DNA from: Fistulifera solaris
Lineage: Eukaryota
Length of the DNA: 64,000 nucleotides
NCBI GenBank assembly: GCA_030295235.1
Contig: AP026155.1
Location: 62,001 to 126,000 of the forward strand
Direction of reading: 5' to 3'
Numbering within the stretch: the first letter of the stretch is position 1; the number at the start of each line of letters is the position of its first letter. The notes under the pieces are model-generated. The model ran no database searches. It was not told where the DNA came from and saw only the letters and a program-made list of their open reading frames with translations. Positions 1-64,000 of this stretch are shown in pieces. A program made the position numbers and the translations under genes.

Positions 1-30
1 TGCCGTTACATTTGCTTGTTTCGGCGGCAT
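1..30 (-). CDS. Probable 5' end of a gene running off the window (MPPKQANVTA...)
   Basis: Reverse complement of 1-30 reads ATG CCG CCG AAA CAA GCA AAT GTA ACG GCA; the region upstream of it is promoter-like. Only 10 codons are visible. Confidence 0.4.
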   Translation of the reverse strand, partial: MPPKQANVTA

Positions 31-165
31 CTTGAAGAACGGTTGTCAATAGAATCAAAAAACGAATAGCGCAACGATATCTTTGGCGAAAGATGTCGTT
101 CTTGAAAATATGAGAGAAAATCGAATGAATTTGCGATAGACGACGAACTCATGAAAATCGTTGCA

Positions 166-433
166 ACGTCATAAAAAGCGTTTGTCAGTTTAACTGTCTC
201 CTTTCAGAGATTCTTACGTCAGCAAACGTCACTCATTATGATGCGTCCCACGTAGACTTACGTAGGAAAAAAGTGTGAGAGATTAAGGTTAGGGATTCGG
301 AAGCTGGATTTTCAGTGCTTACGTCACAAAATTCGATTGGAATTCCACAGCAACTTGAGGTTATTATGCTCCACCACAAACATAACCTGTAAGGATGAGG
401 ATTCGGAAGCTGGATTCTTTTGTGCCTACGTCA
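166..433 (-). promoter_or_regulatory. Cluster of five TGACGT (bZIP/aureochrome-type) hexamers, two within a ~45-bp direct repeat
   Basis: ACGTCA at 166, 216, 226, 321 and 428; GGATTCGGAAGCTGGATT...TACGTCACA occurs at about 293-328 and 399-435. Confidence 0.45.
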
Positions 434-981
434 CACCTTGGGAGAAAAATTCCGGTAAACAACAGATTGTTTGAGACTAGAAAAATCGTATTGCCCTGGC
501 CACATCATCAACAGTCGTCAAGGTGATGGTGGAACGACGTGTTGACACGTTGGAACCTTGGAGGATCACCAACCAGTTTCCATCAAGTGGCAACGAAAGA
601 CAAGGCGGATAAATTCGTGAATCATCAATCGACCCGTGACGACTCTAGGGACATGAACGCCGTACGACCAATCTTTAACTACAGTTTGCTGTTAAAGGAA
701 TAATTCAGTTTAAGCTGTCTGTATGAACGAAAAGCAGTGTGAGCAAGTCACTCAGAGCACTTTAGAGCAAAATCATAGTGGCTATGGTATTGCTTAAATT
801 CCAAAAATTGCGAGGGCCAGATCACATTGTTCTGAAATCGATACTTCATTTCATTCCCCTCTCTTTCATTCGTTATCTTATTGTAAAAAAAGCCCGTGAG
901 TGATTCATCATTGAATGAGATCATAATGTAAACTTTCCGATCAGTAAAGTTTTCAAGCATAGACCACAGACCACAGACTGC

Positions 982-2696
982 CTATTCTTTCGCATCAGTT
1001 GAGGACGAATGCGTGAGTTGATACTGCCGCAAGGCAAAGTAACTGGTCGCCGACAAAAGCATCGCTGCTGACGATTGCATGGCAACAAGATTTCCTGTAA
1101 GATCCGCCAAAATACCAGTCATACTGGCTCCAACGAGGAATCCAACATCCCCACCCGTGCGAAGCATCGCAATGGCTTGAGCACGATGAGACGGTTTCAC
1201 TATATCACTGGTATAAGAGACTGGAGCCGTACTGAGCATACTGCTGCCAGCGGCCCATAAGGCCAAACATGGAGCCAATGTCGTCACATGTGTGAGTTGG
1301 TAGGGTAACGCCATCATGGCGGTACTGATCAATGTACAGCCAACTACCATGGCGGGTACTTTCCCAAATCGATCCGCACCGCTGGCGAAAATGGGGTTGC
1401 CCACGATTTGAATCATGGACATGCCCATGTACACTTGCCCCACCTGAAACGCGGATAAATTCATTTGTTCCGTCAACACAAGAGGCAATAAAGTCATTTG
1501 GGAACCTGCTAAACTGATCCAGTACGCCATGTTCATGAAAAGGACCGTTCGAAGTCTCGAATCTTGAAACAAGGGCCACCATTGTCCAAGCGCATTCTGT
1601 ACTTCAATAGAGATCGATGGTGATGTCTTGGTGGTAGTCGTTATGTTTGCTGTTGCTGCTGAGAGCAGAGATTTTTCTTCGAATTTCGGCAGCGTTTCTT
1701 TTAACAGAAAACGATTCAGCGTCGCTACACCCACATAGGAACATGCGACTGTCGCGAACGTCGCTTGCAATCCAGCAGCATCCACCATGTAACCGCCCAA
1801 GGCCGGTCCTAGTGCCGTCCCGGCCGCAAACGCACTCATAATCGGCGCCAGAGTACTAGCTCGATTGAGTGGTGTACTGTTGTCCGTGATCATCAATGTC
1901 CCCGCAGTACTCAACGCCGCCACCCCCAAGCCGGTGAACAAACGACACAAATACAATTGTTCGAAATTGGCCGCCCATCCCATACCACCAACAGCCACAG
2001 CAATGACTCCCAAACTATACGTCATGTAGGGCTTCCGTCCGTGTCGTTCGACCAAGACCGCTGCCGGTATATTGCCCATCATTTTCGCCAAACCGAACGC
2101 ACTCACGACCGTTCCGTATTGCCCGGCGGTCAACTGAAGTTGTTGTACGACAAATGGCATAGCCGGCGTGGTTACCCCAACACTTGTCCCCACCAGTAGC
2201 ATACTAACGATAATTGGCCAAGTTTGGTGCCAATCGACGCTAGAGGCGCGTTCGTGCAAAGCCTGAACGAATTGATCGCGTGTCAAGTGTGGCTGTTGCT
2301 GGTTGTCATTTCTATCAGTGTTGTTGCCTCCTAGAGCTTGCCATATTTCCCGAAATTCACTGGATTTTGTGTAGTTTATTTCTGTGAAAGATACTTGTGT
2401 CGAAGGTGCAGTAGGAGGACGCTGAAATAAATAATCATGCAATTCTTGCTGTGACAGTTGATTGTGTTGCATTTTAGGGATTCGATCAAAAATTTGATGC
2501 ATTTCTTGTGTTGTAAAGATTCCAAGCCTAATGATCGATACAATTGCTGCGTAGAAACGGTTCGCTTGATGATCATTGACAAAGAAGGAGGTTGTATGCG
2601 AAAGAATACAGAAGACAACACGGATGAGGAACCGAAGAAAGAGCCGTTGCAGTTTCTCGGTCGTTTCCCGAAGGAGCGTATGATTCTATAGCTCAT
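982..2696 (-). CDS. Major facilitator superfamily transporter (DHA1/TetA-like) with a soluble N-terminal extension
   Basis: ORF 982-2502 has about 12 hydrophobic segments and MFS motif A variants (LVERHGRK, GADRFGKV). The likely ATG at 2696 is in another frame, implying one frameshift between ~2500 and 2685. Confidence 0.85.
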
Positions 2697-3226
2697 ACTT
2701 TTTTCTGTTAATATTTTGTTAAGACATGTATCTAGTTTTGTTTCACTTCCTTGATTCCTTTCCCTTAGTTGCTTGTTGTTGTTATTGATGTGATACTGTA
2801 ATATTGGTACTGGTATGCTCAACGATGTTATAGCTTCTGTTGTTGCTTCCTTTTTCCTTTGCGTTTGGATGCAGCGCAAAAAACGAACGCCGCGTGTTTG
2901 GAAGGTCGACGACTATTGGTTGTACACATAATACACAGTACCCGTACCAGTATCCGGGTGCCCCCTACATTTTCGATTTCTAATGAAATTCTTAACTCTA
3001 TTGCAATAACGTACGCACAACGGACCAAAGTTTGCCCCTAAAGTCGTCCAACTTTTTTCGCGGGCGCTGCGTTACTAGTACGTAGTATTGTTCTCCGCAT
3101 TTCCGGCGGTCATGCTTCCTGTTTCCTGTCACACTCCGTGTGTTGTTTTGTTTTGTTGCTTATCATTCCTTTCCCTTCCGCCTTCTCTATCTCTGTCTCT
3201 ATCTCTCTAAAGAATCGCTACCAAGT

Positions 3227-4021
3227 ATGATTGTACGAAGCGAAAGGACGGCAGTTACGAAGAATCCATTGTTTGCGACGAAACAGCAACCCTTTCCGCC
3301 GTGGTGTCTCTTTTTGGCCGGACTTTTACTGGGAACGCGCAGTGAAATCACGCAATGGTTGCGTACTTATGCCGAAGCACTCTTGGTGTCTCTCTATGCT
3401 ACGGGTGTTACAATCTATTTGTTGTATTCAGCGTATACTCGACGACGCACCAACAAGTTCACCCAATCAGCAAAACGAGCAACCAAAGCTGTAACGACAA
3501 ATACATCATCCGCACCGACAACATCGATTGCAGCAACAACGGAGGAGGATGATGCATTAAAGACTCCTTCGACTACACAACAAACGCAACCACCCATCGA
3601 TTTGACGGGAACGTATCAACTGATATCGAATCAAGGTTTCGAAGAATTCTTGGCGGTACAAGGTGTCCCTTGGGCACTCCGACGAGCCGCGAATGCCGCA
3701 CGGCCCATTCATCGCATAACCCAAACGGCACAGCAGCTTACTATCCAAATACAAGGTATAATTGAAAGTGAGACGACTTACATTATCAATGGTCCTCCGG
3801 TAGAAACGAATGTACGGGGAAGGATTTTTGAAGATGTTGTCGAGTACATGGAAGACAATCACGGCATTCGCGTACGGAAAAAGGCATTGACGGAAGATTA
3901 CGATGTCACGGTGGAACGGGTCTTGTCCGAAGACAAACAAGAAATCGTTTTGACTTCGACGGCTTTCTTTCGCGATGGTCGACCGTCGGTGAGCAGTGTG
4001 CAGCTGTTTCGTAGAGTTTAA
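3227..4021 (+). CDS. Membrane-anchored fatty-acid-binding-protein (FABP/iLBP, calycin)-like protein
   Basis: The C-terminal ~140 aa begin DLTGTYQLISNQGFEEFLAVQGVPWALRRAA, matching the FABP N-terminal signature, and end LFRRV. Upstream are 1-2 hydrophobic segments and a Thr-rich linker. Confidence 0.75.
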   Translation: MIVRSERTAVTKNPLFATKQQPFPPWCLFLAGLLLGTRSEITQWLRTYAEALLVSLYATGVTIYLLYSAYTRRRTNKFTQSAKRATKAVTTNTSSAPTTSIAATTEEDDALKTPSTTQQTQPPIDLTGTYQLISNQGFEEFLAVQGVPWALRRAANAARPIHRITQTAQQLTIQIQGIIESETTYIINGPPVETNVRGRIFEDVVEYMEDNHGIRVRKKALTEDYDVTVERVLSEDKQEIVLTSTAFFRDGRPSVSSVQLFRRV

Positions 4022-4356
4022 ACGAGAGCTTCCCTCTTCTGGATATTATTGCATGAGGCAAGATTTCCATTTAAAAAATAGACGAATTCCAAAGTACGGA
4101 ATTATTGGTAGGTGTTTCAAAGGGGTACGATGCATGGTCAAGTAGTGCATATGTCAAATCTAGATCGGATGAAGATCAGGAACTCTTTTAGGTGCCTGGC
4201 AAGATAACTATAGCACGAGTATAGCTAGACTTAGGAGGGTACGCTGTCGATTTACTCACACTGAATAAGATGATTATTTGTAATGGTACTCATGTATTAG
4301 TTCATTTTTATGAATTGTAGTTTATTCCAACAAACAATTGACGGTTCGCTCGCCAC

Positions 4357-5021
4357 TCAACGATTTTGAGACCATCCTGCAGACGAGGCGGACGAATCTT
4401 GACTGACCGATTCTCCTTGTGTAGTAGAAGCGGAATCCCATGATTTGCGTTTCATGGGCTTGATGGTTTCTACCATTTCATTCGATAAATTATCAAAGAC
4501 GAGCGACCAGGCGGATAGAACCTTTTCCAAATCCTTGCTATTTTCGCTATGTGCCGAAGAATATGACGCCAAGGTCTTTAACATGGCATCACGCATCATG
4601 GACCAGTGATTGGTCTGAATGCGCGGAAAATTAGCGTGTTCTAAGCCAATTTCGAGCAATTGACCAAATAGAGCGTCCATTTCGCATTCGAGCAAAGAGA
4701 CACTCATATCCATCAGTGTGGATGTGGTTCGTGCGGCTTCGATGAATTCTTCGCTTTCGAACATGGCAGGACCGGGTGTAGTTCCGAAAGGAAATAGCAA
4801 TTTGTAGGAAAGAGGTGCTTTGGTAAAGATGCTGTAGAAGGCAACAGAGCATTTTTGTTAGAGCTGTAATGCAAATATCGACAGTGCCTTGATGGCATTC
4901 AAACTTACTTTCTCAGAAAACGATCCCCAAAATCATCCTCCCACGCCGGCGAAGAATCTTTAATACGTTCCCAAGATTCCTGTACAGCAGCAACAACGTC
5001 TGGACTGATGTCTTCCATCAT
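4357..5021 (-). CDS. Single-domain globin (2 exons; intron 4832-4908)
   Basis: Spliced translation MMEDISPDVVAAVQESWERIK...FGDRFLRNIFTKAPLSYKLLFPF...LLEIGLEHANF...AWSLVFD shows the A-helix SW, CD1 Phe, F8 His and H-helix AW; intron is GTAAGT...CTACAG. Confidence 0.8.
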
Positions 5022-5768
5022 CGTGATTGTATTAGTGACGAGCTTACGCAAAGGGCGGACGAGGATACACAATGTGCTTGACGGACGCGTTCTTTACAGC
5101 AGAGAAAGAAAGACAATGGATAAAAAGTCAATGTGTTGCAAAAGAAGACGAGGAGTGGTAGGAGATTTGGTTGTCGAATGAAAATAAACAAAAATCTTCC
5201 CCAAGAAGATACTTATCGAAGGAATTGGGGTGGAAGGAACCGCAAAAATCGCAAGTAACGCAACCTCCGGCATTTTGGGTCCACAATAATCGTATCAATA
5301 GTTCCAGTAAGACTATGGTAAAAAGTGGAGATAAGAGAGATACGAAATTCTTTATTTGCCTGCGGTAAACAAGATTCAAGTTCCGACTAAAGTACCACGT
5401 ATCTGTTTAATGTCAAATGTCCATGTCCGCATTTCGCCGTATAATCAGTACAATTTCTCGAACCTAGGATCGAGACACCAAGACCAAAAACCCATCCAAA
5501 AACAGGCACGTTCGATAAGGACTATCATGCACCGACAAAGGACAAAGGACAAAGACACGGTGACGAACCAACTACGGTACATTGAAAACGGAAGAAAAAA
5601 GGAAAAGTGCCGGAGCTTTTTATCAATGCTGATCTCTCCTCTATCCTCTTGCTCAAAATGTCGTGGTGGCGTTTACGTATTGCCTTGGGCTTTTCGAAAT
5701 GACCTTGGGGCCTTGGGGTTTGGGCTTTTTTGTTTTGGAAAGGTTCTGAAGTCTGAAGACCGAAGGTC

Positions 5769-6032
5769 TATAGTTCGACAAATATCGATATTTCGATTTT
5801 TACGAATATCAATATCGTATTATACGATATAATAACCAATATTAATATCGGCGACCGTCTGTCTTCTCCCGCAAAATACAGCCATTTTAGCGTAAAATGC
5901 CACAAATCCGTCTGTCAGGCGTACGAATATCGACAAATATCGATATTGGGAAAAATGGCTCTGATATAATACGTTATTATAACGTGAATATCGGTATTCG
6001 TTATTTGTTATTTTAGAGCGTGTCGAACTATA
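5769..6032. mobile_element. Non-autonomous DNA transposon (MITE), hAT-like, 264 bp
   Basis: Perfect 12-bp TIR TATAGTTCGACA (5769-5780) / TGTCGAACTATA (6021-6032). Perfect 8-bp direct flank CGAAGGTC at 5761-5768 and 6033-6040. AT-rich interior with many AATATCG subrepeats. Confidence 0.85.
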
Positions 6033-6215
6033 CGAAGGTCCGACCATACTCATAAGCACGAACTCTAATAGTGTTTCGGCATTCGACACGTTTCATTTTC
6101 ACCAGAACCACACGGATGGATGAAATAATATAAATAATATAAAGAAATAACGAATGAATTGAGATGTATTGCAATGGCAAGGATAGACGAGCAAAGAAGC
6201 ATTCTCTGATTTGTC

Positions 6216-7532
6216 ATGAAAGGAAACAATGGCGAAGGGAGCCGTAAACGACGTATAAAGCAAATCATTTTGCCGATTGGAGGAATCACCGCTTTCCTTC
6301 TCGTTGCATCCCATTTCACACAGCCATCAGAGTTTCGCAAGAATGTTAACCTTCAAACACATTCAACAAGAAAGAAATACGAAACAGATGAATCTCAAAG
6401 AGATTCGCAATGGCAGGATTTGTTGAATGGGAAGCTGACGCTGGTCGGAATTGATTATCAAAACGATCGTCAAATTCCGTACGCGTCCCTTTGTTTCTTG
6501 GAAAATTGGTCGCATCATCACGAAGCACCGCAGGAAGTACCCATGTTTCGCTACCTACAAAACGAATCAAAATATTGCAAGCAATCTATGCTCCGTATAC
6601 CAGTCTCAATGGCGGTACAAGCCATGCGTGAATACGACGCAACCCATCCGGATGAGATCAAGTTACTTGAATTCAAAGGCGCAATCTTTCACGAAAGTCG
6701 AGTCGGTTCGACATTGATAGCGAATATGCTTTCGTCACTGCCCGACGCTCGTGTTTACTCGGAGTCGCGACCGCCTGTTATGGCCCTGAATTATGCGTGT
6801 CAAAAGCAATCGTCCGATTGCACCCATGATCTCGTGTCGGAGGCTGTGTACATGATGCGACGCGTCTCTCGCCACAACCCCGCGCGATACATGTTTTGGA
6901 AGTTGCAGTCGGCGGCAACTTGGCAATTGGAAACATTTACACGAGCATTGCCGCATATTCCGTGGATCTTTGTGTACCGTGATCCTGTGCAAGTGATGGT
7001 CAGTCATTTTCAAGACGCCCAAAAGCACAATGGTCCTCCTAAATGTGCGCAACGACAACGAAATCGTCCGCCACCAATTGTTGTAAAATTATTAGAACGG
7101 TACTTTGATGATCAGTTGTCGATGTATCGCGGGAAGCAACTGGCGCGAGCCGTTTCCGTCGAACAATACTGCGCGGCTCATTTGGCGAGTCTCACCAACA
7201 CGGCCATTTCCGTTTTGCAACAAAGCAGTCAAGGACGAGCCGTCAATTACGAGCTACTACCAGATCTATTGTGGAATGACCTGTTAACAAATCATTTTCA
7301 GTACAATGCATCGGACGTTGAAATTGCTCGCATGCAAGAGCAAGCCCGGGTGTATTCGAAAGGTGGTGTTGGGAAGACGAGTAAACTAGACAAAGTAGGG
7401 ATTTTTGAAAATGATAGTCGACGAAAAGAACAAGCCGCTAGTACTGCAATCAGATCAGCCGCACAAGGTGCTTTACAGGAGTCGTATGAGCAATTAGAGG
7501 CATTGTCAATGCACACAAGACAAGACAATTGA
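6216..7532 (+). CDS. Type II membrane sulfotransferase-like protein (paralogue A)
   Basis: N-terminal TM helix; 5'-PSB-like IFHESRVGSTLIANML; 3'-PB-like IFVYRDPVQVMVSH. Confidence 0.7.
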   Translation: MKGNNGEGSRKRRIKQIILPIGGITAFLLVASHFTQPSEFRKNVNLQTHSTRKKYETDESQRDSQWQDLLNGKLTLVGIDYQNDRQIPYASLCFLENWSHHHEAPQEVPMFRYLQNESKYCKQSMLRIPVSMAVQAMREYDATHPDEIKLLEFKGAIFHESRVGSTLIANMLSSLPDARVYSESRPPVMALNYACQKQSSDCTHDLVSEAVYMMRRVSRHNPARYMFWKLQSAATWQLETFTRALPHIPWIFVYRDPVQVMVSHFQDAQKHNGPPKCAQRQRNRPPPIVVKLLERYFDDQLSMYRGKQLARAVSVEQYCAAHLASLTNTAISVLQQSSQGRAVNYELLPDLLWNDLLTNHFQYNASDVEIARMQEQARVYSKGGVGKTSKLDKVGIFENDSRRKEQAASTAIRSAAQGALQESYEQLEALSMHTRQDN

Positions 7533-7598
7533 AAAGAGTAACAAGCCCTCATCATTCATCATAGACACCCGCAACATATTTGACTAAGTAAACTCAGC

Positions 7599-8128
7599 TT
7601 ACTCCATTTTATCCAAAAGTTTCACTCGATCCAAAATTTCGCGTTTACTTGTTTCTTCTATTTCGCCCGCTAACATGAATTCATCCAAAATCGAATAAAC
7701 TTTGTTGAAATGAAATACAATATCCAATTCACAGACATTGTTGAAATAGGAATCCAGTAATTCCACAAACAAATGAATCGTCTCCAAATAACTGAGTTCA
7801 TTGTCATTGACATCGACAGCAATCGTAAAGAAAAGACCGGCGTATCTTCGATAGATTAATTTGTAATTGTTGTACTCAATGAAATTTGTGTACTTTTTGT
7901 CGCGTGCTGTCACCAACCGATGCACTTCGGCTTCCATGCGGACCTTTTCGAGTTCGGGTGTTGTGCCTATATTGTTTGCGACAGTCGGAGGCGTGTACCA
8001 TTTCGATAAGCGTGTTTTGCCTTGACGGTTTTGTAATAAAAAGAATCGAATCTTTGTCAATGAAAGGAGCAATAAAATGTTAAGTGTTTGTAAAAACGCA
8101 GCATATTTCTCAGTAAAACACGTACCAT
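7599..8128 (-). CDS. AP2S1: AP-2 adaptor complex sigma subunit
   Basis: [20 protein letters not shown]...YRRYAGLFF...[15 protein letters not shown]; the ATG at 8126-8128 is followed directly by intron 8052-8125. Confidence 0.92.
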
Positions 8129-9064
8129 CTTTTATTTGTGCTATTTCTTTTTGAGAGAAGGAAACGGAATGATGATTTAAGAGTATACTGGTAGCAAACT
8201 GCTGATCAAATCAAAATAACAATAGTCAAAATCAATCAATCAACCACGAAGCGCCATGGCCGTCTTCTCATGATGGTGGCCGTTGCGATTTGTTTTCATG
8301 CCCCAGCTCCCATTTCTGAACCGCTCCGACAACAATTCACAATCCACGACCTGTCCTTCCGTCACCCGAAGGCTGAAATGGTTCAATGGTTCAGTCACAG
8401 TCATTTCGACAGACCACTAAAAACTGTACTGTACACAGCTGCCGATCGAAAAAAGTCCTCCCAATACTTTTTTGTTCATCAAAAACTGTGTGCACCTTTG
8501 TCCAAATAATTCACGACTTGTAAAAGAACAGAGCACTTTAAGGAAGGAAAACAAATACTAGAGTCTCCGCTTCCAGCTTCCGTCTCTCATCTCGGAACTT
8601 TTGTAAATGTTCCTTTGCCCGTTCTGCAACAGGCCCTGTGCCAAGTCGAAAATGTGAGAATACAGCAGAGATCAGAGTCGTCAGCGAGAATGCAGAGATA
8701 TGAGACATGAGACATGAGACAAGTAGGACACGGACACGAAGTAACCGGCCGCTGCCAGCTGCGCTGACCCGAGTTTTTCTGGTAAAAGTACACAAGGTAT
8801 CCTATCTTGGCATCCTGTCATCGATCTTTTACCTGGTTAAAGCTATTGAGAGGACTGTAGCGATAATGACTTTGGCCCCCACCAAGTTGCCGGAACTTTC
8901 ACATCGCTACAAGTCATCACTTTTCTTTCATTTATCACAAATCCTTTGGTCTGGTTTTCGACCTCGCCCCCTCTTTCTCTTCTTCCTTCTTCTACTTTGT
9001 CGTTTTCGATCGATTCAAGAGCCATTCAAATTCGACCGATCATCAACTAACCAATCACAACACA

Positions 9065-12000
9065 ATGGTAAACAAGTTGTTAAAGCCTTCCGAAGAGGAA
9101 GTTCTCTTGCGCATGGCAAACGGCGACGGCGATGACTTTTCTACCTTCGGTCAAGACGACGATGACGAGGACTCTTCCGATGAAGAATCGTTGGAAGAGA
9201 AAGGTTCCGTCAATGAAGCCCGACGAGATGTGAAACTCATGAATGTAGTGCGAGCTATGGTTATACTATTTTTACTCACGGTGGCGTGTATTGGGTCAGA
9301 GGTAGCCTTTGTCATGGCCGTGTTGGGGAGAGGAACGTGTCTTTCGCAACAGCTATTATGAAGCTGCGGAAATGATCACGGAAAGGTTTTATAGTCACAT
9401 TCACGATGATTTGTGGTTGAGTAAGACACTGGCCGCGCAATTGAATCAAGCTGCAGGCACAACGAGTAACTGGCCGAACGTGACGTACGCGGACTTTCAC
9501 GAGATTTGTGAAGGCCCGTTGTATTTGAGCAGCGCCACAATGATCCACTGGACTCCGGTGGTCTCCAACAAGGAAGCGTGGGAAGCTTATGTCGCCTCAA
9601 CGTATCCGGCGAATCTGGATCAGTCGGCCATTGTGTCGGAGTCGTCCGTATCCTTTCATGTTGCGGAAACGCTCCAACTACACGGCTTTTCGCAAGGTAG
9701 GGTCTACAAGGTAGAAGAAACGAAAGATTTGTACTATCCGATCTGGCAGTCCTCTCCTTCCTTTGATCAAGGAATGGGTACATCGTTCGAAGAAGGCACC
9801 AATCCGGTACGAAAATCTTCTCTCTATGAAGTCATGCGACGAAAAGGAAGCTATCTGAGTCGCATGTTCTACAACGATACAAGTGAAAGCGATTTCGCGG
9901 TGTACAAGACACCACGTAGCATGATTTATTATCCAGTTGTGGAGGCTGAACAAGTGGTTGGCGTGGTCAATTTGGAATTCGAGTTCTCGAACTTTTTCAA
10001 AAACGCCTTGGATGATAAGGATTATCAAACAGCCATTCATGCCGTGGTCAAGAACACGTGCGATGATGATATGTATACCTTCAGTATCACCGGCTCGTCG
10101 GCGGAATACCTCGGCATCGGCGACAAGCATAACTTGGACGACGGCTTTGAGGTTCGCAGTATTGCGCCAGAAGGATACCTTGCACTCTTAGATGAGCATG
10201 GCAACCTTCCCATGAATGAGACTTGTTTCTACCAGATCAGGCTTTATCCTTCGAAGGCGTTCAAGAACAGTTTTGCCACGTGGGCCCCTGATATCTATCG
10301 TGCAATTTTACTCGGCTCATTTTGTTGCATTATTGCCGTCTTTCTGGCGTACGATAAGCTAATCGAGCGCCACCAGAAGAACGTCATCAGCGCGGCGGAA
10401 CGATCCGATGCAATTGTCCGCTCGCTTTTCCCTGCCAACATCCGCGATAAGCTATACGAAAAGGCGAAACGGAAGGAAGAAGAAAAACGACAACGACAGA
10501 AGCAGGCCAATTCCTTCCTTGCTAGTGATGCGGGTTCTATTGGCTCAGGAAGCGCCGGAAAGGGAGGACTGATTGTGACGAATAAAAATAAGTTGAAGAA
10601 ATTTGTAAATGACGGCGGTCGCTTCAAAAATGCATTTGAAGATGATCCAATCGCTGATTTGTTTCCGCAGACCACAATTTTGTTTGCCGATATTGCAGGT
10701 AAGTAATCGCGTTCTCTTCAACTGTTCATTTTGGTAGGAGATTGCATTGCTTACATTTGATAATCAAAGGATTTACGGCATGGTCGAGTGAGCGTGAGCC
10801 TTCACAAGTATTTACTTTGTTGGAGAACATTTATGCTGTAATGGACAAATTGGCGAAAAAGAACAATGTATTCAAGGTGGAAACTGTGGGAGACTGCTAC
10901 GTAGCAGCGACAGGTCTTCCAGACCCTCAAGAGCAGCATGCGGTCATTATGGTTCGATTTGCTCAAATATGCTTGGTAAAAATTAGAGAGTTGGTCTTGG
11001 CATTGGAGTCGCAACTCGGACCTGGAACAGCTGACTTGGCTATGCGGGCTGGTATTCACTCTGGGCCCGTCACGGCAGGAGTCTTGCGAGGTCAAAAGGC
11101 ACGATTCCAACTGTTCGGTGATACGATGAACACCGCAGCCCGTATGGAGAGCAATGGATCTCCTCACAAAGTCCACATTTCGAGCGAAACTTATGAGTAC
11201 CTGAAGCAAAGTGGAAAGGCGCACTGGGCAACTCCAAGGGAAGAGCTCGTTCATGCCAAGGGTAAGGGCTCGGTGCAAACTTACTGGATCAAATCGGTGT
11301 CCGGAGGCAGTTCCGCGGCAAGTTCGAGTGATGATATGAACGGCCCTGCAAGAAGGGTATCACACTTGTTAGCCACGACGAAACCCTGGGAGGGAACTTA
11401 TCTGGAACAGTATTTCGGTCTTACGGACGTAAGCGACGCACTTGAACGCCTAGTCAACTGGAACGCGGATTTGCTTGCATCGTTGCTTAAGTCGATCGTT
11501 GCTTCACGAGTAGCTGCTGGTCGACCTGGTAGTGCCCCGGTGATTTCAGAAAGGAAAGTCGCCGGCGATTTAGTTTTAGACGAGATCGAAATGGAAATTA
11601 AGGTACCCGACTTTGATGCCATTGCAGCTGAAGAAATTGAAAACGTGATGTCGAAGGTCCAGCTTCCCGAGTTTGTCAAGAACGAGCTTCATGATTTTGT
11701 GGCATGTATCGCTTCAGGGTACATGCATAACTCATTCCATAACTTCGAGCATGCCTCTCATGTGATTCTGTCCTCCAATAAGTTGCTAAAGCGAATCATG
11801 TCACTAGACAATCACAAAAACAACTCCACCGGTGAGGCGATCACGTCGCATGATCTCTATGAGCATACCTACGGAATCGGTACCGATCCATTAACGCAGT
11901 TCGCCATTGTCTTCTCGGCCCTCATTCACGACGTTGGTCACGTCGGTGTTCCCAATTTCGTCTTGGCTGAAGAAAATCCAGATCTCGCCGAGCGATATGT

Positions 12001-13040
12001 TCAGAAGAGTATTGCTGAGCAGCATTCCGTCACCGTTGCATGGGATTTGTTGATGCAACCTCATTTCCGAAATCTACGATCGTACATCTATACGACCGAA
12101 GAAGAATGTGTCCGCTTTAGACGGCTATTGGTCAACATGGTCATGGCAACCGACATTTTCGATCCTGACTTGAAAGCTTTACGAGCTTCTCGTTGGGAGA
12201 TGGCGTTTGGCGAGGAAGCAGGAACCAACAGCGCTCTGAATATCGCTCGCAAGGCAACCATTGTCATTGAGCACGTGATTCAAGCTTCGGACGTTTCTCA
12301 TACCATGCAGCATTGGTACATTTACAAGGTAAGCAACAAAAGCACACCTTTCAATCTCCGTGCCGCCCAACTGTTACTGACACTCGTTTAAATCAAAACA
12401 GAAATGGAACGAACGGCTTTTCGAAGAGATGTACACGGCCTTCGCCGAAGGAAGGACGAAAAAGGATCCATCGGAAGGCTGGTACGGTGGCGAAATTTGG
12501 TTCTTTGACAATTACGTGATTCCGTTAGCCACAAAGCTCAAGAAGTGCGGTGTTTTTGGCTTTTCGAGTGACGAGTACCTAAACTACGCCATCCAGAATC
12601 GTATGGAATGGGAAGCCAAGGGACAAGAAGTAGTGGAGGCAATGAGAGAAAGAGTGATCTCAAAACTTGCTTTGAAACACGAGATAGAAAAGAATGAAGA
12701 CATTCCGATGGAAATCACCATGTCGTCGGAGCCCGAGACCAAGCCGGCACTTGAGTCTGTTCTAGAGTCTATTGAGGAAACAGTCGATGCTCCCTTATGC
12801 ACAGTAATCGCCCCCGCTGGAAAGCTTGGTGTCATTATCGATACGACTCCGGGCCAAACGACAATGGTGCACCGCGTTCTTGAGAATTCACCTATGATGG
12901 GAATGATCAAACCGGGCGACCAAATCGTTTCCATTGATAGTATTCCTACCAGTAACATGTCGACCGAAGCGATTGCCGCGTTGATAAAGTCAACAGCTGC
13001 TCATCCACGCCGCTTTGTCATCCATAGGGACACGGATTAA
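9065..13040 (+). CDS. Receptor-type nucleotide cyclase-phosphodiesterase fusion with extracellular sensor region and C-terminal PDZ domain
   Basis: TM - extracellular CHASE/Cache-like region - TM; class III cyclase (FADIAG|FT, KVETVGDCY, RFQLFGDTMNTAARMES); PDE (FHNFEH, IHDVGH, MATD, QASDVSH); PDZ (GKLGVII...GDQIVSID). Introns 10699-10769 and 12329-12401; one frameshift at the G run near 9325. Confidence 0.9.
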
Positions 13041-13186
13041 CAATTTTTGCGATCCGCGCTTGTGGGGATCCTACACAATCTTGATATTTTCGTTTTGTGT
13101 TGGTATTTCAGTTTAAGTCAATTGACAATTTTAAAGAAGAATAAGAATCTTTGTTTATGAATACATGTTGTTTTCTCGTCTCGCTC

Positions 13187-14734
13187 TTATAACCTTTCGA
13201 GTTCTTGAAACGACGACTCTAAAATTTCATGCGCCGCACGTTTCAACGACGGACTCGCGATTGCCTCCTTGTGCTCGGAATCTCCCTGAAAATCACCCTT
13301 CTTCTCTTGTCGTCCCTTGGAGTATTGCCCTGACGTAATTTGCATTCGCTGAAGCGCCGGAGCACTCACCGGAAGGTGCCAATGATTCGGCAACAAGTCA
13401 TCCCACAGAGCATCCGGCAACCGTTGATAATTGACCGCTCGTCCCGTGTGTGGATGACTGTGCAGTCCTTTCAAGGCACTTTCGGTAATACTCGCCAAAT
13501 GTGCAGCACAGTAATCAATCGGATCGACTTGCATCGCATCGCGGGTATTCAAATCGCGCTCCAAAATATCCACAACTTGCGACGGAGGATTCATTCGTTG
13601 ACGTCGTACACAATTGGCATTTTTGATACCGGCCTTCCCGAGAGATCCTTGCAAGTGGCTGACCATGACTTCGACGGGTGAACGGTAGACAAAGAACCAA
13701 GGTGTGTCGGGGAAGGCTTCGAGAAAGACATCCAAGTGAAGCGTACCGGCCGATTGAATTTTGAAAAAGACGTGCGTTTCTTGGGCATTGTCAGTCCGTT
13801 GCATGAGATAGATAGTGTCTCGTAGTAACGGCACAGCCAGTTTATTTTCCTTGCAGTCATCGTGGCCTCCACAACCCAATGTCATGGCGGTAATAGGAGG
13901 ACCGGATTCGGAATAGACACGATGCGTTTCACTCATGGAAGCCAATAAATTGGCCACCAACGTCGATCCGCATCGACTCTCATGAAAGACAACTCCACCC
14001 AATGAGAGTACATGCGTCGGTGCGGTCGCATCATACGATCGTACGCGATCCATCAAGAGCCGAAAGGGCACTTGGACGCGTGTTTCTTCGCACTGCGGAC
14101 TGTTGGAGATCAAATCACGAAACATGGGATAGGTAGAAGGATCTTGTTTGTGCAAATTCCAATCGAGTTTACAAAAAATCCCGTACACTCCCGCGTAGTT
14201 CACTTCTGCTGAGTTTCCGCTCATTTGCTGAGCTATTTCATGCTCCGCCGGAATGAATCGCAGTTCAATTAAGTGAGTGCGCGCATTCAGAATATCTTGC
14301 CAGGCCGGATCGGTCGTTGGATCACTCTCATCCAGCACACGATGCGTTCCATCGCCTCTTTCTGTATTATGCTCTCGAAATCTTTGAGGCTTGTCACGAA
14401 ACATGCCGTGACTGTGTCTAGTTTCGGGACGATGATGATGATGATAATAATAATTCCTGTGCGGATCAAGTCCTTCACCGTCGTCGACTGGTTCTTCCTG
14501 CAACAAATGTATTTCGTGTTGCAAGAGCATCAAAGGATGGAGAGGATATTTGTTTTGCAATAGCCAGAACATCCATACAATTACAGCACTAGCGGCCCCC
14601 ATAAAACTGACTCTTCGTTGCCAACGGAGTGTCGCCGCCCGCCCGCGATTGCCTTTAATGACGAGCGGTCGATGATGATTCATTGACGAAGAAACTAAAT
14701 CGCCTCGGAAGATTCCTGCGACTGTGGCTGTCAT
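13187..14734 (-). CDS. Type II membrane sulfotransferase-like protein (paralogue B)
   Basis: VVFHESRCGSTLVANLL, FFVYRSPVEVMVSH and YCAAHLAS are shared with 6216-7532; N-terminal TM helix. Start codon uncertain. Confidence 0.7.
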   Translation of the reverse strand: MTATVAGIFRGDLVSSSMNHHRPLVIKGNRGRAATLRWQRRVSFMGAASAVIVWMFWLLQNKYPLHPLMLLQHEIHLLQEEPVDDGEGLDPHRNYYYHHHHRPETRHSHGMFRDKPQRFREHNTERGDGTHRVLDESDPTTDPAWQDILNARTHLIELRFIPAEHEIAQQMSGNSAEVNYAGVYGIFCKLDWNLHKQDPSTYPMFRDLISNSPQCEETRVQVPFRLLMDRVRSYDATAPTHVLSLGGVVFHESRCGSTLVANLLASMSETHRVYSESGPPITAMTLGCGGHDDCKENKLAVPLLRDTIYLMQRTDNAQETHVFFKIQSAGTLHLDVFLEAFPDTPWFFVYRSPVEVMVSHLQGSLGKAGIKNANCVRRQRMNPPSQVVDILERDLNTRDAMQVDPIDYCAAHLASITESALKGLHSHPHTGRAVNYQRLPDALWDDLLPNHWHLPVSAPALQRMQITSGQYSKGRQEKKGDFQGDSEHKEAIASPSLKRAAHEILESSFQELERL

Positions 14735-15020
14735 TCTTGTCTTTTGTGTTTGTGTGTATGCAACAATTATGAAAGGAACAGTAAAGAAGTTGAAACTCAA
14801 ATCAAAAGACTTTTGTAAGCACTGCGTCTATACCCGCACACTTGCAAGACAACTTGATTATTTTGTTGCACACAGTTGTTATGGGCTTCGAACAAGTTGT
14901 ACCTCTCTCCAGAGTACCGTGTTGTGTGTTGTGTCGGTTGTGTCTCTAACACGATTTATCCCCAAGTGATTTTTGCCGTTGAAGAATTTCTATAGCAAAA
15001 GAGTGAAGTCTGGATGTAGT

Positions 15021-15044
15021 CACGACTGGAAGACCAGTCATGAA
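15021..15044 (+). repeat. Partial copy of dispersed intergenic repeat (CACGACTG...CAGTCATGAA)
   Basis: CACGACTGGAAGACCAGTCATGAA; inverted relative to the copy at 15369-15413. Confidence 0.55.
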
Positions 15045-15368
15045 CAATCACTCGTGCAATGAGGGTGTTATTGGTTAGTTCTATCCTCGTGCCAATATTT
15101 CAACATTTGGTGTTATATGAATACATTGCTATTGTGTGTTGCAGCCCTTTCGAAATCGTAAGTCTCAAATTTAGACCTATCCAGGGACAAAATTCATTCA
15201 TTCACAAAGCATCACCATACCAGGTCACACGATGGTCGTATGAGCGAGATAATCAGAGTCTTTCACTATTTCCTACTACTCTATTGCAAGTGTCGTCAAC
15301 AGAAATGCGATTGTGATTACAATTTATTGAGTTAACAAGCGTGCAGAACGAATGAAGGTTACGTAGAC

Positions 15369-15413
15369 GTCTTGCACGGAATCGTTTTGATTCATGACTG
15401 AACTTCAGTCGTG
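15369..15413 (-). repeat. Copy of dispersed ~45-bp intergenic repeat
   Basis: Reverse complement CACGACTGAAGTTCAGTCATGAATCAAAACGATTCCGTGCAAGAC closely matches 42881-42925. Confidence 0.7.
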
Positions 15414-15787
15414 GTCTCGTAAACCATCACTTTGGTCTATAGTACATACGAAAAACAATGTTTTACAGAATGTTTCGGCATCATGAATCGGAAGAGTATC
15501 TCAATACTACTGCTGGCGGTTTAAATAAAATTAAGATTCGAAAGCTATCAGAAAGGGTTAAAAACATCATTGTGATTCGTGAAAATCTTGTCTTCCTCCG
15601 TCGGTTCATCGCTATTTTCCCGTTATCGCGTTTTCTCGCATTGGTAATTATTGACTTTAAACCATGAATACAGAGAAAATCGTAATTGGTTATTGTTAGT
15701 ATAAAGGGGAACTGTTCTTTGTCATCTCATTCGCCCTGCATGTGGCGCCTTTTGTGCATGACGCCTAAAGAAAGGGACTGTTCGTTA

Positions 15788-17369
15788 TTATTCCTCCTTT
15801 TCTTCTTCTGAGGCATTCACACCGTACGTTTCCAAGAAAGTTAAGGAATTTGCCATTGCTATTGGAGACACACCCGGCACGGCTTCCATCCGCTCTGGAT
15901 TGCGAGGTGCTTGAGAAATCAGAATTGGGACCCGACAAAACACAGACTTCTTAGTGTTGACGAAATCCCGACTTTTACCCACACGAATTTCCAACGTGTA
16001 GCTCCACCGGAGGCATGGGTAAGCATTTTCTGTAAAAGGTTGCGGAACACCACCATTGAAGCTCGGGAATACCGAAGGAATTCGAACCTGTTCGATGCCG
16101 TCAAGGTCTTGGATCGAAACAGTGCTTTGGGCCGGTATCGTTGACTGAAACAGATCAAAGTAGCAAGGAAGAGTGAAATGCCTAAAGTTCGTTCCCCCCA
16201 TACTTTTCATGCAAAAGACGAGTTGCGTCAAGACGACAAAGAAAGGCAAAGGTTTGTCCGAGTCATTCACAACTTCACCAGTCATATGAACTGCTTCATC
16301 GGGGGCATACACAAGTCGCTCTAGATGCAGTTTCGAGGAGATCAAACCTGATGATTTGCAACAATACCAACCGCAGTAGCAGTAGTTATAGATGGGCTGA
16401 TCTAATGTTTCAATTTGAGCTGGCATCCAGAGAGAAACTTGGGGTCGGGGGGAGCCTGGGGGTCACGTTTATGATGATTTCTGCAATGGGGTCTCTCCAG
16501 TGCGTTGTGTAGATTCGAGTTTGCAAAGTGTATCGAACTTGGCATTTGTGGGGAGACAATAATGGGAACTCCGCCGACCCCGGTGCATCGGCACGAAGTG
16601 CAAAAGCAAAGGGTGTGGTCACCGCTTCGTCAGGCAAATGGATCATTTTGCCTGGCGTTACAGCCTTCGCTATGCGGTAAGCTTTCACACAGACATCATT
16701 ATGAGTCAACCAAGCCTTTGACAACCCTGTTGCCTCGTGCACTTGCAAAACCAAACACAACGGTTTCAACAATAGTGAACTGATTGGTATATCTTGGCTT
16801 TTTATAGGATACCTAGCTCGCTCTTGCATAGGATACACCTCATTGTAAGGGAGAATCCTGGCCGATAAGGTTATAGATGCATATCCGTTCTTGTTTCTAC
16901 CGTTCTTCGTCAACTCGAAAGTCTCTTTGGTTCCTAAACTTACAAGATTGGGAACGTCCAAAAGCATTTCTCCCAAAATCATGTCTTGAGTTCCGCGATC
17001 GCGTCCGTTTACCCGGACAACCAATGGGAAATGGTGTTCTTCCGACAAATCGCATGGAATACGAAGGATGCCCGAGTTGGGGACTTTATCGAAATACGCA
17101 TCTCTACCGGCGTCTTCTAAGAAGGCTGTACGAGAGAACGGAGCATACAGTGTTTCACATTGCACTTGAAGTATAGTCTTTGCTTTAAATTCCTGACGAT
17201 CATCGCCCGAGTCTTCGTACCATTTCACTCGTGAGCTGGCCTCAAAGGTCACGAAGGCACCCTTGCATTTCAGTCCAGACGCTTTAACTGTGACTGTGCC
17301 TCGCACGACTTCTCCTGCGAAATAAGCACCATTGGGTCTTTCCAGGTCAAAGCGGATGAGCGGACGCAT
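15788..17369 (-). CDS. Arrestin-fold protein with degenerate inserted C2 domain (shorter paralogue of 18249-20360)
   Basis: YFAGEVVRGTV (arrestin N), PFAFALRADAPGS, LERLVYAPDE and IPSVFPSF align with the neighbouring gene; one frameshift in C runs near 16445. Confidence 0.75.
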
Positions 17370-18248
17370 GTTGCCGTGGTGCCCGCAAAATTGTGAGCCT
17401 CGGAAAAGATTTCCTCAATGTTTTTGCTCTGAGCTGAGTCGTTATTCGTTAGGTCATTGGCAATCGGAACTCGGAAGCCGGATGACGAATGAGCGCTTCT
17501 GATTTTGACAGTTCGATCTTTGACAACACTAAGGGATTTTTGTACGATGTACCGCTGCGTCGGAGCAAAAAGACAAAAAGTCTTTGGGCCCATAACATTT
17601 CTCAATTCGCGAGATGCAAGTGCAACAAGCAACAATTCTTAATTCTTAACTGGAAATGCAAGTGCAACATATTTCGATCGCCGTATCTTTTGGGTGCTTG
17701 AAAAGTCAAGAGGCAATAATAAGAAATAAGAAACGAGACGGTTGTGTCTTGTGTCCCGAACCCGAACGCACTAATGCCGGAACTTCTCGAAGTCCTTCTA
17801 ATTGGGTACTAGTAACTAGTAGTGATTCCATCTAATTTCCCTTAAAGCTTAAAAAGCCGTTTTCGCTGCAGCCTCAAATCTCAAATACATTGTCAGCTCG
17901 AAAAAATCGCAAGCGTTTTTCACGAGTCACGAATGACAGACTGTATATAATGAACTTCATAAAAACCAGAAGCTATTGAAAATGAAAATGAATAATCTAG
18001 TTTAACATCCTATCGTTGTTCTGGGTACTCCGCCATATAGGTCGGAACGTCAAGAGGTCTTGAGGTCATACCAAGTCGGAACCGGGTAAAGTCGCCATAG
18101 CTTGATTACGCATAGACCTTCTTAACTATCAAAGTATAAGCACATAGGGAAATTAAAAATCCAAGCAAGACATGCCGAGCTGCCATTAGAATCCTAAATT
18201 GCAGGTGGTAGAACAACAGGCATTTACAAGAATCTCGATAACACCTCC

Positions 18249-20360
18249 TCAGCGCTCAAAGAGAAAGTCAATTTGCTCCAGAACGACTTCTTTGTTTTCC
18301 GGGTCTTTCACGTGCGGAACCATAAGCTTCGCAACGTCCGCTTTTTGGAAAGAACATGACTTCATCGTGGCCACAACATGGGCACAAGTGAGCTTCCCAG
18401 TGCCTTGAAACGCTACAACTAGTTCGCCTACGACAGCATCTTTGTCCAAAGAAAAGTTAACTTCATCCAGAATTCGGGTCAAGTCATTTGGGGAAAGGTT
18501 TTGTGCCTGCGCGGGGTATTTGCGAACCCACTGCCCTACAGTGCGCTGCTTATCAAACGAATCATCCATTTCCTTCAGCAACTCGTCCATGATTGCGTCG
18601 TGGGTAGATCCCGCTGCATCCGTGAACGCTGCTGGTACATACGGCGAAGCTGCTGAAAATGTATGAACCATTGGTTCATAATTCAGTAAGCTTCCGTCAA
18701 CATTGTCTGTATCTTCATTGGCATTGTAGGCATTGACTGTTCCGGTGTGCTCCGCTGCGATTGTGACACCCCCATCCTCGGGACCCGTAACCGTCGGTGC
18801 TGTATCGATTTCTCGTAAATCCGTCACAGCATACGTTTCGAGAAAGTGGAAAGGATCCGTTGCTTCGACCGGTGGCATGCCGGAAGCAGCCTCGATCTGA
18901 TGAGAGTACGGAGCCGCCGAACAAATTAAAACTGGAACTCTAGCATGAACTTCAGTCATTCCGCAGCAGCTGTTAATGCTTCCTCCTATGGACACTTGAA
19001 ACGTATAGCTCCATTTGACACATGGATAAGCAGCGGCCGTATACGGACTTGGCATACCACCGTAAAAGCTTGGAAATACCGTGGGAATACGAATTTGATC
19101 GATACCAGGAAGGTCTTTCAAGCATATGGAGCTCTGAGCCGGTACAGTGGATTGGAAGAGTGTGAAGAAGCGATCCCCTCTCGTTTGTGTTCCTCTTGAC
19201 GTTCTCATAAGGACACATACCGTCAAGACAATAGAGAACGGCAACGTCTTATTTGAATCGTTCGTGACTTCACCCCCAAGACGAACGCTTTCTCCCGGCG
19301 CATACGCGAGACGCTCTAGATGCAATTTGGTGGAAATTAAACCCGATAACTTGCAACACCTCAATCCGCAGTAAGAACAATCGTAAATTGGTTGATCCAG
19401 TGCTTCGATTCGAGCCGGAGCCAAGAGTGCCAACTGAGGCAACGGACGATTGGGAATGACTTGCAATATTCGTTTGACGCTTGGATCTCGCCAATTGGCC
19501 GTATCAATGTAGGCGCGCAAACAGTATCGGATATGACATTGGTCTCCCACTCCCGGAAATTCCGCAGAGCCCGGCGCATCAGCGAGAATTTGAAAGGCAA
19601 AAGGCATTATCAACTCCTCGTTTGGTATTTCGATCGTTTTGTCGGGCTTGGGAAGAGCCTTGGTGATGTCGGCATTGCCATCTGGTGGCCGGTAGACCTG
19701 TACATAGACGTCGTTCTTTCCGAAGTAATCTCCTCTTCGCAATCCCACGGCTTGATGAATTCTCAAGACCAAGCACAGAGGTTTCTTGACAACCACACTG
19801 ACATTCACACCCGACCGACTGCGTGTCGGAAAGACCGCCTCGTACGGAAGAAATTTAGCGGATAGCGTAATGAATGAATCCACGTTTCTTCCATTCCTCA
19901 TCATTTGAAATGTTTCCTTTACGCCAGAATTCACCAATTGCGGCACATCGAGCAATATTTCACCTAATAAATCATCTCGTTTACCCCAATCATAATCGTT
20001 TACACGAACGATGAGAATCCAATTCTTTTCTTCCGACAAATCACACGGGATGTATAGGACACCCGAATCGGCGACTCGATCGAAGCAAGCATTCTCTCCG
20101 GCTTCGTCTAACAAACCAGTACGGAAATAGTTTCCATATAGCGTATGCCGTTGCTCTTGAAAGGTTGTATTTCCGTCGTAATCCGATCGGTTATCTCCCG
20201 AGCCCGTGTGCCAGTGCACATGTGCAAAACCTTTGAAGCTCAAAAAGGCGCCTCGGCATCTTTGTCGAGGTGCTTGGATGGTTACCGTCCCTCGTACGAC
20301 TTCTCCGGCGTAATAGACTCCATCAGGTCGCTCTAATTCGATGCGAATGAGCGGGCTCAT
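18249..20360 (-). CDS. Arrestin-fold protein with inserted C2 domain and C-terminal DUF4476-like helical domain
   Basis: Arrestin N/C motifs (YYAGEVVRGTV, PFAFQI...PGS, IRYCLRAYID, YAPGESVRL); C2 motifs (VRVNDYDWGKRDDLLG; LRIHQAVGLRRGDYFGKNDVYVQV); tail ...LMVPHVKDPENKEVVLEQIDF. Confidence 0.8.
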   Translation of the reverse strand: MSPLIRIELERPDGVYYAGEVVRGTVTIQAPRQRCRGAFLSFKGFAHVHWHTGSGDNRSDYDGNTTFQEQRHTLYGNYFRTGLLDEAGENACFDRVADSGVLYIPCDLSEEKNWILIVRVNDYDWGKRDDLLGEILLDVPQLVNSGVKETFQMMRNGRNVDSFITLSAKFLPYEAVFPTRSRSGVNVSVVVKKPLCLVLRIHQAVGLRRGDYFGKNDVYVQVYRPPDGNADITKALPKPDKTIEIPNEELIMPFAFQILADAPGSAEFPGVGDQCHIRYCLRAYIDTANWRDPSVKRILQVIPNRPLPQLALLAPARIEALDQPIYDCSYCGLRCCKLSGLISTKLHLERLAYAPGESVRLGGEVTNDSNKTLPFSIVLTVCVLMRTSRGTQTRGDRFFTLFQSTVPAQSSICLKDLPGIDQIRIPTVFPSFYGGMPSPYTAAAYPCVKWSYTFQVSIGGSINSCCGMTEVHARVPVLICSAAPYSHQIEAASGMPPVEATDPFHFLETYAVTDLREIDTAPTVTGPEDGGVTIAAEHTGTVNAYNANEDTDNVDGSLLNYEPMVHTFSAASPYVPAAFTDAAGSTHDAIMDELLKEMDDSFDKQRTVGQWVRKYPAQAQNLSPNDLTRILDEVNFSLDKDAVVGELVVAFQGTGKLTCAHVVATMKSCSFQKADVAKLMVPHVKDPENKEVVLEQIDFLFER

Positions 20361-20737
20361 GGACGTAAAAAGTAAGTTCTTCGAAAAAAAATGACTTTCA
20401 GAGAGCGTTTCCATGCAGCCAGCATATGAGAGCCAGCATGTCGTTACTTATTGTTGTTCTTCCGAATGAATATTCACTCGGAAGAAGAAAACGTGTCAAC
20501 ATTCAAACGATGCTTCGTACCGGTATTGATTTTTCGAACGCCAAACGGCTCTCCGTCGTGTCGTATGCTAAGGGTTTGGGTCGGGAAAGCGTGTCTATCT
20601 AAAATCATGAGGGAGAAAATCAATAATCTCAACACCACTTCATGGAGCATGACAATATTCTCGAGACCTGATACTCGGTAACGTGTGAAGTACTCCGGAG
20701 GAGTATATTAGACTTCGTTGCTCGCCCTATATTGTCG

Positions 20738-21713
20738 TCAACCTTCACAATCCAAGCTAGTCTCGGCACGTTGCGATAGATGTACGGGGCAAGATACACG
20801 AGGATTGGTCGTACGATCTGTTGCAGTTTCCGCAATCACTTCAATGGAATACTTTAAATGAAAAAGAGAACCCGCGTAGGCTTCGCACAGAATGCTTTCG
20901 GGCACTTGAAAGGATGCTGTTGTAGGTTCCCCGGCCGTTTTACTCTTGGCCTTCCACGCAGATAAGTCCCGAGTATTCACTTGCGTACTCGCCAATATTC
21001 GCTGAATCTTCACGTTACGAAAGGATGGATGCATCAAAGTCACCGATTCTATCAATCGCACTACGAAATCTTTGATATCGACGTCACTTTGATTCTGTCC
21101 CACAATCGATACACTCACCCAATCGCCGGCAGTCCATACATTCGAAGTACACTGCCATCCCAAGTATATCTGTCCACGGGAAAAGACTAGGTTCGTGGAA
21201 ATGGGAAAACTTTGCGGCATCATGACAACGAGTTGACCTTGCCTATTTGCAGGTTTCTGTTCTGCCGCTTGTACCGTCAATAGTTTTGTTGATTTCCACT
21301 TGACGGCAGATCGTGATGTGATGACATATGCCGAGAGTGTGTAGACAATTCCGACTGTCGCGTCGGGCTCGGCCACCTGCCAACTGTCAGGAAGGTCTGC
21401 TGGTAACGACACTTCAAAAGTCGTACGAATGGACACCCGAATACACCAGCGGTGTATGAAACTCCTGTATGACTAGGGGATATTTGAGAAAGGTCTCTTC
21501 TCGAACCTTTCCGTCGTAAGAAACTCGCTCTCGACCGTGCAACTCGAGTTGAATACGATACAGATCCGCCGCGTCATCTTTGTCCGTCAACGTCCATTCG
21601 ACAGTTCCTTGTATCATTTTTTGTCCTGTCGTAACCGCATCATCGGCTAAGTGGATGGATAATGGGGACTGATTGCTGGAATTGCAGTGAATCGTCATGT
21701 TGGTTCGATACAT
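20738..21713 (-). CDS. Compact arrestin-like protein (no C2 insert)
   Basis: IQGTVEW...LELHGRERV...GVHSYDF|EVSLPADLPDS...IVYTLSA...LKYSIEV...NPRVSCPV; one extra T in a homopolymer near 21417 splits the ORF. Confidence 0.7.
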
Positions 21714-22120
21714 TATTGGTATGGATGAGTCGAATGATGACTGATGATTCGCTCATCCAGCCAGATTAATGGTGGTGTTGTTGTCAAGAAAATCTCGACA
21801 TGATGCGTCAAAATGAGACGGAACAGTGGTGCGACTTTATCTTGTTTTGTTTTGAAGTTAAGGGCCTTGACAGCAAAACATCCAGCGTTCAAGTTTATTT
21901 ATCTCGCAACGGTAGCAATAATTGTGGCTAGCAAAATAAATTGATAACGTGCTACTTTTGGGAATGCGTTTTTGTACCCATTCTGAACCTAATACAAATC
22001 GGCTCTACGCCTAAGTGTTCTCCCTACGACGCGATCTATTGGCTATAATTAAAGAAAGTCAGCTATCCCTTCGCACAGACTCTTTACCTAGACTTTCATC
22101 ATTCAATTCTTTCTTTACGG

Positions 22121-23375
22121 TCACTCATACTTGAAAGTCGGTTCTTTGCCAGAAATGTTCTGCGCGGCCACAATATTGCACAGTTCCGCCATGCGCTTCG
22201 AATAACCCGCTTCGTTGTCGTACCATGCGTAGATTTTAACCAAGGTACCATCAATGACTTGCGTAGACAAAGCGTCAATAATGGCGCTACGTGTATCGTT
22301 CGTGTAATCCGTCGAAACCAGAGGCAAGGTCTCGTAACCAAGAATTCCTTTCAAAGGACCACTTTCACTGGCTTTCTTCAACGCTTCGTTGACTTCTTCT
22401 TTCGTCACACTCTTTTGACAACAAAGACACAATCGGTGAGACTAGCATTGAGGAGTGGCACTCGTACCGCGAGGCCATTCAATTTTCCTTTCAAATGAGG
22501 ATAAATTTCCACAATGGCCGTAGCACTTCCGGTACTCGTGGGGCACAAATTGACCATGCCACTCCGGGCACGACGCAAATCACTCTTTTTGGTGTTGGGC
22601 ATATCGACAATGGTTTGCGTGCCGGTGACATCCTGTAATTGTTGTAAGGAAAAACCAGATAGCGATAGAGAGATACAAAACGCAGTGAGTGGCCCGTATC
22701 ACACTGCAAAGGATGGATGCGACGTCTTTGAACTTACATGAATGGTAGTGATACAGCCTTTTTGAACGCAAACAAGTAGGAGAAATCCGTTAGAATCAAC
22801 ACGGTTCAACATGGTCGAACAGCAAGTTTTTCATCGATAGGATACGCACCATGAACAATACCAAAGTTCTCTTCAATCACCTTGACGACAGGAGCCAAAC
22901 AGTTGGTAGTGCACGATGCATTGGTGACCAACTTGGTTTCTTTGGATAGTTTATCATGATTGCAACCCAAAACAACATTCAAAGCCCCATCTTCTTTGAC
23001 CGGTGCACTGACGACGACTTGCTGAATGCCGCATTCATCGAAATAGGGCTGCAAACTTTGTACTGTTAGAAATTTGCCAGTACATTCCATCACCAACTCG
23101 ATACCCATACTTTTGAAATCGACCTTGGTGAAGTCTTTTTCTTGACTAAAGGTGACTGTTTTACCATCCACGGTAAAACTCTTGCCATCGTCGGCATGCG
23201 CGACTTGTTTGTTCCATGTTCCATGTACACTATCGTACTTGGCCAAATAAGCAGCCGACTCGCAACTGCAAAGATCATTGACATGAACGATTTCAAGTTC
23301 GGGATCTTCCCAAGCGTAGCGGAAACAGAGACGACCGATTCGTCCGAATCCGTTAACGGCACACTTGACGGGCAT
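22121..23375 (-). CDS. GAPDH: Glyceraldehyde-3-phosphate dehydrogenase, Gap3/ArsJ-associated type
   Basis: [64 protein letters not shown]. Introns 22758-22849 and 22633-22737; one missing base in a homopolymer near 22414. Confidence 0.95.
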
Positions 23376-23713
23376 ACTGGTATTCGGAAGAAGAATATTC
23401 AACGGAGAGAAGGTTATGATTGTTTATGAGACGCCGCTCCCTTCGTTTGTGTGTGGAATGAATGAGAAATGAGAAGAAGTCGCTGACGACCGCATCTTGA
23501 TCGCATGTTACCAGTAACATCGTCATCGTCATCTCTTCTTACATGGGGAATCTTGTGGTCAAATAAGAAATTAAAGCAAAAGTGTCGGAAGTTTACCATG
23601 GGTTTGTTCTCTGCTCACGAATCTATTAGATTCGCGCCTTCTGATTGGCTGATCCATATCTACGAGAGTGCGGGTGACGTTTCCGACTCGACCTATTTCA
23701 GTCCCGGAAATTT

Positions 23714-23915
23714 CCGTTTGCATTTATACATGTAATATTAAGGTTAACGCTACTGTGTCACAAAAAGAAACCCGAACTCTTTTGTCCCGTTTGTATTTAT
23801 ACATGTAACAAATACAAAACCCTAACTTTTTGTTCCGTTGGTATTTATACATATCATATAAACTAAGGTTAACGTTGATAAGTCACAAATACAAAACCCG
23901 AACTTTTTTGCCCCA
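23714..23915. repeat. Degenerate AT-rich tandem repeat in a divergent promoter
   Basis: CCGTT(T/G)G(C/T)ATTTATACAT-like unit three times, AAACCC(G/T)AACT..TTTG three times and AAGGTTAACG twice. Confidence 0.65.
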
Positions 23916-23930
23916 TTGCGCTTTATAGAA

Positions 23931-23985
23931 AGGTACCGTACCGGTACCGGGTACCGGTATCGTACCGTAAACCGTAAACCGTACC
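23931..23985. repeat. GTACCG/GGTACC simple palindromic repeat
   Basis: AGGTACCGTACCGGTACCGGGTACCGGTATCGTACCGTAAACCGTAAACCGTACC; a similar tract lies at 56605-56631. Confidence 0.7.
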
Positions 23986-24180
23986 AGTGTCGCCATGACG
24001 AAACGAACCAAAACAATGACAAACGCAAACAAAACAGAAGATCCAAATAGAAAAAATAAACACAACAACTAGAGCAACAGCTTGCACTTCACACAACCAT
24101 AAATCGCGATTTGTACGCAACAACAGTTTGATTAAAGAGAAACGAGCATATGAAAGAAAAAACGAATCAAGGAACATGTC

Positions 24181-26200
24181 TTGTTCCTTTTCGGCTTTAT
24201 CATTAGTTTACGATTGTCGTTAGCGTTTCATTTTCCGTCCTTTCGACGGCAAAGGGCGGCATCTAATCTTCACTATAGTCTAGGGCTGAAGCCTTACAAA
24301 GCAACGAACGAACAAACGACTGCGATGATTCATCATAACCAAAATGCTACAAAGTTTTTTCAAAACGAATTTCCTCGCTTTCTCACCGAACAAAATATCC
24401 GAGAATCTTCAACCGTAACGAGCAATGCATCCGCGACGAAGGATACCATGGAACTCAACTTTAATGCCGCGACGCAGCACAATGAGCATTCGAAATCTGT
24501 GAGCAAATCCAACCCTCCGAAGAATTACGAATGGCCCGATCCAAATCGTGCTTTGTCCTCTTTCCATTGGCAGCGAAAGAATGAAACGAAGAAAAAGGAC
24601 GAAAATAATCTTTTGGAAGAGATTTTTCCTGTCGGCGAGTTACTGCCTTTGGATGGACAGCAAGTATTGAATAGGCTGACGGGTTACGTTTCGCCTCCCA
24701 ACAACGACAACTTCTTTGATCGTTCCTCTGAGGATGCTTTGCTTTCTTTTCTTCCGCCTAAACAAGACGATATAAATGATTCCTTTGATAAGACAAGCGA
24801 GGTTTTGGATGAAGTCATAGGTGATTCCCAAAAGAGTGCGTCCAGCCACAAAACCCAACCCGTTTTACCGAACACAGTTAACGACAAGAATTCCGAGCAA
24901 TACGTTACGGTCAAAGATCTACAGTCCATACTAAAAGAGATACTGGAACAACAAAAACTACAATATCAAAATCAAGAGCAAAGAAAGTCATCGGAAACAG
25001 CGAGGGCGTTCACGAAGACTTCTCGCGGCCTCATCGAACAATCGACTTCCAGAAATCCGTCTTCTACTTCGAGTACTACTACGTCGGGTGTTGCTTTCCC
25101 ACAACCTTCTAAACTGGATTTTAGTTCATTGAAAAAGGAAACTTAGTTGCTGGTCTATTATTGGGGATGATTTTGGCCATGTCAATACTACCCAATTTGT
25201 GGTTGTTTGGCTCAATCGTCGGCGCTATCTATGGATACAACATCACTCCCCTCGATCAGGACAATATCGCGTCGCGTGTCGTGTCACATCTTGGTCGTAG
25301 GATTGCACGAGCATCGCTGTCGGTGTATGATTCGGCCAACACCCTCTTTTCATGTACAAAACAGGACAATTGTCGTACAAATACTACCAGCGGTACGCCG
25401 CTCTCGATCAAAGGTTCGCGATTCAGGACAAGATTGACGCATTTAATGCTCGATTTGCGGAAGGAAAGGTGAAATTTGACAAATGGGAGAAAGAGAATGA
25501 AGTAGGACGCCGTTTACTAGCCGGTATGCGAACGCTTTGGTTGGTGGAAGAACAAAGCCGCAAAAGAACAGCCGGATATGGCGTCGGAGGTCACGATATC
25601 GTGTCGTACAACTCTTTTATGATGCCGCATATCTTTTGGGCCGTGCGCTAGGGAATATTTGGAAGACTCTTACAGGAAAAGGTGGGTCCGAGGTGAAAGA
25701 TTTTCTTCGTGGCATTGCATGTTGGACCGACAAAGAAGACGAATCCATCGGGGCGAGGTTGGGTGCTGCGCTGTGGGCAGCAGTGGCAGTGAGCTTGACG
25801 GGTGCACTCTTTTCCCTTTCACCATTCTTTTTGACATTCATGGCACTGGGTTGTGGATTTTTTTGGCCGACATGGCCTTCTGAAGTTGCCGATGCTGTCA
25901 CGGCATTCTGGAACGATCGTCGAAGTCGCGGACTAGATGTTACGGAAAGCAAGTTGATCGACATCCCCCGCCTCAGCTGTTCTCCTTCTTTTCCACCGGA
26001 AGAGATGATGGTGGCGGAAACAAGAAGAACACGAACAAAGATCGATACTATTTTTACAAGACACCCGATGGCAAGAGAAAGTACTACCGGGTAGGAGTCC
26101 CTGGGCCGTTTTCGAACATTGGAAATCGCCGCACAGTAAAGAAAAAGCGATGGGGATTGTTCTCTTCGAAAGATTGACACAGCCAGCATTAATGAAGTGG
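24181..26200 (+). CDS. Hypothetical membrane protein, possibly plastid-targeted; several frameshifts
   Basis: Signal-peptide-like start ending LSLA-F followed by an Arg/Ser-rich stretch. Consecutive overlapping + strand ORFs (24181, 25161, 25352, 25537) with TM segments join by frameshifts at about 25135, 25345 and 25570. Both ends are uncertain. Confidence 0.55.
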
Positions 26201-26736
26201 ATCAATTGCTATCATGGGGAAAACGTTTCGTCAATCGACAGGCTGAGTTGTGATTTGTGATCATCTTCTCTTGGTCTACTGACCTCACAAACCAGGCTGG
26301 GTGTGGCGTAGTGAAATGTGCACTTATTGCCCAAGCCCGTGCGCAATGTACAGTCTACTATTGATTGAAAACGGTAAATTCATTGGGACTTTAATCACAG
26401 TACTGAGATTCGTGACAAAAACGGCTCACTTCGCTCAAGGCAGTAGACCAATCAGTGCGAAAATTACAAAGCCACGCATGCAGTGTGCAGTGCAATAGAG
26501 ACATTTCCTTCAATACGTGGAATGTACAAGTAAAATTTGCCACGAGTGAAGGAGGACAACATTATTTTCTCCCCCCAATCACTTCCTCATTTGAAATTAT
26601 GTCGTCGTCTTCACAACGAACCTTTCCGATTATTCCTTGTGCTTCATTCCTCTTTTCCTTCGCATGCAACAATAAGACAAGGAAGGAGTTGCGACTGTTT
26701 CATTGGGAGGAATAGCAGCGTACGGCAGCCGAAACG

Positions 26737-28044
26737 ATGCCCTTTCGATTCTCTATTCCGATGTTGAGCGTCATGCTCTCGACATGTTGCTCCTTTATCG
26801 CCCTCCATCGAGCGACTTTGGACTCTGCGGCAATAGTTACTTCTCCTTCCTGGGGTCAAGAGACCCCTCAAGTACCTCTTTCACCCTCAATCCACAGTAC
26901 AAACAATACACAACCCTTAACTCTCATTCGCTACCGACAAAGTGGTATGCCTTACTTTTTACGAGAAGCAATGAGTCAAGGGAACATGCTGTGTCGTGAT
27001 GTAGCCGAACAACAAAACAAGACGCGTGATACTTTGCCACTTCCGCCTTTGTCACCTATACAATACAGTCTACAACTGGAATGTCAAAAACTATTTTATC
27101 AAAATTCGTGGGGCACCGGAAATGTTTTACAAGCCTTTTACGGTTTGCGTCTCGCGGCCCGTGTTTTGGGAAATATTGAAGTAAGGATTCGTTGTAAAGA
27201 CGCGGAGAAAACGAAATCTGATTTAGTTTTGCCGTGGATGGCGGGAGCCTTTGTACCAAGGGCAGTAGTGGAAACGCAATCGTCGCCGTTTTTGAATGAA
27301 ACATGCTTACCCTTCTCTCACGCTCCAGTGCATTATCTCATGGACGAGATCCGATACGAATTACGGCGCATGGCAATTGCGTTAGTGGGAATACCGTACC
27401 CGACGCATCCTGCGGCTGATTTTGTTCTGGTACCGGAACGTGAACAAGAGATGCAACTTCCAATGCCGGAGACACCTTTGCGACCGAACATCGAGTTGGA
27501 CGATGTAGCGATTCATTTTCGTTGTGGTGATATCATCGAAGTACAACCGCACTATGCGTATGGATACACGCGATTCTCGTCCGTGGCAAACTATATTTCC
27601 AGTGAAGCCCGATCCATTGGTATTGTCACACAACCCTTTCAAGGACAACGACAGCGTCGTATGGATGGTACGGAGCATACACGATGTCCGATACTCATTG
27701 GGGCCTTTCAGCAGTTTTTGCAAGATCGGTTTCCAAATGCTACAGTGCTGATTCGTAATTCACCTGATGAGAACGTCGCTTTGTCGTACGCACGCTTCAT
27801 CATGGCAAATCAATCCTTAGCATCCGGTATTTCCACATTTGTCTATTTTCCTTTCATGGCGACGTTCGGTACTGGCTATCTTCAAAAGCCATTGTATGTT
27901 GAAGAATCATTTGAAGAGCGGGTCAATTCACGCTTTATTGAACATTCCGATTTGATGAGTTCCATCGATCTGTTTAGACTATGGAATGAAACGAATGGCC
28001 GAGAACAGATATTGGAGTGGTTTACGACCGATGTAACATCGTAA
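26737..28044 (+). CDS. Type II membrane/secreted protein with fucosyltransferase (GT11/GT-B)-like motif
   Basis: N-terminal hydrophobic segment; WGTGNVLQAFY and DDVAIHFRCGD (HxRxGD-like); later GISTF. Confidence 0.55.
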   Translation: MPFRFSIPMLSVMLSTCCSFIALHRATLDSAAIVTSPSWGQETPQVPLSPSIHSTNNTQPLTLIRYRQSGMPYFLREAMSQGNMLCRDVAEQQNKTRDTLPLPPLSPIQYSLQLECQKLFYQNSWGTGNVLQAFYGLRLAARVLGNIEVRIRCKDAEKTKSDLVLPWMAGAFVPRAVVETQSSPFLNETCLPFSHAPVHYLMDEIRYELRRMAIALVGIPYPTHPAADFVLVPEREQEMQLPMPETPLRPNIELDDVAIHFRCGDIIEVQPHYAYGYTRFSSVANYISSEARSIGIVTQPFQGQRQRRMDGTEHTRCPILIGAFQQFLQDRFPNATVLIRNSPDENVALSYARFIMANQSLASGISTFVYFPFMATFGTGYLQKPLYVEESFEERVNSRFIEHSDLMSSIDLFRLWNETNGREQILEWFTTDVTS

Positions 28045-28668
28045 CGCATGAAACTAACACTCTTTGTACCATTTATCCATTAGTTGTTTGTTGCTAGTCC
28101 AAATATTATTTCTAGTATCTTAGTATAGATAGATAAGGCGACCTTGCCAAAGAAAGTTCGAGGGTGTTTCTTGAACTACCGAGAAAATTCATCGTTAGAC
28201 AGCCACGGCGCGACTCGAATCGTTGATCAGTGCTTCAGTCATGAATTAGGCTGTGACCGAGCCACGCTGCTTTTCGACTCCGCGCAATCTGCTGGTGTGG
28301 TGAGCTACATCCATCATTCACCTCATTTTCGATGAAATAATTATCCTGTGCATTATTCACAATGCATGGGTCGAGTACAGGTAATTAGGAATAAAATGCT
28401 TAGTAAAAAGATTCACGTCGATTCTTCCTTTCGATCGATATTTTTGTCTTAGTAGATTCCAAGTGTTGGTCTTATGAGCCCACGACTGCATTTCAAATAT
28501 TAATCACGGTTCCCATTCTGACTCATTTTTCATTCCGACAAATTTTTCGAAACACATCATCGTGATATCAATCGGCTTTTCCATTTTATTTTTTTCTTTG
28601 CAAATCTTCATTGAAAACGAGAAACTTACAGCATATGAAACATCTCTTTCTGAAATAGCTGTCAAAGT

Positions 28669-29841
28669 ATGTGCAAACCAACACCCGTCGCATCGACAGA
28701 GACCAAGAAAACGGGCAAAACCCGAAGAGGAATGTCCAAAATGGCGTTGTATCTGAGTGCATCGTTCGCCATGTTGGTAGCCATCTTTCCCATGATCATC
28801 TCCGAATTGATTGGAGGCTGGACAGCCAAATATACTTCTCCTGTCTACTTTACTCCGAAAAGCATTCCGGATTTGACCGGCAAAGTAGCCATTGTGACGG
28901 GAGCCAACACGGGGATCGGTTATCACACGGCACTCGAACTGGCTCGAAAGAATGCACAAGTTATCGTGGCTTCTCGAAATCCTTCCAAGGGACAAGAAGC
29001 CATCACTCGTATACAAGAAGCGACCGGTAACCATCACGTACGCTTTCTACCGCTCGACTTGTCGTCGTTGGCTTCGGTTCGATCGTTTGCTCAAGCCTTC
29101 CAAGCGTTACAACTTCCTTTGGATATGCTCATTTTAAATGCGGGCATTATGAAATCTCCGGGGGCACAATTTATCGGTAAAAACATGACTCAGGGTTTTG
29201 AATTGACACAAGATGGCTTCGAAGTGCACATAGGTGTCAATCATGTTGGACATTTTTACTTGACTCAGCTTTTGCGCGACTCTCTCATTGCGAGTGCACC
29301 CAGTCGCGTGGTTGCGGTCAGTAGTATTGCGGAACAAGGAGCGTACCAACCGGATGGATTTCGATTTGAGCTTTGGAAACCATTGAATGTTGAACATGCT
29401 ACATCTATGGGGTACGAAGATGGAATGGCATATGGACAGTCAAAATTGGCGAATGCTATGTTTGCCAAGGAACTAGCCGAACAGCTGAAAGAGCACGGCG
29501 TTACGGCATACTCCTGTCATCCAGGAGTCATTGTTAGTGAATTAACGCGCTACCTTGTCGCCAGCATTGAAGAAGAAGCGTTGCAGAAGTCTTGGTGGAG
29601 TCGCATGTATCTCAACGCTTTGGGCAAGTATTTTGAACTAGCTCAGATGAAAACGTCGGATGGCGCGCTGACTCAGTTGCATTTGGCTGTTTCGAATGTC
29701 TCCGAGTTGTCGAACGGAGGTTTTTATCATCCAATCGGTAAACTGAAAGGAAGCCCTAACCATGCTCAGGGCTCGAACGAAAAGCTACGAAAAGAGCTTT
29801 GGCGTGAAACGGAGCGAATGATTAAGGAAGCTGGGTTCTAA
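28669..29841 (+). CDS. Short-chain dehydrogenase/reductase (retinol dehydrogenase/WWOX-like) with N-terminal TM
   Basis: VAIVTGANTGIG, LDLSSLASV, LILNAGIM, GVNHVGHF, YGQSKLAN, HPGVI. Confidence 0.92.
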   Translation: MCKPTPVASTETKKTGKTRRGMSKMALYLSASFAMLVAIFPMIISELIGGWTAKYTSPVYFTPKSIPDLTGKVAIVTGANTGIGYHTALELARKNAQVIVASRNPSKGQEAITRIQEATGNHHVRFLPLDLSSLASVRSFAQAFQALQLPLDMLILNAGIMKSPGAQFIGKNMTQGFELTQDGFEVHIGVNHVGHFYLTQLLRDSLIASAPSRVVAVSSIAEQGAYQPDGFRFELWKPLNVEHATSMGYEDGMAYGQSKLANAMFAKELAEQLKEHGVTAYSCHPGVIVSELTRYLVASIEEEALQKSWWSRMYLNALGKYFELAQMKTSDGALTQLHLAVSNVSELSNGGFYHPIGKLKGSPNHAQGSNEKLRKELWRETERMIKEAGF

Positions 29842-30222
29842 AGTACGACTTTTTCAAGAAATATTTTCTGCTGGACAGACGACTTTAAGAGAACGTGAGC
29901 ATTTTTTGTACGGTAATAGATTGATAAGAACGACGCGCTACACATACAAAGTATCGTGTCCTTGCAATAATACTTTTGTGTACCTGTTATTACGTTTTTA
30001 AAAGGTAAAAGCATATCGCATAATAGCCGCGGAAATCACCCTTCCTATCATGACCAATGATTATTCGTCGTAAAACAACAATGTGTTTGTGGCCATGGCC
30101 ATTGCATGTCAATGCAAACTTTAACAGATAACCCATTTTGGTTTCGAAAATCAAGGAAAGGCCGTTGAAGCGTTGCTGGGATGAAACGACGCTCAACATG
30201 CGATCTTGATTATTGACATTGT

Positions 30223-32670
30223 TCACCCGAATAGCACATCAGCCACTTCAGACACCAGTCGTTCAACGAGCTGCCAGCTCCGATAATGATTCATAGCAAC
30301 ATGATACCCGGCCTTGGCTATCGCAATTCGCTCATCTTCGTGGTCCAAGTAATACTGCACCTTTGTAACTAACTCGTCGAGGCTGTGATAGATGACCAGC
30401 GAAACATTGTTCTGAAGCTCGTTTGGCAAAGTGAGCATCGGATCTGTCATAACCATCGCACCCGAAACAAGTGCATCCATCAGACTGTTTTGATCTTCCA
30501 AATTGTCCTTTTGGGCTATCACCACAATTTTGCTTTCCGCTAGTTTGTGCAGATAGGCTGATCGGGCTAAATAACGGTCTGTTGCATGGCCTTGGTCAGA
30601 CAACCCCACATATACCTCATGTGTCTGCGAAAAATTACCGTGAATGACTCTACTAACCGCATCTCGCAGTTTATCGTTTTGTAAATGAGATGTCCAAAAG
30701 GAAAAAGCAAGCGCGAAAGTCTCTGATGAGTGACTCGGATAAGCGATTGTCTCAGCTGCCACATCTTGCTTCTGTGATTGTCTCCCGACAACGGCCAAAA
30801 ATGAGATACATCCACAGGACGCTCGACTTCCCATATGTTTGCATCATTGAAAATATTTTTCAGACCGTCCACAATATCCGAGCGTACACCGCCCCCAATG
30901 TGTCGAACCGGACCGCCGGAATGTTCTTTCCAGTTACCATACTTCATAGCTGACCCTGGGTCTACGAACTGCATTGTTTCATTCCACTGCCGTCCTTGCA
31001 CCATTGATTTCTTGTACCGGAAAACTGTCGTGCTATCAAGCAATCGCGTGGCTCGATAACAGTCATAGAAATGTTCGACTGGTTCGTCATCCCAGTATAC
31101 AAATATAACGATACGTTTTCGGTCTCTCGCTGACTTTACGAGATTCACGAAACGATAGCAGTATCTACCTGAAGTCAAGCCGGCTCGTCGAACGTCGACG
31201 ATCCAAACAGGTGCCGCCGAATGATCTTGTGTGAGCACTAACTGGGATGATGCATGTATACCATCATATAGAAAATGCGATAGCCCGTCTCCATCAGCAA
31301 TATCCCAACAGGGATATACAAATACAGCAATCGGCTGTTGTTGCGAAACCTGGGCGACCCATTTGGGTTCCTGAAAGACGCGCTGTCCTTCTTGACGAAT
31401 CTGTTCCGCTGTGACATAATGGCAAAAATGCGCATCTGGTGGACACGATGTTTTGTAGTGACACTCTCCCTCCACTGCCGATCGATGCTGCAAACTCAGC
31501 GGCCCTTTAATCGAGTGCTGTTCCGACAATCGATACGATGTAAAGCGATTGTGCGCAATGGGGTACTTGGGATCATCCAGTGTATTTCCGAGGTTGTAAT
31601 AATTGAAGAAATAGCCCCAAATCCAATCGCTGTGAACGCAAAGGACGATTCTTCCGTCCACGAGGCGTGGTCGGCAAATCGATGAGTCGATACGTACGCG
31701 TGCATGAGATCGCTCAACGACATTTGCTCACGAAAATATTGCCGTTCGCCATAGAGATTCTGTTGCAGTCGATAACAGGCATTCTGAATGAAATCGTCCT
31801 CAGAGAGAGCGAATGTTGTAACATTGGCACACGAAATAGGCGTCAACAATCGCTTCAAAGAACCTTTAGAAATAACCGTTCCAAATCCACCAAAGGGTAT
31901 TGTGAAACTGGTTATTGATCGTATCAAACATCCTGCCATGATGAGCGGCTCGGTCGGATCGTGACGTATTGTCTGTAAATAGTGGGTAAGCTGCGGCATG
32001 TCGACAAATGTATCATCGTCTACCAATAACAAATAATCGGGGATCGTCGTCTGCTTCATTTCTTGCAGTACTATTTGTAAGCCATCATTTGCACGCTTTT
32101 GCGCACACAACCAACCTCCTGGATTGTCTCGTTTCGACAAGAAAGTATCCCAGTCTGCGTACATGTTACGCCAGAAATACAATTCCGAGAACGGCTCTTG
32201 ATCTTTTGGTGATAGCTTTGGCTTATGATTGCGATTGAATTGACAGTGCTCGGCAATTTCCTTAGCAGCTTGTCGACTGATAAAGCAGTTGGCTTCACTA
32301 TGATCGTCGGCCTCCGTGACACCTGTAAACGAGCGCGCGTAGCGACCCATCGTCTCTCGTTGGGCTTGCAACAAGTCGGGTCGTAATAATGACCCGATAC
32401 TGAGAATATCAATGGTCAAATTCGGTACAGATGTCCAGGAAGTGTTTTCTATTTGATAGATGGGTGTAATGCTGTCGGAAAAGAGGGATGACGAGCCAGT
32501 TTGTCGTGTAGAAAGAGTGCTTCACTAATTGCGAAGCCATCTGCCGATGATGCCGATGGTTTGACAATACAAGGTGCATTTATAAATTGTAGTGCGACGG
32601 CAAGTAACACCAGTAACAAGCCTATTAATAATAGTTGTCGTTTATGTTTCCTCCAGTGACAGCGCTGCAT
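30223..32670 (-). CDS. Two-domain glycosyltransferase-like protein (Fringe/GT31-like GT-A + C-terminal Glyco_trans_1_2/CgeB-like), copy A
   Basis: TM anchor; DYLLLVDDDTFV, PFGGFG, HSDWIWGYF; C-terminal LMDALVSGAMVMTD...ERIAIAKAGY. Frameshifts at about 32470, 31642 and 30760. Confidence 0.7.
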
Positions 32671-33435
32671 GGTGATTAATACGGAGAAGACGATAATAAG
32701 TGAACTAGTTGGAGTAACAAGCAATTGCGAATTGTTGCGGAAATGGCGGTCGAAGAAAGTGTTTGTTTCGTGTGAGGCTGAGTCGTTTTTTCCTACTTCC
32801 GAGCTCGGTATTTTTGGCCGTGGTGCTCTCGTTGAAAACCTACCGCATGTAGGACTTTACAGGGTTCCGTACTATTGCTTTACCTTTACGTCACACGTCA
32901 TTGCGTCAATCGCCAATCATCACCGGATCGGTATTCAACTTATGCCTCACTGGCTCACTGAATTTTGAATTTCAACATTAATCACGATACACGAAACTGT
33001 CTTTCATCTAATCATCATCTTACAAGTGGAAGTTGACCTCCTCTTTGGCGTAGGTACTAGTAACGACAACATCGTACCAGGTAGCGTTTTTCGTGACAGC
33101 AGGGTCCATCGCGGAGTATCACAAATCAAAACTGGCGAGCAAGGATACCTACACGAAATAAATGATACCGGGTTCACCTAGACTCACCCATTGACCATGA
33201 TCAGAGGCTGAAGCGTCGGCTTGCTAACGATCTGCCAAAATTTTCGCACATTCCTTGCTAACATGACCTGGCACTCCAATCAGAAGATTACAAGAAAGTA
33301 AATTAACCAACCAATGGCGGTAAGTTTTTTTGGATCTCGGCCCTCATTCATGCTCTATTGAAAGCAACTGGGATTTTGAGATCAGCAGAAGAATACCAGG
33401 TCGACTAGACAATCGCATCTGCAGCATCCCCTCAT

Positions 33436-35815
33436 TCATTCGAATGGCACACCTCGAACTTCAGACACCATTCGCTCTACCAGATGCCAGCTCCGATAAT
33501 GATTCATAGCAACATGATACCCGGCCTTGGCTATCGCAATTCAGCTCATCTTCGTGGTCCAAGTAATACTGAGCTTTGGTCACCAATTCATCGAGGCTGT
33601 GATAGATGACGATCGAAACATTCCCTTGAAGCTCGTTTGGTAAAGTCAACATCGGATCTGTCATAACCATCGCACCCGAAACAAGCGCCTCCATTAGCCG
33701 ATAATGATCTTCCCAGTTATCCTTTTGGGACACTACAACAATCTTACTTTGCAACATTTTTTTGCATGTAGGTTGACTGGGCCGTGTTTAGTCCTGTTTC
33801 TTGAGCTTGACCAGTCACTCCCAAAAAAAACCTCGTGTGTCTGCGACAATTTGTCGTGAATAGCACTACTGACCGCATCTCTGAGGTGAGATGCCTTGCC
33901 TCTATGTACATCCTTATCACCTTGGCCCGGCAACGGCCAAAAATGAGATACATGCACCGGACGCTCTATGTCCCATATGCTTGCACCTTTCAAAATGCTT
34001 TCCACGCCATCCACCGTATCCGATCGTACTCCATAGCCAATGTGACGAACCGGACCGCCGGAATGATCTCTCCAGTTTCCAAATTTGATGATCGAACCAG
34101 GGTCGACAAACTGCAGCGTCTCATTCCACTGTCGCCCGTTGACAATTGACCTCTTATATCGAAAAACGGTTGTACTATCCAGTACTCGTGTGGCTCGATA
34201 GCAATCCCAAAAATGATCGATTGGTTCGTCGTCCCAATAAACAAAAAATGACAACACGTTTCTGACCAAGATTAGTTCGCGCAAGTTGCACGAAGCGATT
34301 GCAAAAGTTTTTTGAAGAAAAGCCGGCTCGTCGAACGTCGACGATCCAAAGCGGTGCACTGGTATGATCTTTTGTGAGCGTCAGACGAGAAGATTTTTGA
34401 ATTCCATCGTACAGAAAATGCTTCAGCTCATGCTCAATAGTGTGGTTCAAAAACGGATACAAGAAGATGGGAATAGATTGTTGCGGATCATGGGTAACCC
34501 ATTTTGGTTCTTCAAACACGCGCTGTCCTTCTTGACGGATTTGGTCGGCCGTCACGTAATGGCACATGTGTGCTTCCGGAGGACATGTTTTGGTGTAGCG
34601 ACATTGTCCCTCGATTGCCATACGTTGCTGGATGGTCAGACCCCACTTCATTGCGTACTGTTCCGACAATCGATACGACGTCATTTTGTTGTAGGATTGT
34701 GGATGTTTCGGATGATCAAGAGAGTTACCGACATTGTAATAGTTGAAAAAGTACCCCCAAACCCAATCGCTGTGTACGCAGTACGATGATTCATTGGTCC
34801 ATGATGCGTGGTCGGCAAAGCGATGAGTTGAAACGTACGCGTGCATGAGCTCCGTCAAAGACATCCCCTCCTGAAAATATTGACGTTCACCAAACAGATT
34901 TTGCTGCTGTCGATAACAAGCATTTTTAATGAAATCATCATCACTGGGGGCAAGTGCTGTAACATTGGCACATGATATAGGTGTAAACAATCTCATCAAG
35001 GCACCTTTGGATAAAAATGTCCCGAACCCTCCAAACGGAATCGTAAAACTCTCTCGAAATCGTATCAAACACCCTGCCATGACCAAAGGGTTCCTGGAAT
35101 CCGGGTATATTGCTTGCAAGTAATACGAAAGTTGCGGTATGTCGATAAATGTATCATCGTCAATCAAGAGCAGATAATCTGGAAGCGTCGCGGATGGCTG
35201 TCGCAATCGTCGCAAGACCATTTGCAACCCATCATTTGCACGTTTTTGAGCGCACAACCACCCTCCCGGATTCTCACGTTTCGATAAGAAACCGCTCCAT
35301 TGCGCATACACTTGTCTTCGTAAGTACAAAACAGAATACGGCTGATCTAGTGAGGGCGGCTCCGATCCCTTGTCTCGTGGAATTTTACAATGTTCCGCAA
35401 TCGCTTGGGCATCCTGTCGTGTGAGAGCACAATGGGGTTCACTGTGATCATCGGCTTCTGTAACACCGGTAAAGGAACGTACGTAACGTCCCATCGTCTC
35501 TCGTTGTGCTTGCAAGTTCTCGGGACGTGATACTGACCCGATACTGAGAATATCAATGGTCAAGTTCGAAGAAGACAGTGACAAAGAAAACGGAGTCATA
35601 TTGGTAGGAGACACGGATGCGTTTCTGACGGTAATAGGCAAAAGATGAGTTATTTTTTCGTCAGAAAACGCAAAGTTTGTGTCGTGTGTTGTTGCTGGAA
35701 GCATCGGCGTCACGCGAGAAGCATACCAAAATTGCAATCCGACCGATATCGCCATGACCATCGGCAACAAGCCTGCTGCCATCCAGCGGCGTCTCCTTCC
35801 TTTGCAATGCTTCAT
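33436..35815 (-). CDS. Two-domain glycosyltransferase-like protein, copy B (tandem duplicate)
   Basis: Same motifs (DYLLLIDDDTFI; RLMEALVSGAMVMTD) with evident nucleotide similarity to copy A. Frameshifts at about 34245, 33826, 33760 and 33543, mostly in homopolymers. Confidence 0.7.
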
Positions 35816-36241
35816 GATGATGATGATGAGCAGAAAAAGAAGAACGAAGACATCCTTTTGCTACTTGTAGTGATGATGATGATTAGATTATGATTTTCCA
35901 GTGGATGATTAAATAATGACCGCGAAAGAGTGACTGAATGAATGCCAATCTTGGAGACAAAATCTCCTTCACTTTGAGACTATAGCATATCTCACTACCA
36001 AACAAAGTGTGGAGTTCACGATCACTTATTGCCAGTGAGTGACTCAAGAATTCCAGTCACGATGCGTCCGTCATGTGTTCATCACCGCACGCGTGTAGAA
36101 CGATCACACATCACACGTTTTGTTTTTATTGCACCCATTCGTTTTCTTTCTTCTTTACGGAATTTATTACTATTCCCTCACTTCTTGTCGCTCCTCTTCC
36201 ATTATTTTTTAATTATTTTTTAATTGAGCGCACAGAAAACC

Positions 36242-37092
36242 ATGATAATACCCATTCATGCTGCACGACTCTGCTTCTCTGTTCTTCTACCGTCGCTCTT
36301 TCATTACCGTCACTTCTTGGTCGACGGATTTGTGACCGTCGCCTTTCGATCTGTCCACAATCACATTCTATTCGTCCCATTTTCGCCCCGACACACAAGA
36401 CGTGCAAAAAGCCGTGATCTTAATACAGAGAGCGACGATGATGATACCGACTGGACTCCCGTCAAAATTAATGAAGTACTCGATAGCGAAACGAACGGCT
36501 TGGACGATGATGATTGGCTTCCCGACCGTGAACGTGTTCGACAACAAAAAGCCAAAGCGCGTATTTATGCGGAAAAAGTGAGTCCTTCACCATACACAGA
36601 AGATGAAGAAGAAGTCATTGCTGCCATGGGGGCAAAACACGACAAGCTCCTCGTGAACAGGGATTCTTGGGGGATTCCACCTTGCAAGAAATTTGTACCG
36701 ATTACAGCGTTCCCATTTGTTATATAGCCGATGTTTTGTGTATGTGGAGGACCGAGCCACCGATTCATATGCACGATCGATTGGGTGATTTGGTAACGGG
36801 AGAACAGGCCTTTGCCTTGTTGGAGGCCGTCAACTCGCTGGATGTTGCTGCCTTGCAAGATCGGTATTCGAATCAAAGTTTGTGGCAAGTCTGTCAGGAA
36901 TGGGAGATTGATTTAGCGCAAGGCTTTCAAATGGCCATGACAGAAGGATGGAGTCTACCGTTTGGGGTTCATACCAATTTGCGGGTGGAACAGGAAAATG
37001 AACTGATACGTGTTTTGGGCAATCCGCTGGCGATGACCCGAGGGACGGATGATGACGACGACGAAGACTATGATTGGGATGATGACGACTAG
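36242..37092 (+). CDS. Hypothetical protein, possibly plastid-targeted
   Basis: Signal-like N-terminus (...LVDG-F), acidic linker and a globular C-terminal part (GFLGDSTLQEICTDYSVP...WSLPFGV); one frameshift near 36640. Confidence 0.55.
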
Positions 37093-37276
37093 AACGCTGA
37101 CACTTAAGTAGATATGTATAATTTAGTTTAAGTTATTTATATAGTATAGAATCACTCAGGGGCTGGCAGTATCAACATTTGCAAAAGTCGCAGCCCCCAT
37201 GCACAATTTGTTTGGAGGAGTCTCTGCGGCACCGATCTCAACTCCTACATATAATCTATTGCATTAGATTCGAATG

Positions 37277-38862
37277 CTATTCCTCATCTGAATTGGTTCC
37301 CATGGACTGCAGGGAACGCGTCGTTAAATGCATGGTACGATCTCCCGCAAGTTCCACCGCATCGCCGAGACGTTCGTGAATCTGATTGATTTCATCCGTA
37401 ATTTGTATACAAAAAGCTTTCATAGAAGGTCGCACATCCGGAGAATTACTCCAAGCGCGTTCCATAGTGTTATGAAGTGCCGCTGGGAGTATGTTGTTAA
37501 TTTTGCGGGGGCGTCTCTGTTTTTCAACGACATGTTCAAAATGCTTCGACGCGCAGAAATTGGGAAATGGCGTTTCGAGGGCGAATAACTCCCACATCAG
37601 AATTGAATATGAAAAGACGTCGGCAGAGAATCCGTACGGTTCGCAGCGCACGACTTCCGGAGCCATGTATCGCCGACTGCCCGTCAGACCCGTACATTCG
37701 TAACGATCGGGGGCTTCAACGAGATCTTTTGCTTTCAGCTCCTTAGCCAAGCCGAAGTCAAACACTTGCAAATCATTTCGAACGTTGAATCCTAGGCTGA
37801 AAAACATGTCAAGCACAAATGAGACGAGCAGGGGGAGACAACGTTTCAACCAGACACGTACTTATCAGGTTTCAGGTCTCTGAAGAGAATTTTCTTGCCA
37901 TGCAAGAAATTAAGTGCCCGGGCAATGTCCAGTGCCACAACCAAGCGCTCCGCTAAAAACATCTCCTCTTCAGGTGCGACTTTCTTAACAATCAATTGCT
38001 GCAACCAGTTCTTCTTTGTCTTCTTTTTGGCTTGTTGCCATTCGAGTAACCGTTCTCCCAAAGTACACGTCAATCGATCTAGAACGAGCCCAAAAGAAGC
38101 CGTACCTGCTTCTCCGACCGTCGCACGCAAGCGTATAATGTTGGTGTGGGTCGTGCATTCCAAAAAGCGGGCTTCGCATGCTAAATCCAGTATAGCATCC
38201 AAACGATCGCACGCATCCGGTTTCAAACGTTTCAATGCGTACCGTGGGACACCGTCGCGCAGGACACGAGCAGCCACTCGTGCTTTTAAAGAAGCCATAC
38301 TTGTTACAGCTTTCTTACTTTTCGGTTGTTCTTTTGGTTTGCAGCCTGCATCATCATCGTCGTCACTCGAAAAGTCGTCTTTGACGCAATCACAAATGGC
38401 GTGGGCTTTCTTGCGCACAGAGATTGTCTCATCATCTTCTTTCGTTTCACCTTCTTCCGAATCACTCGTTAAAATCGTAATGGATTTCGGAGGTATAAAC
38501 GGTGACGGCGGAAGCGGCGCGACGTAATCATCGTCCGGGTATACTGTGGAACCCAGATGACAGGGATCTCCGGGAGGAACTAATACGTCAACAATCTCCA
38601 ATACTTCACCAAATTCACCCTTGCCGAGCTCATCGCCTACGATAACCTCCGAAGGATCACGAAAAGAAGGAATTGATCGCGCAGGGTTTTCCCCAAAGAA
38701 CCGAGAGTCTTCTACCAAGTCTCTTAATACGAGCGCTGTGGTCTCTAACGTTTCATTGTGAGGAGAAACCGCACGCGCTTTGCGCTTCCCGACCGATGTG
38801 ATGGAAATGTCACTGTTGATAGCTTGTGAGGATGACATCGACTCGCATGTCATGTGTTGCAA
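37277..38862 (-). CDS. Protein kinase (TKL-like) with long insert between subdomains I and II
   Basis: LGKGEFGEV, YALK, FRDLKPD|N, DFGLAK, GSRRYMAPE, DVFSY; intron 37797-37861. Confidence 0.92.
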
Positions 38863-39534
38863 TGAATTGTGTTCGAATCTTATGAGTTATGATGCAACAA
38901 GAGATGCGCGGTCTGCGATATTTCAAGAAAAGAGGCGGATCGAGGCAGGGCACGGTGCGGCAATGGCAATTGTGACAGTATCCTACATCATAAAACAGCA
39001 CACCACATTAAGTTCTATAGTCAACTCTCAACGGCGAATCACCGTTAAAAGTGGATTGTGTTACGAGTCGTAACAGTACTTCCGTTTCTGCGCCGTTTAC
39101 TCGTGCTTTACGAAGGAATAGACTACGGTAAGATAGCTATTTTCGATTGTTACACATTTTTTTTCATTGCTAGTCTAGCTTTTAGTTTCTCGTACCTCGT
39201 ACAGGGCGTTAAAGCAACAATAATCCAAATCAATTTGAAATCAATTATCAATGGATCTGCGGATCTGTTGTGCAACAAGCGCATGGCATCGTAACATCGA
39301 CCAAGAATAGTCTGTCGTGCCAAGGAACGACAACCAACATCTTTTTTAGCTCAAAACGTAACGAGACGAATGATGTCAAGCTGTGAAAGTGTACGCAAAA
39401 GGCTAGGAAAATTATTGCTCCTCCTTAGAGTTTAATGCGTCAGCCACGACCTCCATTCGAAAGGAAGCGTAAATTATTGCGCAAATAGTTTCTTAAACAA
39501 ATTCAATCGTTACTTTTGTTTCGAATCTAGACAA

Positions 39535-40698
39535 TTACGCCTTGTCTTGAATGACCCAAGATGGACATCCCAATGCCGGCAGATTCTCTTGCGGCGCGGC
39601 GCACGAAGCCATCTTTTCATCCCAAGTATTCATGACACAGTACCATTCTCCTTCGTATTGCTTGGCGTCCATACTCTTCAACAAGGCCCGCCATTTTCCG
39701 CATTTCTGATTGCAGCAACGAATCCATTCGTACGCATCCTTCGAACTGAGAGTGCGCTTCTTTTGTCGAGTCGCCAAGGGCTGACGCGCTTCGTAGGCTT
39801 CATTGGTTTGCAAGCGGCGAACCCAGACACGAAAGTGGCGACGTGTACGCGCATCTGCTGCCGATTCAGGTGTGTGAGGTGTTTCGTATTCTTCTTCCGG
39901 TGCCGAGCAACGCGCGCGTTCGGGGTCGTTCTTGTTCATGCTGCAGTACCATTTCGAAGGAAGTTTCTTTTCGTCAACAACACCGCGCAATCGACGCCAC
40001 TTCTTGCACTTATCGCACTCGACCCAAGTTGCGTTGGAAGAGCCAGTGGTTTGCCCAAAGATGGACCCACCGTCGCGGACCATATCCGGATCTTCCGTGC
40101 TCTCGAACAATGCGTCCTGATCCTTTTTACCCTTTTTCGTGACGGGTACAGGGGCGGTAGCTCCTGAGACAGCAGCCGCTGCTGCCTGAGCGCGGCGGAG
40201 TTTCTTCTTGGTCTTTTCCGCCGCGGCATCTTGTCCTTGTTTCAGAGAACCTTCTTCCTCGTCGTCGTCGTCATTCTCTCGTTCTTCTTCCTCCTCATCA
40301 TCATCATCTTCATCGTCTTCCTTATCACGTAGTATCTTAGGTTGCCCCAGATACTTGCGAGCTGCGTGCTGCAAGGCTGAACGGTCCAAGCGGATGGCTT
40401 GACCGAAGTACAGAAAAGGTTCGTCTTCCGAGTCACTATCGGAGTAATCGACAATACTCCCCTGTGCACTGTACTTGTCTTCTTCTAGCGCTCGGCGCAT
40501 TTGATCGTTAACGGCTTGCTGAGCGGCATCTGTACGACGGATCGTTTTGGGTAACTTGGTGCGTTTCGCAGCATTCGGATTGCCGTTACCGTTGTTGTTG
40601 CTGCTGCTGCTCGACGGTAAAGGGCGTTTGGTGGGTTTATTATTCACCTTCTTGACCTTGCGAGACTCATCCGCGATACTGCTTGTTTCCACTTCCAT
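39535..40698 (-). CDS. Protein with two CW-type zinc fingers
   Basis: WVECDKCKKWR...WYCSMN...C.APEE and WIRCCNQKCGKWR...WYCVMN...C.APQE; acidic and basic low-complexity N-terminus. Confidence 0.9.
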   Translation of the reverse strand: MEVETSSIADESRKVKKVNNKPTKRPLPSSSSSNNNGNGNPNAAKRTKLPKTIRRTDAAQQAVNDQMRRALEEDKYSAQGSIVDYSDSDSEDEPFLYFGQAIRLDRSALQHAARKYLGQPKILRDKEDDEDDDDEEEEERENDDDDEEEGSLKQGQDAAAEKTKKKLRRAQAAAAAVSGATAPVPVTKKGKKDQDALFESTEDPDMVRDGGSIFGQTTGSSNATWVECDKCKKWRRLRGVVDEKKLPSKWYCSMNKNDPERARCSAPEEEYETPHTPESAADARTRRHFRVWVRRLQTNEAYEARQPLATRQKKRTLSSKDAYEWIRCCNQKCGKWRALLKSMDAKQYEGEWYCVMNTWDEKMASCAAPQENLPALGCPSWVIQDKA

Positions 40699-41082
40699 GA
40701 TTGCAGGTGTTCAACGGGCTTTAACGTTGAATAAACGATAGAATGAGAAGCAATTAAAAGCTTTTTTGCCTTGTTTGTTGCGCTTAAATAAATAATGCCC
40801 TTCATCTTACTACGTAATCATCACCGTTATTGTGTCTGCCGCGCGGTGAAAATCGCGCACGATGATTGCAATGTCGTACAGGTTGTTTATATTGTTCGCG
40901 GTACTCGGTGCTAGGACTCCCATCGCCCGCATCGTTATTCGTTTACATTATTGTGTGTTTCATTTCGAGGACTCCCACGAACTTTTTGCCCCCTCTTCCC
41001 TCTTTCTCCCTCTTTTATCGCTCTTTTTCTCACAAAATTAATCACCGTCCGTTGGATCAAACCAGAACAAAAGCAAACAAAC

Positions 41083-41397
41083 ATGATGTTCACGCGATCT
41101 TTGATTTCTTACTTTCTCGGCTGCTCGGGTCCCACCTGGAACTTCCGTGTCACGTGCGATGCTGATATTGGTATCCAAACGACCGATGGCCATTTGGATG
41201 TTTCCATTCCCTTTCATCGTCTTGAAATGACCGCTCTGCATGAGCAGGAGTACCAAGTTACTTGGCAGTGCTGTGTGTGTATCCCAGACGACGACACCAA
41301 CCCGCCGCAACTCGTCGACTACTTTGGGAATGGCCCCTTTTTGAGCCATTGTCAAGTGCAACCTGACGTACCAGTGTCATCAGTATCTACCCACTAA
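41083..41397 (+). CDS. Small hypothetical protein (~104 aa) with GCSGP and CCxCxP motifs, copy A
   Basis: Motifs are shared with 41788-42162; A-rich context before the ATG. Confidence 0.55.
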   Translation: MMFTRSLISYFLGCSGPTWNFRVTCDADIGIQTTDGHLDVSIPFHRLEMTALHEQEYQVTWQCCVCIPDDDTNPPQLVDYFGNGPFLSHCQVQPDVPVSSVSTH

Positions 41398-41787
41398 TCG
41401 CTGAATGTACGCGAGCATTTTTTATTATGCGCAACGTTAATATAAAATTGATTTAGCTACTTTCTAAAGTACGTCTATCTTCACATGAATACTGGTAGGG
41501 TAATGAAATGTTTGTCATGTAATCATGCTGACGACGGTTGATGATCATGAAATACGTAGTATTGACGTCAATTTTCTATCATGTCGACGATGGGATGGCC
41601 ATACCTGGTAACGGCTCTTTTTTAAAGGACTCCCACGGTAACAAACAAGCCTTCAAACTGTGATTCAAAAGAGGCTCCCACGTCCTATGATTTTCTGTAT
41701 TCCTTTTCATTTCCGTGCTTCCTTGCTCATAAAAAGCAAATTATCATCATCATCATCGTTCATTCCTCAATCACTCTTTTTTCCAGC

Positions 41788-42162
41788 ATGCTTTTACGTC
41801 GCTGGCTTACATCGGTGATGGGGATAGGCTGTTCTGGTCCTCCTCCGACTCGAAGAAAGATTCACGTGGAGTGCAATCATTCCGAGACGCATCACAGCAT
41901 GGTGCATGGACTCGAATCGTCGTTTCCGGGTGAAATGGTGCAAGTAGAGGTCACTGGAGTCGATAGACAGTACGTCGGAATCTTTCATTGTTGCTTTTGT
42001 CCTCCGGGTAAGCAAAACAATCATCATCGTTACGATAATGACTGGTTTAATATCACAACGTGGGAAAGTGAATTGACGCGATGGGCTCAAAACATTCGTG
42101 ACGATGTCGAACACTGTGCGATTGTACTTGAGCCAGACAACTCCATAGTCACCTCGCTGTAA
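41788..42162 (+). CDS. Small hypothetical protein (124 aa) with GCSGP and CCxCxP motifs, copy B
   Basis: MLLRRWLTSVMGIGCSGP...FHCCFCPP parallels MMFTRSLISYFLGCSGP...WQCCVCIP. Confidence 0.55.
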   Translation: MLLRRWLTSVMGIGCSGPPPTRRKIHVECNHSETHHSMVHGLESSFPGEMVQVEVTGVDRQYVGIFHCCFCPPGKQNNHHRYDNDWFNITTWESELTRWAQNIRDDVEHCAIVLEPDNSIVTSL

Positions 42163-42880
42163 GAGCTGTAAGAGTAAATATTTGGAGCGCGTTTAGTTGA
42201 TCATTCATTTCCAAATTAAACATCTTGTGACCATTTTTGAAAGCAGACTGGCCGGCTAAAACCGTCATTATTTGTCATTTGTCCTTCTTGCAAAAAAATT
42301 CTCTGTTACGAATGTTGTGTTTCTATTCTACTATAGACCGATGTAGTAGTCTTGGATGCTGACGCCTAAAACCAGTGTGATTCGATAAGGTAGTCAGTCT
42401 TTCTAGATGGCCATGCGTCATACGTCGCTATCACTTTCACGAGTTTGTTTGAATGCAATGTCTTAATAGTGCTACGCGTACTACGAACTAACGTTGCTCA
42501 TTCGCACTACCAGGTACTGGTAAAAAGCGATGTTCACAATTCATTCGCAATCGAAACGAAAAAAGAGCGAAGATACAACGCTTCGTTGCTTTTTCCGACA
42601 TGGATATTTCCTAAAAATAAACGATAATCGACATCAAAGTAATTCAAGTATGTTGAACGCATAAAAGATAGAACGCTTCAAATGAAATAACAAATTTAAA
42701 GTGTGAATTTGTGGTGCACAGTCTAGGTAGATTCAGAATGAGGCTGCTAACATAACATCAATCGTTCTGCAAGCTTTGTCTTATCAACGAACTAGTACTG
42801 GTAAATCCATAATGGCGAAACACTTTGAAAAAAAGTTGCAGCAATATTTACTATTCGCCAAAGTGTAAGCGACCTTTTAT

Positions 42881-42928
42881 CACGACTGGATTTCAGTCAT
42901 GAATCAAGATTTTTCCGAGCCAGACTTT
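42881..42928 (+). repeat. Copy of dispersed ~45-bp intergenic repeat
   Basis: CACGACTGGATTTCAGTCATGAATCAAGATTTTTCCGAGCCAGACTTT. Confidence 0.7.
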
Positions 42929-43356
42929 TGTTGAACCAAAGTTCGTCCTAACCTGTACTTGCACTTGTTTGGTACAAGGTAAATTTGTCTCTAAAAGGTC
43001 TCTCCGTGTTTTATTTTTCACTAGAATTTGCATCGATCAATGGCATTATCGCTGTCTTAAATACTTCGATAATTCGAAATATTTTCAGCTATGCGCCATA
43101 ATCGATGTTAGGGTTTGTGTTAACTCATTTGTCTGGCATACGTCCGTTTTCTCGATTTACAGTCACGAAACGTTTCCAACCAAGCGCGTTGCTTTTTTCC
43201 TCCTTTCAATTTTACTCGGAGTACTTTATTGTAGTAACGCAATCGATCGCGAAGAAGAAAACTACACCTGAACTTTGCAATCGTTAAGCATTCTTAACCT
43301 CTCCCAGGTATAGCGTTTAGCTTTTATTTATTTGTTAATTACTCAGTATTCATCAT

Positions 43357-45385
43357 CATGGGAAAAGGAAAGGCAAAAATCATGAAAATGGTGAACAAAA
43401 AGGCCAAAAAGAGTAAAAGCGAACTCTCCGCGCGACAACGATGGAGCGGCGGCAACGAACTCGATCCGCAACAACCACCTGCGAGGTTTTGACTTTGGTT
43501 TTAATTCTGTCGAAGAGTCAGCAAAAAAGACAAACAAGAAGAAAAAGAAGAAAAAGAAGAAGGACAAGTCAAACGAGTCAAAAAGCGGACAACATTTTAA
43601 AAAGGAACAAAACCAACAAAGAGACGCCAACAATTCCACTACTACCGCAACTCTTGACCGTATCAAAAGTTCAGATAGATCATCTCCTTGGCTGGAAGCA
43701 CAAGCCACTGCTATAACGGAAGCGAGCGGAAGAGCACAGCAGCGCCCGCACAAGCGTTCCCGGTCTGTTGCTAATTTACCGACTGTGAATATTCCGACAG
43801 ACTTACTGGATGAAGAATTGATGGCATTTGCTGCTTATGTGCAATTGACTCCAGAAGAGCAAGCAGCACGAGAAGCTCTAGTACAGTCCTTGCAAGAAGT
43901 TGCGGCGAATCAACAACAGGAAGTGCGTGTTTTTGGATCCTTTGCCACGCCCCAAGTGTGTGTCTTTTCCTCCGATATTGATATTGCTTTGTGGGGTGCC
44001 ATTTCGGATCCACCGGCACCAGCTCCGAAAGTTAAAGCAGCTCCCACTTCGGAACAATTGGAACAAGAACGCAAACGCCAACGAATAGAGTCGTGGAGGG
44101 CGGCTTTGGCGCAAGTAGACGCGGCCAACGAAACGGTACCGGATGGTGTGCGGCATGCTTCAGTGGGAAGTTTACAGGAAGCGCTTTCTACCACCAAATC
44201 AATAGAAGAAGATGCGTGTCCTACTTTTGTAATCGATCGGGTCGGGTTTGTTGCGGATTCGTCAGATCCAGTCATTGAAGATACGACCACCGCTCAACCG
44301 CCGATATCCCCTTCTCATGAGTCTTTTGACGAAAGTGACAATGACTCAGCGGATAAGATGGAATCTTTTCAACGCTCTCAGTCAAGGTTATCCGAAGTGC
44401 AACCTAGCTATAACCGATATGTCAGTCTCTCGTCGGAAAGTTCGGATGATGAGAGTGTTTTGGACGACGAAGACGATACGAATGTCGATAACATGCAAGT
44501 ATCATTTTTTAACAATCCGCTGCAAGCCCGAGTGGGTCCAACGGGGCGGATACGTAATAAGGTTTTAGATGCTTTGGGTTCCTTTCGACAAGACCTACGC
44601 TCCATGAACTCGAAATGGATTCGGAAGGTCACGTTCATAACGAAAGCTCGTGTACCTATTTTGAAGATGGATACGATACTGGGTGTGGAAGTCGATGTGG
44701 CGATTGGAGGGCATAATGGGACAGATACAAGTCAATTTGCGGCAAAACAAAGTGAACTCTACAAGAGGTATGCGAGTCTGTGGTGTATCTTTTGTTATAG
44801 ATTGTCCTTCGGTCAAGTCTTCTTACGACCGCTTTAGCTTTTCTACCGTCGTTTTGTTTTTAAAGGCATTGTTGCATCAGCATCGTCTTGACGTTCCGTT
44901 TACGGGGGGTTTGGGGAGCTACAAATTGTACGTTTTAGTAGCGTATCATATCCAGCAACACATGTTAGCAGGTGGTCAAGATGAGCCGGGAGAAGTTCTC
45001 ATGAGCTTCTTTTTCCGTTTCGGAGACATTCATGGCTTCAGTCACGTTTCACAGAGATGCCGAACAAGGTTGAGGCAGCATGAACCTCTTTATTACCAAG
45101 ACGATACCATGGCTGACCTTTCCAACGTATTTAATCTGGAATTGTGCAGGGGATTATTCCGGCGCTCTTGGGATTTGCTTCTGAAAACTCTGACAACAAC
45201 AAAAAAAATCAAAGGGGACGAGATCGCCTGTGTTGCGTCATCTGATTGACGGTCACCAAATTCATGCTCAGCGAAATCTTTGTCAGATTCAAACTGCACA
45301 AGTTGCTAAGAAACTATTGCCAGCAAAACGGAAGATTGTCGACGAGGCTAGCGTACCCGCGATAAAGCGACTTCGTTTCTCATGA
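43357..45385 (+). CDS. Non-canonical poly(A) polymerase (Trf4/PAPD5-like nucleotidyltransferase)
   Basis: VFGSFAT...SSDIDI, KARVPILK, EVDVAIG, L.VPFTGGLGSYKLY; Lys-rich N-terminus; intron 44768-44837. Frameshifts in the 5' region and in the A run near 45205. Confidence 0.85.
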
Positions 45386-45732
45386 ATCGCATTCTAAACA
45401 TGAAGCGAGTTCTTTTGCGGTCGAATGTGCGAGCTGAGACGGATAAACCACAGCACGATCTGCTAAATTGTTGGATTGAGATTATCAATTCGATATCGAT
45501 AAGATTTAGAGGGGACGCAAAATGCTCGTGACCATTCTCAGATATCGCAAGTCCAGGAGGACGATTTTGACGTTTGACTAGTAGGTATTAAGTAGTTTAT
45601 TTCAAAACTCTCTGTCAACGCATCTCGCAGCACAACATGCTATTGTCTGTCGTTAAAATTTGTATTGTGTATCGAATGTGCAACGAAAGTCGAGGCAAAA
45701 GTTTGCTCCGCTTTATATCAGATCTCGCTTGA

Positions 45733-46649
45733 TTACGAGCACTGTGAACTTGTCGCAACCGGCCACCTTCCACCGAAACAGCCCGAGACTTCTTCGACAG
45801 TCCCGTCACGATATGTGAGAGCAAACGAAGTAGCACCCGATTGTCCGTCCAAATTGGCAGCCCACGTGGCTCCTGATACACGGCTTAGATGAATCCTTTT
45901 TCCACCGAGATTCATAGAGACGGCTTTGACACTCGTGTGCCCTCCGGCAACCAAAACTTTGGTATAAAACGCATTGTCACCAGTTAACACTACGACTGTT
46001 GGGGGTGTAAAAATGCAGTCGACTCGTTTAAAGTAAACCGGAAAGATACCACCTACTGAGTTCCCTGTGATCTCTTCAAAGACTTCCGGTTGACAGTCAA
46101 ATCCCCTTATGTCACCATGGTTGATGACTTGAACGGTTGCTTTACCAGCACGGCCTGGATTGGTCGCTTTCTCTCCAGTATATGTAATCTCGTAGCAGGT
46201 GCCACATTCAAGGCCGTCTTGGAACATTTCGATAGGTACCGCGCATACTCTTGTACCGTTAAATGTATACGGCTCCAACCAGCTGCTTCCCTGAGCAATA
46301 GACGCTGGCTGCGTCAGTTGACACGAGCCTGGTGGTATCGGGTGGGTTGGTGTTTGCCATCGTGTCATTACTGCCTTGACTGCAATCCGTCGTCGAATGA
46401 AAAGATAGTGAGCACTCTAGATAACAGAGCAGAAAACACGTCTTTTTTTGCTTAAAAATACTTACCGCTTCCGGCAGGAATGCTTATTTGTTCGTTGTCA
46501 CCAGGGATGCTATTCTCAAAGTCCACTTCGTCGCGGGGGCTAGCAAAGTCACATACGTCTTGCAGCCATCGCTCTGCATGACTGTGAGGTATGCAGCCAA
46601 AGGCCAAAAACGCAAAGATTGCTATTTTTTCAACCCGACTCTTCATCAT
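45733..46649 (-). CDS. Secreted expansin-like protein 1 (DPBB + CBM63-like)
   Basis: Signal peptide; phase-1 intron 46380-46465; GSC...CAV...ECGTCYEI...VQVIN...FDC...F..I...G.FPV.FKRVDC; then NAFYTKVLV...LSRVSGATW. Confidence 0.8.
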
Positions 46650-47335
46650 CGTCAAATTTGTCGATGGATTGGAAAAGGTTTCCTCTCTCATTATTTGTTT
46701 TGTGCATCCGTGAGACACGCCGATAATAGATGTTCACGGACAACCGTTTGCTGAATCTTTACAGCAAGAAAGGGCATATATAACTGGTGATAAGCCTAAA
46801 CGGACCGCAATTTTATTGGTACTGCGTTCCATATTTCATTCTTGAGCCTCGGAAAACAAAAAAATCCAAGGCTTAAGCTAAAAATGCTAGACTACTGCTC
46901 GGCCGAAAGTGGAGTAGCACGTACAGAATGACCAAATCGGAAACGTCGTGATGGACAATCAACACTTGCAACTTCGACATTGAAACATGCGATTTACAAT
47001 CATTACGATAGTACATGCTCGCCTTCGGACATCCGTTTTCGCTTTGTCTCCACGCTCCACGCATCCCAAAAAATCCCCTCATTATCTGGTATCGTCTCCC
47101 ATCAATCACTCGACTGCATTAACAATTACAAGCAAGCATCCTCTGTTAAACCGATCCAAACTACGCAAGAACACACTCATGACAGATACCTTCAAGAATT
47201 TTAGTAGTGAAGGAAGCTAGAGCTACGATAGACTGATTGATGACAAAGAATATGAGTTGGTTCTTCTTATAAATTGAGGGATGGCGCAAAGCGTGCCGTT
47301 TGGCCAAGTTTCGTTATGGATTGATGATAAAGTGC

Positions 47336-48254
47336 TCATGAGCATTGCGAACTTGTCGCGACAGGCCATTTTCCATCGAAACACCCGGAAACGGTTTCGA
47401 CTGTGCCGTCACGATATGTGAGGGCGAACGAAGTAGCACCCGATTTTCCCTCGAGCTTGGTACCCCAGGTGGCACCTGACACCCGAGTTAAGTTAAATCT
47501 CTTTCCGCCTAGGGTCATCGAGACGGCCCTGACTCCCGTGTGTCCTCCAGCCACTAGCACTTTGGTATAGAAAGCATTGTTACCGGTTAACACAACCACT
47601 GTCGGTGGTGTGAATTTGCATTCGACACGCTTGAAATAGATGGGAAAGATGCCGCCTACTGAGTTACCCGTAATTTCTTGGAACACTTCAGGTTGACAAT
47701 CGAAGCCTCGAATATCTCCGTGATTGATAACTTGAACGATTGCCTTGCCAGCACGGCCTGGATTGGTCGCCTTCTCTCCAGTGTATGTGACCTCGTAGCA
47801 GGTGCTACATTCCAAGCCAGCCTGAAACATTGCAGTCGGCACAGCGCACACTCTTGTACCGTTTAACGCGTATGGTTCTAACCAAGCTCTTCCCTCCGCA
47901 ATGGAAGGGTCTTGGGTGAGCTGACAAGAACCTGGTGGTATGGCATAGCCCGGCGTCTGCCACCTTGTCATAACACCTTTGGCTGCCAAAAGCGACACGG
48001 AGACGCAGATTGATGTTAAGTAATGGCGAGTGTAGGAAAGCAAATCGATACAAAAACATAAGGATAGACTTACTGGCTCCAACAGGGATGCTTAATTGTC
48101 CCTCAGGGACGTTGTTGCCCGGATCATCTATTTCGTCCGAAGGACCGCCTGTCACGCCACAAGAAACTTGTAGCCATCGCTCTGCATGACTTAGGGGCAA
48201 GCTCCCCACTATCAACAAGGTGAAAATAACGCTGGAAAAGTGTTTGGCTTTCAT
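47336..48254 (-). CDS. Secreted expansin-like protein 2
   Basis: Close paralogue of 45733-46649; phase-1 intron 47983-48073. Confidence 0.8.
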
Positions 48255-48881
48255 GATGATTAGTTTTCGTGAGAAATAATTGCAGACGATCGACAATTCA
48301 AACGTTGCGTTTTGTGTTTAGTGGTGAGTGAGAACATTAAAATCGGTCGAAAAAATGGGGTAAGGTGGGGCTATAGTACAAATGACGGTTATAAGAATTT
48401 TGATGATGACTTCCCCACAAGTTTTCAAAGAGCGCATGTGCTTCGCATTTTCCAGTCAACGGTAAGAATTAGGAACAACGGTCGGAATGAATCTTGGTTC
48501 TTGTTTGAATGGATACTTGGTCGTGGTGGTAATCTTACGCCTCAACCTTGCCTCAACCTTATTGATTTATGCCCTTTCTACAAGATATGGAAGTCGGAGT
48601 GCTGAATGAGGCATTTGCCAATTAATGAAGAGCAAAGCACGGATCAGACATCAGACTGATCCTCATCATCACACGGAGTCGCCCTTGACTTCATCTTTCT
48701 ATCAAGCACCACGTCAATCTCAACTAAGTATGGAACAGGTAAACACCATTTCAAAAATTACGTTATCTAATCGGTTGTCAATGGTTACCTTGAAGCTACT
48801 AGCTCGCACATTTTTTGCGGCTACAAGCTATTGGTAAAATCTACTCCGAATTTTGCTTGTCTAGCTAGGCTTTGTGTTTAG

Positions 48882-49797
48882 CTAATTTATGCACTGAGAG
48901 CTGGTTGCGACGGGCCAACTACCTCCAAAGCAACCTAGCAATTCAGCGCTAGTGTCGTCTCGATAAGTTATAGTAAATGTGGTTGCCCCCTTTCTTCCTG
49001 TCAGGGAAGTCGCCCAAGTTGCTCCTCCACTCCTTTGAAGATTATATCTTTGTCCGTCGACTGTCATTGACATAGCCTTGACACCCGTGTGTCCGCCGAC
49101 TACCAACACCTTGGTATACCACGCATTGTTTCCGTCTAGAACGACGACTGTGGGGCCCGTCTCGGCGCAATCAACTTGTTTGTAGTAAACTGGAAATACG
49201 CCGGTCGTAGCTCCAGTAATTTCTTTGAATACATCAACAAAGCAATCGAATTCCTTCGCCGACCCGCTATCAACAACTTGAATAACCGCACTTCCCGGGC
49301 GACCGGGATCCGAAGCTGGCTCTCCAGTGTAGGTGATTTTATAACATGTACCGCAACTCATTCCATTGGCTCTTAATCTGTCGTCTACGGCGCAATATCG
49401 TTTGTTTGTTGTCACGTATGGTTTTAACCACGCATTTCCTTTAGCCACAGACGTAGGATGGGCCATTTCACAAGAGCTCCCTTGAACATCGGTTGGATTT
49501 GTCGTCCACATTGTCATCAATCCTTTAGTTCCGAGATCGCCATCATCGGGGGCTAAAAAATAGGTGTCATGCTTGAGAAACTAAAATCGAGTTGGATAAA
49601 TTGAGGTTATTTGAAGTGTACTCACTGTTGTCAGGGATATCGTTGTCGTTGTCATTTTCATTGTCGTCCTGACCATTGTTATTACCCAGACTTTGGCCAC
49701 ACCCGACAAGCCACCGTTGGGCATGAACAGATGGAACACTCAGCGCCATCAGGGCGAGTGAGAAAGAACTTAAAAGGCAACGTTTTTGCATTGTCAT
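48882..49797 (-). CDS. Secreted expansin-like protein 3 (more divergent)
   Basis: SCGTCYKI, IQVVDSG...EFDC, NAWYTKVLV, LQRSGGATW; phase-1 intron 49553-49625; Asn/Asp-rich linker. Confidence 0.82.
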
Positions 49798-50259
49798 TTC
49801 GAATTAACAGAATCGAAGAATCGTTTTGATTTGTGGTTTGTGGTGATGTTGTGCTGGATGAGCAAAGATTTATTGTTCTCAGAAAATTGTGGTGGTTAGT
49901 TTGGCAAGAACGCAAACATGAGGTTTCATTAATGCAAATGTCTGTGCCCGCGTCCAGAAACGCAAAGGGAAAGCTTGTACACTCTAGCAAAGTGTAGGAA
50001 CATCAGCCTTCTAAGTGGTCTTGACCCTTTCTTGGGTTCAGCCTGATGTCTTGGCTGACATTATTGCCCTAGCTTGGTTGGAAATTCTGCACCGGTCGGA
50101 GAGACCCGAGACATCGGAGAAGATTATCCGCTAACCTTGTTCCACCGAAAACGAAACAGGCATGCTTTTGCTAGGGCTAGTGCAGCCGCATGCTGCAACA
50201 AAATTATACCTAATTCATTTGCAGCTTAACGAGATGACAAGTTGCTTGAGCAACAAGTG

Positions 50260-52118
50260 CTATGTCGCTGTGCACGTGGCTTCCGGCGATACTTTAGTAG
50301 CCCGGAAATACCCCGAAAGGAATCCGAAGAAGAAAACTAAAGATACCACCTTCCGCAAGTAGCTGTTGCGCAAAACGACCAAAAGGTCAATCGGATCGAC
50401 CCGCAAAGGAAGGATTGCTCCCTCTTTCACTGCAGTTGCGTCTTGAGCTGGCTTTGTAGCGCCTACTATGGGTGCTTCCAGTCGAGACACGCTACCCAAA
50501 GTAATGTGGACCCGTGGTGCCGAGTGATTGCAATGTCGCGTCTTGATCATGTGACTGTAATTTTGGAGGGTTTTGTGACCAATCAAAAGAAGTGAATTGT
50601 GGTGGCAGTAAATGTGTTGCGGCGCGTATTTGCATTCATCAGCATTCTTTGGCTCAAATTCGATGACTCGGCCTTCGCCAAGTGCCACAACAGCCACATA
50701 GTTTATTCGGCGTGTTACCTTGTCCGACGGTAAGTAACATTGATTGTATACATCCTTCAGCTCGTGTGCAGTATTTTGATCATCGGATGTAGACGAAGGG
50801 TGGCCTTTTGTGGATAACCAAGGTTCGCTGTGCCCTCGGTCGATGAGCTCGCATTTGTGACTACCGATTTCTCTTCCTGACTATCCGTTGGCTTGACAAG
50901 ACCTACTCGACCCCAGTCCAAAGTTTGATTTATTAGCTCTTCTACGTGATGTTGGACCGGTCGGAAGATCGCAGTAAAAGTTGATGCTTTATCACTCGTC
51001 CATTCATAGTGCAGTCTGTGCTTTGCCCGGACAACTTCGACAATTACCGTGAGCAAAGCATCCGCTTTTTCCGCTTCAAAGACTTCTGGGAGAAGCATAG
51101 AGTCCCCGGCCCCTATTCCGGACAATCGAACACATCCGTCAAATATCAGTCGCTCGGGCTTCGTATCCGTCAGACGTGTCTTGCGTTGTCGTTCCTTCCC
51201 ATCTTCCTTTTTCTCGTCATCCTTCATAAGGCTATCTTTGTTCTGTATACTATAAGGACGTCCCTGTATCGGTACCGAAGGCGCCAGCACTCCATGACAA
51301 AACAGCGCCAGCGAAAAGTAAGTGGCCGGTTGTTGTGCTGCATCTGCTTGTGCCGTCGCATCCGTCAAGGTCGTGACGTATCCCAAATGATTCGCCGAAC
51401 GCACCGTGGCTGCGACACTTTGTGGAGTCGATACTCCTGCTACCATGACGTGTGTGACGTGATGTTGCCGGAGTTGCGCATGCAAGGTGGTTTCGAGAAA
51501 GGCCGAATACCATTGCTTGGTCATAGTGTAGACTCGGGAATGTCGCGACAATAATTCAATCATAGCCGCTGCTTCGGGATGCCACTCACTTCCGTTCGTT
51601 CCCATAGTACAACAGGCTCCCTTACTAAAATACAGTGACCGGATGAAGTAAACGACACCACCGAGTTGCAATGTTTGTTGTGTCAGTTCTCGTATACGCC
51701 TCAATAACGACGTGCGTCGCCGGGTCATGTCAGAAGGTCCTAATAACCCCGATGTTTCATCCAGTACATCATTTTGTAAATCGACTACCAGTAACGCCAG
51801 TCTCTCATTTTCCTGGTTTTGAGTTTGCAACGCTTGTCGTACTTTCGCACGCGCGGCGGGAGATAGGAGTCGAGGTCTCGTCAGTGTCTCCTCTTCCTCG
51901 AGACACCCCGAACTCCAGTCGGAGAGAGGTACATGATGTAAATTTCGACAAGGAGAACTCGGATGTATACAGTCAAATGTATTATCGTCGTTCTCGTCGA
52001 CATTCGGAAGTTGATGATGATTCGAAAAGGAATAGCGCTGCTGGTATCTTTCGAGCAAAAGTTTTCGTGAGGCGGCCCCCTTTTGTTTTGCTTCGGCCTT
52101 TTTCGGTGACAAAGACAT
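50260..52118 (-). CDS. Isochorismatase (cysteine hydrolase)-like + degenerate AlkB-type 2OG-Fe(II) oxygenase fusion with hydrophobic C-terminus
   Basis: LLVVDLQND, TKQWYSAFLETTL, VAGVSTPQSVAATVRSA; linker IGAGDS; then VVALGEGR, HNSLLLIG..T...YSH.I and PRVHITL. One frameshift between ~50760 and 50880. Confidence 0.7.
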
Positions 52119-52586
52119 GCTAAATGAAGAAAATACGTACTGTAATGAAGAAAAGAGGGAAAAACTAAGATAGATTGATCGTAATAGCAACAAAGATCCT
52201 TTGCTGTGACATCCAGGATTGCAAAAAAAATCATGTCGTGTTTTCAGCGGATCGGAAACCTTTTGGGCGCACACCTTTTTCATTCGCGGTGTGTCCCGGA
52301 CCTCAAGAAAATTTTCCTTTGTCGTATAGGTACCAAAAGAAGTCTCTCATAGTAAACAGTACAAATGCGTCAGTTTCGAAGAAGTTGTGTACGACGATAC
52401 GCAAGATGCCGACGGAAACTGGGCCAAACAGAAAATTACATCAGAAAAGAGGCGGTACCAGGTATAGGTCAGTCAACTCAAATATCTTTTGGGTTTGTTC
52501 ATCGATGTTCTCACAACCATTCTTCTGCTCTACTACTCATCTGGAGTTGCTCGAGCATCGATCCTTCCTTGCTACAGCACATTATC

Positions 52587-54511
52587 ATGAAGAGTCTCAT
52601 TCAAGATAGCTCACTCACCAGCTTGTCGGCACTCTGGGTCACCTTATGCACGGGCTTGGTATGGAAGCACCCCGAGCTCCTCCTCGTATTTGTCAGTTTT
52701 ACTACATGTTTTGCAATTGCCTTTGTTTTGGGACATCCGCAAAACAAAGTTCGTGTGCAAATTGGCATCATGGCGTGTGTCTTGGCGCTCCTATCACTCT
52801 ATCACTTTCGCGTTCCGCCTCCGGAATATCTCGCTTTGAGCATTCTCGTTGGTTTCTTGGCCTTTGATCACTGGTACTCGGCCATGTACTGCACGAAACC
52901 TTTGGCCGTTGCCGTGGAAGATGCCCTGACACTTACGCTACAACTCACTCTACTGGTACTCGTGCTATCCTCCGACCAGCAAGCCTGGTGGTCATCGTAC
53001 CGATCCTTTCTTTTGACATGGACCGTATACAAAATCACTCGTTTGACTTGGCAAGTGGATCAGGTTCCATCATCGGGTGATACGAAAAAGCGTGGGGTAC
53101 CCGCAACGACAAACGGCACATCAAATGAGTTTACAAAAACTCAAATTACGAGTAGTAAAGAGCCATTTTTCTCCCACTCCGACAGGCTCTGGACTATTCG
53201 AGGTGAACAATACGATTTGAATGAGTACATTTCGCTTCATCCCGGAGGAAAGGAAGCCATTTTACTTGGAAGAGGTCGTGATTGCACGGCTCTCTTTGAA
53301 TCGTACCATCCTTTCACACAACAACACGAAACAGTTTTACAAAAGTATCGAATCCACAAAACAGACACCGACGTTTCTTCCAAAGATCCATTTTATAGTA
53401 TTCTCTGCCAACGTGTTCAAGAGAGTCTCAAGGAGCAAAACTTTCATCCTCGAAACGATCGTGCTGCCTCCTGGCTTCGATGTTTTTATTATGCTATCAT
53501 TGTAACGGGCGTGTTGTTGTCGGCTCGGGCACACTTCAAGGTACGGTGCAGATTGCAGTGGTCGGTTGAGAGCTTTTCATAGGACATCATCACCTCATTC
53601 CTTTCTTTCAGGGCAGTATTTGGGGAAGTTTCTTTTTGGCAGTGTTCGGGTGGTTGGTGGGAGCTCTGGGACACGACGCCGGTCACTATTCCGCGAGTCG
53701 AAGTGCGTGGATGAATGATTGGGGTGTATGGGCCATGTCGTTCTTGTGTAACCCCATCATGTGGCAGCATCAGCATACGTATGCGCATCACAGTCACACA
53801 AATTCCTTTGAACACGACCCCGATTTGCACCATTTTGTCACGTTCCTCCGCGTTCACCGAAGATTCCAGCACAATGATGTCTACAAGTATCAGTCCAACG
53901 TGCCTTACGTCATATTTGCCTACTGCTTCGTTTGTTTCGGTACTTGTTTTTGGGTTCCAATGTCTGTGATACAAGAAGGCGGCATCTATGGAATGGTCGA
54001 GTGGACTGACCGCAAACGCCCTCTTCGTGCTTTGGGAATGTGGGCTCATCTGTTGGTGTACGTGGGATTTTTGATGGTTTGGCCCTTCTTCGTGCATTCT
54101 ACTTTGTTAAAAGGTCTCTGTGCGGTGGTTGCCCATGTTGCTACTTGCGGTCTTTTGTTCGCACTCTTTTCTCAAATCAACCATCTAAACGAAGCTTCCC
54201 TAGAACGCAAACAGCAACACGACAACCCACTCTTGAAGAATTCCTGGGCCGTTGCGCAAATCGAAACTTCGAATAACTTTTGCCCACAAAGCAGTTTCTG
54301 GCATGTGCTATCCAACGGTCTGAACTTACAGATTGAGCACCACCTTTTCCCAGGTCTAAATCATTGTCACTTGTACCGAATCCAACCTATCGTGCAGGCC
54401 ACCTGCAGGGAGTTCGGTGTCGAGTACAAGAGCTATCCCAGCTGGAGTGAGTTAATGAATGCCACTCTACAATGGCTAGATAAACTGGCCAAAGCCCCAT
54501 CATCTCATTGA
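52587..54511 (+). CDS. Front-end (cytochrome b5-fused) fatty acid desaturase with N-terminal multi-TM extension
   Basis: HPGG, HDAGH, QHTYAHH and QIEHHLFP boxes; intron 53541-53611. Confidence 0.92.
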
Positions 54512-54925
54512 TGGAAGCGCTACGACTTGAAGATGTAAATAAGATGTAGATAACACCGTTTGGAACCAAAGGAGTCTCAACAACAGATGGTTGGGATGTT
54601 TGAGTCCGATAACCCCGTAAATAAGGAATTTTACAAGAATGAACCTATTCGAACCTTGGAATGGCAGCACCATTTTTTCTAGGAAACACAGTGTAGCTGA
54701 AATATCTCCGACTCGTCGTCATTTCAGTCACGAAGGTTGTCTTCAAGATTATCTATTATCTATGGCCGATAATTTCTACCTCGTTTTAGCTATCAAATTA
54801 TATCTGAAAGTCTGTAATATTACATCCATAGTGGGGCTAGTTCCGTGTTTGTGGTTTTTGGACTACCTCCTATCGACAAGATCCTCCAAAGAGAGAGAGC
54901 GTCTGTACGCGAAACAAGAGGTCCA

Positions 54926-54958
54926 TGGATGATGGATGGATGGACGGACGGACGGACG
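54926..54958. repeat. (GGAT)n(GGAC)n microsatellite
   Basis: GGATGATGGATGGATGGACGGACGGACGGACG. Confidence 0.7.
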
Positions 54959-55380
54959 AGTGGAGCGGTGCGATTTCTTGTAACGTTTTCGTAACGTTTA
55001 AAGGGGCCCAACAGGTTTCCGAATGCAGAGTTTAGCACACATCTTTTCCGTTCAATGAAATGGTCTCTATCAATGTCAGCATGTACAGTCGACGGATAGT
55101 CAATCGCGTTCATACTAGCTTAGCCACCTTCACTTGGCTATGATGGCGCTCCCGATCATTTAACTGAAACGAACGGCACACCCAACGCTCTCTTGGCGAT
55201 GGCGGAAAAAAATCAAAGAAGACCACGACAAACAAAGCCGCATTTGTTGGCATCTTTAAGTAGTGTGTTGTAATTTCTTCTATTATACTTTTCAGCAAGA
55301 TCCAGGAAATGCTTTTCCTGTTGTAATTTATCAACCACAGCAATTCGTATTTATCATTCTCATTCGTCATTCAACAGACT

Positions 55381-56390
55381 ATGATCCGTTCGTCAGCTTC
55401 GATTGTAGCGCAAGACGTGACGGTTCGATGTGTAAGTGCTTGTTAATATTATATCAGTCTCAACCTCTTCTATTCCCCTCTCTCACACATCGTCAACTCA
55501 CTACAGCGCGTTCGAAGATCGCAATCTGTCTTAAACGAGTCGTACGAAGCCCCACAGAATATGATTTGTACCTTGCGCAATTGGGAACATCGTCATGCAT
55601 TTTCGACATTAATGACGTCTCATCATCGAACACATCTAGACGGACCGGAATTGCTGTTAACACCGGAACTTGCGTCAATAAGGGATGTGTCTCCTCTACG
55701 GCATTCCGGAATGAGGCCGGAACGACCACCACCGGCTCCGTTTAGTATTCCTATTTACGATATACTCGTCGTGGAAACGCTTAACAATCATCGCTACCGT
55801 GCTCGCAACAACAACAACAACCAACTTATCATTACAACTCGATCTTTTGGTGTATTCGAATTGAATTGTGAAAGTCTCAACGGCCATGATATACTGTTGG
55901 CCTTTTTGCACGCTTCGTTACCACCGGAACGGATCTTGGATGGTGATGGCAATAGTCACATACGGCCATCGATATCGACCGTCTCATCGTGTCTGGATAT
56001 GGATCATTTTACGGCGCAAAAGTTCGAGAACGAGGTGAAAATGAAACGTGGCCCGAAAAATGGTCTCGACGGATGGGCAAAGTCGTTCATTCGTTGCACG
56101 AAATTTCCTTGACGCTTTGCGATGCCTCCGCGTGTTGTCAACAAGTGCAAACCGAATTGTTGTCATCGAGGCATGCTGGAAGATGTAGCACGGCCGAACG
56201 ACGAGATCCACCGGCTGTCGATTGGAATGATCTGGGCTTGGAAGAGGAAGAGTCGTCGTGGAGTTCTCCTTCCGTGGCCACTTATACTACTAATGCGAAT
56301 CCTAAGGAGAATGTATCGATGAAGCGAGATCCACCGGAATGGCACATCAGAGGTGCTATGGAACCCGAACTGCAGTCGACACGGCGATAA
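55381..56390 (+). CDS. Hypothetical protein
   Basis: ATG at 55381; in-frame intron 55432-55506 (GTAAGT...CTACAG) joins ORF 55561; a frameshift near 56040 continues into ...ETWPEKWSRR...CDASACC. Confidence 0.55.
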
Positions 56391-56666
56391 AGGAATGAAT
56401 TCTATAATAAGGGTTGGAAGGGAACCATTTTCTTTGTACAAGTAGCAAGAAAAAAACTAAGGAAGCGGGTGTCGGTGATCGCAATAATGACGTAGATAAT
56501 GTTGGTTACTGGTGGAGGGTCTGGCATCGCCCGTTAGAGCCTAGTTAACCTACCCACATTAAACAATCCTGGAACATTTGTAAAGAAATATTGATTTCAT
56601 CGACTACCAGGTACCGGTACCGGTACCAGGTATAGGCTTTCCAATCTAACAACGTGGTTCCGGTCA

Positions 56667-56826
56667 AAATACCTCTCCCCCAGATTTTCTGGAAACGTCG
56701 AAATACCCTACGTCCAGATTTTCTGAATACTTCAAAATACCATACCCCCAGATTTTCTGGAAACGTCGAAATACCAGTCCCCCAGATTTTCTGGAAACGT
56801 CGAATACCATACGCCCAGATTGTATG
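56667..56826. repeat. 34-bp minisatellite, about 4.7 copies, with internal palindrome
   Basis: Units start at 56667, 56701, 56735, 56769 and 56803; consensus AAATACC-N6-CCAGATTTTCTGGAAACGTCG. Confidence 0.9.
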
Positions 56827-57022
56827 GACAAGTTCGAGAGTCGCTGCATCGCAACGCTTTTATTATTCCTTACATTTTTATACGTCCTTAATTATTCCAT
56901 GTGCATTTCTCATTTCGGCTCATACGTTTACGTTGTTTATCTGTATGCGATTCTCATTCTTATAAACAAAAAAAATAAAGTTCCTATCCATTCACAAGAC
57001 GTTGTAACATACATTTGAATAA

Positions 57023-58282
57023 ATGTTTGCGGGTGACGACACGGCCGAAGTTTCTCTGGATCTTCCGTGTCGAGCAGTGTGTGCAGTTCGTGCGAATCGA
57101 AACGAAACACAATTCCTCGTGGGTTCGTGCAGTACTTCCGAAACAAATCGAATCCATGTACTGCATTATAATAATAATAACAACAACAACAATGATGAAG
57201 TGAATGTGCGTGCTCAACTGGTTCAGGAACAGGGACCGATGGAAGTTATTTGCAGCAGTCCCAAGGATCCGACATTACTGTGTACGGCGCATTCGTCGTC
57301 TCAGTTGTTGTTGCAGCAATTACCGGACGAAGCTGTAGTGACGACGACTTACTCCAGTGATGACGATCGAATGGATGCAACATCATCAACGACGATGGAG
57401 CAATTAATTGCATTAGAAACAAACGGAATTGTGTCCGATATCAGTTGGGGCGATGAGTCGTCTACAGGAGAACTCTTGTTCATTACACGTTCCGGGCATT
57501 TGACTCAATTCGATATCGAAACACAACAATTCATTCGAACACTGTCACTGGAATCCTCAACTACGTTACCCCGCCTGCAATGGGATCCCCACGCGAATGG
57601 CCATGCGGTCGCCGTCACCGTCGGGAAACGCGTTCATCTTTTGGATTGGCGGACCGATACCTCCATTCCCACCGGTACCGTCGATGCCTTTGTGGCACAT
57701 CGACGACCGGGACATGTCACGGCCTTGGATTACAATCCCAATAAACCCTACGTGTTGGCAACCGGAGGACAAGATGGGTTGGTGCAATTTTGGGATTTGC
57801 GTTTGACCAATCGGCCTTTGTTGGTGGCGCGGGGAGGGTACGTCTTTCTGTCATGTTGTGCATTCATGCCGGTATACGCATTGACACAATGATTGACTCA
57901 CTTTCTCTAACCATTGTTGTTGTCGTTCGAATCCAGCCACTCGCACTGGATATCGTCCTTGCAATACAATCCCTTTCATGATCAGTTGGTTCTTTCGTCA
58001 GGAACCGATTCGATCGCCAATTTGTGGCGCATGAGTACAATTTCTAGTGCACCCTTATTGACCAACGATGCCGATGTGGTGAATGGAGAGGAGGAGGACG
58101 ACGACAACGCATCGGAAACGGCGGGACCCAATGCCCGGATCGCCCGACACGAACATGTGGATGCGATCTACGGTTCCTGTTGGTCCGCGGCAGATGCCTG
58201 GGTGTATCTGACGTTGGGGTACGATGGGAAAGTACAATGTCATTCCGTTCCGAGTAAAGAAAAGTACAAAATTCTGCTTTAA
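57023..58282 (+). CDS. EIPR1: WD40 protein, EARP/GARP-interacting protein 1 (TSSC1) homologue
   Basis: FLVGS, WDPH, LDYNPNKPYVLATGGQDG, G|HSHW...YNPFHDQLVLS, WSAADAW...YDGKV, VPSKEKYKILL; intron 57838-57936. Confidence 0.88.
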
Positions 58283-59647
58283 TGATAATAAGGAATATAG
58301 CTGTTTAACTAACAATAAGGAGCAAGTCGTCGCGTGTAAAATTGTTACACTTTGTTACTGATTGTCATGAGCAGCTATCTGTAAAGGAGTGCATGCTTTC
58401 ATAATAAAGGCTAAGCATCGTTTTCGTTCGAGTAGACTGGAATGTCAAAAAAGAAGATGATCAGAAAGCGTGAGTATCAGTAAGACGAAGTTGTTAATGA
58501 ATAGAATCAATCGAAAGAAACTTCGAACCCAAATGGATTTTCTTTTGCTCCGATTGCAGTTAAAAAGCTTAATTTTGGTAACCCTCATAGAAAAGGTCAG
58601 GCCGAAGTAATGGTTCTACCGTTTCGTCCTTGCAAAGCAAACCCCAATGGCTTCGAGTCATTCCTTTCCGGGACTTATGCACCCTTCGAAACAATGGCGT
58701 ACCTTTGTCTTCCAGATTCCTGGTAGTCGTCCATATAACGCATCCTCCGTTTTCAACACGAAGCGGAATTCCGAAGAAACAAATTCATCCCCACGTAATG
58801 AATCGAACACAAAATTAGAATCATGATGATGTGTAAAGGCCATTGAAATTGTCCTGTCACAACGGAGAGAAACAGCGATATCAAAAAGAAGGCAGAGGCA
58901 GCGACGCCGGCTGCTGTGTGGATGTCGTTCATTCTGCTAATATCTTTTTACCCGCTCTCATCTCGTTTCTAAAAAAATCAAATCATATCATTATATTCAT
59001 TATAACAACATGTGAAGAATAGGGCAAGTTGCACAAAAAGCCAAGTAATAGAATAATAAAAAGGAGCAAACAAATGAAGACGATGAGGTTGAGGTTGTGT
59101 CGTCCTGTTCTCCAAAGGAGTATATGTTACTCCTTTGGGTACTCCGTGCAAATAATATTTGCAACGAGTGGTTGCGTCCGGTTGTTAGTTCCGTGACACG
59201 AAATCGACGGAGTCGTGGGAACCCCTTCGACTTGCATTTTACCTTAATACTTTGTACGTAGTAGGAAACCAAAACGCCAGTTTTTACTTGCCGCCATCCA
59301 CAACTCCAGAAGTGGCGCATAAACTCATTCCTTTTTCTTCACTTTCATACAGAGCTATCTCAGCGGGCTCTTTGCTTGTTAAATAGTCTCCTGGACATAG
59401 TCACGGAAATGATTGCGCTTAGGAGTGGGCGAAAGGGAAATCAGATGATCAATGATTCGTGACCGATGCAGTCGTGAAGAACGGTCGCCTACATTCTGGA
59501 ATATAGTACAGATGAAATTGAACGATCTGCAAGGTTTTTCAAAGTGAAATATCGAAGGACCCATTGCAAATGGCATGGAAGGTTATGTAAAGGTGGTAAC
59601 AATCAATATAAGCTCAACACATGTGGAGAACGAACGGTAGCTCGGTG

Positions 59648-59881
59648 AAAGTCTGGCTCGAATTTTTTAATTCATGACTGAAATGCAGTCTTGAAGAAAT
59701 ACGGACAACAGAAGTCTTATCGATGTAAATAAACAAAGCAAGCGATGCACTGCAAATGCTCGTCGATTAAATTGCACTTAGCCAACAACAAATGTAGCTC
59801 ACCAAGCATGTAGAACAAACATAAGGTTTGGTGGAAGTCTGGCTCTAAAATTTCTTGCCTCATGGCTAAAATGCAGTCGTG
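59648..59881 (-). repeat. Two further copies of the dispersed intergenic repeat (59648-59690 and 59835-59881)
   Basis: AAAGTCTGGCTCGAATTTTTTAATTCATGACTGAAATGCAGTC and AAGTCTGGCTCTAAAATTTCTTGCCTCATGGCTAAAATGCAGTCGTG. Confidence 0.65.
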
Positions 59882-60099
59882 GTCTCCGAGAGCTAAATTT
59901 TGACGTTAACTCTGAGCCGTCGGACAAAACTCACGCGCTGCAAACAAAGCAAAGAGCTTCATGGCTTCGCTAAGGTCACTGGCAAGTGAAAGGCCAATTA
60001 AATCTTTGATCACTTACAAAAAAAACACGAAAGCTAGCATATTCATTATGATCAATGCGACAAAACGTTATTCTGAAGCCAAAAACAGCGTGTTTTTCG

Positions 60100-61149
60100 T
60101 CACTCGGAATACGGCAGACAAACGACGGGATACGATCGCACCAGTTCGTATAACCAATCCATGTCCAGTGCATCTTCCGTCGTTCGTGATGACGCGTACA
60201 GCAACGGCGGTGGTAGTTGTGTGACGGGATCGATGGCATCGTACGAGACGGTCACCAGTCGTCTCATGTCGGATTCATTCGTACTGTGCTGCAAAGCGTA
60301 GTGCAAGGGCAGTCGCTGGTGTCGATGGTCACATGTCGTTCTTTGTTGGTCCACACGCTGTAACAGATAGGAAATCAGGGTAGGCCATGGTGTTCCTTCG
60401 TGCCAACGGGGTGGTCGACAACAGGCCGTAGCTTGTGCCGCCGCATGCAATAGAAAGGGATACCGTTCTTGTAACACACAATCATCCAATTTGTCCAAGA
60501 ATATGCGCAACACCAGCGGTGGACACTCGGGTGATTGACACATCGTGTACACATCGTCGGTCTCCAACAACAACAAGGCGTATTCCAAAAATTGCTGTGG
60601 CGCAATAATCGTCAACCACGATTGTTGCTTGTCATACAGATGTGGCGGTAGATCGTACAATTCCCAATTTCGAGCCCACTGAAAACGCAACACATTGTGA
60701 TAAAGAAGTGTGATGGGTCGATCACCGTGTTGATTTTGTGAAAAGGCATTGTCGGGCGTGAGCAGCAATTGCAAGACCCGCCGATCCATTGTCATGGCGT
60801 GTTGCAAATAAATGTGCAGTGGCAGATTCCCGTCCCTCATGGGCTGTTCGATGAGAGACGGCTCAATTTCCAGCAACGCTTGTATCACGGAAAGTACATG
60901 ATACGAATTGCGAAAGACGGCCACGTGCAGAGGAGAAATGCCCGTACTCGGTATTTGCCACTGAATGGAAGAAGAAGAAGATTGTTGTTGTTGTTGTTGT
61001 TGTTTGTAATAATCACGAATGGTATCTCCCGTGGTCGAATGTCGACCGACTAAATGATGCCATTCATATTTCTCGAGGCTGGAGAGAGAGGTGTGTCGTT
61101 GGGCCGTTTCGCTCAAAAATTGCGAAAGCCATCGTTCGCTGGTCAACAT
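60100..61149 (-). CDS. Divergent ankyrin-repeat-like protein
   Basis: Repeated G.(S/L)PLH motifs: GISPLHVA, GNLPLHIY, GDRPITLL, RLPLHYAL. Confidence 0.65.
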   Translation of the reverse strand: MLTSERWLSQFLSETAQRHTSLSSLEKYEWHHLVGRHSTTGDTIRDYYKQQQQQQQSSSSSIQWQIPSTGISPLHVAVFRNSYHVLSVIQALLEIEPSLIEQPMRDGNLPLHIYLQHAMTMDRRVLQLLLTPDNAFSQNQHGDRPITLLYHNVLRFQWARNWELYDLPPHLYDKQQSWLTIIAPQQFLEYALLLLETDDVYTMCQSPECPPLVLRIFLDKLDDCVLQERYPFLLHAAAQATACCRPPRWHEGTPWPTLISYLLQRVDQQRTTCDHRHQRLPLHYALQHSTNESDMRRLVTVSYDAIDPVTQLPPPLLYASSRTTEDALDMDWLYELVRSYPVVCLPYSE

Positions 61150-62065
61150 TTTTGTGTTCTGGGGTTGTTGTTATAAGTGGATGGCAATGATATGATTCAA
61201 TGTACAACACATGAGCTCTTTTCGTCTGTTGTGTGTTGAATAATGAGTTAAATGATAATGGAATATTTTGTTGTGCAGTAGGATGTGAAAGAGAAAAAAA
61301 AAGAACTAGAATGAGTCACATCCGATGATAACGAATGTTTTTTACCTCAATGACGCGCGATCTTGAAACATGAGAAGCGTTTGATGAGGGTGTTCCAGCT
61401 TTCCCTTACCTTTTCCGGTGATAGCATCAATAAAAAAAATGTCAGAACAACGACACTTTTTTTTTTTCTCTTTTCTTTCTTTGTGTGATTGACGTGATGT
61501 TGATGTGTGTGAGAGATAATGAGAAGCATTATCCATCACACTACAAGTACTCCATCACCCAAATTCGCTGCGGAAGACAACGGAAAAAAAGACAATGACG
61601 TCAACGACGAGTGTATTGACCAAATAGTACTCAAGAACCACGTCACCGTGGCAAAGGCACTTCGAGCACTTCGCGTCGCTCCGTCGACACCGATGCGACT
61701 CAACGTAGATTTCATGCGACTTTCAGTCATGAGCGGGAATGCAGAGTCATTCCTTCCGTCCTTCGTTTCGGACACGTGGAACGCACAGACTTGCAAACTC
61801 GACCGCACCGACCGGAAAGGAACGTCAGCCGCTCATATATTTATTGCATTTTGCATGGTTTGTTCTTGCAGGGCTAAAAAGCTTCAAGGTCTCTTTATCG
61901 TGTCTTGTTTTGCGTATCCAGAGGGAGTCCTAAACAGGAAACAGAAGGATTTGATTTAGAACGACCGCAGCGTACACCAGAAGGAACATTTTTGAAGACA
62001 AACGAAACGCTGGAAACGTTCGATCGCTTGGATACAAAAAAAAGAAGAAAGGGAAAAACAACACA

Positions 62066-64000
62066 ATGTGGAGAATCACATGGCTTTTATTAGCGCCTGT
62101 TTTACTAGGCTACCAAGCCGAAGCACGTGCGATTTTGGGAATTGATTTGGGTAGTGTCTATATGAAAGTTGCCTTGGTGCAATCGGGAAGTCCGCTCGAA
62201 ATTGTTACCAATCTACATTCGAAGCGAAAAACGGAACAAATGATTCTCTTTGATGGAAAAGATCAGCAACGATTTTATGGAGCCGATGCCGATGCCTTGT
62301 TAGCGCGGAAAGCCGCAAGTACACCCACCAGTATGAGTGTCATGTTGGGACGGGAAGAACAACATCCGGCCGTCAAAGTATGTTTCATTCAACTATTTCA
62401 TAGTTTTGGTTGCGTCCAATTCTTCCCGTTCTTACGTTCTTTCTCATAACCTTCCTCCTTCTTTTCTTCCGTTAGGTCCTCGCGGAACGATATTTCCCCG
62501 TCACTCCCTATTACAACGAAACGCGTTGGGGTTTGTCCGTACAACTCGGCAAGAAAGAGACGGATCCGATCTACACACCCGAAGAATTAGTGGCCATGGT
62601 ATTGCAACATGCGGTAGACATTAGTACCGCGTACGCGGCCGAACAGGGTCACGCCAGTATGTTGCCTCCGAAAGATATTGTCATTACCGTTCCATCCTTT
62701 GCCACGCAACGAGAGCGTATGGCATTGTTGGATGCCGCGGCGTTGGTGGATTTGAATGTCTTACTCTTAATTGATGACAATACGGCGGCCGCACTGCAGT
62801 ACAGTATGGACAAGACGTTCGCGGATGCGACCAATGAGCATTCGGAAGATCAGTGGATTCTGTTTTATAATGTTGGAGCGACTTCGGTGCAAGCCACACT
62901 GGTGCACTTTTACTCGTATTTGCAGCCACAAAAGTACGGAAAGCCAAAACGTGTACCCACCGCCGAAGTAGTCGCCAAAGCGTGGGATGCCACCGCCGGT
63001 GGCTTGGCCTTGGATCATGTATTGGTAGAACATTTGGCAAACGCCTTTGAACAACAAAATCCGCAAATGAAGGGTTTGCGTGAGAATGTCCGGGCCATGA
63101 CCAAGTTGCGCATTCAAGCCAATAAGATCAAGCACGTATTGAGCGCCAATGCGGATATTCCCATCACTTTGGACGCCTTGCACAATGATGCCCCGTTGCA
63201 GCAACACATGACGCGTGCTGAATTGGAAAATCTTGCGGCTCCTTTGATTCAGCGAGCTGTGCAGCCAGCATTGGACTGTCTCCAGCGAGCCAATAAGACA
63301 ATTGCTGATTTGACGGCGGTGGAATTGATCGGTGGAGGTATGCGTGTTCCGGCCATCCAGAGTGGTTTGCAGGCGGCGTTAGGCTTGGAGGAACTTGGTT
63401 TGCATATGAACTCGGACGAAAGCATGGCCTTGGGAGCGGCGTTTGCGGGTGCTAATCATAGCACAGCGTTCCGTGTACGACACATTGGTTTGGTCGACGT
63501 GTGTCCCTTTGCTTATCAAGTTACTCTCAAGGATCTGAATCCTGATAAGAAGAGCGACGAGTGGAAGAAGCAGACCACTATGTTCAAGTCGTTTGGGAAA
63601 TTGGGCATCAAAAGACGATCACCTTCACACACGAGGCGGATTGCCTGTGCCAATTAGACTATTCCGAGGATGCGGAGCATGTTGGGTTGCTACCGGAAGG
63701 AACGGAGCGTTCGTTAGTCGAATACTCTATTACGGGCATTGCTGACTTTGCGACGAAAATGAAAGACAAGGGAGCTCCCAAGATTTCGCTGCAGTTTGAG
63801 CTGACCGCGTCGGGTATCGCGCACCTCGTCAAGGCGGAGGCGTCTGTGGAGGAAACGTACATGGCACAAGAAGAAATTGAAGTGGACGATGAAGAGGCTA
63901 CAACGGAAGAGGAAGCTGCCGAACCGGCCAAAGACAAGGCTGAAGACGATGCAGCAGATAAAGATGAAGCTTCGGCAAGTACTTCTGAGAATAAAGATGC
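62066..64000 (+). CDS. HYOU1: ER-lumenal Hsp70-family nucleotide exchange factor (GRP170/HYOU1), truncated by the window edge
   Basis: Signal peptide; ILGIDLGS.YMKVALV, EIVTN..SKRKT, TKLRIQANKIKHVLSAN, ELIGGGMRVP, MNSDESMALGAAF; intron 62378-62475; one missing A near 63612. Confidence 0.9.

What the first reader, a model, noticed from the sequence alone, without database searches (positions are those of the whole stretch)
22121..23375. Intron-bearing GAPDH of the bacterial arsenate-detoxification (Gap3/ArsJ-associated) class
Seen: [62 protein letters not shown] and KIYAWYDNE. Established: these features typify the Gap3/ArsJ-associated clade rather than eukaryotic GapC (which has HA.TATQ.TVDGP and VRVPT..VSVVD). 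In Pseudomonas this GAPDH makes 1-arseno-3-phosphoglycerate for export by ArsJ. No targeting presequence is visible, and two spliceosomal introns show it is not bacterial contamination. Inference: a cytosolic arsenate-handling GAPDH of bacterial origin; no arsJ lies in this window.
Basis: partly seen in the sequence, partly recalled or inferred. Interest (0 to 1): 0.7.

Follow-up and report, generated by a model that had tools for sequence, protein, structure and literature searches.

The report
Diatom arsenate-type GAPDH, intact and expressed
This diatom gene encodes a working copy of the special glyceraldehyde-3-phosphate dehydrogenase that bacteria and green algae pair with the ArsJ exporter to get rid of arsenate, so diatoms probably share this already described detoxification route.

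Summary
Window 22121-23375 (minus strand) is a three-exon GAPDH gene of the diatom Fistulifera solaris: 351 of 352 residues match GAX16459.1. RNA-like contigs skip both predicted introns exactly and confirm a 20-nt middle exon. Contigs of run X1 carry the extra base, so this is probably an assembly error.

The class assignment is supported. The full protein scores 473.5 bits on NCBIfam NF033735, ArsJ-associated GAPDH (cut-off 450). In 65 of its 80 nearest bacterial loci, arsJ lies directly downstream. In the tree it sits in a clade (SH-aLRT 100) with those bacterial genes and Chlamydomonas GAPDH3. Grouping it with GapA/GapC-like sequences is rejected (p-AU 1e-5).

F. solaris has an ArsJ-like transporter (FisN_3Hh592) on another contig. 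The two genes are adjacent in Mayamaea and on one diatom-type metagenome contig.

Arsenate handling is inferred, not shown. The ArsJ-GAPDH3-PGK module was published for green algae in 2020, and this scan already met it in Ostreococcus (note e1-561054). I found no paper extending it to diatoms. I rate it a new member of a known kind, of moderate interest.

The parts
22850..23375 (-). Exon 1 (526 nt): start codon, NAD-binding domain and the first part of the catalytic domain, including the active-site SCTTNC
   Evidence: Translation P0001. Pfam Gp_dh_N 5.7e-33. 100% identity to P0004.
22758..22849 (-). Intron 1, 92 nt, GT..AG
   Evidence: Sequence. Contigs of X3 and X4 skip 92 nt from 22756 to 22849 (table 5).
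22738..22757 (-). Exon 2, a 20-nt micro-exon encoding (G)CITTIH with the catalytic histidine
   Evidence: In X3 record 19 and X4 record 24, 20 letters lie between the two laid pieces, and both joints have side 20.
22633..22737 (-). Intron 2, 105 nt, GTAAGT..TTACAG
   Evidence: Contigs of X3 and X4 skip 105 nt from 22631 to 22737 (table 5).
22121..22632 (-). Exon 3 with the stop codon at 22121-22123; rest of the catalytic domain and a diatom-specific tail of about 12 residues
   Evidence: Translations P0002 and P0003. Pfam Gp_dh_C. Comparison with P0004.
22413..22416 (-). Homopolymer (AAAA on the gene strand) where the window lacks one base, so the frame breaks
   Evidence: Extra T in contigs of X1 (26.1 of 26.1) and X4 (41 of 41) (table 4). 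GAX16459.1 and GAX19462.1 both read VVKKSV.
22064..22120 (-). 3' untranslated region up to a likely poly(A) site
   Evidence: An X3 contig with 0 mismatches ends at 22064 with a loose run of 22 T on the + strand (tables 7 and 8).

Best explanation
The gene encodes an intact, transcribed, presequence-less (so probably cytosolic), NAD-type phosphorylating GAPDH. It belongs to the ArsJ-associated clade, which green-algal work calls GAPDH3. Shown: it descends from the same clade as bacterial GAPDHs that sit directly upstream of arsJ, and as the Chlamydomonas GAPDH3 that lies in the ArsJ-GAPDH3-PGK3 neighbourhood. It has since gained spliceosomal introns and is conserved across diatoms. Inferred mechanism: when arsenate enters the cell, this enzyme uses it in place of phosphate on glyceraldehyde-3-phosphate and makes 1-arseno-3-phosphoglycerate. 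The unlinked ArsJ-like MFS transporter of the same genome (FisN_3Hh592) then exports that compound, lowering cytosolic arsenate. The frameshift in the window is an assembly error, not biology.
For: Identity and integrity: 351 of 352 residues match GAX16459.1 once the A-run is read through. The extra base is present in the contigs of X1 and X4. Spliced contigs and a poly(A)-like end are seen. The second F. solaris copy differs at about 9% of the laid coding bases (records 2, 4 and 6) but at only 7 of 352 residues, which indicates purifying selection. Class: NF033735 gives 473.5 bits against a cut-off of 450. Orthologues in Phaeodactylum, Fragilariopsis and Epithemia score 486.7, 480.9 and 471.8. 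Bacterial context: 65 of the 80 nearest bacterial loci have an ORF directly downstream that passes the ArsJ model NF033734. Tree: a clade of 48 rows, SH-aLRT 100 and branch length 0.64, holds all arsJ-linked bacterial rows, Chlamydomonas CHLRE_07g354200 and all diatom rows. All 12 other GAPDH paralogues from five bacterial genomes fall outside. FastTree gives the same split. The AU test rejects union with GapA/GapC-like rows. Clade-specific residues are shared by diatoms, other eukaryotes and arsJ-linked bacteria. Partner: F. solaris P0228 and eight other diatom-type proteins hit only NF033734, at E 1e-93 to 1e-106. Linkage elsewhere: on L091 an ArsJ-like ORF lies head-to-head with the GAPDH. 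In Mayamaea the locus tags are MPSEU_000337700 (ArsJ-like) and MPSEU_000337800 (GAPDH), reported on contigs of the same length. Function of the module: Chlamydomonas arsJ and pgk3 mutants are arsenate-sensitive, and bacterial GAPDH plus ArsJ act as an efflux system (passages of PMC7826186).
Against: No experiment or expression data connect the diatom gene to arsenate. In F. solaris the two genes are unlinked: no ArsJ lies in 64 kb, and the partner sits on a contig of another length. Five other eukaryote-like contigs (L086, L087, L094, L096, L131) show no ArsJ in their flanks. The diatom ArsJ-like proteins score 314-355 bits, below the curated cut-off of 400, and carry an inserted Cys-rich loop. 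Phaeodactylum, Fragilariopsis cylindrus and Thalassiosira pseudonana were not named among the 120 listed ArsJ-like hits in either search, although the first two have the GAPDH. That could mean the GAPDH is kept without ArsJ. The Phaeodactylum orthologue B7GC94 is detected as protein in cultures without added arsenic (table row in PMC9153171). Ordinary GAPDHs also accept arsenate: arsenate is part of the standard assay quoted in PMC6198282. A PGK3/4-like partner was not looked for.
Confidence: 0.55

Rival explanations
1. The enzyme is simply a second cytosolic glycolytic/gluconeogenic GAPDH. Its descent from the ArsJ-associated clade is history only, and it no longer works with ArsJ.
For: It is unlinked from the ArsJ-like gene in F. 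solaris. No ArsJ lies next to it on five other eukaryote-like contigs. Phaeodactylum and Fragilariopsis have the GAPDH but were not named among the listed ArsJ-like hits. B7GC94 protein is present and mildly up (about 1.5-fold) under low nitrogen and high CO2 without arsenic. All catalytic residues of a normal GAPDH are kept.
Against: Clade-specific residues next to the catalytic histidine and in the TGSATAI and [13 protein letters not shown] segments are kept unchanged between arsJ-linked bacteria and diatoms. ArsJ-like genes are widespread in diatoms, including this species. Adjacency survives in Mayamaea and on L091.
Confidence: 0.35
2. The gene is a pseudogene broken by the 1-nt deletion seen in the window.
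For: The window as written stops at codon 258.
Against: Contigs of X1 (both copies) and X4 carry the extra base. A second homopolymer-length difference lies in intron 1, which points to length errors in the assembly (table 4). The annotated protein reads through. Apart from this site there is no damage, and 351 of 352 residues match. Spliced transcripts exist.
Confidence: 0.03
3. The gene is a bacterial contaminant in the assembly.
For: The nearest non-eukaryotic relatives are bacterial.
Against: Two GT..AG introns are removed in transcripts. GC content (0.46) is like the rest of the window. The flanking ORFs are eukaryotic in type: arrestin, clathrin adaptor, protein kinases. The gene is 71-84% identical across many diatoms but only 53-62% to bacteria.
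Confidence: 0.01

Closest known systems
Green-algal GAPDH3 of the ArsJ-GAPDH3-PGK3/PGK4 neighbourhood (Chlamydomonas Cre07.g354200; Foflonker and Blaby-Haas, Mol Biol Evol 2020/21, PMC7826186)
   Same: 61% identical. It falls in the same eukaryotic subgroup of the ArsJ-associated clade, with support 90. Both pass NF033735: 458.7 and 473.5 bits. Both are intron-bearing nuclear genes in a genome that also encodes an ArsJ-like MFS.
   Different: In green algae the genes are neighbours and co-occur, and a PGK-like gene joins them. In F. solaris the genes are unlinked, and no PGK-like gene was seen among the window's ORFs. No diatom mutant exists. That paper does not mention diatoms.
Bacterial ArsJ-associated GAPDH (NCBIfam NF033735; the Pseudomonas aeruginosa ars-island GAPDH of Chen et al. 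2016, known to me only as cited in PMC7826186)
   Same: It passes the family cut-off. It is 53-62% identical. It shares the clade-specific residues and the clade.
   Different: It is a eukaryotic nuclear gene with introns, not in an operon with arsJ. It has a diatom-specific C-terminal tail of about 12 residues.
Eukaryotic cytosolic GapC and E. coli GapA-type GAPDH (NCBIfam PRK15425)
   Same: Same fold, same catalytic Cys and His, same reaction.
   Different: It scores 273.9 bits against a cut-off of 662. It is placed outside that group, and union with it is rejected at p-AU 1.07e-5. It has HDVTGTQ, TGSATAI and [13 protein letters not shown] where the outgroup consensus differs.
Pteris vittata GAPC1 plus OCT4 arsenate pathway (Cai et al. 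2019, known to me only as described in PMC7826186)
   Same: The same proposed chemistry: a GAPDH makes an arseno-phosphoglycerate that a transporter moves.
   Different: According to that passage, the fern uses an ordinary plant GAPC and an unrelated transporter, so it is a convergent solution.

Membership tests
ArsJ-associated GAPDH (NCBIfam NF033735) | Whole-protein score at or above the curated cut-off of 450 bits, and the best-scoring model | tested here: met
   P0004 scores 473.5 bits. The next model, PRK08955, gives 433.3, below its own cut-off of 563. The three exon pieces of the window each hit NF033735 best.
ArsJ-associated GAPDH (NCBIfam NF033735) | Falls in the clade of GAPDHs whose genes lie next to arsJ, apart from housekeeping paralogues | tested here: met
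   Clade with SH-aLRT 100; 12 of 12 other paralogues fall outside. FastTree agrees.
ArsJ-associated GAPDH (NCBIfam NF033735) | Gene lies next to arsJ | tested here: not met
   No ArsJ in the 64-kb window. An ArsJ-like gene exists on another contig. Adjacency is seen in Mayamaea by locus tags and on L091.
ArsJ-associated GAPDH (NCBIfam NF033735) | Makes 1-arseno-3-phosphoglycerate for export and confers arsenate resistance together with ArsJ | not testable with these tools
   Needs enzyme assays and genetics.
Green-algal GAPDH3 module (ArsJ-GAPDH3-PGK3/4) | Groups with Chlamydomonas Cre07.g354200 | tested here: met
   P0252 is CHLRE_07g354200v5. It lies in the same eukaryotic group, 21 rows with support 90.
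Green-algal GAPDH3 module (ArsJ-GAPDH3-PGK3/4) | ArsJ-like gene present in the same genome | tested here: met
   P0228 of Fistulifera solaris: its only NCBIfam hit is NF033734, E 6.7e-106, 354.8 bits, below the cut-off of 400.
Green-algal GAPDH3 module (ArsJ-GAPDH3-PGK3/4) | Non-canonical PGK (PGK3/PGK4) as a third member or neighbour | not tested
   No genome is held. No PGK domain was found among the 103 window ORFs scanned.
Eukaryotic GapC / GapA-type GAPDH (PRK15425) | Best model and clade membership | tested here: not met
   273.9 bits against 662. The AU test rejects the union.
Phosphorylating type I GAPDH (TIGR01534, Pfam PF00044 + PF02800) | Both domains plus the catalytic Cys (SCTTNC) and His | tested here: met
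   TIGR01534 gives 377.9 against 367.2. Pfam domains found. C155 and H182 are invariant in all 73 grouped rows of the 80-row alignment.

The most novel reading that the evidence does not exclude
Diatoms as a group may run a functional GAPDH3/ArsJ arsenate-export pathway that shares one bacterial origin with the green-algal one. The two genes are still physically paired in some species. This would be an unrecognised route of arsenate detoxification in the ocean's main silica-shelled primary producers, and it would probably matter most when phosphate is scarce and arsenate enters through phosphate transporters.
Probability: 0.45. Interest if true: 0.6.

Novelty: new member of a known kind. Interest (0 to 1): 0.45.

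Why it matters
Arsenate competes with phosphate in surface seawater, and diatoms are major primary producers. The routes usually discussed for phytoplankton are reduction, methylation and arsenite efflux (my own knowledge, not from a call). If the GAPDH3/ArsJ route works in diatoms, it adds a pathway that exports arsenic as a short-lived organoarsenical. It would also give two clear gene targets for knock-outs and for reading arsenic or phosphate stress in ocean metatranscriptomes.

The gene is also a clean example of a bacterial gene domesticated in a eukaryote. It has introns, including a 20-nt micro-exon through the active site, and has lost operon linkage.

On the practical side, the window shows that this assembly carries homopolymer-length errors, so other frameshifts in it should not be read as pseudogenes without checking reads.

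Tried and rejected
- **Whole-genome search for arsJ:** no genome is held for the window.
- **RNA evidence from records:** no RNA holder is listed.
- **Window MFS gene 985-2685 (-) as the ArsJ partner:** rejected. It is a generic MFS_1 with no NF033734 hit.
- **Bacterial-style promoter and terminator scan, and tandem repeats, around the gene:** nothing relevant.
- **The lead that this is 'GapC4' of Phaeodactylum:** PMC6477932 calls GAPC4 mitochondrial, and PMC4857112 lists GapC4 and 'GapDH3' without identifiers. I could not map these names to B7GC94.
- **Phosphate-deprivation paper on Phaeodactylum (PMC5825098) and mitochondrial glycolysis paper (PMC6198282):** the passages found say nothing on this gene.
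- **Chen et al. 2016 (PMC4992400):** not held, so it is cited only through PMC7826186.
- **Literature on ArsJ in diatoms:** 'ArsJ'+'diatom' gave 2 irrelevant papers. '1-arseno-3-phosphoglycerate'+'phytoplankton' gave 1 irrelevant paper. 'arsenate'+'diatom'+'major facilitator'+'GAPDH' gave 0. 'GAPDH3'+'ArsJ' gave only the green-algal paper. Supplementary Fig. 14 of PMC9812998 (arsJ tree with 'eukaryotic lineages') and the network figures of PMC7826186 were not seen and may include diatoms.
- **Whether Phaeodactylum has an ArsJ-like gene:** not resolved. It is not named among the 120 rows listed, but the lists are truncated.
- **Pseudogene and contamination readings:** rejected (see the rival explanations).

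Full report
**What is there.** On the minus strand of window 22121-23375 lies a three-exon GAPDH gene.
- Exon 1 (23375-22850) starts with the ATG and runs to the codon split by intron 1.
- Intron 1 (22849-22758) is 92 nt, GTGCGT..AAAAAG.
- Exon 2 (22757-22738) is a 20-nt micro-exon that encodes the catalytic histidine.
- Intron 2 (22737-22633) is 105 nt, GTAAGT..TTACAG.
- Exon 3 runs to the stop codon at 22123-22121.

Pfam finds the NAD-binding and C-terminal GAPDH domains.

**Organism and annotation.** Exon 1 is 100% identical to the Fistulifera solaris protein GAX16459.1 (P0004, 352 aa). The next 119 listed hits are 71-84% identical over exon 1. Those that carry an organism name are all diatoms: Phaeodactylum, Fragilariopsis, Epithemia, Cylindrotheca, Cyclotella, Mayamaea and MMETSP transcripts. 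F. solaris has a second copy, GAX19462.1, identical at 345 of 352 residues. The gene is already annotated as a GAPDH.

As written, the window lacks one base in the run AAAA at 22413-22416. One frame runs into TGA at 22407-22405 and the rest of the protein continues in another frame. The spliced sequence stops at codon 258. With N placed at the run, the translation equals GAX16459.1 at 351 of 352 residues, the only difference being that position.

I laid the contigs of four runs of one study (X1-X4).
- X1 behaves like genomic DNA. One contig crosses both introns with 0 mismatches and carries an extra T behind 22412, at depth 26.1 of 26.1. That depth covers both the contig identical to the window and the contig of the second copy.
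- X4 shows the extra T at 41 of 41, on the second copy.
- An X3 contig identical to the window stops exactly at the end of the run, leaving 7 loose letters.
- A second length difference lies in a T-run in intron 1 (table 4).

I conclude that the frameshift is a homopolymer error of the assembly and that the gene is intact. X1 may be the very sample the window was assembled from. Even so, it disagrees with the window at this base.

**Expression and splicing.** Contigs of X3 and X4 skip exactly 105 nt (22631 to 22737) and 92 nt (22756 to 22849), with CT..AC ends on the + strand, which is GT..AG on the gene strand. In two contigs with 0 mismatches to the window, 20 letters lie between the two laid pieces; these are the micro-exon (tables 5 and 8). 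The second copy is spliced in the same way (table 5c). One X3 contig ends at 22064 in a run of 22 T, which is a poly(A) tail on the gene strand (table 7). The runs are not on record as RNA. The spliced form is what shows that transcripts exist.

The second copy differs at about 9% of the laid coding bases (records 2, 4 and 6) but at only 7 residues. Both copies are therefore under purifying selection.

**Which GAPDH class.** Each exon piece hits NCBIfam NF033735, ArsJ-associated GAPDH, best. The full protein scores 473.5 bits against the curated cut-off of 450. The Phaeodactylum, Fragilariopsis and Epithemia orthologues score 486.7, 480.9 and 471.8. Apart from the general type I GAPDH model TIGR01534 (377.9 against 367.2), every other GAPDH model is below its own cut-off, for example PRK15425 (E. 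coli gapA/GapC-like) at 273.9 against 662.

A scan of bacterial and archaeal genomes returned 80 loci, 53-62% identical, mostly Rhodobacterales and Pseudomonas. I took the ORF directly downstream in 73 of them; the other 7 had none by my rule.
- 65 of these ORFs pass the ArsJ model NF033734.
- 7 gave nothing. In 6 of those I had picked the first of two overlapping ORFs.
- 1 is an Acr3 arsenite transporter.

So the nearest bacterial relatives are true arsJ-linked GAPDHs.

**Tree.** I collected all GAPDH-family genes of five of these bacterial genomes: 18 matches. Six are 54-59% identical to the diatom protein and the other 12 are 34-45%. I added 106 full-length representatives from a search of 1.84 billion proteins, 14 named diatom proteins, 10 eukaryote-like metagenome sequences and 24 arsJ-linked bacterial sequences.
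- **FastTree (172 rows):** a clade of 62 rows holds all arsJ-linked and all eukaryote-like rows. All 12 other paralogues lie outside.
- **IQ-TREE (80 rows, LG+C20+F+G4, quick search):** the same clade (48 rows) has SH-aLRT 100 and a stem of 0.64. Inside it the eukaryotic rows group together (21 rows, support 90, not starred), and the diatom-type rows form a clade of 16 (98).
- **Chlamydomonas:** one representative in that eukaryotic group, P0252, is CHLRE_07g354200v5. It is 61% identical to the window's protein and scores 458.7 on NF033735.
- **AU test:** holding the 11 named diatom rows together with the two rows best matched by the GapA/GapC-like model costs 166 log-likelihood units, p-AU 1.07e-5. 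I named that group after seeing the tree.
- **One unchecked row:** L169, a second Pseudomonas copy, was counted as arsJ-type by its place in the tree; I did not check its neighbours.

**Signature residues.** In the alignment of these rows, diatoms (16), other eukaryotes (4) and arsJ-linked bacteria (21) share residues that differ from the consensus of 32 outgroup rows. In P0004 numbering these are D/N183, T187, S218, T220, L242, A245, T248, C250, E283 and Y317. DLRRARS is not specific among bacterial GAPDHs. The catalytic C155 and H182 are invariant.

From memory, not from a call, the TGxAxA loop and the residues after the catalytic histidine line the phosphate sites of GAPDH. Changes there could bear on arsenate use. 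This is a lead, not a result.

**The partner.** No ArsJ lies in the window: a profile built from 20 bacterial ArsJ proteins gave a best E of 3.6 against all six frames. The MFS gene at 985-2685 is a generic MFS.

Among metagenome contigs that encode relatives, one eukaryote-like contig, L091, has an ArsJ-like ORF at 1-1242 (-) head-to-head with its GAPDH at 1625-2815 (+). L091 is 9174 nt with GC 0.43, has an in-frame intron in its GAPDH, and carries a helicase-associated-domain gene. Its GAPDH falls in the diatom-type clade. Five other eukaryote-like contigs (L086, L087, L094, L096, L131) show no ArsJ in their flanks. In L094 only about 650 nt are held upstream.

Searching with the L091 transporter listed 120 proteins. 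Those with organism names are diatoms: Nitzschia inconspicua, Seminavis robusta, Epithemia, Fragilaria crotonensis, Skeletonema menzelii, a Thalassiosira species, Mayamaea, and Fistulifera solaris itself. The F. solaris protein is P0228 (FisN_3Hh592, 596 aa), on a contig of 250,277 nt, whereas the GAPDH is on one of 154,420 nt. In Mayamaea the transporter is MPSEU_000337700 and the GAPDH is MPSEU_000337800, both reported on a contig of 1,239,468 nt, so they are neighbours.

Nine such proteins hit only NF033734, at E 1e-93 to 1e-106 and 314-355 bits. That is below the cut-off of 400. They carry long ends and a Cys-rich inserted loop. Phaeodactylum, Fragilariopsis cylindrus and Thalassiosira pseudonana are not named among the listed rows of either transporter search. 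The lists are cut at 120, so this is open.

**What is known.**
- Passages of Foflonker and Blaby-Haas (PMC7826186) describe a green-algal neighbourhood of ArsJ, a bacterial-type GAPDH they call GAPDH3, and a non-canonical PGK. ArsJ and GAPDH3 co-occur there. Chlamydomonas mutants in arsJ (Cre07.g354150) and pgk3 (Cre07.g354250) are arsenate-sensitive. The authors propose acquisition of GAPDH and ArsJ as a unit from bacteria. The paper contains none of the words diatom, stramenopile or Phaeodactylum.
- A passage of Cho et al. [quoted passage not shown] I did not see that supplementary figure.
- In the cyanobacterium Nodularia, the ArsJ-associated GAPDH and arsJ rise under phosphate limitation (table rows in PMC9846622).
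- Two earlier notes of this scan agree: the Ostreococcus copy of the green-algal cluster (e1-561054), and a marine alphaproteobacterial gap-arsJ operon behind a phosphate-starvation promoter (e1-2873942).
- My four literature searches found no paper on ArsJ in diatoms.

**Most likely working.** Shown: the gene is an intact, spliced, conserved GAPDH of the ArsJ-associated clade. It has no presequence: the Rossmann motif starts at residue 8 and bacterial homologues align from residues 1-6. The same genome holds an ArsJ-like transporter.

[quoted passage not shown] The ArsJ-like transporter then exports that compound, as proposed for bacteria and green algae. I put this at 0.55.

The main rival, at 0.35, is that the enzyme now serves ordinary glycolysis or gluconeogenesis. 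Four points favour it: the genes are unlinked here; the model diatoms may lack ArsJ; the Phaeodactylum orthologue B7GC94 is found as protein without arsenic; and ordinary GAPDHs also accept arsenate. Pseudogene (0.03) and contamination (0.01) are excluded.

**Verdict.** The module is already known in bacteria and green algae. Its presence in diatoms, with surviving adjacency in some of them, appears undescribed in the literature I could search. It is a new member of a known kind, and I score its interest at 0.45.

Noticed in passing
window 22759-22763 and 22413-22416: The window differs from contigs of run X1 by one base in two separate homopolymer runs, one in intron 1 and one in exon 3. The assembly therefore seems to carry homopolymer-length errors, and other apparent frameshifts in it may be artefacts.
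   Followed up: partly
window 985-2685 (-): A 567-aa ORF with a strong MFS_1 match (1.4e-52). It is a generic MFS, with weak best NCBIfam hits to multidrug and anion:cation symporter families, and is not ArsJ.
   Followed up: partly
window 10703-12388 (+): One open frame holds both an adenylate/guanylate cyclase catalytic domain (3.5e-44) and a cyclic-nucleotide phosphodiesterase domain (6.5e-19). This would be a cyclase-phosphodiesterase fusion.
   Followed up: no
window 16413-21472 (-): Three neighbouring ORFs carry arrestin N or C domains. The largest (18252-20447) also has DUF4476 and a weak C2 match. This looks like a small cluster of arrestin-domain genes just downstream of the GAPDH.
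   Followed up: no
window 52356-54508 (+): A cytochrome b5 domain ORF is followed by a fatty-acid desaturase ORF. This is probably one front-end desaturase gene split by an intron or a frame change.
   Followed up: no
L091 3109-5442 (-) and L094 2310-4661 (-): On two related diatom-type metagenome contigs, the GAPDH is followed by the same convergent gene: a roughly 780-aa protein with a Cys/Met-metabolism PLP-enzyme domain in its C-terminal half. The synteny is conserved and its meaning is unknown.
   Followed up: no
P0228, P0247 (diatom ArsJ-like proteins): Compared with bacterial ArsJ (about 410 aa), the diatom proteins are 545-640 aa. They have long N- and C-terminal extensions and a Cys-rich loop of about 50-60 residues inserted within the transporter core.
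   Followed up: partly
P0250 (2089 aa), P0263 (1455 aa), P0251 (509 aa): Unnamed representative proteins contain several GAPDH-like stretches, or one GAPDH domain inside a much longer protein. P0250 has four stretches and was the top-scoring hit. These may be fusions or gene-call artefacts.
   Followed up: no
L107 257-1279 (+) and 1393-1758 (-): A GC-rich (0.645) metagenome contig has a GAPDH that is sister to Chlamydomonas GAPDH3. An ArsJ fragment is convergent on it. This is probably a green-algal copy of the published cluster.
   Followed up: partly
P0004 residues 341-352: Diatom GAPDH3 proteins end in a conserved tail of about 12 residues (…EP[ST]F[KQ]Y[EK]). It is absent from the bacterial and Chlamydomonas relatives, and its function is unknown.
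   Followed up: no
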